From Macrostomum hystrix (taxonomy: Eukaryota > Animalia > Platyhelminthes), in NCBI GenBank assembly GCA_950097015.1, contig CATNEN010000026.1, positions 1,488,001 to 1,552,000 of the forward strand: a DNA stretch of 64,000 bases, given 5' to 3'. Numbering within the stretch: the first letter of the stretch is position 1; every line of letters starts with the position of its first letter. A program made the position numbers and the translations under genes. The notes under the pieces are model-generated. The model searched no databases and was not told where the DNA came from. It was given only the letters and a program-made list of their open reading frames with translations. Below, in pieces: positions 1 through 64,000 of the stretch.

Positions 1-345
1 TCAGTTGAACTTTCAGCCCGACCACTGATAAAAAACATGGCCGGGGGTCAATTGCAGACCGGTCGCCTCTCGCACCAAGATCCCTGAGCTCGATTCCACA
101 TTAAATTGGGGCACAGCCGCGAAGGGAAGGGCTTGGGGCTTGTCGTAAAATTTGTGCCCTCGAGGGCAAACCAATAAGGCACAATGAGAGTATACACTGC
201 CTGACGATGAGAAAGTCAGGGCAGATGTACACACCTGTGTGAGTGTGTGCCTGCGTACGGTATCTATGTGCGTGTGTGCCCAGGAGTCAGCGAAATGGGC
301 AGAATTGCCTCCTCGATTGCTGCGGGTCTAGGATCACAAACACCT

Positions 346-862
346 ATCACCTCAAATTACCCACCACCTCAAATCACCCACCACCTCAAATCACCCACCA
401 CCTCAAATCACCCACCACCTCAAATCACCCACCACCTCAAATCACCCACCACCTCAAATCACCCACCACCTCAAATCACCCACCACCTCAAATCACCCAC
501 CACCTCAAATCACCCACCACCTCAAATCACCCACCACCTCAAATCACCCACCACCTCAAATCACCCACCACCTCAAATCACCCACCACCTCAAATCACCC
601 ACCACCTCAAATCACCCACCACCTCAAATCACCCACCACCTCAAATCACCCACCACCTCAAATCACCCACCACCTCAAATCACCCACCACCTCAAATCAC
701 CCACCACCTCAAATCACCCACCACCTCAAATCACCCACCACCTCAAATCACCCACCACCTCAAATCACCCACCACCTCAAATCACCCACCACCTCAAATC
801 ACCCACCACCTCAAATCACCCACCACCTCAAATCACCCACCACCTCAAATCACTCACCACCT
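346..862. repeat. 17-bp minisatellite (CCACCTCAAATCACCCA)n, near-perfect
   Basis: Direct reading; explains the 17-aa periodic ORFs 243..959 and 247..918. Confidence 0.97.
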
Positions 863-1120
863 GGGAACAACCAATGTTTGGTTTAAGCTGTCTAGTTTTC
901 ATACTTTTTTCACTTTAATCGAATACAAACGGCTAAGCAGAAGTTTTAAAAAAATATAATAAGCTGATTAAAAGAGTGCAGAATGCAGTTGAACTATAAT
1001 TGAAAAATGCTTTTTTGTTAAAATGTTAAATGTTGAACATAAAGTTAAAGATTTAATATTTTTTCATTTTCTTTTAGTTCAGCACCAATATATTTTGTTA
1101 ATGATCTGATCGTGGTCTTC

Positions 1121-1790
1121 CACCCCTGATCCTTCAGAGCATCCGCCCTTCTCCCCTGATCCTTTAGAGCATCCGCCCTCCTCCCTTGATTCTTCAGAGC
1201 ATCCGCCCTGCACCCCTGATCCTTCAGAGCATCCGCCCTGCACCCCTGATCCTTCAGAGCATCCGCCCTTCACCCCTGATCCTTCAGAGCATCCGCCCTA
1301 CACCCCTGTTCTTCAGAGCATCCGCCCTCCACCCCTGATTCTTCAGAGCATCGGCCTTCCACCCCTGATCCTTCAGAGAATCCGCCCTTCACCCCTGATC
1401 CTTCAGAGCATCCGCCCTACACCCCTGATCCTTCAGAGCATCCGCCCTTCACCCCTGATCCTTCAGAGCATCCGCCCTACACCCCTGTTCTTCAGAGCAT
1501 CCGCCCTCCACCCCTGATTCTTCAGAGCATCGGCCTTCCACCCCTGATCCTTCAGAGAATCCGCCCTTCACCCCTGATCCTTCAGAGCATCCGCCCTACA
1601 CCCCTGTTCTTCAGAGCATCCGCCCTCCACCCCTGATTCTTCAGAGCATCCGCCCTACACCCCTGATCCTTCAGAGCATCCGCCCTCCACCCCTGATTCT
1701 TCAGAGCATCGGCCTTCCACCCCTGATCCTTCAGGACATCGGCCCTCCACACTTGATCCTTCAGGGCATCCGCCCTCCACCTCTGATCCT
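1121..1790. repeat. 30-bp minisatellite (ACCCCTGATCCTTCAGAGCATCCGCCCTTC)n with some 29-bp units
   Basis: Direct reading; 29-bp variants (e.g. ~1310, ~1490, ~1607) shift the frame. Confidence 0.95.
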
Positions 1791-2212
1791 TTATGGCATT
1801 GGCCTTCCAACAAGTACTTTCTTCGATGCGAATTCATAGACCAGTTCTCACAGATTGCTATTGTAGTGCTCCAACTCGTGGGGAACAATGAGCAGATACA
1901 GAACTTCCAGGACCAACGCAACAGCTAGTAGCTTTGGAGAGCATTGTGAGCATTGGCCAAGCTTCCCGAATCCCGTTGTCTGCAGACTATTGACATAGCC
2001 AAGTCAACACAGTGACTGGCAGACGAGCAAACAGGGCAGCCAGAGCAACGCGAAATAAAATTGAAAGCAGAGAATATATTCGCCTGTTGTCCCCGATAAA
2101 AACTACTTTGACAGGAACCAAACCCTGCCAAACGTGCCAATTAAAACTTATCCATCACATTCTTGTCACCCCTGACTCGCAAGATCAACCAACGCATGCA
2201 ATTCTGTGTCAT

Positions 2213-3375
2213 GAATCTATCCCAGTCTGTCATCAATCTATCCCAGTCTGCCATCAATCTATCCTAGTCTGTCATCAATATATCCTAGTCTGTCATCAAT
2301 CTATCCCAGTCTGTCATCAATCTATCCCAGTCTGTCATCAATCTATCCCAGTCTGTCATCAATCTATCCCAGTATGTCATCAATCTATCCCAGTCTGTCA
2401 TCAATCTATCCCAGTCTGCCATCAATCTATCCTAGTCTGTCATCAATCTATCCCAGTCTGTCATCAATCTATCCCAGTCTGTCATCAATCTATCCCAGTC
2501 TGTCATCAATCTATCCCAGTCTGCCATCAATCTATCCCAGTCTGCCATCAATCTATCCCAGTCTGCCATCAATCTATCCCAGTCTGCCATCAATCTATCC
2601 CAGTCTGCCATCAATCTATCCCAGTCTGCCAAATTCTATCCCAGTCTGCCATCAATCTATCCCAGTCTGCCAAATTCTATCCCAGTCTGCCATCAATCTA
2701 TCCCAGTCTGCCATCTATCCATCTATCCCAGTCTGCCATCTATCTATCTATCTATCCCAGTCTGCCATCAATCTGTCGCAGTCTGCCATCAATCTATCCC
2801 AGTCTGCCATCTATCCATCTATCCCAGTCTGCCATCTATCTATCTATCCCAGTCTGCCATCTATCTATCCCAGTCTGCCATCTATCTATCTATCTATCAC
2901 AGTCTGCCATCTATCTATCTATCTATCCCAGTCTGCCATCTATCTATCTATCTCAGTCTGCCATCTATCTATCTATCTATCCCAGTCTGCCATCTATCTA
3001 TCTATCTCAGTCTGCCATCTATCTATCTATCTATCACAGTCTGCCATCTATCTATCTATCTATCCCAGTCTGCCATCTATCTATCTATCTCAGTCTGCCA
3101 TCTATCTATCTATCTATCCCAGTCTGCCATCTATCTATCTATCTCAGTCTGCCATCTATCTATCTATCTCAGTCTGCCATCTATCTATCTATCGCAGTCT
3201 GCCATCTATCTATCTATCTCAGTCTGCCATCTATCTATCTATCTCAGTCTGCCATCTATCTATCTATCTCAGTCTGCCATCTATCTATCTATCTCAGTCT
3301 GCCATCTATCTATCCCAGTCTGCCATCTATCTATCCCAGTCTGCCATCTATCTATCTATCCCAGTCTGTCAATAA
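2213..3375. repeat. 21-bp minisatellite (ATCAATCTATCCCAGTCTGYC)n grading into (CTAT)n-expanded units
   Basis: Direct reading. Confidence 0.95.
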
Positions 3376-3775
3376 TCTATCCCTTTTCATTCCAATCTAT
3401 AAGATTTTTCGTTAATTTTTTAAGGTTTTTTTACATATGTTGATACTACACACCATTACGTGTACTACACGGTCAGAACTCAGTGTTTGGTATTCATCTT
3501 CAACCGCAGTCCATTCGTCCATTCCTAGTCACGGCTGCAATCAACGCAGTCATGCAAATTTTAGTAAGCCGCATGACCGGCATAGTAGCTTGTCAGGTCT
3601 TAGCATAAAAAAGTCAGCATTAATAATTGACCGCACACCTTACCTTAGGCTACCATATTAATGCATAGTGCTTCCGCTCTCAATGCATTATGAAGCCTTG
3701 GAAAGAGAATTACTTTTGACAGATATTAGAAAATACATATCAGATAAACATCAATAAGTATTTAATTTCTAAAAG

Positions 3776-3857
3776 CAACAGAAAATTGCGTCATCACTTT
3801 CCGCGGCTGAGATCGCTTTGATAGCGGTCTCAGTGTGGGTTGTCCTGCTGGTGGTTG
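3776..3857 (+). CDS. Internal exon encoding the first part of a transmembrane helix (QQKIASSLSAAEIALIAVSVWVVLLVV-G)
   Basis: AG acceptors at 3775/3781, donor G|GTAAGC at 3858. The phase-1 join to exon 4139 completes the hydrophobic helix ...VWVVLLVVGAAAGLFIYL-EKRRRR. Upstream exons not identified. Confidence 0.7.
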
Positions 3858-3944
3858 GTAAGCTGCTGTGAACTTTTAAGGAAACTGGTTGTAGTCCATG
3901 ATCTGTATCCAAATGTATTTCCCTCATATTCCCATCAACACAGA

Positions 3945-4112
3945 TCCTCATCGACTCAGATCCTCATCGAAAAAGGTCCTCATCGACACATATCCTCATC
4001 GAAAAAGATCCTCATCGACACAGATCCTCATCGACACAGATCCTCATCGACACAGATCCTCATCGACACAGATCCCCATCGACTCAGGTCCTCATCGACT
4101 TAGATCCTCATC
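3945..4112. repeat. 16-bp intronic minisatellite (CAGATCCTCATCGACA)n
   Basis: Direct reading; fills the intron 3858-4138. Confidence 0.9.
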
Positions 4113-4138
4113 AAAAAATACCAATTTTAATTGGACAG

Positions 4139-5061
4139 GTGCAGCCGCCGGCCTCTTTATCTACCTCGAGAAACGCCGTCGCCGACAACTAGACGATCAG
4201 CGTCGACCTCGCCACCGTCGGCGCCGTGGAAGCGAGCGCGGCTCCGAAGCAGCCGACGGGCCGTCGATGTCGCCGCCGATGACGTCATTCTCTGTCAACG
4301 ATTTGTCAGCCGCAGCCGTACAGTTTGACGCGGTCTCGAACGCGCCCAGCGACCCGGGCTCAGCTCAGGCGGTGCAGGCTCAGCTGGACCTGCTCAAACC
4401 GCACCTGCTCTCCTTCAAGGCCATGCTGTGGGACCTCGAGAAGTGGATCGATGCTCGGTCCAGCGCCAGCCCCGGCGCCATCGTCACAGAGTATCTGGAG
4501 GCCCGTAGCCGTCTGAAACAGGTTCTGCTCCTGCTAGAAGAGCAAGCGGACTGTCCGCCTGAGCAGTGCTCTAAGATTGCTCAAATGTTGGACTGGAGCG
4601 AGCGCTGCCTGAAACGGTTCCTAGTCAGCAACAAAACCTACGACCCAGCCGCGCCGTCACTGCAGCGATCGACTAAGAAGACAATGCCGTCGAAGGGTAG
4701 CCGGCGGAGCGGCGGCGCCCGAGGCGGTCCGGTCGGTCGGCGCGTTGCCGTCAAGCGCTCCCACTCGGCGCCGAGACCAACTCTATCGCACTCGGCGGCA
4801 CGCGAGCCCGGCTTTGTCCTGGTCGGCTTCAACCCGGCTTCGGGCGGCCTAGGAGGCGGCGGAGGAGGCGGCCGTCGAAGGCTGCCCCAGCGTGGCGCGA
4901 TGTTCCTGCCAACGGACAGTGATGCTGTTGAAAGCACGACAGTCGGCAGCACCGGCAGGTTCACAATTCATCGCCGGCTAACTCCGATTTCGGAGCATCC
5001 GCCCAGGAGATCCGTGTCCCTGTCCGGCCTGTTCGATAGGGAGATTTCGACGCCGCTGTGA
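4139..5061 (+). CDS. Terminal exon of a single-pass membrane protein: end of TM helix, basic stop-transfer, ~300-aa cytoplasmic region with a helical block (LDLLKPHLLSFKAMLWDLEKWID...MLDWSERCLKRFL)
   Basis: Acceptor TTGGACAG|GT at 4138; GC-rich open frame to TGA 5061 (ORF 3898..5061 minus its repeat-derived start). Family not recognised. Confidence 0.75.
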
Positions 5062-5523
5062 CTTCTAATATTGCTATTGTAGCCATGGCAACCTGACTAG
5101 GCTATATGACGCTATCTAGAATCCAAATCTATATTTTTAGCAGCAAAATTTTTTATGAGCTTGCCCCTGAGCAAGGAAGCCTATAATTTAATAGTTTATC
5201 AATTTGCTAAATTCTGCAATAAGTCTCATTTTATTTTGCAAGCATGTCGCTTTGGTCATTAGTGTTGTTAAATTGACTCTGGCAGTCCATCACCTCCTGT
5301 CACGCTTCTGAGTTCTTCTAATTAACTCAAGGAAGTGAATTTTGGCAATCACCTTAGTATAAATGCACATACAAAATAATCACATTTTTAAAGCAATTGA
5401 CTTGCTAGCTAACTAAAAATGGTTTAACTTCTGTTTTGTTAAATTTAAACCATTTTGAAGAGCAACAAATGAAAAATTGACAAAATGGTAAGATACTCGA
5501 GAAGAAAAGCCACGTGCAGAGCA

Positions 5524-6075
5524 GGATGGAATGGGATGGGATGGGATCAGATGAGGATGGGATGGGATCAGATGAGGATGGGATGGGATGGGATCAGATG
5601 AGGATGGGATGGGATGGGATCAGATGAGGATGGGATGGGATGGGATCAGATGAGGATGGGATGGGATCAGATGAGGATGGGATGGGATGGGATGGGATAG
5701 AATGGGATGGGATGGGAAGGGATGGGATGGGATGGGAAGGGCTGGGATAGAATGGGGTGGCATAGAAAAGGATGAGGATGGGATGCGATGGGATCAGATG
5801 AGGATGAGATGGGATAGAATGGGATGGGATGAGATGGGACGGGATGGGATAGAATGGGATAGGATGAGGATGGAATGGGATCAGACGAGGATAGATGGGA
5901 TCAGATGATAATGGGATGGGATCAGATGGAACGGATGAGATGGGATCGGATGGGATGCGATGGAATGTGATGGGATAAGATGGGGTGGGATCGGATGGGA
6001 TGAGGATGGGATGAGATGAGGATGGGATGGGATGAGGATGGGATGGGATCAGATAAGGATGGGATGGGATGGGAA
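5524..6075. repeat. (GGATG)n-based pentanucleotide satellite
   Basis: Direct reading. Confidence 0.95.
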
Positions 6076-6299
6076 GGAAAAGTACAAGTATGTATATGCA
6101 GGCAATCCGCTACCTGAGCTAACAAACAGCAATAGCCAGAATTCTTACCGTAGCAAGGTTGGACGAGGGCTTCGATTGGACTAGGGAAATTTTTTCTTAA
6201 AAGCAAAGAAATCCTTCCCTAAAGTCGGAAGCGAACGGAGAAACTTGGGATAAGAAATTTAGTTTAAAAATAGGCTAAAACTTTTGACGCGGCTTCGAC

Positions 6300-6620
6300 A
6301 TGCTCGATGGAGTCGCGTTGAAACGCTGGCAGCTGGCAGTTGAACTGCTCGGCATGGCGAGTGCATCCCTGGCCGACAACCCGGCTGACAATGGCGGATT
6401 TGTGGCAGCCGTGCGACTGCAGTGGTGGCACTACCTGGTGATCTGCTGCGCCATCGCCCTCTTGGCCATCGCCGTAGCCGTCACCTGCTACTGCACCAGG
6501 TGCCGCAAAGGCGCGACATCCAGGCCTGCTGTGACCGCGACTGTTGGCGCGGCGGCATCCGCGGACATCCCGGTGCGTCGGGGAATGCGATTTGGCAACA
6601 CAATCGGCAAACTCAACTGA
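6300..6620 (+). CDS. Small single-pass membrane protein (TM: WWHYLVICCAIALLAIAVAVTCYC, then TRCRK); start may be Met at 6354
   Basis: GC-rich intronless ORF between AT-rich/repeat flanks; clear hydrophobic helix followed by Cys/basic residues. Confidence 0.65.
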   Translation: MLDGVALKRWQLAVELLGMASASLADNPADNGGFVAAVRLQWWHYLVICCAIALLAIAVAVTCYCTRCRKGATSRPAVTATVGAAASADIPVRRGMRFGNTIGKLN

Positions 6621-6764
6621 CAGCCGCCCAAGCAGGGTTGGTTGATTTCAGGATTCAAAGGCTGAAGGATTTGTCCGTTCTTGACTCTAGGAGACTTCTG
6701 CATCAGTACACATATGAACCTGTACATTTGGGGATTCGAAGATTGTAGATTTAGGAATATTTCG

Positions 6765-7912
6765 TTTTGGGGATTTGTAGCTTTGGGGATTTGTAGCTTT
6801 GGGGATTTGTAGCTTTGGGGATTCGTAGCTTTGGGGATTTGTAGCTTTGGGGATTTGTAGCTTTGGGGATTAGTAGCTTTGGGGATTTGTAGCTTTGGGG
6901 ATTTGTAGCTTTGGGGATTAGTAGCTTTGGGGATTAGTAGCTTTGGGGATTTGTAGCTTTGGGGATTTGTAGCTTTAGGGATTCGTAGCTTTGGGGATTA
7001 GTAGCTTTGGAGATTTGTAGCTTTGGGGATTTGTAGCTTTGGGGATTCGTAGCTTTGGGGATTCGTAGCTTTGGGGATTTGTAGCTTTGGGGATTTGTAG
7101 CTTTGGGGATTTGTAGCTTTGGGGATTCGTAGCTTTGGGGATTTGTAGCTTTGGGGATTTGTAGCTTTGGGGATTTGTAGCTTTGGGGATTTGTAGCTTT
7201 GGGGATTCCTAGCTTTGGGGATTTGTAGCTTTGGGGATTCGTAGCTTTGGGGATTTGTAGCTTTGGGGATTTGTAGCTTTGGGGATTTGTAGCTTTGGGG
7301 ATTTGTAGCTTTGGGGATTTGTAGCTTTGGGGATTTGTAGCTTTGGGGATTTGTAGCTTTGGGGATTTGTAGCTTTGGGGATTTGTAGCTTTGGGGATTT
7401 GTAGCATTGGAGATTTGTAGCTTTGGGGATTTGTAGCTTTGGGGATTTGTAGCTTTGGGGATTTGTAGCTTTGGGGATTTGTAGCTTTGGGGATTTGTAG
7501 CTTTGGGGATTTGTAGCTTTGGGGATTTGTAGCTTTGGGGATTTGTAGCATTGGAGATTTGTAGCTTTGGGGATTTGTAGCTTTGGGGATTTGTAGCTTT
7601 GGGGATTTGTAGCTTTGGGGATTTGTAGCTTTGGGGATTTGTAGCTTTGGGGATTTGTAGCTTTGGGGATTTGTAGCTTTGGGGATTCCTAGCTTTGGGG
7701 ATTTGTAGCTTTGGGGATTCGTAGCTTTGGGGATTTGTAGCTTTGGGGATTTGTAGCTTTGGGGATTTGTAGCTTTGGGGATTTGTAGCTTTGGGGATTT
7801 GTAGCTTTGGGGATTTGTAGCTTTGGGGATTTGTAGCTTTGGGGATTTGTAGCTTTGGGGATTTGTAGCTTTGGGGATTTGTAGCTTTGGGGATTTGTAG
7901 CTTTGGGGATTT
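6765..7912. repeat. 16-bp minisatellite (GGGGATTTGTAGCTTT)n
   Basis: Direct reading. Confidence 0.97.
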
Positions 7913-8282
7913 GTTGTTACCCAAAGTCCTGTTTTGTATACTTGTACTTTAGCGTATTTGCAAAACTAGGATTCAGTTGCAATGAATTATGATTCATTGA
8001 TCGAATTTGATTTTTTCACCTGTTTTATTGACTTTCAAATTAGATCATTACTCAATTTATTACTCATTACTTATTACGTTTGAGTCTTGGTAGAGTCGTA
8101 TTGCACTACTAACAAGTATTGCTTCAAGTAGCAACCGGTACAATAAAAAAAATGTTTTCGATTTCGTAAAGTCTGTTTCAAACTATTTACACTGTTCACA
8201 TACAGTTTCCCTGTGCCTTGGAGGTTGACCATTGTGCGACAGGCAAACGCGTTTACCGCTCTGCTCACCCCCCTCGAATAAC

Positions 8283-11200
8283 GATCAAGCTTCGAACACC
8301 ACTGAACAATGACCAAGCTTCGAACACCACTGAACAATGACCAAGCTTCGAACACCACTGAACAATGACCAAGCTTCGAACACCACTGAACAATGACCAA
8401 GCTTCGAACACCACTGAACAATGACCAAGCTTCGAACACCACTGAACAATGACCAAGCTTCGAACACCACTGAACAATGACCAAGCTTCGAACACCACTG
8501 AACAATGACCAAGCTTCGAACACCACTGAACAATGACCAAGCTTCGAACACCACTGAACAATGACCAAGCTTCGAACACCACTGAACAATGACCAAGCTT
8601 CGAACACCACTGAACAATGACCAAGCTTCGAACACCACTGAACAATGACCAAGCTTCGAACACCACTGAACAATGACCAAGCTTCGAACACCACTGAACA
8701 ATGACCAAGCTTCGAACACCACTGAACAATGACCAAGCTTCGAACACCACTGAACAATGACCAAGCTTCGAACACCACTGAACAATGACCAAGCTTCGAA
8801 CACCACTGAACAATGACCAAGCTTCGAACACCACTGAACAATGACCAAGCTTCGAACACCACTGAACAATGACCAAGCTTCGAACACCACTGAACAATGA
8901 CCAAGCTTCGAACACCACTGAACAATGACCAAGCTTCGAACACCACTGAACAATGACCAAGCTTCGAACACCACTGAACAATGACCAAGCTTCGAACACC
9001 ACTGAACAATGACCAAGCTTCGAACACCACTGAACAATGACCAAGCTTCGAACACCACTGAACAATGACCAAGCTTCGAACACCACTGAACAATGACCAA
9101 GCTTCGAACACCACTGAACAACAATAAAGCTTCAAACACCACTGAACAACAATAAAGCTTCAAACACCACTGAACAACAATCAAGCTTCGAACACCACTG
9201 AACAACAATCAAGCTTCGAACACCACTGAACAACAATAAAGCTTCGAACACCACTGAACAACAATCAAGCTTCGAACACCACTGAACAACAATCAAGCTT
9301 CGAACACCACTGAACGACAATCAAGCTTCAAACACCACTGAACAATGACCAAGCTTCGAACACCACTGAACAACAATCAAGCTTCGAACACCACTGAACA
9401 ATGACCAAGCTTCGAACACCACTGAACAATGACCAAGCTTCGAACACCACTGAACAACAATAAAGCTTCAAACACCACTGAACAATGACCAAGCTTCGAA
9501 CACCACTGAAAAACAATCAAGCTTCGAACACCACTGAACGACAATCAAGCTTCGAACACCACTGAACAACGATCAAGCTTCGAACACCACTGAACAATGA
9601 CCAAGCTTCGAACACCACTGAACAATGACCAAGCTTCGAACACCACTGAACAATGACCAAGCTTCGAACACCACTGAACAATGACCAAGCTTCGAACACC
9701 ACTGAACAATGACCAAGCTTCGAACACCACTGAACAATGACCAAGCTTCGAACACCACTGAACGACAATCAAGCTTCGAACACCACTGAACAACGATCAA
9801 GCTTCGAACACCACTGAACAATGACCAAGCTTCGAACACCACTGAACAATGACCAAGCTTCGAACACCACTGAACAACAATCAAGCTTCGAACACCACTG
9901 AACAATGACCAAGCTTCGAACACCACTGAACAATGACCAAGCTTCGAACACCACTGAAAAACAATCAAGCTTCGAACACCACTGAACAATGACCAAGCTT
10001 CGAACACCACTGAAAAACAATCAAGCTTCGAACACCACTGAACAGTGACCAAGCTTCGAACACCACTGAACAATGACCAAGCTTCGAACACCACTGAACA
10101 ATGACCAAGCTTCGAACACCACTGAACAATGACCAAGCTTCGAACACCACTGAACAATGACCAAGCTTCGAACACCACTGAACAATGACCAAGCTTCGAA
10201 CACCACTGAACAATGACCAAGCTTCGAACACCACTGAACAATGACCAAGCTTCGAACACCACTGAACAATGACCAAGCTTCGAACACCACTGAACAATGA
10301 CCAAGCTTCGAACACCACTGAACAATGACCAAGCTTCGAACACCACTGAACGACAATCAAGCTTCGAACACCACTGAACAACGATCAAGCTTCGAACACC
10401 ACTGAACAATGACCAAGCTTCGAACACCACTGAACAATGACCAAGCTTCGAACACCACTGAACAATGACCAAGCTTCGAACACCACTGAACAATGACCAA
10501 GCTTCGAACACCACTGAACAATGACCAAGCTTCGAACACCACTGAACAATGACCAAGCTTCGAACACCACTGAACAATGACCAAGCTTCGAACACCACTG
10601 AACAACAATAAAGCTTCAAACACCACTGAACAACAATAAAGCTTCAAACACCACTGAACAACAATCAAGCTTCGAACACCACTGAACAACAATCAAGCTT
10701 CGAACACCACTGAACAACAATAAAGCTTCGAACACCACTGAACAACAATCAAGCTTCGAACACCACTGAACAACAATCAAGCTTCGAACACCACTGAACG
10801 ACAATCAAGCTTCAAACACCACTGAACAATGACCAAGCTTCGAACACCACTGAACAACAATCAAGCTTCGAACACCACTGAACAATGACCAAGCTTCGAA
10901 CACCACTGAACAATGACCAAGCTTCGAACACCACTGAACAATGACCAAGCTTCGAACACCACTGAACAATGACCAAGCTTCGAACACCACTGAACAATGA
11001 CCAAGCTTCGAACACCACTGAACAATGACCAAGCTTCGAACACCACTGAACAATGACCAAGCTTCGAACACCACTGAACAATGACCAAGCTTCGAACACC
11101 ACTGAACGACAATCAAGCTTCGAACACCACTGAACAACGATCAAGCTTCGAACACCACTGAACAATGACCAAGCTTCGAACACCACTGAACAATGACCAA

Positions 11201-11455
11201 GCTTCGAACACCACTGAACAATGACCAAGCTTCGAACACCACTGAAAAACAATCAAGCTTCGAACACCACTGAACAATGACCAAGCTTCGAACACCACTG
11301 AACAACAATCAAGCTTCGAACACCACTGAACAATGACCAAGCTTCGAACACCACTGAAAAACAATCAAGCTTCGAACACCACTGAACAATGACCAAGCTT
11401 CGAACACCACTGAACAATGACCAAGCTTCAAACACCACTGAACAACGATCAAGTT
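8283..11455. repeat. 28-bp satellite (CAAGCTTCGAACACCACTGAACAATGAC)n, ~113 units
   Basis: Direct reading; source of all the VVFEAWSLFSGV ORFs. Confidence 0.98.
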
Positions 11456-11820
11456 AAGAGCTCCATTGAGCCACCAACTGAAACCTACGAGTTTTCAAAC
11501 TGATACGCATGTTTCCAAACAGCTAGTTGTATCAATGTTAGGTATAAAGGGACAAACACTGACGCATGACTATTTTTTACCCGTAATGATGCGCACTTTG
11601 ACCCTGAAGGCCTTAACCTTTTGCGCTCTAGTTATGCATTATTTATTTGCTAGGTAAAAATAAGCCTTGTTCTATAGTATTAAATTGGCTTGGGTTATTA
11701 GAAAAAAAATCTAGCAAAGAGTGGAATCAACAGCAGTCCGTGGCAGGATCGTGCACTAAAATTCTTGAGAATTATTCATTAGAATAGGCAATCGCGCACT
11801 GATGAACCCCCGTTGTGAAG

Positions 11821-12650
11821 CTATTCGGCCTTGGCGGCATCGCATCGCTGCAGTGATATCACAAGCACCTTAGAACACATGGCTGCAATGGTAGTATTGT
11901 TAGTCGAATCATTTTCTAACTTTTTCCGCACTGCTTGGTCATTATCCTGCTTCAGAGATCGGATGTCTTCTGCTCCTTTTCTCAGAGGTCCAGGCAGTTC
12001 ACCACCGCAATTATTCTTCCTGTACCGGGTTAAGGATTCAGCTGACAATTGCCTTCCACAAGCGTGGCACATCACCCTTCTGGTCTTGTAGACCCGCAAT
12101 TTCACTTTCCTGTTTATTTTTTTTCTTTTTCTCAAGATTTTATTCCACTGGCTTCGGTTCCGCTGATGGCGAGAATTGCTCGGCGACTGCAAACCTCCAG
12201 ATTCTTTTTCAACTGTCGGTGGCAATGGTTCATCTTGATCACGGTTCTCGAGTCCACAGCTCGAGTCACTAATAAGCAGGTCACAGAAATACTGCTGCAT
12301 TGCCGGCTGGCGATTGGATAAGCCGTTGATGCATCGAGAAAGAGAGTCGACGCCATTCAAAATGGGCACCTGGTCCCTCATCCAATCATCAAAGACAGTA
12401 CCGTACGGATCCGATTGTTCCAGCGCAAGAATGCATTGCTCAGCATCTGAGAACATTTCGTCTGTTGTTGGCTGCTCAAGGCTAGACCTCGAATCACCTC
12501 TAGCAGCTGTAACTGGATCGAAACTGGCATGTTGCGTGTACGATAAATATTCTGTTAGCCAAGGTTTCTGCTGAGCAATTTCATCTTGCAGATGATCCTC
12601 AACAGCTGAAGCCGTCGTGGACATAGTCTCATTTGAACTCGTAGCATCAG
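11821..12650 (-). CDS. Unknown protein, putative exon 2; basic patch (RKRKKINRKVK) and C-x2-C...C zinc-finger-like motif (CHACGRQLSAESLTRYRKNNC)
   Basis: 267-aa non-repetitive ORF 11821..12624; in-frame phase-1 acceptor CCAG| at 12651 matches the donor at 13652. Confidence 0.6.
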
Positions 12651-12728
12651 CTGGATATGCGGCACATGCTGTTGCTGTTTTTGTTAAGGAGCGTATTAAT
12701 GTCGTCAGTTTCGGTACAACATATCTTT

Positions 12729-13590
12729 ACTGCCTCATCTCTCCCTAGCTGCCTCATCTCATCACCTGCCTCATCTCTCCCTAGCTGCCTCATCTCTCCC
12801 TAGCTGGCTGCCTCATCTCTCCCTAGCTGCCTCATCTCTCCCTAGCTGGCTGCCTCATCTCTCCCTAGCTGCCTCATCTCTCCCTAGCTGGCTGCCTCAT
12901 CTCTCCCCTGCCTCATCTCTCCCTAGCTGCCGCATCTCTTCACTGCGTCATCTCTCCCTAGCTGCCTCATCTCTTCACTGCCTCATCTCTCCCTAGCTGC
13001 CTCATCTCTCCCTAGCTGCCTCATCTCTCCCTAGCTGGCTGCCTCATCTCTCCCTAGCTGCCTCATCTCTCCCTAGCTGGCTGCCTCATCTCTCCCTAGC
13101 TGCCTCATCTCTCCCTAGCTGGCTGCCTCATCTCTCCCTAGCTGCCTCATCTCTCCCTAGCTGGCTGCCTCATCTCTCCCCTGCCTCATCTCTCCCTAGC
13201 TGCCGCATCTCTTCACTGCGTCATCTCTCCCTAGCTGCCTCATCTCTTCACTGCCTCATCTCTCCCTAGCTGCCTCATCTCTCCCTAGCTGCCTCATCTC
13301 TCCCTAGCTGCCTCATCTCTCCACTGCCTCATCTCTCCCTAGCTGCCTCATCTCTCCACTGCCTCATCTCTCCCTAGCTGCCTCATCTCTCCCTAGCTGC
13401 CTCATCTCTCCACTGCCTCATCTCTCCCTAGCTGCCTCATCTCTCCACTGCCTCATCTCTCCCTAGCTGCCTCATCTCTTCACTGCGTCATCTCTCCGCT
13501 GCCTCATCTCTTCACTGCGTCATCTCTCCGCTGCCTCATCTCTCCTCTGCCTCATCTCTCCCCTGCCTGATCTTACTCCTGCCTCATCTC
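12729..13590. repeat. ~19-bp minisatellite (CTGCCTCATCTCTCCCTAG)n
   Basis: Direct reading; lies in the putative intron of the 11821-13854 gene. Confidence 0.95.
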
Positions 13591-13652
13591 AGATTGGCTG
13601 ATTAAAAAGAGTGTACAACAAATGTGTAATCTCCATAGCACAGGTCACTTAC

Positions 13653-13854
13653 GCTCATTTTTGTGATGTGGTGGCTGCGTTTGTTTCGCAGAAGGAGAAC
13701 CAAAACTTTGCCAAGAGGACGGATTAGGCACTGTTGGCATGGTTGCAGTCAGGTGTGCAGCTCGCTCAATGCACCTATCGCCTCGTTTGCGCTTGGCAAG
13801 TAAACCAGAGAATTTCGAATTTTTCCTGCTCCTACAGCTATTTTTGTTTGGCAT
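13653..13854 (-). CDS. Putative exon 1 of the 11821-13854 gene (MPNKNSCRSRKNSKFSGLLAKRKRGDR...)
   Basis: ATG-initiated, Lys/Arg-rich, ends at a consensus donor GAGC|GTAAGT (13652), phase 1. Confidence 0.5.
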
Positions 13855-14366
13855 TATCTTTCATTTGTCATAGAAATTAGGTGACAAAATATCTGATATG
13901 GCTCATCGGTTTCAGAAAGCGCTATTGAAATCTTGTGAAGTTATACAGATATAATGCTTCTATAGATTTCTAGAAGCTATAATTATCTGGCGATGGTTTT
14001 CAGAAATCGAATCAATCATGTATGCCTAGAGTGAGTTTAATAAGACTAATACCGAAATTTAAAGCAATATTCTATCCAGGTCTTCTAGCAAGCATATGCC
14101 TTCGTACCATAGATAACGCATACGAGTGTAATAGATTCTGTGGACTTTTCAACTCACTTGAACCATAGACAAATTCCATGAATGTTGGACGACTTCGAAT
14201 TTGACGCATTCTTTTCGGATTTGGACTCGGCGGAAACATCTTCCACGTCGAGTAAAAGTGCAGACAGCCTAGGCATAATTGGCGAGTCCGTTTGGCAAGC
14301 TATCGTCATTCCAGACTTTCTCTCCCCCCCTCCTATTCAAAGCTGAGACACATTCATAGCTTAGTT

Positions 14367-15606
14367 CAGAGGTCGGCAAACTCCGGCCCGCGGGCCAGAT
14401 GCGGCCCTCGAAGCTCCCAAATCCGGCCCGTTGCCCCTTCTGACATCTACAGTGTCCTGTTTCATCTCTCTCGTGTCTAATCTCTCCCGTGTCTCATCGC
14501 TCTCGTATCTAATCTCTCCCGTGTCTCATCGCTCTCGTATCTAATCTCTCCCGTGTCTCATCTATCCCCTGTCTTATATCTCCCGTGTCTTATCTCTCCC
14601 GTGTCTTATCTCTCCCGTGTCAAATCTCTCCCATGTCTCATCTCTCCCGTGTCTCATCTCTCCCGTGTCTAATCTCTCCCGTGTCTAATTTCTCCCGTGT
14701 CTCATCTCTCTCGTATCTAATCTCTCCCGTGTCTAATCTCTCCCGTGTCTCATCGCTCTCGTATCTAATCTCTCCCGTGTCTCATCTCTCCCCTGTCTTA
14801 TATCTCCCGTGTCTCATCTCTCCCGTGTCTCATCGCTCTCGTATCTAATCTCTCCCGTGGCTCATCTCTCTCGTATCTAATCTCTCCCGTGTCTAATCTC
14901 TCCCGTGTCTAATTTCTCCCGTGTCTCATCGCTCTCGTATCTAATCTCTCCCGTGTCTCATCTATCCCCTGTCTTATATCTCCCGTGTCTTATCTCTCCC
15001 GTGTCTTATCTCTCCCGTGTCAAATCTCTCCCATGTCTCATCTCTCCCGTGTCTCATCTCTCCCGTGTCTAATCTCTCCCGTGTCTAATTTCTCCCGTGT
15101 CTCATCTCTCTCGTATCTAATCTCTCCCGTGTCTAATCTCTCCCGTGTCTCATCGCTCTCGTATCTAATCTCTCCCGTGTCTCATCTCTCCCCTGTCTTA
15201 TATCTCCCGTGTCTCATCTCTTCCGTGTCTCATCGCTCTCGTATCTAATCTCTCCCGTGGCTCATCTCTCTCGTATCTAATCTCTCCCGTGTCTCATCTC
15301 TCCCCTGTCTTATATCTCCCGTGTCTAATCTCTCCCGTGTCTAATCTCTCCCGTGTCTCATCTCTCCCGTGTCTAATCTCTCCCGTGTCTAATTTCTCCC
15401 GTGTCTAATCTCTCCCGTGTCTAATCTCTCCCGTGTCTAATCTCTCCCGTGTCTCATCTCTCCCGTGTCTAATCTCTCCCGTGTCTAATCTCTCCCGTGT
15501 CTAATCACTTTCGTGTCTAATCTGTCTTTTATACAGTCAATGCGGCCCGCTGTCGTCTTTTAGGCTCTCTCTTTGGCCCGCCAGCAAATAAGTTTGCCTA
15601 CCCCTG
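14367..15606. mobile_element. Non-autonomous hAT-like element (MITE) inflated by an internal minisatellite
   Basis: TIRs CAGAGGTCGGCAAACT / AGTTTGCCTACCCCTG (14/16 match); exact 8-bp TSD GCTTAGTT at 14359-14366 and 15607-15614. Confidence 0.92.
14460..15530. repeat. 16/17-bp minisatellite (TCTCCCGTGTCTCATC)n inside the hAT MITE, with a 400-bp internal duplication
   Basis: Direct reading; near-identical ORFs at 14585 and 14985 mark the 400-bp period. Confidence 0.93.
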
Positions 15607-15909
15607 GCTTAGTTACTACAATTCAACAAACACGAGAACAATCGTATATAGATTCGGGCTTTTGTGCTCAGTTCAGAATATTCCTAGGGTTCACAAAAGA
15701 GCATTTTGTCTAAGGCTACGCGCTGTTATAATGACTAAATGATATAGAAACGGTGAAATGACACGGTAGAAACGCCATGAAAGATTTAAAAGAAAAAAGG
15801 GAAAATCTTGCAGTCGATTTTTTTCAACAAGTTTATTGGTCCAAACGAATGAGAAACTGCTCATTCTGCTACAAACTCAAAAACTTTCTTCGGACAATTT
15901 TTATCTTCA

Positions 15910-17352
15910 TCAAATTAAATTGTAGTGTCCCTTTTTCAGCTTCAGTTGTGCCCGGAGTTTGGTGTTGCTATTTGCTGTTTTGCTGCTTGTCTTCGCTGCC
16001 GTAATTTTGCCATCGAACCTGGAAAAACTCTTGGATTCGCCACGCTGCCATTGCCCATCGGCGCCTTTTACCTCTAGCAGCAGGTACTGGTTATTGTACA
16101 CCTGATTCTCTAGGGTCTGATCCTTGTCAGTGAGTAGGTCGTAGCTTGTGCCGCTCAGAGACACCCACAGTCGGGTTTCGCGATCTTCCGGCACCTTAAA
16201 CAGCGACTTCATGGTGGCCTCTACATCGCTGAAAAGACAGGCGCGGGAGAACTTCTGGCAGATGGTCTTGTCCGGACTAGCCAGCTCTGCCAGCTTCAAG
16301 TCCAGCAGGTAGACTTCAATTTCCAAGGTGCGGGTGAACTTGCCCTTTTCTATCACTTTGCGAAAGATTGGCTCTGGCTGTTTGGTCTTGTAATAGTTGG
16401 CCAGCAGCTCCCAGGCATCCTTGTGCATAAAGAAGTAGTTAATTTCAGCAAGTGTGCCCTCCTTTAATCTGCCATCAGGCTCAAGGATGTCGGCATTGTC
16501 AATGGGTCCAGGATGATAGTTCTCATCACCCAGTTTGCTTACATAGAAGGATTCGCCGCCAACATACTCCTTCCAAAGCTTCACCCAGCGTGAGGAAACC
16601 ACAGCCCAGGTGTCTCCTTTGACTAAAGCAGTGAGATTTAACTGCTTCACCTTCTCAAATTGCTTTTTTAACTCGGCTCTGAGTGCCTCACACTTTGGTG
16701 GTACAACAGCAAGCTCACGTTCAACTATAGACTGCCTCATGTTGATCACTGTCGCAGCAGAGTCACTTGCCAGCTGGTCGATCGCGCTCTGCAGTTGCAT
16801 CACCGACATGACTGAGGTCTCTCTCACGGCAGCTCGCGCCACTCGCTCTCTCTCAAAGTCATCCTTCAGCGTGTCCACAGACCACAGCATGGACAGCGTG
16901 AGCTGGCACAGTTTCTGCATGTCGCCGCTCGCCTCCGTCTCCGACTCCTCTCTGCGGAACTCGCCGATGTCCTCACAGTCGGCCAGCAAGGTCTGAGTTG
17001 AATCCAGCTTCTCTGTGAGCTGCCGAACCACTCTCGACTCCCACTTGTTGATGGACTCACGAGCTGACGCAAACGCTTGCTGAACTGTCCGAAGGCCCGC
17101 CGAGGTGTCGTTGACTCGCTGTCGAAGCGACTGCAGATCGTCGGTAGGGAGCGATTCCAGCTTGTCGTGCAATTCTCTCTGCAGCCTTCGCACATGCTCA
17201 GTGTCCTCTATCAGGTGGTTGGTGCACTTCGGCTGCCGGCTGTGCGGTCCGATGCCAGCCGCAGGACTGTCGCATGTGCACACGCAGCATGGAGTCACTG
17301 TCTGTGCTAATCTGTTTTCACCTTGTGCATCTGAATCACCTGAGTTGCTCAT
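15910..17352 (-). CDS. 480-aa intronless protein: Cys/His-rich N-terminus + coiled coil + USP4/USP15-type DUSP and UBL domains, no catalytic USP domain
   Basis: [70 protein letters not shown] align by eye with the USP15 N-terminus ([70 protein letters not shown]). Stop follows ~40 aa after the UBL. Confidence 0.88.
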   Translation of the reverse strand: [480 protein letters not shown]

Positions 17353-17891
17353 TCTTCTTTAATAAAGTTTTTCTTGAGTATCAGTCTAGTATATGAGCAG
17401 AATAACTAAATAATAAACACAATCCATTGTGTTTATATAACAAGCTAGCAGAATTCGCTCAGTTAAGTTTATTATACAGAACACCCCTAGTGTACTTTGA
17501 TATGTACAGTGGTTTTATGACTTAAATCGTAAAGCATAAAACACTTAATGTAGACAGTGTACAGCATAAAATAAAGTATAAAATATTCGTATAGCTATAG
17601 CTGTGAAGTGGAAATGGTGGGCAGTGTTGTGCTTTTTCGTTTTTTTTCTCCGGAAAGCCAAGCAGGCTTGGCTTGCCATTCCATTGGCTGCAACTTGCCC
17701 GCAGTTGTTTGCATTTTTTCTAACATAGCAAATTAAAATGTCACTATTTACAGTTAATATATTTCTCGCGACACTGTACACTTTTTCGAGTGCTGGGCAT
17801 AGCTAAATATTTTAAACCTCATTAAATTAAGACGTGTTAACTTTAAAACAGGAAAATCAATTTTAACCTTATTAAAAACCGTATTGGCCGG

Positions 17892-18326
17892 CAGTGGCGC
17901 AACCAGGGGGGGGGCGGGGTGGCGGCCGCCCCCCTTCGGGCCGCGGGCAATGTACGCAAAGTGCAAGCCATGCCAATTAAGATGCTCCTTAATTGATTAC
18001 CTTATCTCATTCCCTGTCCCCCAAGTCCAACGTACATAGACCTAAGACCAAGTCCAAGACCATTGGTAGTATATTAATTTTCAAGCTTTCATTATAATCG
18101 TGCGTGCGGATTTTTTAAACCTTTTAAGTCGTCTGGGCCGTACCCTACCGGCCCTTGAAATTGGCCCAGGAATGGTGGGCGAAAACCGCGAAACCAGGTG
18201 GAGCGCGATCCACCTGGCGCCCCCCCCCCCTTCGACCCGCGGGGCAATGTACGCAAAGGGCAATGTACGCAAAAGGCAATGTACGCAAAGACCGCCCCCC
18301 TAAGGCAAAACCTGGTTGCGCCACTG
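17892..18326. mobile_element. MITE with hAT-like termini
   Basis: Perfect 16-bp TIR CAGTGGCGCAACCAGG / CCTGGTTGCGCCACTG; internal repeats of GGCAATGTACGCAAA; no clean TSD found. Confidence 0.7.
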
Positions 18327-20359
18327 GCCAATGGCCGGAAGTTTAACTTTCATGATAGTTAATAGATTTTACATTACCTTTGTGCTGAAACTGCCTATAC
18401 ATCCCGAAGATGCAGCATATTTTTACCACTTTTTACAATACTGCTTTGAATTTAAGAGAAGCTTGCATCGAGTTTCTAAGAATAAAGAGAAGTCGCAGTC
18501 GCAGAATTGTCAAAGTTGCTGCTACTGGCATTGCTGCTTGCTGCTTGATGCAGCAGGAGTAGAGGCCAAGAATGTTCATCCTGTTGTTGGCCTGGGGTGC
18601 CTAGGCTATTCTTGCTGTTTTCTGGTTCTGGAAGTTCCATGTCCTCCACTTCATCTTCTTCAACGCCTTCCCCCATGTCCACATGACCGTGTGAATTGAT
18701 TCACATGAGTGAATATGGAGTCACTAAAACTTCTATTTTTAATTTTTCTTTTTAACTTTATTTTCTGTCACCTTAGATAAAAGTCAACTACCAAAAATTA
18801 TTTTTTGGATCTGGGGGCTGTTAACTTTTCCCCAGGACCTGCTATATACGGGTTTGCTCTATTGCGTTTTAAAGTCTACCAACCTGCCATATGCTCAGTA
18901 CAATATACTCAGTAAGACTCCCCGGTCGCCAGCAATAGGGCCAGCAATAGACTTTTGAAAACTTGGTGTGCCACTGCTGGAAATGAATGAATTTTATTTA
19001 TTTTGACCCACAGATTCTGTGCCACGCAGAATTGAGGCCTCCAAGACAGGTCGCTTGGATCCAGAGCGGCGAAATTTGTTTTTTTTTATTGCTGGAGCTA
19101 TTGCTGGTCTCCCACTCCGTGACGCAATGAGGAAAATGTGTGCCGTTTCTATTTTTAAGAGAAGCATAACAGGTTCTTCTTGTGTCACACTACCCAGGGT
19201 TTGTGCCGCTCTGTCTAAGCATGTAGGAAGTAATAAAGTACTTTTACGGCTTTACGCCAGTCATTTTATTGCTGGACTTACCACGCTGCACAGAGCGGCT
19301 AAAATGGCACACAATACATATTTTTCGCTTTATTAGCGCAAGAAGTAACTGTGCCACAATATTTAAGAGTACTTGCTATTAGTCTAGGCACATTGCTAAA
19401 AACTATGTAACGTCCCTATAATCTATAGATGTCTTCAAGGATCGTTTGTCGTGAAATATTCAAACTGCAGCTAAAGTTTTCAACGAACTTGTCGTACCCC
19501 ACGTGGTGTGAAACCCTCAACACTTAGGATTCGAAGCACTATTTTTCGAAATGAAGCTCTATTAGAATATTACTTTCAACAATAGTATATACCCTTTTGT
19601 GGTTTAATTTATGTGCAAAGACTGTCAAGAGTATAGTGTTATGCAGTGTATAGCTAGACCTAGTTATACATAGACCTACACTTGTGGGGGAGAGAAGAGT
19701 TCTAACCCTATATGGCTATGGAAATGGAATAGAGAAAAAGACTTTCTAAAAGTTTCTCATATGATTTTTTGCTTTTGAACAAAAGATAGCTATGCCTATG
19801 CTTAGCTATATAGCTAGCTAAAGCAGGATTAAGATGGCTATGAAAAAATCCTAGAAAAAAGAATGTTGTACTTAGACTTAGAATACTGTAGAGCTAGTTA
19901 TGACAATTTTAATATAATTGTATTCCTCAAACATATTTCATTGAATATATATATAGAAAGCCAACTTGATATGATATTATATAATATTAAGCATATTTAT
20001 TATTTAACATTATTGTATACTCACATAGGGAAAAATGAAATTGTCTATTTGTTTGTTAACTTCTCTAAAAAAATGTATAGACTGACATGCTAAAAAAGAC
20101 AAAATATTTTTCCCTCATTATTTGTTTACTCTATTTAGATTCCACAATTTGGTTTATATAATTTATTCAATTTACTTATATTTGGGTTCAATAAATGATT
20201 AGCTACTTCTAAATTCTATATTCTAGCTTATATTGTCACATCAAAATTTTGTCTTTCAAGTTCAAAGAAATTTATTGCTATATTTGCTATTGTTTTTGAT
20301 AAACCATGATTATCTTGTCTAGCCATGTCAGCTATGCCTAGCAATATATAATAATGTCT

Positions 20360-21570
20360 AGGCCTAGCCATGCCCAGCCAAGCCAAGCCATGCCAAACTA
20401 TGCCTAGCCATGCCCAGCAATGCCCTACAATGTATAACCATGTCTAGCCATGCCCAACCATGCCCAACTATTCACAGCCATGCCCAACCATGCCCAACTA
20501 TTCCCAGCCATGCCCAACCATGCCCAACTATTCCTAGCCATGCCCAACCATGCCCAACTATTCCCAGCCATGCCCAACCATGCCCAGGCTTGCCAAACCA
20601 TGCCTAGCTATACCTGCCATGCCCAACCATGCCTAGCCATGCCCAGGCTTGCCAAACCATGCCCAACTATTCCCAGCCATGCCCAACCATGCCCAACTAT
20701 TCACAGCCATGCCCAACCATGCCCAACTATTCCCAGCCATGCCCAACCATGCCCAGCCATGCCCAGGCTTGCCAAACCATGCCCAGGCTTGCCAAACTAT
20801 GCCCAGCAATGTCTAACCATACGTAGCTTTACATGCCATGCCCAGCAATGTCTAACCATGCCTAGCTATACCTGTTATGCCCAACCATGCCCAACTATTC
20901 CCAGCCATGCCCAACCATGCCCAACTATTCCCAGCCATGCCCAACCATGCCCAACTATTCACAGCCATGCCCAACTATTCCCAGCCATGCCCAACCATGC
21001 CCAACTATTCCCAGCCATGCCCAACCATGCCCAACTATTCACAGCCATGCCCAACTATTCACAGCCATGCCCAACCATGCCCAACTATTCACAGCCATGC
21101 CCAACTATTCCCAGCCATGCCCAACCATGCCCAACTATTCCCAGCCATGCCCAACCATGCCCAGCCATGTCCAGGCTTGCCAAACCATGCCCAGGCTTGC
21201 CAAACTATGCCCAGCAATGTCTAACCATACGTAGCTTTACATGCCATGCCCAGCAATGTCTAACCATGCCTAGCTATACCTGCCATGCCCAACCATGCCC
21301 AACTATTCCCAGCCATGCCCAACCATGCCCAACTATTCCCAGCCATGCCCAACCATGCCCTACAATGTCTAACCATGCCCAGCCATGCCTAGCAATGCCC
21401 AGCCATGCCCAACCATGCCCAACCATGCCCTAAAATGTCTAACCATGCCCAGCCATGCCTTGCAATGCCCTACAATGTCTAACCATGCCCAGCCATGCCC
21501 AGCCATGCCAAACCATGCCCTACAATGTCTAACCATGCCTAGCCATGCCCAACCATGCCTAGCCATGCCG
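20360..21570 (+). repeat. 10-bp-based (CCATGCCCAA) minisatellite with 30-bp higher-order unit; inner part of the left TIR
   Basis: Direct reading; inverted copy at 25355-25700. Confidence 0.95.
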
Positions 21571-22244
21571 TCTCTCGAGCTTGTTCCTTGCCGTAATGTG
21601 CCTTTAAACATGAGACGCGTGCTTTTGTAACGTTTCCTCATTCCTCACTTTTTTCAGTTCGATTTGTTCCATGGCGCTTGTCAGTCGCATTTTATGTAGG
21701 CAACCTTTGGAGTCTGAGGTTTTTGTACAATTGGCTCCTCTAGGAAGCTCCTACGTCTGTCCTGCGGGTTCGTTCGCTTCGTGGGTTGATCTAGACAACT
21801 GTCCTCCATCTCTTGCCAGGCTCCGGCTTTAAGAACTGCCTTAAGAACAGCCATTATGGGACTAGTGGCCATTCAAAATCGTACTACTGGAGGTCTGATC
21901 ATGCTGTAAGTCACTTTCGTGTTCAATGAAATGTATGCATTCTTTTATTATAGAAACGTATGTTCTAGTGTACTCTTGGTCCAGTTCTTCTTCTATTCTA
22001 ATAGACCTGTGTTATTGCAATCGGTATTCTGGTTTTTGTAGTTCAGTTTTATTGGAACAATCGTAGCAAGGAGAACATAAATGATTGATATATTTATGCA
22101 TCAGTATTTTATTCACCTTTTTACAATTGAGAGTGACTGTCTAAATAATGCGCTCCTTCACAGGCTCTATGCTAGCTTCCGGTATCAGGCGGATCTGGCA
22201 GTCCGGTTCGCGGACTCTGGTGGCATTCACTGAAACTTCGCCAT

Positions 22245-22793
22245 ATGGAAGACGATGTCTTTCACAACTTACTGCTGAAACAAGTGGATTTGCGAGTGAC
22301 TGCTTCAGATGGCGGCATTGGTACTCAAGTCGATGGTTCACCGAAGCAAGCCGAGAAGCAGCAGCAGATTGTGCAGACTGACGAAGGCATGCGACAGATG
22401 CAACAGCAGCTGGACGAAGGCCTGCGGCAGATGCAGCAGGACATGCAACAGCAGCTGGACGAAGGCATGCGGCAGATGCAGCAGGACATGCAACAGCAGC
22501 TGGACGAAGGCATGCGGCAGATGCAGCAGGACATGCAACAGCAGCTGGACGAAGGCATACGCCGAAGGAAGCAGACAGTGCAGGAAGGATCTCTGCCTGC
22601 AGCAGCTTCCAAGGTTCATCGATGTGAAGATGGCAGTTCCGACGAGGGAGAGCCGGAAGCTCAAATGCAGAGGGAACTAGAGACTGTACCGAAAAGGAAA
22701 ACGACGAAGAAGGGAACACTTTGCAATCCATGGAGCGGGGCTAGCGTGCAAACCAGCTGTACTGCCCGAATTTTGCGCTCGAGACGGGTTTAA
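22245..22793 (+). CDS. Cargo ORF, 182 aa, Gln-rich with 15-aa (45-bp) repeat QQLDEGMRQMQQDMQ, predicted coiled coil
   Basis: ATG-initiated ORF; repeat unit is a multiple of 3 with non-repetitive in-frame flanks; GC-richer than surroundings. No family recognised. Confidence 0.5.
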   Translation: MEDDVFHNLLLKQVDLRVTASDGGIGTQVDGSPKQAEKQQQIVQTDEGMRQMQQQLDEGLRQMQQDMQQQLDEGMRQMQQDMQQQLDEGMRQMQQDMQQQLDEGIRRRKQTVQEGSLPAAASKVHRCEDGSSDEGEPEAQMQRELETVPKRKTTKKGTLCNPWSGASVQTSCTARILRSRRV

Positions 22794-23546
22794 TGCAAGC
22801 TGTTTTAGCATTTTGCCTTATAGCCTTTGCGAAGCAGTGATTTCAGGAGCAAAAAATTGTGCTTTTAATCAAGCACAAGCAGCTGTAAAATAAGATCGTA
22901 AATGTGACTTCTTTCAAGTGGAATGCATTGCGGCTAAAATGAATATTACGAGCTATATGCTGAATGCCATATGCTACATGTATATGCTTAAGCCGACGAA
23001 CGATGACTATCACGCGCAAAATGTTTTGCGGTTTTATTGTATATTGAAGCTACTAAAGCTACATTTTTGAACGGATACCAGTTACGCTAAGCACATCTAT
23101 CTTGTCAAACAGACAATGACAAGATGACAATCTTGTCTATCTTGTCAACGGCTAAATATAGTTGTTGGATCATTGTTCGCTACATTTCAAATTGGCATTT
23201 CTGTTTAAGGACCAGATTGTCTGGTCTTCACTAGCATGCACAACAAGTTTGTCAAAGTTTTTCTCCTGCGTCAGTTTATTCTCGAACCCACGAATCTTAC
23301 GCGCGTATTATCATAGCGCTTTTCCAAAATCATAAGGGCAGCAATATCGTGCATTTCTATCGCTCTCTCTTCATTTCTTTTTTTAAATAAGAAGTAAAGT
23401 GCTGGAAGCAAGCCGTTTACAAGCTTGATTACTGAAAACGAAACAAACAAAAGTGATTTCTGAAGCTTGTCTCTAACAAACTGGTCGTAAGTTGTGTATA
23501 CTTGTAAAATGTTTGCGTCAAACTGACGCGAAGAAAATAAAATATA

Positions 23547-23972
23547 CCTCTGCGATTGAAATCATCCAAACTCACAAAACAATTCATCCAGTATGGGCTG
23601 GTGACTGGGCATCGCAGTCAGTCTCTGTCATAGACACCAGCGTTCCCGCAAAACGACCCAGCCAGTCTGCGAATCATTTCGTCCATGATACAAGAGATAA
23701 GAGAGGAAAAGAGGGCTGAGAGACGGAGATAGAAAGGAGGGGGTGGAGAGGTTTGAATTGGGGTACCGCGCACCGTGTTGGCGAAAAGGGGTAGGAGCTA
23801 TCTATGGTAGAAAGCCCCAGCCCCAGTGCAGAGGATGAAATGATTCGCAGACTGGATGAATCGTTTTGCGGGAACGCTGGTGTCTATGGCAGAGACTGAC
23901 TGCGATGCCCAGTCACCAGCCCATACTGGATGAATTGTTTTGTGAGTTTGGATGAATTCAATCGCAAAAAGG
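23547..23972. mobile_element. 426-bp MITE with ~135-bp TIRs, flanked by TATA
   Basis: 23547-23680 is the reverse complement of 23837-23972; TATA|CCTCTGCG...CGCAAAAAGG|TATA. Confidence 0.8.
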
Positions 23973-24417
23973 TATAGTAGATACGATCCTGTCATGAGAA
24001 TACAGCAAGCCAGCGTAATGCAATGGCTGAGGCAAAAGTATCGCACACATAAAAGCGGGTCAGAAAAGATAAATGAAACTATTATACAAGGCAGCAAAAG
24101 TTGTTTTACGCTGTGGGGACGCGCATTGAAGCCAGGAGAATATTCATATGTAAAAGGGTAAACGATTCCGTCTGAATACTTTAAAAGCTGTAAGAGGCTA
24201 GGAACATAGGAAAATATATATGAACGCTATATTCACCACAAACAGGAAAGCATGATTTGCACTTGTAGAAAGAAATAAATGCTGTGTTCATTCTTAATCA
24301 GTGATGGGCGCGCTGCTCAATGATGGGGATCGATATCTTCATTTAAAAGTAACGCTTTCCCCGTTACTCCACGAAGTACAAAAATAACTAAGATGGCAAT
24401 GATCGATAGTTACTATA

Positions 24418-24627
24418 CCTTTTTGCGTTTTAGTTCGTCACATCTGCTATTAATTTCGGCAGACACGAAAGAGTGACATTTTCCCATAGACAAAAGTCCA
24501 TATATCGCACCCGCAAGCATCTGCAATTGTATTCGGCATCATTCAGAATTGAAAGCGAATTTTTATGTGCTAGTGACAGCCCTTGCCGAAATCAATTGCA
24601 GATGTGACGAATTGAAGTGCAAAAAGG
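24418..24627. mobile_element. 210-bp MITE with ~45-bp imperfect TIRs, flanked by TATA
   Basis: TATA|CCTTTTTGCG...TTCGTCACATCTGC... and ...GCAGATGTGACGAA...GCAAAAAGG|TATA. Confidence 0.75.
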
Positions 24628-24820
24628 TATATTTCTGATGTCTCTGTTTTCCGGCCATTTCTTGGCTGGTACCGACAATTACTACCTCTACTGTTAATTA
24701 TCACGTCCAAAACTTCCTAAGGATAGCAGCTCCCAGCGAATGCAGCGCTGGTATCAAAATTCGAAGCAGAATCGTGCGAACTCGTGCGATTAGCAGAGCC
24801 AATAGAGACAGCTGTGAAAA

Positions 24821-25345
24821 CTACCGATAAAAAAGTGCGCAGCAATTGAACTTAATGTCATGAAATGCGGATGACAGGCTCACTTTCCGTACACTTAAAT
24901 CGCTTACACAGAAACAATTGCAATCGTCGGGAAAAGTGTATGCAATGTAGTGACCGCTCTGGGCTGAACGGCCCATGTGAACAACAGCCGCTCGAAGCGT
25001 GTATTTTCTACCTGACAGAGTGAGCTTCATTTCGAGAGGAATAGCCGATGAGCATTTTAATATGGCACCGCTCTTCGGGTCAACTCGGACTCGATCAACA
25101 CCGATGCACAGGCATTCAGATGTCGATGCAAGTACTTGAATATGAATGCGTCGACCATTTCCGCAGTTCGGATCTGAACAAGGAATATCTGTCTGCTCCG
25201 AGGTGGACATCATAGCTTGTCGCACGATTAGGGGAAAATCGCGGTCATCGTTTTCCCGGACTGGCAGGCGGAGAATTGTTACAACATCTATGCCATTCAC
25301 TCGACTTGCAATGTGGCATATGGAGCAGACAAGAGTTGTCTTTAT
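24821..25345 (-). CDS. C-terminal half of a ubiquitin-specific protease (peptidase C19) catalytic domain, carried inside the foldback element
   Basis: After acceptor CCCACAG| (phase 0): CSIC...CSDPNC (finger Cys), YTLRAAVVHMGRSAQSGHYIAY (His box), VSDLSVRKV (ND..V equivalent), terminal LFYR. No Cys box (G..N.GNTC) found upstream. Confidence 0.8.
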   Translation of the reverse strand: MKTTLVCSICHIASRVNGIDVVTILRLPVRENDDRDFPLIVRQAMMSTSEQTDIPCSDPNCGNGRRIHIQVLASTSECLCIGVDRVRVDPKSGAILKCSSAIPLEMKLTLSGRKYTLRAAVVHMGRSAQSGHYIAYTFPDDCNCFCVSDLSVRKVSLSSAFHDIKFNCCALFYR

Positions 25346-25354
25346 CTGTGGGCA

Positions 25355-25700
25355 TGAGTTGGGCATGGCTGTGAATAGTTGGGCATGGTTGGGCATGGCT
25401 GGGAATAGTTGGGCATGGTTAGGCATGGCTGTGAATAGTTGGGCATGGTTGGGCATGGCTGGGAATAGTTGGGCATGGTTGGGCATGGCTGGGAATAGTT
25501 GGGCATGGTTGGGCATGGCTGGGAATAGTTGGGCATGGTTGGGCATGGCTGTGAATAGTTGGGCATGGTTGGGCATGGCTGGGAATAGTTGGGCATGGTT
25601 GGGCATGGCTGGGAATAGTTGGGCATGGTTGGGCATGGCAGGTATAGCTAGGCATGGTTAGACATTGTTTGGCATGGTTGGCATGCTGGGCATGGCTAGG
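25355..25700 (-). repeat. Inverted copy of the CCATGCCCAA minisatellite; inner part of the right TIR
   Basis: (GGGCATGGTTGGGCATGGCTGGGAATAGTT)n read directly. Confidence 0.95.
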
Positions 25701-28023
25701 CCTTGACATTATTGTATATGGCTAGGCATGGCTGACATGGCTAGGCAAGATAATCATGGTTTATCAAAAGCAATAGTTGATTTAGTAAATATAGTAATAA
25801 ATTTCTTAGAACTTGAAAGACAAAATTCTGATATGACAATAGGCCTATAAGCTAGAATATAGAATATAGAAATTGCTAATCATTTATTGAACCCAAATAT
25901 TTAAAGTAAATTGAATAAATTATATAAACCTAATTGTGGAATCTAAATAGAGTAAACAAATAATGAGGGAAAAATATTTTGTCTTTTTTAGCATGTCAGT
26001 CTATACATTTTTTAGAGAAGTTAACAAACAAATAGACAATTTCATTTTTCCCTATGTGAGTATACAATAATGTTAAATAATAAATATGCTTAATATTATA
26101 TAATATCATATCAAGTTGGCTTTCTATATATATATTCAATGAAATATGTTTGAGGAATACAATTATATTAAAATTGTCATAACTAGCTCTACAGTATTCT
26201 AAGTCTAAGTACAACATTCTTTTTTCTAGGATTTTTTCATAGCCATCTTAATCCTGCTTTAGCTAGCTATATAGCTAAGCATAGGCATAGCTATCTTTTG
26301 TTCAAAAGCAAAAAATCATATGAGAAACTTTTAGAAAGTCTTTTTCTCTATTCCATTTCCATAGCCATATAGGGTTAGAACTCTTCTCTCCCCCACAAGT
26401 GTAGGTCTATGTATAACTAGGTCTAGCTATACACTGCATAACACTATACTCTTGACAGTCTTTGCACATAAATTAAACCACAAAAGGGTATATACTATTG
26501 TTGAAAGTAATATTCTAATAGAGCTTCATTTCGAAAAATAGTGCTTCGAATCCTAAGTGTTGAGGGTTTCACACCACGTGGGGTACGACAAGTTCGTTGA
26601 AAACTTTAGCTGCAGTTTGAATATTTCACGACAAACGATCCTTGAAGACATCTATAGATTATAGGGACGTTACATAGTTTTTAGCAATGTGCCTAGACTA
26701 ATAGCAAGTACTCTTAAATATTGTGGCACAGTTACTTCTTGCGCTAATAAAGCGAAAAATATGTATTGTGTGCCATTTTAGCCGCTCTGTGCAGCGTGGT
26801 AAGTCCAGCAATAAAATGACTGGCGTAAAGCCGTAAAAGTACTTTATTACTTCCTACATGCTTAGACAGAGCGGCACAAACCCTGGGTAGTGTGACACAA
26901 GAAGAACCTGTTATGCTTCTCTTAAAAATAAAAACGGCACACATTTTCCTCATTGCGTCACGGAGTGGGAGACCAGCAATAGCTCCAGCAATAAAAAAAA
27001 ACAAATTTCGCCGCTCTGGATCCAAGCGACCTGTCTTGGAGGCCTCAATTCTGCGTGGCACAGAATCTGTGGGTCAAAATAAATAAAATTCATTCATTTC
27101 CAGCAGTGGCACACCAAGTTTTCAAAAGTCTATTGCTGGCCCTATTGCTGGCGACCGGGGAGTCTCAGTAAGGCAGTTTAAACTGACTGTTTTAGTTAAA
27201 TTAATAACGTGAAACTTAAAAAGAATGCAAGTTAAAAATGTACATGTGAACAAATTTTGGAGTCCTTTTTTATTTATTAGGCAAGTCTAACTTTGTTAAA
27301 GTGTGTTAGTAAATATGGTAAATATTTGATATTCTTTTTCTTAGAATCGAAAACCGTAATTCTAAAAAACAACAAGAAACCTTCAGTATTTTTATCCTTT
27401 TGTGGCTGACAACTGTACCGGGCATAGACGAATGTACAGAATCTTTAGCGTCACTGTCGGTAATTGTCCTTAGCCTTTTATCTGTCCTTATCTACAGCTC
27501 TATCTAGCAAAAAGTAAAATAATGCCTAGTAAATTCTTGGAAACAATGCTTAAGCTTGTTTGCTAGATAGAACTATTTAAAGTAAGATATATGAATGAAA
27601 TAAATACTTGACTAGATAGATGATTTTCTTTATTTAAATTGTAGTTGCCTTTCTTCCAATGATAGGACACTACCAGGTGAAGTGTAAAACTAAACAAAGA
27701 TTGAGCAAAGTTAAATAGCTAATGTATATAAAAAAGAGAAAAAAAATGGTGTGAACTGGTAGCTTTAATTTTGGTTTTGAATATTGAAAAGGTTATAATT
27801 TCATATCTTTTAGCTAGGTTTTGTAGCTAGGATAGGTCCTGTGCAAGTCAGGTTTGTTCCAATCAATTTATTTTTATCTAATCCATAGCTATGCCTATAC
27901 TATTATCCAAATTTATATTTATCCAAATAAAACTTTGGGTTAAAGGGTAACCACCCATTGCGAGGAATAGGAGCTGATTCGTTAGCTGCAGTGGCGTAGC
28001 TGGGAGGGTATACAGGGATATAT

Positions 28024-28638
28024 CCCATAGTCCGGATCATGCTGGTTACGGCGGAAATTTCCGGCGTAAATGTTGCTGGTAAATATGTTGGCCGGCGTAA
28101 GGTTGGCGTAACTTTTGACCAAAAAATCTGGTGGCGTAAGTGGTTGGCGTAACCACGATCACCACGATCGTGAATCACGATCATATGTATCACTATAGAA
28201 CATAACACCAAGGACCACTAGAAGAAGAACAAGAAGAAGAAGAAGAAGAAGAAGAACTCTTCTTCTAGTGGTCCTTGCATAACACATTTGCGTTAATTAT
28301 GATGTTTGCGTTAATTAGGAGCAGCATTAAAACAAAGTTCATTAAAATATTGCAGTTCATATAAATGAGATAGCAGAATATCTATTGTAGGATAGCAAAA
28401 GTTTTTTTAGCTTTAAGATGCTTACTTTGATACTTGATTCAGAATTTGCAACTTGTGAGATTTTTAAACAGTTGCAACTTCTGAATTTAATTAATCACCG
28501 ATTAACATGATTTGTGAAGGACCTTTTTTGGGTGGCGTAAGTCAGAGGGACCTTTTTTGGTTGGCGTAAGTCTGGCGTAAGTGCCAAAAATGTTGGATTT
28601 TTCCTCCGGCGTAAGTCCAGCATGATCCGGACTATGGG
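28024..28638. mobile_element. 615-bp MITE with CCC...GGG termini and ATAT(AT) target duplication (piggyBac-like ends)
   Basis: Perfect 22-bp TIR CCCATAGTCCGGATCATGCTGG / CCAGCATGATCCGGACTATGGG; ATATAT on both sides; many subterminal GGCGTAA motifs. Confidence 0.82.
28209..28277. mobile_element. 69-bp mini-MITE
   Basis: Perfect 20-bp TIR CAAGGACCACTAGAAGAAGA / TCTTCTTCTAGTGGTCCTTG around a 29-bp GAA-repeat spacer; exact 8-bp TSD CATAACAC at 28201-28208 and 28278-28285. Confidence 0.88.
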
Positions 28639-31462
28639 ATATATCCCCCCAAGTGGCAGAAAAATTGGGGGAGAGTTGAAAGGGGGAGTATTACCATTAA
28701 AATACAGTCCATTTTTTATTGTTCATTCACATTTTTTCATTTACCCCCCTATCAAAAATTCTTAGCTACGCTACTGGTTAGCTGTAACACTTAGTAAGAC
28801 AAGGCTGTCCCCTATCCCCTCTACTCTTCTCACTATATATAGATCATTTGAACACAATGCTAAGGGATTCATTTTGCAGCGACACCTTCATTAAAGATGA
28901 ACAAATCAACAACTTGCTATACTGCAATGATTTAGTGATCTTCGGAGAGAATCCTCAAGAGTTGCAGAAGGGCCTCGATAAAGTGTCTGAATTTTGTCAA
29001 AGCCACAAGCTAGAAATCAATATGCAAAAAACTAAGGTTATTAGCTGTTGCCCTGACCCATCAAAGATGGCTAACAAACTATTTCTGCAGGGACAACTGT
29101 TAGATAGCTGTTAAATAAAAAATTATTTGTAAACAGATCAGCTCAGCTCATGCTGTACTGCATAGCAATGATAGGAAGCATGGCTCTGTACGCCTCCGAG
29201 GCCTGGGGGGCTTTTTTCTCGTGGAACCTGGGTCCTTGGGACCGCTGTCTTTTGGAAAGGGTAAACATCAGGTGCTGTAAAGCCATACTACAAGTCAGCC
29301 AAAATACGGATAGGAACGGGGCCCGCTCAGAGTTAGGCAGATTGCCTTTATTATACAACATCCAGAAAAGAAGCACTTCGTACTGGGCCTCCATAACAAG
29401 CCGGCCGGACTCCATAATTTTCAAGTTATTGGCAGACCAAACATACAGTGATGTTGGAATCAAAACAAAGATCAACAATGACGTTATGCTGAACTGCAGA
29501 GGCATTAGTCCTGCAAAAGCAATTAAAAACCACAGGAAAAATTTTGTTTCTCAGTTCAATACCCTTTGGAGACAAAGGACACAGAACACAAGCAAGCTAA
29601 GTCATTTCTATTACTCCTTCAAGCAATATTATTCAGCGAAAAATATTTACAACAAATATACAACCCAGAGTTGAGACGTACCATATCCTCATTTAGACTA
29701 GGAAACCATAAGCTAGCTTGCAAAACATTGCGAACTGCAAGACCAAAAATTCTGTATGTGAATAGATTATGTAGTAAGTGCAAAACAGAAGTTGAAAACG
29801 AGGTCCACTTCCTTTTTAAGTGCAGTTGGAATATGTATAGTGTAGCACATTCGAATTTTGAGAAGGAAATTTCTGGGAAAACTCCCAATTTCATATCCTT
29901 AACAGCAGAAGAGAAATCTAACTACATAATGGCTCAAGACAATCGGGAAACCATTGAAGCTTTAGCAAAATACATCATAGGTATCTCTAAAATAAGGGAA
30001 CAGCTGCCCTGAGACTACGAGCTCGCACATAGTGTATTAACATTTAACAATATATATTTAATATTTTGTTTTATTCCTGGCGTCCCTTGTGTTTTTACTG
30101 CTCTTATTTTTAATACCTTTGCTTTTGCTTTTCCCTTCCCAGCTCAATAGTTGAATCCTACAAAACTTCGCTTTTTATGTTATGTTTCTTGTTGTCCAGT
30201 AAAATATTTGTTGTCAAAAAAAAATAAAAAAAAATCAGCACCTATAGATGGTGTGAGCATTTTAATAATAATAATAATAATAACTTAAATGTACAGTTTT
30301 GAATAGGTAGGTAGGTTCCAATAACATTTAATGGCAACAAGAGCAGATCCATTTAGAGGTCCAAAGCTCTTAAAGCTCTATATTATAAAATAAACTGCCT
30401 TGGTCCCACAGTACCCTATAGTCCATTGCAGTCCATTACAGTCCCATTGTGGTTCATTGCAGTCTTTTTCGATGTTTATACAGATCCCTAAGGGGTAATG
30501 AAGAGTGCATGCTCATCCTCTTCCCAACTTGGCCAACCTAATTTGGTGGGACTTGGCCTATCATAGTTTTGTTTGCCTTATCATAGATTATCTTAGTAGC
30601 TTACTAGGGCCTACCTAGACAAGAATGAACCAGATTTGCAGCACCTTAGTTATCCAACCAGCATTATCACGAGGCCACTCCACCCACTCATGTCATAATG
30701 GCCACTTAACAAATTGTCAGAAATGAGAAAAGCTACAAATAATCAAGTAACTCGCCTTTGAGTTTAACTGTTAGGATAGTAAAGCAAAGAAAGTTATAAT
30801 TCCACTAAGCTGATTAACATCTAGAAATGTATAGACATATCCAAAATATACCAATGCTTATTCTCATGAAATGATTATGAATTTGATATTTATAGTTTGA
30901 TTAGCTTGAATATAAATATAATACTATATAATACATTATAGTTAGAAATGATATTTTTGTATGACTGCTGTCCAACATGTTGGAAGTATATATATTATTC
31001 TTTTTTACACATTTGTATATATAATTTTTGTCTTGCACTATCCTAGCTAACCAATCAGAAGCCAACCAGTTAAATCAAATTTAAGTATTCAAAATGAAGC
31101 ATCAAACACAAAGGGCCTATAGAACTGCAGTGTGTGTCAACAAATAATTTTAATGGCCTATGATTAAAAATTAGTTATTTTGCTTTGAAACTGCTTCAGA
31201 AAATTGTAAAATGGATTTGCAGTTGTCTCTCTCACATGTACTTATTTTTGTTACAATTTCAGAATTCAATGTAAAGAATCACTTTGTGCAATTTGCAAAC
31301 CATTTTTTAAAAGAAAACATTTTAGAGAGATTTTGCAAATAGTAAAGTGGTGATAAACTGCCTAAATACAGTCACAGCTAAAATTATTATTGGCTGTCAT
31401 AAAGCCAGCAGACATTCATCTTCATCTGTACAAAGAACATCGATCTATAAACTACAAGATCC

Positions 31463-31573
31463 ATGACTGACAGTCGCAAGACACCGCCAACGTCACCACA
31501 TCGTGCTAGCAGCAAGAACCTCACTGTCAAAGTGGTGCTGCTTGATGACACAGTAAACTCATTCCAGGTTCCA
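31463..31573 (+). CDS. FARP: FARP/Cdep-family gene, coding exon 1 (MTDSRK...LTVKVVLLDDTVNSFQVP), start of FERM
   Basis: ATG 31463, donor CCA|GTGAGT, phase 0; matches FARP1 IKIQMLDDTQEAFEVP. Confidence 0.85.
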
Positions 31574-31606
31574 GTGAGTAACTTCAGATTAACCAGAATT
31601 GCACTA

Positions 31607-33258
31607 AAGAGATGAATTTGGTGTTCTCAGAATGTCACATGAGTGATGGATTTGGTGTTCTCGGAATGTCACATGAGTGATGAATTTTGTGTTCTCAGAA
31701 TGTCACATGAGTGATGGATTTGGTGTTCTCGGAATGTCACATGAGTGATGGATTTGGTGTTCTCGGAATGTCACATGAGTGATGGATTTGGTGTTCTCAG
31801 AATCTCACATGAGTGATGGATTTGGTGTTCTCAGAATGTCACATGAGTGATGGATTTGGTGTTCTCGGAATGTCACATGAGTGATGGATTTGGTGTTCTC
31901 AGAATCTCACATGAGTGATGGATTTGGTGTTCTCAGAATGTCACATGAGTGATGGATTTGGTGTTCTCGGAATGTCACATGAGTGATGGATTTGGTGTTC
32001 TCGGAATGTCACATGAGTGATGGATTTGGTGTTCTCAGAATGTCTCATGAGTGATGGATTTGGTGTTCTCGGAATGTCACATGAGTGATGGATTTGGTGT
32101 TCTCAGAATGTCACATGAGTGATGGATTTGGTGTTCTCGGAATGTCACATGAGTGATGGATTTGGTGTTCTCAGAATGTCTCATGAGTGATGGATTTGGT
32201 GTTCTCAGAATGTCACATGAGTGATGGATATAGTGTTCTCAGAATGTCACATGAGTGATGGATTTGGTGTTCTCGGAATGTCACATGAGTGATGGATTTG
32301 GTGTTCTCAGAATGTCACATGAGTGATGGATTTGGTGTTCTCAGAATGTCTCATGAGTGATGGATTTGGTGTTCTCGGAATGTCACATGAGTGATGGATT
32401 TGGTGTTCTCAGAATGTCACATGAGTGATGGATTTGGTGTTCTCGGAATGTCACATGAGTGATGGATTTGGTGTTCTCAGAATGTCACATGAGTGATGGA
32501 TTTGGTGTTCTCGGAATGTCACATGAGTGATGGATTTGGTGTTCTCAGAATGTCTCATGAGTGATGGATTTGGTGTTCTCGGAATGTCACATGAGTGATG
32601 GATTTGGTGTTCTCAGAATCTCACATGAGTGATGGATTTGGTGTTCTCGGAATGTCACATGAGTGATGGATTTGGTGTTCTCAGAATCTCACATGAGTGA
32701 TGGATTTGGTGTTCTCGGAATGTCACATGAGTGATGGATTTGGTGTTCTCAGAATCTCACATGAGTGATGGATTTGGTGTTCTCAGAATGTCACATGAGT
32801 GATGGATTTGGTGTTCTCAGAATGTCACATGAGTGATGGATTTGGTGTTCTCAGAATGTCACATGAGTGATGGATTTGGTGTTCTCAGAATGTCACATGA
32901 GTGATGGATTTGGTGTTCTCAGAATGTCACATGAGTGATGGATTTGGTGTTCTCAGAATGTCACATGAGTGATGGATTTGGTGTTCTCAGAATGTCACAT
33001 GAGTGATGGATTTGGTGTTCTCAGAATGTCACATGAGTGATGGATTTGGTGTTCTCAGAATGTCACATGAGTGATGGATTTGGTGTTCTCAGAATGTCAC
33101 GTGAGTGATGGATTTGGTGTTCTCAGAATGTCACATGAGTGATGGATTTTGTGTTCTCAGAATCTCACATGAGTGATGGATTTTGTGTTCTCAGAATGTC
33201 ACATGAGTGATGGATTTGGTGTTCTCAGAATGTCACATGAGTGATGGATTTGGTGTTT
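31607..33258. repeat. 34-bp intronic minisatellite (GATGGATTTGGTGTTCTCAGAATGTCACATGAGT)n
   Basis: Direct reading; starts ~35 bp into FARP intron 1. Confidence 0.97.
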
Positions 33259-33559
33259 TCACACTCTTTAAAATTCAGGTTCTTAAGGTGTTCTTTGTTA
33301 GCCTAAAAGTACGTTTTGTGTTGCGAAAATTTCTTGAGTATGACTACCGTTAGTTTGCTAGTTAATGCGCTGCCTAACTAGCCTACTATAATCGGATTTA
33401 TAAATCAGGGCTTCTGATAAGATAATCCTCTACACCTACACAATCTCTAGTCTGCCTAACGCAACTTAACTCCTGCCTATTTAATCTGTCGATCTTCAGT
33501 GAGACTTACATAAAGAAATTGAGGCGAGCAGTAAGAGATTGTTTTGGGGAAAAAGTAGA

Positions 33560-34300
33560 AAATAGACTGAGTGACAAGTGAGAAATAGACTGAGTGACAA
33601 GTGAGAAATAGACTGAGTGACAAATGAAAAATATACTGGGTGACAAGTGAGAAATAGACTGGGTGACAAGTGAGAAATAGACTGGGTGACAAGTGAGAAA
33701 TAGACTGGGTGACAAGTGAGAAATAGACTGGGTGACAAGTGAGAAAAAGACTGGGTGACAAGTGAGAAATAGACTGGGCGACAAGTGAGAAATAGACTGG
33801 GTGACAAGTGAGAAATAGACTGGGCGACAAGTGAGAAATAGACTGGGTGACAAGTGAGAAATAGACTGGGTGACAAGTGAGAAATAGACTGGGTGACAAG
33901 TCAGAAAAAGACTGGGTGACAAGTGAGAAATAGACTGGGTGACAATTGAGAAATAGACTGGGTGACAAGTGAGAAATAGACTAAGTGACAAGTGAGAAAT
34001 AGACTGGGTGACAAGTGAGAAATAGACTGGGTGACAATTGAGAAATAGACTGGGTGACAAGTCAGAAAAAGACTGGGTGACAAGTGAGAAATAGACTGGG
34101 TGACAAGTGAGAAATAGACTGGGTGACAAGTGAGAAATAGACAGGGTGACAAATGAGAAATCGACTGGGTGGCAAGTGAGAAATAGACTGGGTGGCAAGT
34201 GAGAAATAGACTGGGTGACAAGTGAGAAATAGACTGAGTGACAAGTGAGAAATAGACTGGGTGACAAGTGAGAAATAGACTGGGTGAGAGTGAGAAATCG
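33560..34300. repeat. 23-bp minisatellite (GACTGGGTGACAAGTGAGAAATA)n
   Basis: Direct reading. Confidence 0.96.
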
Positions 34301-34709
34301 ACGGAGTTAACGAAATAGAGTAGGAAAAAGTACACAAAAAGTTGCACTTTTCATTTAAAGGTGGGCCGAATTTCTACAACGTTATTTTCTTTTCAAATAC
34401 TGGATCTGCACGCCGTTCTCGGATTCCTTGCATACGCATTGGACAACCTTAGCAGCATCCCATTCCCCATCCACTCGTTTTGGGGGGGCCTAACCCGTTC
34501 ACTTCCGGTCAAAGCCAGTACAGTTACCTAGTTTATAGATGATTGATTGATTGGTACAAGTGGTGCTTGTCTAGTTGTCCTTTGAACCATAGTTAAATAA
34601 TTACTTTATCAAAAATTTTTCGTACACTTTTCTAAACATATTTTTGTGCTCGGAATTCGATAAGATAATTGACGTTCATATTTATAATTGATTACACCAG
34701 CCCCTATTG

Positions 34710-34981
34710 AGCCAAATATGCAGCCGACAGCACAGCCACAACGATTGCGCGGTGCATCTAAAGGCTGCCACACAGCTGTTCAGTCCATGGACTGGGGGGA
34801 CGCCACAGCCACTCTCAATTTACCCCAGCTAATTCTGGTACCAATTTAACAGCTGGGTGTACTGAAGCAATGCAGAGTTAAGTGTCCTACTTAAAGACAC
34901 AAATTGTTCCATTGGAGTTGAGAATCGAACCCCCGACCTTTAACTCTTGATTCCGACGCTCTAACCTCTTGGCTACGACTC
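34710..34981 (-). mobile_element. tRNA-derived SINE, copy 1
   Basis: Minus strand begins GAGTCGTAGCCAAGAGGTTAGAGCGTCGGA (A-box-like)...GGGTTCGATTCTC (B-box-like), then AACAATTTGTGTC body shared with the copy at 60345-60516. 3' end approximate. Confidence 0.78.
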
Positions 34982-35554
34982 ACTGTTACAGCACGAAAAT
35001 TGAATATTATAAACGCAAATTTATACATGAAGTTCCTTTTCAAGTTTATTAAATTTGTCAAAACTTTTAAATCAAGGAAAGTGTTGAGGGAATTGAGATT
35101 GAGCCCAAGAAACTGGATTAATAAGGCTGCTGAGCAACTGGCAAAGGCTTTCTACTTCAGTTCCAGTTAGTCCGTTCGCCCGCTCCTAGTCTGTTCCGAT
35201 TCCCAAATCCTCAGCTTTCCTTTCCTCATTCCACCTACGGCCGGTTCAAGAGAGTCGCCTATCTCTCCCTCGCCCCCCCGGAGGCAACCCAACTACTTCC
35301 CGTTCCTCGGCCACCACTGAGGGGGTTACACGTTAAATCTGACCGATTTCTCCCCTCTCTCAATCCTCTCTTTTCTCCCTAACGAAGCAGTCCTGTCTAG
35401 TATAGTACCCCTGTTCTTATGTATTCTCTGGGCTGCGGCACTGATGATTGAGATAGAACTTACGACTAATGGCTCTAACAGATGAGCAGCTCAGTTTGTG
35501 AGTCCTGTTGTATTCGCGTTCGATCTTTTTTACTTTTTTGGATCTTGTTTTGGA

Positions 35555-35860
35555 TTTGGGATCTGAATCTTAAGATTTGGGATCTGAATCTTTAGATTTG
35601 GGATCTGAATCTTTAGATTTGGCAGCTGAATCTTTAGATTTGGGATCTGAATCTTTAGATTTGGCAGCTGAATCTTTAGATTTGGCAGCTGAATCTTTAG
35701 ATTTGGCAGCTGAATCTTTAGATTTGGCAGCTGAATCTTTAGATTTGGCAGCTGAATCTTTAGATTTGGCAGCTGAATCTTTAGATTTGGGATCTGAATC
35801 TTTAGATTTGGAATCTGCATCTTTAGATTTGGAATCTGCATCTTTAGATTTGGGATCTGG
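35555..35860. repeat. 21-bp minisatellite (GATTTGGCAGCTGAATCTTTA)n
   Basis: Direct reading. Confidence 0.93.
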
Positions 35861-36639
35861 ATTTTCTGTTTTATGTCTTGATCTTTGGATTTGGGATCTG
35901 GAATCTGATTTCAATATTCGGCACTAAAGCTTTATTTTGCCTTTTACGTAAGCTTTTAGTATCTAAGAGAGAAAATGTTCAAAGTTAACTTCAAAGTCAG
36001 CGAGATGTCTTTGTGAAATCTTTCATTCTTATTTTCTTTGGGCGAAAGTCTTCCTTCGGTTAATTAGGACCAAGGCCTTCCTCTCTGCCTGTCCATCCGC
36101 CTACCTGTTCCACTGGAGTTGTCGCATTCTCTTTCTCATCGTCATCGCATCCTTACTCTTACAAAAAACTGTATCTAAGATCAGAGAAATGATTAAGGGA
36201 AGGGGAGATTTTTGGAAGACAAATTGCGGGAAGGTGGGCGCGACTGTACAGAATGATGCACTATTACATTTTCCCATCAGCGATCGAATGTGGATGAGCA
36301 CACAGGAAGGCTGGCGCCCGCTCGCCCGAGCAGAGGTGCTGAGTCCAGGGGAGGGGGGAATGACGGTCGGCATGCTTTTAGCGGCCCTGGCGCGCCAGAC
36401 TGCAGGGACTCCGGCGACTGGCTAGGAAATGGAAATAGAAGGCGGGGATAATTATTAAGCCTCGGTGGGAGAGGCAAAAATGTTTTATGAAGGCCGGGTG
36501 GGGCGGAGTTAAATGCGTTGCCTGGATTTTGTGTCCGTGTGTTCTCACTGTTCTCACTGTGCTCTCAACATGAGTGGCTGAAGCAGTTCAGCTGCCTAAC
36601 TAGGGGAGAAAATCTTATGGTAAAAGTGGAAACAGAGAC

Positions 36640-37075
36640 GAGATGGGATTGGAGCTGATGGGGAAGAAGGGATGGGATTGGAGCTGATGGGGAAGAACGG
36701 ATGGGATTGGAGCTGATGGGGAAGAAGGGATGGGATTGGAGCTGATGGGGAAGAAGGGATGGGATTGGAGCTGATGGGAAAGAAGGGATGGGATTGGAGC
36801 TGATGGGGAAGAAGGGATGGGATTGGAGCTGATGGGGAAGAAGGGATGGGATTGGAGCTGATGGGGAAGAAGGGACGGGATTGGAGCTGATGGGAAAGAA
36901 GGGATGGGATTGGAGCTGATGTGGAAGAAGGGATGGGATTGGAGCTGATGGGGAAGGGATGGGATTGGAGCTGATGGGAAAGAAGGGATGGGATTGGAGC
37001 TGATGTGGAAGAAGGGATGGGATTGGGGCTGATGGGGAAGGGATGGGATTGGAGCTGATGGGGAAGAAAGGATGG
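36640..37075. repeat. 29-bp G-rich minisatellite (GGGATGGGATTGGAGCTGATGGGGAAGAA)n
   Basis: Direct reading. Confidence 0.94.
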
Positions 37076-37689
37076 GCAATACATGTGGCTGAATAGCAAG
37101 AGATGCTATCCATTTCGGACTAACGCGTATTAATGTACAAATCCATACTCACATGGAGGTTATGCAAGCCACTGCCAGTCCTAATCCCTGTGCCGCAGCT
37201 GTGTTGGATCCCCAGTTCTCGACTTATATTCCCCAAGTCGAGCTAAATCCCCAATTGATCGGGAATTGAGTCCGTGGCCGTAAAAACTCGCAACTGGCCG
37301 AGTTCTGGCCGAAATCTGCTCTCCTCAAACTACAGCCTGGCCTTTCTCTCCCTTGACACCCCCACTCTTGCCGCAAATGCTGCAGGGTGGAGCACAGTTA
37401 GAGTCAGGCAAGAATATATATATGTATATGCTTGTACTCCACGCTAAGCTTCGAGTCACATCTGCAAGTCTGGGAGTGAGTAGAATAACTAACCTACTCC
37501 GTGGGCTAGGCTGTGTTGCATTAACTTAAGACCTGTGTGTTGTAGTTTTTTTCATCACTACTTTAGGAGTAAGTGTATCGATAGATGGCATCTTTACCTT
37601 TCTCTGTGTATAACTGTTAGATACATATAATCTTTGTTCTGACTGCTTTTCCTCTTCCTCCGCTTTTGTTCCGTTCCTTCGCTTTTCTT

Positions 37690-38460
37690 GTCTGTCTGAT
37701 TCTGTCTTGTCTGTCTGATTCTGTCTGATTCTGTCTTGTCTGTCTGACTCTGTCTTGTCTGTCTGATTCTGTCTTGTCTGTCTGACTCTGTCTTGTCTGT
37801 CTGACTCTGTCTTGTCTGTCTGATTCTGTCTGATTCTGTCTGATTCTGTCTGATTCTGTCTTGTCTGTCTGATTCTGTCTTGTCTGTCTGATTCTGTCTG
37901 ATTCTGTCTGATTCTGTCTTGTCTGTCTGATTCTGTCTGATTCTGTCTGATTCTGTCTGATTCTGTCTGATTCTGTCTGATTCTGTCTTGTCTGTCTGAT
38001 TCTGTCTGATTCTGTCTGATTCTGTCTGATTCTGTCTTGTCTGTCTGATTCTGTCTTGTCTGTCTGATTCTGTCTGATTCTGTCTGATTCTGTCTGATTC
38101 TGTCTGATTCTGTCTGATTCTGTCTGATTCTGTCTGATTCTGTCTTGTCTGTCTGATTCTGTCTTGTCTGTCTGATTCTGTCTGATTCTGTCTGATTCTG
38201 TCTGATTCTGTCTGATTCTGTCTGATTCTGTCTGATTCTGTCTTGTCTGTCTGATACTGTCTTGTCTGTCTGATTCTGTCTTGTCTGTCTGATTCTGTCT
38301 GATTCTGTCTGATTCTGTCTGATTCTGTCTGATTCTGTCTGATTCTGTCTTGTCTGTCTGATTCTGTCTGATTCTGTCTGATTCTGTCTGATTCTGTCTG
38401 ATTCTGTCTGATTCTGTCTGATTCTGTCTTGTCTGTCTGATTCTGTCTTGTCTGTCTGCC
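37690..38460. repeat. (TCTGATTCTG)n / (TCTTGTCTGTCTGATTCTG) compound repeat
   Basis: Direct reading. Confidence 0.95.
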
Positions 38461-38924
38461 GCCAAGACTGTCTTTCCACCGCTTCTTCCCAACTTCAGTA
38501 TAAGATTTTTCATCGATTTCCTGTTGTCTGGTTGCCTGTAATTAGAAAACGAGCTTCATCAAGTCTTGTTATACTGAGCAGCCGTTCGGAGAAAGTGTTG
38601 TCACTTCACTTGTCCTTGAGTTTGCTCAATCTTGTTAGTTTTAAACCCACACCATACCAGTGAGATCTGCTGTTGCTGTTGCTGCAAAAGCGTTTTCTTA
38701 CTCAAATAGACAGCGCTTTTCAATTGAGTTTTCCTGTTTTTTCTTTACTATCGGAAAATGATCTAATCGATTTTGAGTTCACTTTCAGTTGAGAGTATCA
38801 TTCGATTTGTCAGACACTTCGTCTCAGATGATCTTTGTAGATGCTCAGATAGCTGTCTGGTCTAAACTGTGTCTAGAGTGCTGCTTGGATACAATGCTAG
38901 GTTTTTGAAAGTTAATTAGGGATT

Positions 38925-40030
38925 TCCATGAGTTTAATATAGATTTCCATCAGTTCAACATAGATTTCCATCAGTTTAATTGAGTTTTCCATCAGCCAAA
39001 TATGAATTTCCATCAGTTAAGTATGGATTTCGATCAGGCAAATATGGATTTCCATCAGTTCAATAATGATTTCCATCAGTTCAATAATGATTTCCATCAG
39101 TTCCATATAGATTTCCATCAGTTCAATATACTCGTAGATTTCCATCAGTTCAATATACTCGTAGATTTCCATCAGTTCAATATACTCGTAGATTTCCATC
39201 AGTTCAATATACTCGTAGATTTCCATCAGTTCAATATACTCGTAGATTTTCATCAGTTCAATTTAGATTTCCATCAGGCCAACATGAATTTCCATCAGTT
39301 CAATTTGGATTTCCATCAGTCCAATATGAATTTCCATCAGTTCAATTTGGATTTCTATCAGTCCATTATGAATTACCATCAGTTCAGTATAGATTTCCAT
39401 CAGTTCAGTATAGATTTCCATCAGTTCAATATGGATTTCAATCAGTCCAATATGGATTTCCATCAGTCCAATATGAATTTCCATCAGTCCAATATGAATT
39501 TCCATCAGTCCAATATGAATTTCCATCAGTCCAATATGAATTTCCATCAGTTCAATATGGATTTCCATCAGTCCAATATGAATTTCCATCAGTCCAATAT
39601 GAATTTACATCAGTCCAATATGAATTTCCATCAGTTCAATATGGATTTCCATCAGTCCAATATGAATTTCCATCAGTCCAATATGAATTTCCATCAGTCC
39701 AATATGGATTTCCATCAGTTCAATTTAGATTTCCATCAGTTTAATTTGGATTTCCATCAGTTCAATTTGGATTTCCATCAGGCCAATATGAATTTCCATC
39801 AGTTCAATTTGGATTTCCATCAGGCCAATATGGATTTCCATCAATTCAATATAGATTTCCATTAGTTTAATTTAGTTTTCCATCCGTCCAATTTGAAATT
39901 CCATCAGTTCAGTATAGATTTCCATAAGTTGAATATATATTTCCATCAGTTCAATTTAGTTTTCAATCAGCTTAATATGAATTTCCATCAGTTTAAATAT
40001 GGATTTCCATCAAGCCAATATGGATTTCCA
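38925..40030. repeat. 21-bp minisatellite (ATTTCCATCAGTTCAATATGG)n with variants
   Basis: Direct reading. Confidence 0.94.
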
Positions 40031-40369
40031 TCATGCCAAATCGTATTTTATTAGGATATTAATGTATTTCCTAATGTATTAGGCCAATCTGGGTTTCATT
40101 AGCTCAACACGGGTTTGTCGAGTATTAGTTCTCTCAGGGGAGTATATGATAAGCAGTTTTATGAGACACAGCGCAGATTTAAGCTGGCATTAGTATCTGT
40201 TCCTGGTATCATAGTTAAAAGCGTTAATTATACGAATCCAATGTCTACCGCTCACTCCTAACTCAATCCGCTTGCCTTACTATCTCTAGCTGGCTCCAAT
40301 GCTGTATAAAAACTCTATTTGGTAGTCTGGACACGGCACAGAGAATTGTGTCCCAGATTCACATATCCC

Positions 40370-40430
40370 TTCCGCCTGGCTGGGCCGGTGGACCGGGCGG
40401 GCGCGCATGACGTTGCCCATAGCAACGAAC
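40370..40430. promoter_or_regulatory. Candidate intronic promoter: GC boxes, TGACGT half-CRE and RFX X-box GTTGCC-CAT-AGCAAC (40412-40426)
   Basis: Fits X-box consensus GTNRCC(N0-3)RGYAAC inside a local CpG-rich island ~800 bp upstream of FARP exon 2. Confidence 0.45.
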
Positions 40431-40739
40431 CCACGCGAACTCACCCTATTTTCTCCATGTCTCATGTCGGAGTGCCTTGCTCTGCTCTCGGAGGCAATGA
40501 GTCACGAATGCGCCGTAGTGATGTCCACTGGCGTGCGTGTAATTATAGATTGATTTTTGGGCTGCTCGCTTTAAATTTAGTAACTAGTACTGGCCTGTTA
40601 CGCAATAACCTCATTGGCTCTCTGCTCTTATAGGCGAATAAGGAATTATTTTTAGGGATCTATGCAACTGCAACTGTCTAAGGGTCTGCCTGTGCGATCC
40701 TCTTAGAGCTAGACTATATAAATCTTCATTCTAACCGGA

Positions 40740-41200
40740 GCCACCCTCGCTGCCACAGCCACCCCACTCCTTCATCTACCCACCCTCACTGCCCAGTGCC
40801 CAACCACCTCACTCCTTAATTCTAACCTTGCCTCACTGCCACAGCCACCCCACTCCTACGTTCTACCCACCCCCACTGCTGCAGCTACTCCACTCCTTCA
40901 TTCTACTGACCCTCACTGCCGCAGCCACCCCACTCCTTCATTCTACTGCCCCTCACTGTTACTGCCACCCCACTCCTTTATTCTACCAACCCCTCACTGT
41001 TACTGCCACCCACTCCTTCGTTCAACCCACCCCCACTGCTGAAGCCACCCCACTCCTTCATTCTACCCACTGCTCACTGCCACTGCCACCCACTCCTTTA
41101 TTCTACCCACCCTCACTGCTGCAGCCACCCCACTCCTTTATCCTACCCACCCCTCAATGCCGCAGCCACCCCTCACTCCTTTATTCCACCCACCCCACTC
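40740..41200. repeat. Degenerate ~40-bp C-rich minisatellite just upstream of FARP exon 2
   Basis: Repeated CCACCCCACTCCTT(C/T)ATTCTACCCACCCTCACTG. Confidence 0.85.
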
Positions 41201-41216
41201 CCTAATTAATCTGCAG

Positions 41217-41321
41217 GCTCGAGTGCCCGGCCAAGAGCTGTTCAACGCGGTTGTTAAAAAGCTAAAACTACTAGAAGTAGACTACTTCGATTTGGAGTTT
41301 CTGTCCCGCGACGGTCGTCAG
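41217..41321 (+). CDS. FARP: FARP exon 2 (ARVPGQELFNAVVKKLKLLEVDYFDLEFLSRDGRQ)
   Basis: CTGCAG| and |GTATGT, phase 0/0; FERM-N DYF.LEF motif. Confidence 0.95.
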
Positions 41322-41390
41322 GTATGTTTTCAGTTTGTTTTAATATAGATAAATTTTGTCAATAATAGAATATAAAAAAACGGATTTCAG

Positions 41391-41512
41391 TCCTGGTTGG
41401 AGCACGAGAAGACTTTGCCGAAGCAGTGCCCCTCATCGACCGAGTTAATTTTCTACTTTTCTGTGAAATTTTATCCGCCAGATCCTCACCTGTTAGAGGA
41501 CGAATTTACAAG
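41391..41512 (+). CDS. FARP: FARP exon 3 (SWLEHEK...VKFYPPDPHLLEDEFTR)
   Basis: TTTCAG| and AG|GTTAGT, phase 0/2; WL and VKF.PPD motifs. Confidence 0.95.
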
Positions 41513-41581
41513 GTTAGTGACTTTGAATTTGAATTTGATTATGCGACTGGCTGATTGACAGCACCGTGCGCACTCCCACAG

Positions 41582-41679
41582 GTTTCTATTCGCTCTGCAA
41601 ATCAAGCGTGACCTATTAAACGGCCTGCTACCTTGCAGCGAGAACACGCTGGCTCTGCTGGCTTCCTATTTAGTTCAAG
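41582..41679 (+). CDS. FARP: FARP exon 4 (FLFALQIKRDLLNGLLPCSENTLALLASYLVQ)
   Basis: CCACAG| and G|GTGAGT, phase 2/1; FERM-M. Confidence 0.95.
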
Positions 41680-41764
41680 GTGAGTAGATCGTGGTTTAAT
41701 GCGGGGATTATAAATAAGTAATAATAGGCGGATCATCGGATCAATACGGGGATTAGCAGCGGGT

Positions 41765-42830
41765 AAATATATGGACTATCAGTGGGTAATATCTGGATTA
41801 TCAGTGGGTCAATATCTGGATTATCAGTGGGTCAATATCTGGATTATCAGGGTCAATATATGGATTATCAGGGTCAATATATGGACTATCAGTGGGTCAA
41901 CGTATGGATTATCAGTGGGTCAATATCTGGTTTATCAGTGGGTCAATATATGGATTATCAGTGGGTCAATATCTGGATTATCAGGGTCAAAATATGGATT
42001 ATCAGGGTCAATATATAGATTATCAGTGGGTCAATATATGGACTATCAGTGGGTCAATATCTGGATTATCAGTGGGTCAATATATGGATTATCAGGGTCA
42101 AAATATGGATTATCAGGGTCAATATCTGGATTATCAGGGTCAATATATGGATTATCAGTGGGTCAATATATGGACTATCAGTGGGTAATATCTGGATTAT
42201 CAGTGGGTCAATATATGGATTATCAGGGTCAAAATATGGATTATCAGGGTCAAAATATGGATTATCAGGGTCAATATATAGATTATCAGTGGGTCAATAT
42301 ATGGACTATCAGTGGGTCAATATCTGGATAATCCGTGGGTCAATATATGCATTATCAGTGTGTCAATATATGGATTATCAGTGGGCCAATATCTGGATTA
42401 TCAGTGGGTCAACGTATGGATTATCAGTGGGTCAATATCTGGTTTATCAGTGGGTCAATATATGGATTATCAGTGGGTCAATATGTAGATTATCAGTGTA
42501 TCAACATATGGATTATCAGTGGATCAATGTCTGGATTATCAGTGGGTCAATATCTGGTTTATCAGTGGGTCAATATATGGATTATCAGTGGGTCAATATG
42601 TAGATTCTCAGTGTATTAACATATGGATTATCAGTGGATCAATGTCTGGATTATCAGTGGGTCAACGTATGGATTATCAGTGGGTTAATATATGGATTAT
42701 CAGTGGGTCAATATATGGATTATCAGGGTCAATATATGGATTATCAGTGTGTCAATATATGGATTATCAGTGGGTCAATATATGGATTATCAGGGTCAAT
42801 ATATGGATTATCAGTGGGTCAATATCTGAC
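41765..42830. repeat. 23/19-bp minisatellite (GGATTATCAGTGGGTCAATATAT)n
   Basis: Direct reading; FARP intron 4. Confidence 0.95.
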
Positions 42831-43404
42831 CCATTGATATGGATATGGGCACCAGCATTAGCAGGGTAATTGAGTGTCTCCCAAGTCCAGGGACTGAACA
42901 GCCGTACGCAGCCTTCAGCTGCGGCTGTCGGCTGCACATCTGGCCCAAATTTAGGCAGGTGTGGTCAACTATTATTATTTTTATTATTATTATTAATATT
43001 ATTATTATTATTAGTACAATGGTTGATCAATACGGGATTGCCAGTGGGTCGATTCGGACATCGCTAAAAGGTCAGTCTCGATTTTATCCCATGACGCATT
43101 GACAGAAAGGATCTTAATTCTATTTAAATCCTAAACTCTTTCTCAATTTCCTGCCCAGATCCAAATGGGACTGTCAAATCTCGGGAATTGGCTGTTTTTG
43201 CGTCTCTGTCTCCATGTCATGTTATGTTTTGCTTGATCGGTTCAAATCTAGTCTAGTTAGTCACGCAAAGTGCTGCATAATCCTTTATATCTTTACTCAG
43301 TTGTATTTAAGCTTTGTTTAATGCTTGCACCGCTAATGATTCTGGTATAGGTCAGTTACAGGTAGGCGAGATCAAGTAGATTAAAAAAAGTAGGTAAGTA
43401 GCAG

Positions 43405-44735
43405 GTAGTCATGGGTGGGTCAGGAACAGGTAGTCATGGTTATGTCAGGAACAGGTAGTCTTGGTTAGGTCAGGAACCGGTAGTTTTGGTTAGGTCAGGA
43501 ACAGGTAGTCTTGGTTAGGTCAGGAACCGGTAGTTTTGGTTAGGTCAGGAACAGGTAGTTTTTGGTTAGGTCAGGGACAGGTAGTTTTGGTTAGGTCAGG
43601 GACAGGTAGTTTTGGTTAGGTCAGGAACAGGTAGTTTTGGTTAGATCTGGAACAGGTAGTTTTGGTTAGGTCAGGAACAGATAGTTTAGGTTAGGTAAGG
43701 AACAGGTAGTTTTGGTTAGGTCTGGAACCGGTAGTTTTGGTTAGGTCAGGAACAGGTAGTCTTGGCTAGGTCAGGAACAGGTAGTCATGGTTATGTCAGG
43801 AACAGGTAGTCTTGGTTAGGTCAGGAACAGGTAGTCATGGTTATGTCAGGAACAGGTAGTCTTGGTTAGGTCAGGAACCGGTAGTTTTGGTTAGGTCAGG
43901 AACAGGTAGTCTTGGTTAGGTCAGGAACCGGTAGTTTTGGTTAGGTCAGGAACAGGTAGTTTTGGTTAGGTCAGGGACAGGTAGTTTTGGTTAGGTCAGG
44001 AACAGGTAGTTTTGGTTAGGTCAGGAACAGGTAGTTTTGGTTAGATCTGGAACAGGTAGTTTTGGTTAGGTCAGGAACCGGTAGTCTTGGTTAGGTCTGG
44101 AACAGGTAGTCTTGGTTAGGTCTGGAACAGGTAGTTTTGGTTAGGTCTGGAACAGGTAGTCTTGGTTAGGTCAGGAACAGGTAGTTTTTGGTTAGGTCAG
44201 GGACAGGTAGTTTTGGTTAGGTCAGGGACAGGTAGTTTTGGTTAGGTCAGGAACAGGTAGTTTTGGTTAGATCTGGAACAGGTAGTTTTGGTTAGGTCAG
44301 GAACAGATAGTTTAGGTTAGGTAAGGAACAGGTAGTTTTGGTTAGGTCTGGAACAGGTAGTCTTGGTTAGGTAAGGAACAGGTAGTTTTGGTTAGGTCTG
44401 GAACAGGTAGTCTTGGTTAGGTAAGGAACAGGTAGTTTTGGTTAGGTCTGGAACAGGTAGTTTTGGTTAGGTCTGGAACAGGTAGTTTTTGGTTAGGTCT
44501 GGAACAGGTAGTCTTGGTTAGGTAAGGAACAGGTAGTTTTGGTTAGGTCAGGGACAGGTAGTTTTTGGTTAGGTCAGGGACAGGTAGTTTTGGTTAGGTC
44601 AGGAACAGGTGGTTTTGGTTAGGTCAGGGACAGGTAGTCAAGGGTGGGTCAGGAACAGGTAGTTTTGGTTAGGTCAGGAACAGGTAGTTTTGGTTAGGTC
44701 AGGGACAGGTAGTCAAGGGTGGGTCAGGAACAGGT
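43405..44735. repeat. 25-bp minisatellite (GGTTAGGTCAGGAACAGGTAGTTTT)n
   Basis: Direct reading; FARP intron 4; last unit reads CAG|GTAAGC. Confidence 0.96.
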
Positions 44736-44800
44736 AAGCCTTAGATTCTGCAATATACAAGTTGTATTTCTATTGATAATGTTTCAATTAAATTTCGCAG

Positions 44801-44927
44801 CTGAAATCGGTGACTTCCTCGAAGACGAATACCTGGACACGCTGTACCTGACACAACTGAAGGTGGTTCCGCAGCCGTACACAGAAGACCTGCTAATTAA
44901 AGTTATGGAATATCACAAGGCTCACAT
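44801..44927 (+). CDS. FARP: FARP exon 5 (AEIGDFLEDEYLDTLYL...KVMEYHKAHI)
   Basis: TTCGCAG| and AT|GTAAAT, phase 1/2; Q.EIGDF motif. Confidence 0.93.
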
Positions 44928-45344
44928 GTAAATCTATAATTTCAAACAGTGTTTACATGTTTATTAGTAAGAAAAGACAAATTTATAATCAATAAGGCAT
45001 TGGGAATACATGAGTTTTTATATTTATTTCCTCAAAGCCTTTAGGCTATTGAAGTCCCATGTGTTCAGAAGAAAATTATTATTCTTATCAAGTCTATTCC
45101 TATATTAAGGAGCAATATTCGCTTAGGAGTGAGAATTCCGTTTCGTCTGTTATCCTCTCTAGCATCGTAATGAACAAGCTGAATTAATCATCCCATTTCG
45201 GAGTGGATCCAGCTGATGAAGGGTCGATGAGCTGGGGGGAATTCAGAGCACACAAGATTTTGGTGGGGGAAAATGTCTGACGCATTTGCTAAGATGACTA
45301 TCGCATTATCACATTGCTGCTGTTCTGTTGATATTAGAGACTAA

Positions 45345-45730
45345 TGTTTGATAGAGACCGATAGATATACGATAGAGACCGATAGATATACGATAGAGAC
45401 CGATAGATATACGATAGAGACCGATAGATATACGATAGAGACCGATAGATTAACGATAGAGACGGATAGATTTACGATAGAGACCGATAGATTAACGATA
45501 GAGACCGATAGATATACGATAGAGACCGATAGATATACGATAGAGACCGATAGATATACGATAGAGACCGATAGATATACGATAGAGACCGATAGATATA
45601 CGATAGAGACCGATAGATAAGGATAGAGACCAATGGATATACGATAAAGACCGGTAGATAATGATAGAGACCGATAGATAATGATAGAGACCGATAGATA
45701 ATGATAGAGACCGATAGATATGTGATTGGG
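45345..45730. repeat. 21-bp minisatellite (GATAGAGACCGATAGATATAC)n
   Basis: Direct reading; FARP intron 5. Confidence 0.93.
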
Positions 45731-45926
45731 ACTGATAGATCACATAAAAATTTATAGAGACTGATAGATATCTGATCGAGACTGACTAACAGTTAATAAA
45801 GACTGATAAACAGTTTATTGAGAAGTCTGGTAGGTAGTTAATAGATTGATAAACAGGCCTGTAAACAAAGGAAGCAACTAAAGTAGATAAAGCAGCTTTT
45901 ATCTCCCCCACACCTCGAATGTGCAG

Positions 45927-46014
45927 CGGCCTCTCGCCTGAAGACGCCGAGTACAGCCTGCTTGATACGGCCAGAAAAGTTGAACTGTACGGCATTCGCC
46001 TGCATCCGGCACGG
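45927..46014 (+). CDS. FARP: FARP exon 6 (GLSPEDAEYSLLDTARKVELYGIRLHPAR)
   Basis: GTGCAG| and CGG|GTGAGT, phase 2/0; YGIRLHPA is the FARP1 sequence. Confidence 0.95.
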
Positions 46015-46149
46015 GTGAGTTATCCACATTTTTATAACTTAGGCTATGCTTGATTCTGTGGCTTCTAGCCTTCAGAAGAGAGCAAGCAGTAGTAGAAATA
46101 CTATCAATTTAAACAAGAGTGGATTAAACTGACTAACTGCAGCTATGGT

Positions 46150-46760
46150 GAATAACGGGTGGTAGATTGATACTCAGGATGATAGATTGATACTCAGGAT
46201 GGTAGATTTATAAAAAGATGGTAGATTGATAAAAATGGTAGATTGATAAAATATGGTAGATTGATACTCAGGATAGTAGATAGATAAAAAGAATGGCAGA
46301 TTGATACTCAGGATAGTAGATAGATAAAAAGAATGGCAGATTGATACTCAGGATGGTAGATTGATAAAAATGGTAGATTGATAAAACATGGTAGATTGAT
46401 ACTCAGGATAGTAGATAGATAAAAAGAATGGCAGATTGATACTCAGGATGGTAGATTTATACTCAGTAGGCAGGTAGATATTAAGGTAGTGGGTAAAAAG
46501 GAATATAGAAAAGTAGATAGGTAGACTGGAAGGTGGAAAGCTAGACTGGATGGTAGACAGGTAGACTGGATGGTAGACAGGTAGACTGGTTGGTAGACAG
46601 GTAGATTTAAAGGTAGGCAGGTAGACTGGTAGGTAAACATGTAGACTGGAAGGTAGGCAGGTAGACTGGAAGGTAGGCAGGTAGACTGGAATGTAGGCAG
46701 GTAGACTGGAAGGTAGGCAGGTAGACTGGTAGGTAGACAGGTAGACTTGAAGGTAGAGAG
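46150..46760. repeat. Compound purine-rich repeat (GGTAGATTGATACTCAGGAT; GGCAGGTAGACTGGAAGGTA)
   Basis: Direct reading; FARP intron 6. Confidence 0.88.
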
Positions 46761-46799
46761 TTGAATGGTAAGACATTCCCACTTGACGCGGCCGCCCAG

Positions 46800-46955
46800 G
46801 ATCACGAAGGCCTGCCTTTGAACCTGGCTGTGGCCCACGCAGGTGTTCTAGTCTTCCAGGGCACTTCGCGCATCAACACATTCAGCTGGGCCAAGATTCG
46901 CAAGCTCAGCTTCAAGAGAAAGAAATTCCTGGTTAAACTGCACCCCGAAGGATAT
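46800..46955 (+). CDS. FARP: FARP exon 7 ([21 protein letters not shown]...[23 protein letters not shown])
   Basis: CCCAG| and TAT|GTGAGT, phase 0/0; [17 protein letters not shown] motif. Confidence 0.96.
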
Positions 46956-47319
46956 GTGAGTTGGCTTTAATGGTGTCTAATTCGCTTTTGTTACACCTAA
47001 TTCCTCTGCATTGCCTTTTTTACTATTGGCCTTTCCGTTTTTTGCTTTTTTGTCTCTCTCGCTTTCTGGAAGTTTTTTTCAGTGGTTTTAATAATTAACT
47101 GTAATCATTCTGATTTTGTCGTCTAGCAATTTGCCAATTTATGTGCTGTTTTTAATTATCTTGTTCTAATTGCTACTTTCAGTAATTTATTTCCAGCGGC
47201 TTTATTCGAGCGTGTTTCCTTTGTTCCCTCGCCTTCTCTCCTTCGACTCTCTCTCACCCTTCCCCTCATTTCCTGACCTCTTCTCTCCCTAACCCAACCT
47301 CTAAACCACTGCCTAATCT

Positions 47320-48095
47320 ACTCTCTAATCTACCCCTTAATCCACTCTCTAATCCATTCTCTAATCCATTCTCTAATCCATTCTCTAATTCACTCTCTAA
47401 TTCACTCCCTAATCCACTTTCTAATTCACTCCCTAATCCACTCCCTAATCCACTCTCTAATCCACTCTCTAATCCATTCTCTAATCCATTCTCTAATCCA
47501 TTCTCTAATCCATTCTCTAATTCACTCTCTAATTCACTCCCTAATCCACTTTCTAATTCATTCCCTAATCCACTCCCTAATCCACTCTCTAATCCACTCT
47601 CTAATCCATTCTCTAATCCATTCTCTAATCCACTCCCTAATCCACTCTCTAATCCACTCTCTAATTCGCTCCCTAATCCACTCTCTAATCCATTCTCTAA
47701 TTCACTCTCTAATTCACTCCCTAATCCACTCTCTAATCCACTCTCTAATCCATTCTCTAATCCATTCTCTAATCCACTCCCTAATCCACTCTCTAATCCA
47801 CTCTCTAATTCACTCTCTAATCCATTCTCTAATCCATTCTCTAATCCACTCTCTAATCCACTCTCTAATCCACTCTCTAATTCGCTCTCTAATTCACTCC
47901 CTAATCCACTCTCTAATCCACTCTCTAATCCATTCTCTAATTCACTACCTAATTCACTCTCTAATCCACTCTCTAATCCACTCTCTAATCCACTCTCTAA
48001 TCCACTCTCTAATCCACTCTCTAATCCATTCTCTAATTCACTCTCTAATCCACTCTCTACTCCACTTCCAACCAACCCTCTAATCCACTCTCCCT
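47320..48095. repeat. 12-bp repeat (CTCTAATCCACT)n
   Basis: Direct reading; FARP intron 7. Confidence 0.94.
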
Positions 48096-48504
48096 AAATA
48101 TCGTCTCTCGCAGCTTAACATACATCTAGTACAAAAAACGCGTAAGCTTTTCTATTACGATTAATTGATGAAAATGAAATACATCATTTCAGAATCCCGA
48201 CAAAGAGCTGCTGGACTCAATGCAGCTCTTTGTAATTGAAGGCGTAAGGCTAACCAATTATTGCGGATAGCTAGATTATTGTGAAATTAAATGACTTAAT
48301 CTACCGGTACCGGTAGGTCCAAGCAATGCATTTATCGCAAGTTTACACATTAGACTGTGAGACTGTGAAAGGCTTCTTATTTATTTATTTAGGGCTTGCT
48401 TGCTCTGTCAGATTTTTTTCTAGCAAACGGGTGGATCCGGTTAATAAACTATTTTTTAGGATTTTGAAAAGTTTTTATAAATAAAGTATCTGTGAATACA
48501 AAGG

Positions 48505-49030
48505 ATTTGGAATTTGACGGGCTTGTTAATCTTTGGATTTGGGATTCCATTGGTTTGTTAATCGTCAGATTTAGGATTCCATGGGTTTGTTAATCGAAAG
48601 ATTTGGGATTCCATGGGTTTGTTAATCGTAGGATTTGGGATTCCATGGGTTTGTTAATCGTAGGATTTAGGATTCCATGGGTTTGTTAATCGAAAGATTT
48701 AGGATTCCATGGGTTTGTTAATCGTAGGATTTGGGATTCCATGGGTTTGTTAATCGTAGGATTTGGGATTCCATGTGTTTGTTAATCGTAGGATTTAGGA
48801 TTCCATGGGTTTTTTAATCGTAGGATTTGGGATTCCATTGGTTTGTTAATCGAAGGATTTAGGATTCCATGGGTTTGTTAATCGTAGGATTTAGGATTCC
48901 ATGGGTTTGTTAATCGTAGGATTTGGGATTCCGTGGGTTTGTTAATCGTAGGATTTGAGATTCCATGGGTTTGTTAATCGTAGGATTTGGGATTCCATTG
49001 GTTTGTTAATCGTAGGATTTTCGATTCCTT
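48505..49030. repeat. 32-bp minisatellite (GGATTTGGGATTCCATGGGTTTGTTAATCGTA)n
   Basis: Direct reading; FARP intron 7. Confidence 0.94.
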
Positions 49031-49339
49031 ATCTGAATTTATGAACTTCTTTTTATGTAGTTAAAAGGTGGTTAACTTTTAAAATATTCGCCCTAGTCAT
49101 AATCTTTGCTGGCAAAGACTGCATGGCACAAATGGTGCATTGTGTTAGAAGTGAAAGCAAAATATACTCCAAATGCTTTTAGTGTTTCACTGTGATTTTT
49201 AGTTCCAAATTTTTCCTACCCACGCTTTGAATGTTTCTTTAAATACTGGAAGATTGCTTGTAGCCAGGGAATTAATTAGCGAATTGTAAATTAATTTTAT
49301 TAAATAGGTTAGATAGTAAGTCTATGTTGGTTGAAAATC

Positions 49340-50105
49340 CCTATCTAACAGGTAGTAAATTCCTGTCTAACAGGTAGTAAATCCCTGTCTAACAGGTAGT
49401 AAATTCCTGTCTAACAGGTAGTAAATCCCTGTCTAACAGGTAGTAAATCCCTGTCTATCAGGTAGTAAATCCCTTTCTAACGAGTAGTAAATCCCTGTCT
49501 AACAGGTAGTAAATCCCTGTCTAACAGGTAGTAAATCCCTGTCTAACAGGTTGTAAATCACTGTCTAACAGGTAGTAAATCCCTGTCTAACAGGTTGCAA
49601 ATCCCTGTCTAACAGGTAGTAAATCCCTGTCTAACAGATGGTAAATCCCTGTCTAACAGGTAGTAAATCCCTGTCTAACAGATGGTAAATCCCTGTCTAA
49701 CAGGTAGTAAATCCCTGTCTAACAGGTTGCAAATCCCTGTCTAACAGGTAGTAAATCCCTGTCTAACAGGTTGCAAATCACTGTCTAACAGGTAGTAAAT
49801 CCCTGTCTATCAGGTAGTAAATCCCTGTTTAACAGGTTGCAAATCCCTGTCTAACAGGTAGTAAATCCCTGTCTAACAGGTAGTAAATCCCTGTCTAACA
49901 GGTAGTAAATCCCTGTCTAACAGGTTGCAAATCCCTGTCTAACAGGTTGCAAATCACTGTCTAACAGGTTGCAAATCACTGTCTAACAGGTAGTAAATCC
50001 CTGTCTAACAGGTTGCAAATCCCTGTCTAACAGGTTGCAAATCACTGTCTAACAGGTTGCAAATCACTGTCTAACAGGTAGTAAATCCCCGCCTAATAGG
50101 TAGGA
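49340..50105. repeat. 22-bp minisatellite (CTAACAGGTAGTAAATCCCTGT)n
   Basis: Direct reading; FARP intron 7. Confidence 0.96.
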
Positions 50106-50607
50106 GTCCCTGTCTCACACTTTGTTCAGGCTAATAAATAGCCTGTTGTACTCCAAGGTTCCATTTTAGAAAAAATATCTTGATGTTAGTTGTTACTAAC
50201 TTGTCTAAAGTCAGTTAGCAGGGATAATTATTAGTTAATAAATGTTGAAAATGCCTTCAAATGCAAGAAAGCTCTGTCAATGTTTTCTTGACAAAAAAAC
50301 TCTTATAATTACAAGTTAAATGTTAAAATTGTATTTGCCTATCAAAAAAGAAACATGTTATAAATAAATTTATAAATTTTGCGTACTTCTAAGACGCACA
50401 CTTTTTTAAAATATAAATTGCTATTGATTCACATGAAATCTATTGAAATGTCCATTTTTCGATAAATACTTTTGTACTACTAAATAGTAGCATAGCACAC
50501 CATTATTGTTATCGGACTAAGAACATTAATTTTCATATTTTTTATTTCTTTTGCAAGGCACAATTTAGCACACAATAAAGGCGCTCTAAAGGAGTTTTTT
50601 TAATAAG

Positions 50608-52240
50608 CTCTCACCCACCCCAACAGTCCCAATGTACACTAACCCCACCCCAGCTCTCACCCACCCCAACAGTCCCAATGTACACTAACCCTACCCCAGC
50701 TCTCACCCACCCCAACAGTCCCAATGTACACTAACCCTACCCCAGCTCTCACCCACCCCAACAGTCCCAATGTACACTAACCCTACCCCAGCTCTCACCC
50801 ACCCCAACAGTCCCAATGTACACTAACCCTACCCCAGCTCTCACCCACCCCAACAGTCCCAATGTACACTAACCCTACCCCAGCTCTCACCCACCCCAAC
50901 AGTCCCAATGTACCCTAACCCCACCCCAGCTCTCACCCACCCCAACAGTCCGAATGTACCCTAACCCCACCCCAGCTCTCACCCACCCCAACAGTCCGAA
51001 TGTACACTAACCCCACCCCAGCTCTCACCCACCCCAACAGTCCCAATGTACACTAACCCCACCCCAGCTCTCACCCACCCCAACAGTCCGAATGTACACT
51101 AACCCCACCCCAGCTCTCACCCACCCCAACAGTCCCAATGTACACTAACCCCACCCCAGCTCTCACCCACCCCAACAGTCCCAATGTACCCTAACCCCAC
51201 CCCAGCTCTCACCCACCCCAACAGTCCCAATGTACACTAACCCCACCCCAGCTCTCACCCACCCCAACAGTCCCAATGTACACTAACCCTACCCCAGCTC
51301 TCACCCACCCCAACAGTCCCAATGTACACTAACCCTACCCCAGCTCTCACCCACCCCAACAGTCCCAATGTACACTAACCCTACCCCAGCTCTCACCCAC
51401 CCCAACAGTCCCAATGTACCCTAACCCCACCCCAGCTCTCACCCACCCCAACAGTCCGAATGTACCCTAACCCCACCCCAGCTCTCACCCACCCCAACAG
51501 TCCGAATGTACACTAACCCCACCCCAGCTCTCACCCACCCCAACAGTCCCAATGTACACTAACCCCACCCCAGCTCTCACCCACCCCAACAGTCCGAATG
51601 TACACTAACCCCACCCCAGCTCTCACCCACCCCAACAGTCCCAATGTACACTAACCCCACCCCAGCTCTCACCCACCCCAACAGTCCCAATGTACCCTAA
51701 CCCCACCCCAGCTCTCACCCACCCCAACAGTCCCAATGTACACTAACCCCACCCCAGCTCTCACCCACCCCAACAGTCCCAATGTACCCTAACCCCACCC
51801 CAGCTCTCACCCACCCCAACAGTCCCAATGTACACTAACCCCACCCCAGCTCTCACCCACCCCAACAGTCCGAATGTACCCTAACCCCACCCCAGCTCTC
51901 ACCCACCCCAACAGTCCGAATGTACCCTAACCCCACCCCAGCTCTCACCCACCCCAACAGTCCGAATGTTCACTAACCCTCCCCAGCTCTCACCCACCCC
52001 AACAGTCCGAATGTACACTAACCCCACCCCAGCTCTCACCCACCCCAACAGTCCGAATGTACACTAACCCCACCCCAGCTCTCACCCACCCCAACAGTCC
52101 GAATGTACCCTAACCCCACCCCAGCTCTCACCCACCCCAACAGTCCGAATGTACACTAATCCCACCCCAGCTCTCACCCACCCCAACAGTCCGAATGTAC
52201 CCTAACCCCACCCAGCTATCACCCGACCCATCCACACCGA
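50608..52240. repeat. 46-bp minisatellite (CTCTCACCCACCCCAACAGTCCCAATGTACACTAACCCCACCCCAG)n
   Basis: Direct reading; FARP intron 7. Confidence 0.97.
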
Positions 52241-52555
52241 TGTACACTCAGCGTGCTCCAGCCCTAAATGATTGGGGTGGTTTTATATAATTTTAACTTG
52301 TTGAAGCCAACAGAAGCTTGTTTGAATTAAGGTAACGACAAAGAAAAAAACTATTAGGATATGTAGCCAAATTTCATACTGATAATGCACCTAAAACACA
52401 CGCGCTTGCCGCTGATACCTAAAAATGAAAATGAAAATTTTCAATCATTTTTAACTAAGTTAAACACAACTTGCGCTTTTTATGCTACGAGAACTTGATT
52501 TTTGTTGCTTTATATCTAAGATCCCACCTGACCTTGTTTGTTACCTTTCTGACAG

Positions 52556-52716
52556 AATTACTACAAAGACATCGTTGAATTCTACTTCGACTCGCGCGAC
52601 GAATGCAAGCACTTTTGGAAGAAGTGCATCGAGCATCACACGTTCTTCCGCTGTCAGGGTGTTAAACAAAGCGGCAAGTCCAAGTCTAAAGTCGTTTCCA
52701 AGGGCTCTTCGTTCAG
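52556..52716 (+). CDS. FARP: FARP exon 8 (NYYKDIVEFYFDSRDECKHFWKKCIEHHTFFR...SKGSSFR)
   Basis: CTGACAG| and AG|GTGGGA, phase 0/2; FWK.C.EHH.FFR end of FERM-C and GSSFR start of FA. Confidence 0.96.
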
Positions 52717-52781
52717 GTGGGACTCTAGCAAACTAATGCTTCCATTAGCAGATTTAAAAGCAACCCAATTTTTCATCGCAG

Positions 52782-52856
52782 GTATTGCGGTCGCACACAA
52801 AAGCAGCTGATTGAGTTTGTTCGCGAGAATTACGTTAAGAGGCCGCATTTTGACAG
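52782..52856 (+). CDS. FARP: FARP exon 9, FERM-adjacent domain (YCGRTQKQLIEFVRENYVKRPHFDR)
   Basis: ATCGCAG| and AG|GTACCA, phase 2/2; matches FARP1 FSGRTQKQV...FER. Confidence 0.94.
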
Positions 52857-52934
52857 GTACCAACATATTTTGAAAGCATGTTATTCGACAATAATTAGTA
52901 AAGTACAATAAACCGTACTTAAGTGCAGAAAACC

Positions 52935-53815
52935 TCAATGGGCACAGTCTGACCAAACCCTCTCCAACCCCAGCCTCCCAATGTACACTCAGTCTGACCA
53001 AACCCTCTCCAACCCCAGCCTCCCAATGTACACTCAGTCTGACCAAACCCTCTCCAACCCCAGCCTCCCAATGTACACTCAGTCTGGCCAAACCCTCTCC
53101 AACCCCAGCCTCCCAATGTACACTCAGTCTGACCAAACCCTCTCCAACCCCAGCCTCCCAATGTACACTCAGTCTGACCAAACCCTCTCCAACCCCAGCC
53201 TCCCAATGTACACTCAGTCTGGCCAAACCCTCTCCAACCCCAGCCTCCCAATGTACACTCAGTCTGACCAAACCCTCTCCAACCCCAGCCACCCCAATGT
53301 ACACTCAGTCTGGCCAAACCCTCTCCAACCCCAGCCTCCCCAATGTACACTCAGTCTGACCAAACCCTCTCCAACCCCAGCCACCCCAATGTACACTCAG
53401 TCTGGCCAAACCCTCTCCAACCCCAGCCTCCCAATGTACACTCAGTCTGACCAAACCCTCTCCAACCCCAGCCTCCCAATGTACACTCAGTCTGGCCAAA
53501 CCCTCTCCAACCCCAGCCTCCCAATGTACACTCAGTCTGACCAAACCCTCTCCAACCCCAGCCTCCCAATGTACACTCAGTCTGACCAAACCCTCTCCAA
53601 CCCCAGCCACCCCAATGTACACTCAGTCTGGCCAAACGCTCTCCAACCCCAGCCTCCCAATGTACACTCAGTCTGGCCAAACCCTCTCCAATCCCAGCCT
53701 CCCAATGTACACTCAGTCTGGCCAAACGCTCTCCAACCCCAGCTACCCCAATGTACACTTGTACACTCGGCCTGGCCAAACCCTCTCCAACCCCAGCCTC
53801 CCCAATGTACAGTCA
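52935..53815. repeat. 45-bp minisatellite (CCCAATGTACACTCAGTCTGACCAAACCCTCTCCAACCCCAGCCT)n
   Basis: Direct reading; FARP intron 9. Confidence 0.96.
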
Positions 53816-53845
53816 AATTACACTAATCACTACCCAACCATCCAG

Positions 53846-56800
53846 GAGTTCCGGCGGCGCCCGCTCTCTGCCAAGCCGGTCACCCGCAGCTCGTCGGGCG
53901 CCTCACCTTCAGAGCGGTGTCGGCGAAGGCGGCGGAGGAAGAGGTGGCGGCAGCGGCCATTGGCCTGGTCTGCACAACAGTAGCTCCGCCAGGTCGGCGA
54001 CGTCAACATCGTCGGCGGGGTCGCACATTCTGCTAGCCGGAGGCGGCCTTGGTGGCGGCACAGATTTTGACTATGGCCACCGGAGTCGAACCCTGCCAGC
54101 TGGACAGCATTATCATCATCATCAGCAGCAGCAGCAGCAGGGCTACCAGCAGCCTCAACAGTACCAGCAGCAGTATCAGCAGCAGCAGCAGCAGCAGCAG
54201 TATTATCAGCAGCAGCAGCAGCATGGGATGTCTGGAGCGGCGGAGTTTCCAGGAAACAACCACAGGGCGGTGTCGGTGTCGCCGCCTGGATTCCTCCGCG
54301 CACATCCGCAGCCTCTTTTGGTGCAGCCGGCAGGCGCCTCTTTTGTAGCAGCCCCGTCTAGTGCGCCCAAACTGCACAGCCGATCCCGCTCGCTGCCCGA
54401 CGATGAGTCGCCGCCGTCGCCACCGCCACCGCTTCCGCCGCCTCCGCTTACAATCTCGGCTACATCGCTGCAGTCGTCTCTATCGCCAACTCCTCCACCA
54501 CCGCTGCCGCCCCCGTTGTTACACGACGACGACATTGGCAACGAGATCGGCGAAGTCATACTCAACAACGGCGTCATCTTGACGGCGCCATTGACTCATC
54601 GGCATCAGCGGCATCATCAGCATCAAATGGATGATTCTACGGATGACGCTGTGGACGAGGACGCGGAAGTCACACCCGATGATGCTGAAGATATCGGCGC
54701 GGGACATCGGTACTATCCGGCCGTAGGCGTCGTCGGATCAAGCAGTGGCGGCCGCGGTTTCCGTCGCAGTGCAATCGACGATTTTGTCGCCCGTCGAGCT
54801 GTCTGCGTCGATTTAAACAGCTCGAGCGACTCCGAGTTGGCCGCCGCGGGCGCAGCCGTCGGCATCGCCGCAGCCGCCGTGTCGGTTTCGGCAACAACGG
54901 CAGTCTCGTCCACCATAGCCGGGGCGACTGGAGACGACGGCCTGATGGTCACCCTGGACAATCTGCCACCGTTGGACAACTTCTCCTATCGTGACGACAC
55001 TGTGGCCACTCCGCCAGTCACCGCAGTGGAGCGACTGGCGAACACCGAAGCGTACGTGAACTCGCACCGGGGCTATCGGTTCGCCTCGGATCTGTTGCTT
55101 TACTACGAGGACGGCGTGGTTGGTCCGCAACCGCCTCCTCCGCCGCCGCAGCCTTCGCAGCCGCCTCAGAAGCAGCCGATGCAGCAGCAGCCGCAACCAA
55201 ATTTGGGTGGCACAGCCTCAGATAGTCAGGACAGTCAGGATGAGTTGGCTGTCTATTTAGGCGGTATCGCCGGAACAGGAACAAAGTACTTCCAGCTGCA
55301 GCAGCAGCAGCAGCCACAGCAACACCAGCTGCGCAGGGGTCTCTCAGCAGCATCGACCAATTCAATTGATGAAGACGATGACGATGACGACGATAATTAC
55401 GGCAATCGGGGTGCCGACTACGGCGGAGACGAGCGAATGAGCAGGCCGCGTTCCGTCAGCCGGCTGGAAAGCGCCCTGGCCACGCCTAAGACTGGTTCGC
55501 CGACAGCTGACCTTGCGCTTGACGATGAGGACGACGATGAAGATGGCGAAGGTGAGGAGGACTATAACGACGACAACGATGATGATCAGTTCGCGTTAAA
55601 CGCTGACGCTGCGATGGAAGAAGCCGCTGCAGTTATGATGCGGCATCATCGGGTGCCTCGAGAGATCGCCGTTCAAGCCGACGATCATCTGGATATGGAC
55701 GATGACGAAGCCGAAGCCGCAATCGGGCACCAGACAGTCGACAGAGTCGACAGCGAAACTCAGACTCCCGGTGGTAATGTCGATGCTTCATCCACTGGTA
55801 GCGTAGGCGTCGATGTCGGCGTTGTCGGCGGCCCAGTATGGTCCGACACTGTCGGCGTTATGTCGGGCGCCGTTTTGGGTGTCAACGTCGGCGTCGGGCG
55901 CGGATTCGTCACGCTGAGCACCGTCAACGAAGAATCTGACGGCGGCTCTGCGGCCAGCTGTCGCAGCGGCTCAGTCGAACTCGGCGGCGTTGGCGTCAGC
56001 GGCGTCAGTGTTGGAGCTCTGGCCATCTCACTGCAGCAGGGCGAGTGCGTTCGCGTGGATCTCAGCAGTTCGAGCAGTTCCGACGGCGAAGGCGAAGGCG
56101 ACGCCGACAGAGACGTCTGCAGTGACGTTGAGTCGACCGGTCAGCGACCGCCGACGCCGCCACCGCCGCCAAGCAAGTCGCTGCACTCCCCAGACTCAGC
56201 AGCTTCCAATTCAATCACTGGCGGAGGCCGTCTAAGCTGCCGCCTGCGACTGTCCTCGGGCTCTTCGCCTTCGTCAACGTCATCATCTGTCCAGTCGGTG
56301 GCCTCTGACGACGACGCCTACGAGCAGCAGTTCGAGTCGCGCACTGAGCGGCTTCACGGCTCTGTGGTTGGCCCCGCGCCCACCGGCCCGCTGCCTCCGC
56401 CGCCGCCGCTGCTGCCTCCGCCATCGTCGCTTCTAGAGTCGTCTGAGCTGCCGCCACCTCCTCCACCGCCGCCTCCATTGCCAGCCGGCTTTTTCAGCCG
56501 GTCCTCAGCGGCGCCAACCCTCGACGCGCTGCTAGAAGAGGCCGAAGCCTCCGCAGCCGCCTCCGTGACCGCCTCGCCGGTGCCGCTGTCCCCGGCTCGG
56601 CAGCAGCTGAACTCCGGCGTTGTCTACGAAGAAGTTGTCCAACGCCGAGCCAAGCCCGGCGACCCGGCCGCGCCGCAGCGTCGCTCCGGGCCTCCGATTC
56701 CGCCGAGAACAACCAGCATCTCCAGCTGGTCCCCTGTCATTGCTGCGCATCCGCAATTTGGCGATCAGCAACAGCAGCAGCAGCAGCCCGCTGATCTGGC

Positions 56801-56933
56801 TGCTCATCAGCAGCTGCCGCCGCCACCGCCCGAGCTGCTCCACCTGCACCTGCTGGAGCACCAGGCCAGCAACTACACGAGGCGGCAGAATTTCTTCGCT
56901 AATCCTTACGCTGCCACGGCTGAGACCCCTTGA
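53846..56933 (+). CDS. FARP: 3.1-kb terminal exon 10: ~1030-aa disordered tail (poly-Q, poly-P, Asp/Glu and Ser runs); spliced product is 1376 aa
   Basis: CATCCAG| phase-2 acceptor in frame with exon 9; open to TGA at 56933. Summed exons = 4131 nt, an exact multiple of 3. AATAAA at 58016. Confidence 0.85.
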
Positions 56934-57289
56934 GCACAGATTCGGTTGCTAGGGCCGACTGTCTGATTCCTTTAGTGCCATTCTGTACTCAGTTCTCAAG
57001 CTATCATCCTGCCTCCCATTCTGCTAACTGTTCATAAATTCCAGTACATCTGGCTTTCTCCATCGCGTATTGAAAATGTGCATTTTTAAGCGATCAAGTC
57101 CGACAGTTTTCTCCCCTCCCATTGGTCCGTTAGAACAGCATGTACTTCTGGAATCTTCCAAACCTCAGAGTTTCAGCGCTTCGCAACGAAATTTTGTACA
57201 AGTGTTGCTGTACCTTATATAAGCCAGACACCTACCTGTACACCCACAAATTAACAACCTATACACCCACTCCGTCCCTATTTTCCCCA

Positions 57290-57730
57290 CCTACACACCC
57301 TCCCCATTCCCACCTAGACACCCACCCCATACCCACCTTGACATCCACCCCATTCCGACCTAGACACCCACCCCATTCCCACCTAGACACCCACCCCATA
57401 CCCACCTTGACACCCACCCCATACCCACCTTGACACCCACCCCATTCCCACCTAGACACCCACCCCATTCCCACCTTGACACCCACCCCATTCCCACCTA
57501 AACACCCACCCCATTCCCACCTAAACACCCACCCCATTCCCACCTAGACACCCACCCCATACCCACCTTGACACCCACCCCATTCCCACCTAGACACCCA
57601 CCCCATTCCCACCTTGACACCCACCCCATTCCCACCTTGACACCCACCCCATTCCCACCTTGACACCCACCCCATCCCCACCTTGACACCCACTCCATAC
57701 CCACCTAGACACCCACCCCATACCCACCTC
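57290..57730. repeat. 23-bp C-rich minisatellite (CACCCACCCCATTCCCACCTAGA)n
   Basis: Direct reading; probably within the 3' UTR of the FERM isoform. Confidence 0.94.
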
Positions 57731-58524
57731 GTTTTGCTATTTGCAGCAGTGTTTAGTAAATTGGTATACTAGCATTCATGCTATTCAAACGCGTGTTCTT
57801 GAGGCACTGGAGTCAGAGTCTAGTATCTAGAAATGCAATTTTATCAGAGTAAAAAAATATATTTGCGTTGGTTTTTTCGCAATCTCCACATTTTTCTTTA
57901 GTACCTTCTGCTGCTATCTCTATTTATATACAATTTTGTATATGTACTTCTGTGTTAATCCTTTTTTCTTTCGCGTTGTTCAATTTTAAATCACCTCAGA
58001 AATATTTGACTTTTAAATAAATTTGTTTAGACATTTTGTGTGTCTTACTACTGAACAACTAACCCAAAAGTAGCATATTGCGCGTTGCATTTTTTAGCAG
58101 TCGCGTATTTTTTACCCAAATTTTCTGTGCAACCTCTTTTCAAACCAACGTTGATTTTGAAAATTACTTTGATAGTGATTACTGATTGCAATCAATAATT
58201 GCTTATTTTATTGTGCGGAAACTATTGTGTTGTTAACCTACTTGTTCTATCTTGTTTTGGTATTCTAGTCAAGTTAGCACTGAGTTTTTGTTCCATTGTT
58301 TTCTTTTACCCTTGTCTAATTTACTTTGACGTTTTTGTGAAACCGATAATTAAATGTAAAATGCGTGTCGCTTATTTGACAGCTTGAACTGGCGATACGC
58401 TGTGAAGCGGATACTTCTGTTTTATGGAATGTGCAAATTATAACTGTTAGCTGTTCGGTCTCTTACCTCAGTCGTTTAATCTTTACGAAACTGTACTCGG
58501 ACACAGATGTGTATTAGAATAAAA

Positions 58525-59165
58525 ACATACTCACAGGTATGTACTCTGATTAGAACATACTCACAGGTATGTACTCTGATTTGAACATACTCACAGGTAT
58601 GTACTCTGATTAGAACATACTCACAGGTATGTACTCTGATTTGAACATACTCACAGGTATGTACTCTGATTTGAACATACTCACAGGTATGTACTCTGAT
58701 TTGAACATACTCACAGGTTTTTGTACTCTGATTTGAACATACTCACAGGTATGTACTCTGATTTGAACATACTCACAGGTTTGTACTCTGATTTGAACAT
58801 ACTCACAGGTATGTACTCTGATTTGAACATACTCACAGGTATGTACTCTGATTTGAACATACTCACATGTATGTACTCTGATTTGAACATACTCACAGGT
58901 ATGTACTATGATTTGAACATACTGACAGGTTTGTACTCTGATTTGAACATACTCACAGGTTTGTGCTCTGATTTGAACATACAGGTTTGTGCTCTGATTT
59001 GAACATACTCACAGGTATGTACTCTGATTTGAACATACTCACAGGTTTGTACTCTGATTTGAACATACTCACAGGTTTGTACTCTGATTTGAACATACAG
59101 GTTTGTGCTCTGATTTGAACATACTCACAAGTATGAACTCTGATTAGAACATACTCACAGGTGCT
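58525..59165. repeat. 30-bp minisatellite (ACATACTCACAGGTATGTACTCTGATTTGA)n
   Basis: Direct reading. Confidence 0.95.
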
Positions 59166-59877
59166 TTTACTAAAACAGGTATTTCTCAATTTGTTTCTTA
59201 TTAAGCCTTCTGAATCATGCACACCTTTATTACAGTAGAAATACAAAAGGGGTGTGGAAATTACCCACCCCCTGACAGTTATTCGTGCTGCACCCGAACG
59301 GAGCAATACAAGCACACGAAACTCAAGCCAACTTTTTGTTGCGCATCTTCTGAAACAAGAAACAAGTCGCCAGCCCTTCAGACCGTCGAGATATTCAATG
59401 GTTCTGGCCGAAGGTCTGATTATTCGAATAAACGCTAGTGGATGTCATTCACCCCTATACACGAATTTGCACTGCGCCTCAGTGCGGCCTTGCCAGGCCT
59501 TCAAACTTTATCAGCCTGTCACCCGAATGTGCCTGCATCATCTCCGACTTCGGTGGTCACCTACCTTTATCTAGACAGATTTGCTAGACCTTCAAGGGCT
59601 ACAACAGGTGGAAATAGGCCACTATGGACACCCTGACGCGAATTTCTCCAATTTCACTGATCAAGCCAAAATATTAGGCGTAGCTCAACCACAGTACACC
59701 ATCGCCTAGTCTGTCAACCAGTCACCAACCAACGCTTTTAGCATTCGGGCGCTGCCAAGAGAAATTTAGTGGGGGGGAGATAGTATAAAAACGGGCGGCA
59801 AAATGGCTTGGTAGTCCTACTGTTTAGGACAGTTTTTCTTAGTAAGATTATTCTGACTGATCCACCGGCACTCAGTC

Positions 59878-60301
59878 TCAGTAGACCTTGACAAACTTAT
59901 CCCAGGCGCCGCTCTTCTCGATGGCGTCGCCGACGCTGGCATCGGCGAAGTCCAGCATGCGGCAGCGAGCCTCGGCCCGGTTGAACAGAGCCGCCCGGCA
60001 CTCCCAGCGGGCAGCGCACAGGCGAACGCAGAGCAGCCTTCGATGCACCGACTGCAGCTCCGTGTAGCAGTAGTAGGGCGTGATGTCGCCTAGCTGCAGG
60101 AAGCTGGCTCGACGGAAGCTGCCGCTGTTCGGCGTGGCCACGGGCTGGCAGACGAAGCCGCACCTTCTGATTGAGCGATAGTCGGTGAGAATCCCATTTG
60201 TCAGGACCAGCATGTCATCCGAGCTGTCACTATTACTCGGCGATTTATTGGCACAATCTTCAGCTTTGAAGTCGCTTCCGTTAGCCATGCGCCAGCCGAT
60301 T
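59878..60301 (-). CDS. C-type lectin + PAN/apple-like protein, exon 2
   Basis: Acceptor CCACAG| phase 2 gives SR-IGWRMANGS; CTL end (D.....CGFVCQ), then PAN-like CVRLCAARWECRAALFNRAEARCRM; stop at 59878. Confidence 0.85.
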
Positions 60302-60344
60302 CTGTGGAGTCATGCGGCTGATGCTTGGCTGGGATAATAACAGG

Positions 60345-60516
60345 GCCAAACCCACCCTTAATTACCCAACTAATGCTGCGCCGATTTAACAGCTGGATGA
60401 ACAGTGCAGTGTTAAGTGAATTGCTGAAGGACACAAATTGTTCCAGTGGAGTCGGGAATCGAACTCCTGACCTTTAAGTCTAGAGTCCGACGCTCTAACC
60501 ACTAGGCCACAGCCCC
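60345..60516 (-). mobile_element. tRNA-derived SINE, copy 2, in the lectin intron
   Basis: GGGGCTGTGGCCTAGTGGTTAGAGCGTCGGA...GGAGTTCGATTCCCGACTCCA (A/B boxes) plus body shared with copy 1. Confidence 0.8.
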
Positions 60517-60940
60517 CTGAGAGAAAATGGGTCAGAAAAAGTTTTTTAAAGCGGAAAAAATTTTCCGCCCTTAACTATGAACTAACTTTCAAGGCCGTCC
60601 GACGTCGGCATCCGCATCAGCATATTCAGCGGTTCTTGTCAAAGGCCCTGGTGACAAGGACAATTGACATTGCTCTGCATATGTTATGATGAAACTTTGT
60701 GAGCAGAACTATTACGCCTATAGTTGTGGTTATTGCCACCAGACACCCCGACGAGAGTCTTTGAATATCTCGACGATTTGGTGATTCTGGAAGCTGAAAA
60801 TTTGAGCCCATTTTCTAGGTTTTCATGGCGATCCGTCGAATATTTTGGGAGATACAGAAAATAGAAATTTTGAAATACACCCGTTGTCTTTCTACTGATA
60901 AGCAGCTGCTGAAGCTGTTTCGTCAATTAGTTCAATAAAC

Positions 60941-61236
60941 CTGCTGGTTTGCCGCTCCGCCAGCATGTCCGTGATGCCAACCCACAGGTCCGCGGTGCTT
61001 ATTGAAAAGGCTGCAGCAGCCCGAATGGCTGCCGGCTCCATCACCAGCTCGCCCTGCACCTCCTGGCACAGACTGGCTGCCTGGCACCAGCTGACGGAGG
61101 CAGCGGTGTTGACGAGCAGGCAGAAGCCGGAGATGGACTGGAAGGGCGGCTGGCAGGACTGCAGGCTGTGCGGACAGGCGAGGAGGCTCAGCACCACGAG
61201 GATTATTGCGATCGCTGATACAGACTGCTGCGTCAT
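60941..61236 (-). CDS. C-type lectin + PAN/apple-like protein, exon 1 with signal peptide
   Basis: MTQQSVSAIAIILVVLSLLA signal; C.PPF...GFCL, W.QA..LC...QGEL, LWVGITD CTL motifs; donor AG|GTTTAT at 60940. The two exons total 720 nt (239 aa). Confidence 0.88.
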
Positions 61237-61654
61237 GTTAGCTTCTGCAGCGCTCTAGCCAAATGAGCCCTGATCAGCTTTTATAAACTATTTGCTGAGT
61301 CCCTGTCGCAACTGAAGGTGTCAGTAACGCCAGTGCTTTTTATATTACTTTCGTTTTCTCATTTGACTGCAACCGATGCTTATCCTGCTTCGTTGGGTCT
61401 GGCTTAGCCAAATTGAAGCGGAACAAATGGAACGCCCCATAAGTTAACTGAATGAGTCACGCTATTTTAACCACTGGGGGAAGTAACAGTCGATTACGTA
61501 CGAGCTACGAGTGGGTTTGATTGACAGATGAGAGGCGGGTGAGCAGGTTAAGTAGAAAGTAGAGAAGCCAGGAATTAAGCGACTTTTGAAAATATATACC
61601 TGACTTGCTTCAACTATCCAAATTTGGGCTTTCTCGCGCTTAACTTTGCCTAGC

Positions 61655-61790
61655 AGACCGCTGATTGGCTAGCTGGCTCTCTCTTCCCCTCGTCTCTCAG
61701 CTAGGGCGTATCAGTCCTGCGAGACTTAGCCCATCCCTACTAAACCCGCGCTGATTGGCTGGAGAAGACGTCACACTTACCCTGCTTTTC
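61655..61790. promoter_or_regulatory. Candidate (possibly bidirectional) promoter: two CGCTGATTGGCT CCAAT boxes 90 bp apart and GACGTCAC
   Basis: ATTGG at 61664 and 61754 in identical context; lies between the lectin ATG (-) and the DH-PH exons (+). Confidence 0.45.
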
Positions 61791-62812
61791 TGCCCCCAGA
61801 CCCAAACCCTTGTTGTTGTTTTTATTTTAAGGCTAAATCGACTCGCATGGCTGTCGAGTCGAGTGACAGTCGAGTGACAGTCGAGTGACTGGCGATGTGA
61901 AAATCGAGGGAAAATCGCTAGAAAGATGGTTCAAAAAGAATGCTTGCAATTTTTTACGAAAAAATGAATATGCGGTGCCAAAGGCAGAAAATAATTAACA
62001 CAAATACAATTCATGCTACTGATAAGTAGTGTAACCGAGTGACAGTGACAGATGTACGAGCATTCACATTTCTATTTGTGCGCCCACCCCCATTTTTCCT
62101 GCCCCACACATGTACATTTTTTTTGGGCGTATCTCTCTCTCTCTCTACCCCTCTAACGTGAATTTATTTATGTTCAATAAAATCGCACCGCCCAAGTAGG
62201 GGCCTCAACACTTTTCCATAGTGCTGAATCATGAACTGAACTCTTACAAGCAGCTCAGAAAAAATACAAGCAGGAAAATGCTTGAATTCACGTGCTGCAG
62301 GAGCGTGTCGGGAACTGCATGGCAAAATGAAATCCTACACCAATGGACCGCGACTAAATCCCAGCTTATTGATTGATTTTCCCATGGCAAGTACTCGTAG
62401 CTAAGCGTCATTAGCCATTCTCCCTAGTCTCTGTGCGGCCTTCCTTCTATCCTCCTGATGCCCATAATTAGCATAATTTATTCAGGCCTCGGAACACTGC
62501 GCTTTGATGATGAGGCGACTCAAACTGATTTTCCTTTTCTGCTCCCATCTCTTATGCTCTTGAGTAGGGCTGGAGTGGGTCGAGTTCCCGAATTGGCCCG
62601 GAGGCAGAGCAGCTGTCGCTGTCGCCTCTGCCCTCCCCACCTCCTGTTGTGTCCGTCCCTCTCCATCGCTTCACTCAGAGTTTGATTGGACAAAAGACAG
62701 ATCCTCAGACTGAAGCCTGCGAGAGGCCGAGACGGAAAACTCCTAAAGCCTTCTCTTTTGACTTTGCAGGCATTTTTTGATAAGGTCTAATCTCGCCCTC
62801 TAATAATCCTAG

Positions 62813-62897
62813 GCGTTTCTCCACAACAAAGTCTGCCCCAGGCTTGTCTTTTTGTGCAGCAGCTTCATTGCCCGACATGCACAATGCCATTAGCCAG
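62813..62897 (+). CDS. Putative small exon upstream of the DH-PH exon (RFSTTKSAPG...PDMHNAISQ)
   Basis: Strong donor CAG|GTAAGC at 62898, phase 0, in frame with exon 63089. 5' end uncertain: phase-2 acceptor CCTAG| at 62812, or a UTR acceptor at 62769 with ATG at 62877. Confidence 0.45.
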
Positions 62898-62911
62898 GTA
62901 AGCCAGGTAAT

Positions 62912-63085
62912 CTCAAATCCCACACCGTGAGACTCCCCCATCCCCTCAAATCCCACACCGTGAGACTCCCCCATCCCCTCAAATCCCACACCGTGAGACT
63001 CCCCCATCCCCTCAAATCCCACACCGTGAGACTCCCCCATCCCCTCAAATCCCACACCGTGAGACTCCCCCATCTCCTCAAATCT
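62912..63085. repeat. 33-bp intronic minisatellite (CTCAAATCCCACACCGTGAGACTCCCCCATCCC)n
   Basis: Direct reading. Confidence 0.92.
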
Positions 63086-63088
63086 CAG

Positions 63089-64000
63089 CAGGCGGTGAGC
63101 AGTGGCTGCGGTGCTGTGAGTCACAGTCGGCAGCATTGCCCTAACAGCCTGCCCTACCAGCTGTGCCTGGAGCTGTTCATGACGGAGCGCAGCTACCAGC
63201 TGGAGCTTCGACTGGCCTGTCGGCAGCTACGTCGGGCTCTGACGGCCGCAGAGGATTCGTCGCAGAGCCTGACGCCGGCAGAGGCTGGCGGGGCGACGCG
63301 AGCCTGGTCCGTCCTGGCACCGTGCCTGGAACAGCTCGAACGGCTGCGGGGCGAGCATAGGCACATGATGAACGATTTGGAGCTTCGACTGGGCGATTGG
63401 AAGGCGGGCAGGCTGGGCCAGAGACTGGCCGACCTGCTGCTCCTGCGGCTGCTCCGCCTGCTGCCGGCCTACAGACACCTGGCTGGAGACGCGCCGCGAC
63501 TGCTCAGCGCCGTCTGCTGCCTGCATCGCGGAGACGCCGGCGCTGCCACAGCGGCTGCTCTGAATGGCTGCATCGCTGAGCCGCTTCATCGGCTTCTGAT
63601 GGCGCCGGCGCACAGACTTCTGCACTATCGCCTGCTGTGCGATCGCCTGCTGCGTCACCATGGCAACCAACACGACGCCGACGCTGTCGCTGATGCTGAA
63701 GACTGCCGACTGCTGCGCGACCAGCTCGACGACGCTCTGCGTCAGACAAACCCGGCGTGCTTTGCAGCTGAACAGTTCTGCATCCTGGCGGAGCTGCTCG
63801 CCGACTTGGCCGACTGTGCAGGCGATGCTGCGCCGCCAATCCATTTGGGCCGCCAGTTCTACCGACTCGGCTGCCTTCGGCGCTTGTCGACCAAGAGGCA
63901 TGTCGGAGAGAGCCAGCGACTGCTGGTATGCCTGACCGACGATTGTCTAGTCTACATGGCGCGGGACGGCAGCGGCGGCGGCGGCGACGACAGCGCGCAT
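63089..64000 (+). CDS. FARP: FARP-type RhoGEF DH domain and start of PH domain; open at the window edge
   Basis: My translation: PYQLCLELFMTERSYQLEL...HRHMMNDLELRLGDW...RLADLLL...LMAPAHRLLHYRLLCDRLLRHH...GRQFYRLGCLRRLSTK...QRLLVCLTDDCLVY. This parallels FARP1 AYFIAKEVSTTERTY / IEQRLALW / IGDVML / LRPLHRLMHYKQVLERLCKHH / GREFIRLGSLSKLSGK / QQRMFFLFNDVLLY. Tandem CAGCAG acceptor at 63088/63091. Confidence 0.9.

What the first reader, a model, noticed from the sequence alone, without database searches (positions are those of the whole stretch)
18917..27163. 8.25-kb foldback element with kilobase TIRs carrying a USP protease half-domain and no transposase
Seen: ~1.45-kb unique TIRs plus mirrored minisatellites (up to ~1.8 kb of inverted pairing), an exact flanking repeat CTCAGTAAG, and two inward-facing cargo ORFs (Gln-rich on +, USP His-box on -), each just inside a TIR. 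Established: long TIRs with 9-bp TSDs are typical of Mutator/MULE and foldback elements; maize MuDR transcribes two genes convergently from its TIRs; Pack-MULEs capture gene fragments; transposon-borne proteases I know are mostly Ulp1 (C48) or OTU. Inference: an animal Pack-MULE-like family transducing or using C19 deubiquitinase sequence. The TSD is ambiguous (9 bp with ACTC ends, 7 bp with GACT ends, or 5 bp with AG...CT ends as in Mavericks), so the superfamily is open.
Basis: partly seen in the sequence, partly recalled or inferred. Interest (0 to 1): 0.8.

Follow-up and report, generated by a model that had tools for sequence, protein, structure and literature searches.

The report
Foldback transposon carrying a deubiquitinase exon
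This 8.25-kb stretch looks like a real but ordinary kind of mobile DNA: a non-autonomous "foldback" transposon with 1.45-kb inverted ends in an animal (probably flatworm) genome. It picked up the last exon of a deubiquitinase gene and has no transposase of its own.

Summary
Two inverted arms (18917-20361 and 25698-27163) are followed inward by mirrored 10/30-bp minisatellites of unequal length (1.2 kb and 0.35 kb). They enclose a 3.8-kb middle, and an exact 9-bp direct repeat found nowhere else in the window flanks the whole unit. A 9-mer, CCAGCAATA, occurs ten times in the window, all in the outer 360 bp of the two arms.

The USP ORF is real but is only the 3'-terminal exon of a USP17-like gene. 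It holds the fingers and the His/Asp half. It starts at an intron acceptor conserved with a relative's gene, within 3 nt of the minisatellite. The Cys-box half is absent from all 64 kb. No transposase or virus-like domain was found.

Best reading: a non-autonomous foldback-type TIR transposon, most likely Mutator-like with a 9-bp duplication, that transduplicated host DNA. A 7-bp or 5-bp duplication is not excluded.

No other copy, empty site or autonomous partner could be looked for, because the source genome is in none of the collections. Family status therefore rests on structure alone. I rate it a new member of a known kind, of moderate interest.

The parts
18908..18916 (.). Left copy of the 9-bp direct repeat CTCAGTAAG (putative target-site duplication)
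   Evidence: The 9-mer occurs only here and at 27164-27172 in the window.
18917..20361 (+). Left terminal inverted repeat, unique 'flanking domain'. The outer ~600 bp are 43% GC and the inner ~840 bp are 28% GC.
   Evidence: 1428 of 1445 positions match the right arm. The 105-aa ORF at 19019-19336 has no Pfam hit.
18929..19275 (.). Cluster of five copies of the subterminal motif CCAGCAATA in the left arm: two direct at the tip, three inverted further in
   Evidence: All 10 of 10 window matches lie in the two arms; 0.64 are expected by chance.
20362..21569 (+). Left tandem-repeat domain, a minisatellite of 10/20/30/50-bp period (~1.2 kb). It contains five CCAGCAAT variants.
21570..25348 (.). 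Unique middle domain (3.8 kb), read as acquired host DNA
   Evidence: It has no counterpart elsewhere in the window. No Pfam domain was found in its small ORFs.
22245..22793 (+). Gln-rich ORF (182 aa) built around 3.6 copies of a 45-bp repeat; coding status doubtful
   Evidence: There are only sub-threshold coiled-coil-type Pfam hits. The antisense ORF 22141-22731 is also open.
23551..23966 (.). Nested MITE-like element with 134-bp inverted arms at 95.5% identity
24821..25345 (-). Terminal exon of a USP17-like deubiquitinase: 174 codons plus the stop. It covers the zinc-ribbon fingers, the His box and the Asp box. It is preceded by an acceptor-like CAG at 25348-25346.
   Evidence: Pfam UCH. 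Own USP profile, positions 210-380 of 395, E 6e-37. 53% identity to Macrostomum lignano A0A1I8IIT2. The exon start is the same as in locus L001. AlphaFold model pLDDT 87.9, and its best PDB folds are all USP domains.
25349..25697 (-). Right tandem-repeat domain: the same minisatellite, inverted, only ~0.35 kb
25698..27163 (-). Right terminal inverted repeat (flanking domain), with its own five CCAGCAATA motifs at 26805-27151
27164..27172 (.). Right copy of the 9-bp direct repeat CTCAGTAAG

Best explanation
This is a non-autonomous class II (cut-and-paste, TIR) transposon of the foldback structural type, inserted once at this site.

**Shown**
- Each arm consists of a unique 1.45-kb flanking domain followed by a tandem-repeat domain.
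- The outer 360 bp of each arm carry five copies of a 9-mer that occurs nowhere else in the window.
- The whole unit is bracketed by an exact 9-bp direct repeat.
- The middle carries no transposase.
- The middle carries the complete 3'-terminal exon (acceptor to stop) of a USP17-like gene, but not the exon with the catalytic cysteine.

**Inferred**
1. A transposase made elsewhere binds the repeated 9-mers. It cut and pasted the element, and staggered cuts 9 bp apart gave the duplication. That size, the kilobase TIRs and the minisatellite point to the Mutator/Foldback (Phantom- or Rehavkus-like) lineage.
2. The middle domain is host DNA taken up by transduplication, as in Pack-MULEs. Alternatively it was trapped between two arms that then moved as one unit.
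3. The arrays expand and contract independently in the two arms. The outer arm parts are kept near-identical by exchange between arms.
4. The USP piece cannot act as a protease on its own. It is most likely a passenger. Its intact acceptor means it could be spliced into transcripts that run into the element.
For: - **Arms and arrays:**
- **Direct repeat:** the 9-bp repeat occurs only at the two junctions.
- **Subterminal motif:** all 10 of 10 CCAGCAATA matches, and all 15 of 15 CCAGCAAT matches, lie inside the element. Chance expectation is 0.64 and 3.2.
- **No enzyme domains:** no transposase, polymerase, integrase or capsid domain in the ORFs of the arms and middle.
- **USP half only:** Pfam UCH profile 150-241 of 254. 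My own profile matches positions 210-380 of 395 at E 6e-37, and nothing matches the N-terminal half in any frame of 64 kb. tblastn with a relative's first exon finds nothing.
- **Relative's gene structure:** L001 has both halves separated by a GT..AG intron. The window exon starts at the same codon.
- **Conserved residues and fold:** the near-invariant His and Asp are kept. The fold is USP-like, with TM-score 0.55-0.62 on the query and only 0.3-0.45 on the targets.
- **Literature:** foldback elements have a flanking domain, a tandem domain and a middle, with 8-10 bp TSDs and unequal repeat numbers between arms (PMC4079207, PMC3169594). MULE TSDs are 8-11 bp, and MULE clades with 9-bp TSDs and minisatellites occur in animals, including Platyhelminthes (PMC6446971).
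Against: - Only one copy has been seen. The rest of the window has no TIR-related DNA, and the source genome is in none of the collections. Multiplicity, polymorphism and an autonomous partner are therefore untested.
- The duplication can also be read as 7 bp or 5 bp. By my count of the coincidences each reading needs, 9 bp is favoured only about 4-fold and 16-fold.
- The array meets the exon within 3 nt of a conserved acceptor. That is not expected of a random capture breakpoint (roughly 1 in 100 for a 1.2-kb intron), and it hints at selection on splicing.
- The parent gene was not found, so capture is inferred from the missing half alone.
Confidence: 0.6

Rival explanations
1. It is the same transposon, but the USP exon is not a dead passenger. 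It is a splice-competent cassette that is expressed, either from an exon or promoter in the arm or from host transcripts reading into the element. The product would be a half-DUB: the fingers and palm, which form the ubiquitin-binding surface. It could act as a decoy or be fused to other proteins. The minisatellite would serve as the end of the intron.
For: - The array ends 3 nt from an acceptor whose position is conserved with a relative's GT..AG intron.
- 174 codons are open to the native stop, against a chance of about 2e-4.
- Near-invariant family residues, including the catalytic His and Asp, are retained.
- The model is confident, with pLDDT 87.9.
- M. lignano has gene models with only this half (P0026) or with a tandem-repeat translation fused to a piece of it (P0033).
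Against: - A recently captured exon would also be intact.
- No expression data are available.
- No AATAAA or ATTAAA lies within 850 nt after the stop.
- No coding exon is recognisable in the arm.
- The M. lignano family is low-copy, and its gene models may simply read through introns.
- With 40% of the window made of minisatellite, adjacency to an array is common.
Confidence: 0.15
2. It is a foldback-like transposon of another superfamily. One option is P-like, as Galileo, with a 7-bp duplication (TCAGTAA) and G...C ends. The other is a gene-less derivative of a Maverick/Polinton-type element, with a 5-bp duplication (CAGTA) and AG...CT ends.
For: - The inverted repeat extends two bases into the 9-mer, so all three readings fit the sequence.
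- Galileo has kilobase TIRs with internal tandem repeats that differ between arms, and 7-bp TSDs (PMC3573991).
- The foldback structure is said to arise independently in different superfamilies (PMC4079207).
Against: - The shorter readings need more chance matches of flank to terminus: 1/64 and 1/256, against 1/16 for 9 bp (my count).
- No THAP, P-type transposase, polymerase, integrase, capsid or protease domain is present.
- No element of either type was seen in the window.
Confidence: 0.15
3. It is not a transposon. It would be either an inverted segmental duplication (palindrome with spacer) formed by repair or replication error, or two independent insertions of a 1.8-2.7-kb repeat in opposite orientation on either side of a host exon.
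For: - Only one copy is known.
- The genome region is extremely repeat-rich: 32 arrays cover 40% of the window.
- The exon keeps its splice acceptor, as a resident host exon would.
Against: - An exact 9-bp direct repeat sits precisely at both outer ends and nowhere else. The chance of that is about 4e-6 per position.
- That 9-mer is absent from the inner arm boundaries, which independent insertions would have duplicated.
- The repeated 9-mer motif in both orientations near the tips is a transposon hallmark.
- The Cys-box exon expected of a resident gene is absent from the 37 kb upstream.
Confidence: 0.07
4. It is an assembly artefact, a fold-back chimera of long reads.
For: The outer 1150 bp of the arms are almost identical, with 1 mismatch.
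Against: - The arms differ by 16 mismatches and 5 indels overall.
- The arrays are 1208 bp and 349 bp.
- A 3.8-kb unique middle separates the arms.
- The unit is bracketed by a direct repeat.
- Chimeric reads give spacer-less perfect palindromes.
Confidence: 0.03

Closest known systems
Foldback elements: Drosophila FB and Tetris of D. virilis (PMC4079207)
   Same: - Non-autonomous.
- Each TIR has a unique flanking domain and then a tandem-repeat domain, around a middle domain.
- TSDs are 8-10 bp.
- Arrays vary in length.
   Different: - Here the flanking domain is longer (1.45 kb against up to 866 bp).
- The repeat unit is 10/30 bp rather than ~220 bp.
- The middle holds a recognisable host exon.
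- The host is not an insect.
- No sequence similarity was tested.
Tm1, a Mutator/Foldback family of root-knot nematodes (PMC3169594)
   Same: - Composite TIRs of variable length.
- 9-bp TSDs.
- Short motif repeats whose number differs between the two ends of one element.
- Many copies lack a transposase and carry other sequence (Cg-1).
   Different: - Tm1 arms are built of 14-bp units and are much shorter.
- A Phantom-like transposase copy is known for Tm1, and none is known here.
Pack-MULEs of plants, and Turmoil-1 of C. elegans (PMC5861414, PMC2572040)
   Same: A DNA transposon without a transposase that carries a fragment of a host protein-coding gene (transduplication). Turmoil-1 is the animal precedent.
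   Different: - Pack-MULE TIRs are hundreds of bp, without arrays.
- Turmoil-1 carries its fragments inside the inverted repeats.
- Here the fragment is exactly one terminal exon in the middle domain, and the parent gene has not been identified.
Galileo (P superfamily) of Drosophila (PMC3573991)
   Same: - Foldback-like TIRs up to ~1.2 kb, with internal tandem repeats.
- Unequal repeat numbers in the two arms.
- Repeats thought to hold secondary transposase-binding sites.
   Different: - Galileo has 7-bp TSDs and a P-type transposase.
- Here 9 bp is the more likely duplication, and no transposase is known.
Animal MULE clades Phantom, Rehavkus and Curupira (table in PMC6446971)
   Same: - 8-10 bp or 9-bp TSDs.
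- Present in Platyhelminthes (Curupira, Phantom).
- Minisatellites are noted in Phantom (aphids) and Rehavkus.
- TIRs reach 613 bp.
   Different: - Those are defined by a DDE transposase, which this element lacks.
- Their TIRs are shorter.
USP17/DUB3-like deubiquitinases (peptidase family C19)
   Same: - The exon's best named relatives are USP17-like (Holothuria P0035; a Thomomys array protein, P0028).
- The fingers zinc ribbon, the His box and the Asp box are present.
- The predicted fold is that of a USP.
   Different: - Only the C-terminal half is present.
- The Cys-box/thumb half is missing.
- Identity to the nearest relative is 53%.

Membership tests
Foldback-type transposons (structural class) | Long TIRs made of a unique flanking domain plus an internal tandem-repeat domain, around a middle domain | tested here: met
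   The layout is 1.45 kb, then an array of 1.2 or 0.35 kb, on each side of a 3.8-kb middle.
Foldback-type transposons (structural class) | Flanking target-site duplication (8-10 bp in FB, Tetris and Tm1) | tested here: met
   An exact 9-bp direct repeat sits at both junctions and nowhere else. A 7-bp or 5-bp reading is not excluded.
Foldback-type transposons (structural class) | Dispersed, multi-copy family with insertion polymorphism | not testable with these tools
   The source genome is in no collection. There is no other copy in the window. The metagenome scan gave only chance hits.
Mutator-like elements (MULE) | TSD of 8-11 bp | tested here: inconclusive
   9 bp is the longest and most likely reading, but 7 bp and 5 bp also fit.
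Mutator-like elements (MULE) | Mutator-type DDE transposase, in the element or in an autonomous relative sharing the TIRs | tested here: not met
   No transposase domain in any ORF of the element or in the large ORFs of the window. An autonomous relative could not be searched for.
Pack-MULE / transduplicating transposon | A host gene fragment lies between the TIRs and there is no transposase | tested here: met
   The terminal USP exon is present and the Cys-box half is absent.
Pack-MULE / transduplicating transposon | A parental gene is identifiable elsewhere in the same genome | not testable with these tools
   The nearest relatives are 53% (M. lignano) and 50% (Logan locus L001) identical, and they come from other genomes.
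Galileo / P superfamily | 7-bp TSD and a THAP-bearing P-type transposase | tested here: inconclusive
   A 7-bp reading is possible. No THAP or transposase domain was found.
Maverick/Polinton | Protein-primed polymerase, retroviral-type integrase, capsid, packaging ATPase and maturation protease genes | tested here: not met
   None of these domains appears in any ORF tested. UCH is the only family over threshold inside the element.
Ubiquitin-specific protease (C19) catalytic domain | Cys box with the catalytic cysteine (N-terminal half, thumb) | tested here: not met
   My own USP profile and tblastn with a relative's first exon find no N-terminal half in any frame of the 64 kb.
Ubiquitin-specific protease (C19) catalytic domain | His box and Asp box, and the fingers/palm fold | tested here: met
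   Pfam UCH at 30.2 bits against a cut-off of 23.9. H132 and D149 are kept. Foldseek probability is 1.00 for USP18, USP30 and USP46.

The most novel reading that the evidence does not exclude
A flatworm foldback/Mutator-type family may carry a splice-ready terminal USP exon as a working cassette. The minisatellite of the arm would serve as the intron's end. Wherever the element lands in a transcribed region, or from a promoter in its own arm, it would yield proteins ending in, or consisting of, the ubiquitin-binding half of a deubiquitinase. That would be exon shuffling by a DNA transposon in an animal, or a transposon-made decoy of the ubiquitin system.
Probability: 0.1. Interest if true: 0.7.

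Novelty: new member of a known kind. Interest (0 to 1): 0.38.

Why it matters
Capture of host coding sequence by cut-and-paste transposons is well documented in plants. In animals it is rarely documented; Turmoil-1 of C. elegans is the precedent I found (PMC2572040).

This would be a clean animal case: a whole terminal exon, with its splice acceptor and stop, inside a foldback-type element with a sharp duplication. It would be useful for asking how such elements shuffle exons.

It would also give the transposon catalogue of a very repeat-rich genome a family with kilobase TIRs. Such TIRs are prone to cause inversions and assembly errors.

The value is limited until other copies and transcripts are seen.

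Tried and rejected
**Searches that led nowhere**
- The word search with the USP half found nothing. The exhaustive search was then used and did find relatives.
- Exact look-ups of window ORFs found none on record. The same was true of M. lignano P0026 and P0033.
- The metagenome scan with the doubled tip motif gave 120+ hits. All are unrelated 12-nt periodic repeats, and blastn of the whole element against them gave nothing. The pattern was too unspecific.
- Rfam and tRNA scans of the window found nothing.
- The bacterial-type promoter/terminator scan of the arm is not meaningful for an animal.

**Ideas rejected**
- That the USP half belongs to the neighbouring DUSP-UBL gene. The order on the strand is wrong and the subfamily is different (USP4/15 queries do not detect it).
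- That the Cys-box exon sits in the arm or upstream.
- That the reading of the minisatellite into the USP frame is coding. The array is open in several frames on both strands.

**Human-labelled items.** Two such items came back from searches and were not used: protein P0025 (a human USP4 isoform) and locus L029 (a contig labelled 'human metagenome'), which I excluded from the comparison. I do not take the window itself for human. Its USP4-like ORF is only ~37% identical to mammalian USP4, and its best USP-half relative is from a flatworm.

Full report
**1. The observation**

The inverted repeat is there. Ungapped extension gives arms 18908-20072 and 26008-27172. A gapped alignment pairs 18915-20725 with 27165-25349 over 1840 columns at 95%.

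A global alignment of the unique parts (18917-20361 against 27163-25698) gives 1428 matches, 16 mismatches and 5 indels. The differences are not evenly spread. The outer 1150 bp carry one mismatch; the inner ~300 bp carry 15 mismatches and all but one of the indels (Fisher p = 4e-10).

Inward of each arm lies the same minisatellite in mirrored orientation, with period 10/20/30. It spans 1208 bp on the left (20362-21569) and 349 bp on the right (25349-25697).

On the + strand the 9-mer CTCAGTAAG sits directly outside each arm. These are its only two occurrences in the window. No other long inverted repeat, and no other DNA related to the arms or the middle, is found in the remaining 55.7 kb.

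The unequal arrays, the 3.8-kb unique middle and the arm differences argue against an assembly fold-back artefact.

**2. Transposon hallmarks**

The 9-mer CCAGCAATA occurs ten times in the window, against 0.64 expected and none of 100 shuffles reaching ten. All ten lie in the outer 360 bp of the two arms: two direct copies at the tip and three inverted copies further in. The 8-mer CCAGCAAT occurs 15 times, all inside the element, five of them in the left array.

Repeated subterminal motifs in both orientations are what transposase-binding sites of TIR transposons look like. That is established knowledge, and Galileo and Tetris are discussed in these terms in PMC3573991 and PMC4079207.

The direct repeat can be read three ways, because the inverted repeat runs two bases into it:
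- 9 bp, with termini ACTCC...;
- 7 bp, with termini G...C;
- 5 bp, with termini AG...CT.

Each reading needs some chance coincidences, which I counted as 1/16, 1/64 and 1/256. So 9 bp is favoured, but not decisively. This is my inference.

**3. What the element carries**

No ORF of the arms or the middle has a transposase, polymerase, integrase or capsid domain.

*The USP ORF.* ORF 24821-25636(-) hits Pfam UCH above threshold (30.2 bits, cut-off 23.9), but only on profile positions 150-241 of 254. Its first ~97 codons are a translation of the minisatellite, which is open in several frames on both strands.

*Relatives.* The word search found no relatives, so I used the exhaustive search:
- best hit P0026, Macrostomum lignano A0A1I8IIT2, 53% identity, E 9e-48;
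- next a Logan protein, 50% (P0027/P0074);
- then weaker hits, including a USP17-like protein of a sea cucumber and a rodent USP17-array model.

*The relative's gene.* Its genomic locus L001 was recovered from four sequencing runs. It shows the gene structure of the family:
- an upstream ORF that matches positions 82-190 of my own USP profile (the Cys box to the QQD box, E 3e-6);
- a GT..AG intron of about 1.26 kb;
- an ORF matching positions 205-380.

I searched the two exons apart and did not join them.

*The window exon.* The same profile matches only positions 210-380 (E 6e-37), and nothing in any frame of the 64 kb matches the N-terminal half. tblastn with L001's first exon is also blank.

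The window exon starts at 25345, after an acceptor-like CAG. Exactly as in L001, five residues precede the VCS of the first zinc-ribbon motif. It also ends at the family's native stop.

The minisatellite ends at 25349, so the array meets the exon within 3 nt of a conserved splice acceptor.

*Residues and fold.* The near-invariant family residues, including the catalytic His and Asp, are kept. An AlphaFold model of the 174 residues is confident (pLDDT 87.9). Its best solved-structure matches are all USP catalytic domains: TM-score is 0.55-0.62 normalised on the query but only 0.3-0.45 on the targets, which fits a half domain.

The piece therefore covers the fingers and the palm His/Asp half of a C19 protease, without the thumb that carries the catalytic cysteine. 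It cannot be a protease alone.

*Other content of the middle.* The Gln-rich ORF (22245-22793, +) sits on a 45-bp repeat of 3.6 copies at 99% identity. It has only sub-threshold Pfam hits, and the opposite strand is open as well. I regard its coding status as open. The middle also contains a nested MITE-like inverted repeat at 23551-23966.

**4. Surroundings**

- **Minisatellites.** The window is 40% minisatellite, in 32 arrays of different units.
- **A second USP-related ORF.** 1.6 kb to the left of the element, on the same strand as the USP exon, a 480-aa ORF (15910-17352) encodes a coiled-coil region followed by DUSP and UBL domains. It is about 37% identical to vertebrate USP4 and arthropod USP15. 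Its catalytic domain is not in the window. It is of another USP subfamily and lies in the wrong order to belong with the exon in the element. I cannot explain two USP-related pieces within 8 kb.
- **Right flank.** There is another MITE-like inverted repeat (28015-28647) and a truncated non-LTR retrotransposon remnant with an RVT_1 hit (28848-30012), split over at least three reading-frame pieces.
- **Source organism.** It is an animal. The best relative of the exon is from the flatworm Macrostomum, at only 53%, and none of ten window ORFs is in the protein collection. The species is therefore not identified.

**5. Mechanism**

My best-supported reading is a non-autonomous foldback-type TIR transposon. 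A transposase encoded elsewhere would bind the repeated 9-mers and insert the element with a 9-bp staggered cut.

The middle domain is host DNA, acquired in one of two ways:
- by transduplication, as in Pack-MULEs (PMC5861414; animal precedent Turmoil-1, PMC2572040); or
- by two arms moving with what lay between them.

The arrays change length independently in the two arms, as in Tm1 and Galileo (PMC3169594, PMC3573991). The sharp step from 99.9% to about 93% arm identity suggests exchange between the outer arm parts. All of these steps are inferred. What is shown is the anatomy.

The superfamily is probably Mutator/Foldback. MULE TSDs are 8-11 bp, and MULE clades with 9-bp TSDs and minisatellites are recorded in animals, including Platyhelminthes (PMC6446971). 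Without a transposase this is not a membership claim.

**6. Rivals**

- **A functional, splice-competent USP cassette.** This is kept alive by the precise array-acceptor junction and by the intact, conserved exon. There are no expression data, and a young capture would look the same.
- **A P-like or Maverick-derived origin.** This depends on the shorter TSD readings and has no gene support.
- **A non-transposon inverted duplication, or two independent insertions.** This does not explain the unique 9-bp repeat at the outer ends only.
- **An assembly artefact.** This is unlikely, for the reasons given in section 1.

**7. Limits, and steps left out**

- No collection at hand holds the source genome. 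Copy number, empty site, autonomous partner, and whether the family is already catalogued could therefore not be tested.
- A human USP4 protein (P0025) and a contig labelled 'human metagenome' (L029) were returned by searches and not used.
- I slipped twice in my reasoning by writing a short nucleotide string from memory: a flatworm spliced leader and a guessed Foldback terminus.

**8. Verdict**

It is a transposon of foldback type with a captured half-USP and no transposase. The 'family', 'MULE' and 'using the protease' parts are unproven.
- It is a new member of a known kind, with interest about 0.4.
- The most novel reading not excluded is an exon-delivering cassette. I give it about 0.1 probability.

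Noticed in passing
window 15910-17352 (-): A 480-aa intronless ORF with an N-terminal coiled-coil region followed by DUSP and UBL (Ubiquitin_3) domains. It is ~37% identical to vertebrate USP4 and arthropod USP15. No USP catalytic domain follows it in the window. It lies 1.6 kb outside the element, on the same strand as the captured USP exon, but belongs to a different USP subfamily. The proximity is unexplained.
   Followed up: partly
window 1-64000: 32 minisatellite arrays (periods 10-46 bp, 0.15-3.2 kb each, nearly all with different units) cover about 40% of the window. Many long ORFs in the window are mere translations of these arrays.
   Followed up: partly
window 18917-20361 vs 27163-25698: There is a step in arm identity. 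The outer 1150 bp have 1 mismatch; the inner ~300 bp have 15 mismatches and 5 indels (p = 4e-10). This suggests exchange or conversion limited to the outer arm parts, or a chimeric origin.
   Followed up: partly
window 23551-23966: A MITE-like element is nested in the middle domain, with 134-bp inverted arms at 95.5% identity and ~148 bp between them. No clear duplication was read.
   Followed up: partly
window 28015-28647: A second MITE-like inverted repeat (arms ~43 bp, 93% identity) with many short GGCGTAA-type subterminal repeats and an AGA microsatellite inside.
   Followed up: no
window 28848-30012 (+): A remnant of a non-LTR retrotransposon: the end of a reverse-transcriptase domain (RVT_1, E 7e-8) and a C-terminal region with a weak zf-RVT hit. 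It is 5'-truncated and split over at least three reading-frame pieces.
   Followed up: partly
window 53751-56933 (+): A 1060-aa open frame in a 57-61% GC stretch, encoding a low-complexity Gln/Pro/Ser/Asp-rich sequence. Its only Pfam hit is a sub-threshold TFIIA poly-Q match. It is probably a large exon of a host gene.
   Followed up: no
window 34802-34973 and 60345-60507: A dispersed direct repeat of ~170 bp at 79% identity. It is the only other non-tandem repeat pair in the window.
   Followed up: no
P0033 and P0026 (Macrostomum lignano proteins), P0075: M. lignano gene models of the same USP-half family also lack the Cys-box half. P0033 is a translated tandem repeat fused to a piece of the USP exon, echoing the array-exon junction seen here. 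The family is low-copy among annotated proteins.
   Followed up: partly
L001-L004 (Logan contigs from runs SRR31628425, SRR31628394, SRR31628392 and SRR31628434): The same 3.4-kb locus, at 99.97-100% identity, was recovered from four runs of an unidentified organism. It holds the two-exon USP gene that is the window exon's second-closest relative (50%).
   Followed up: partly
P0032 (Logan, 1146 aa): A distant relative combines a protein-kinase domain with a complete UCH domain in one ORF. This is an unusual architecture.
   Followed up: no
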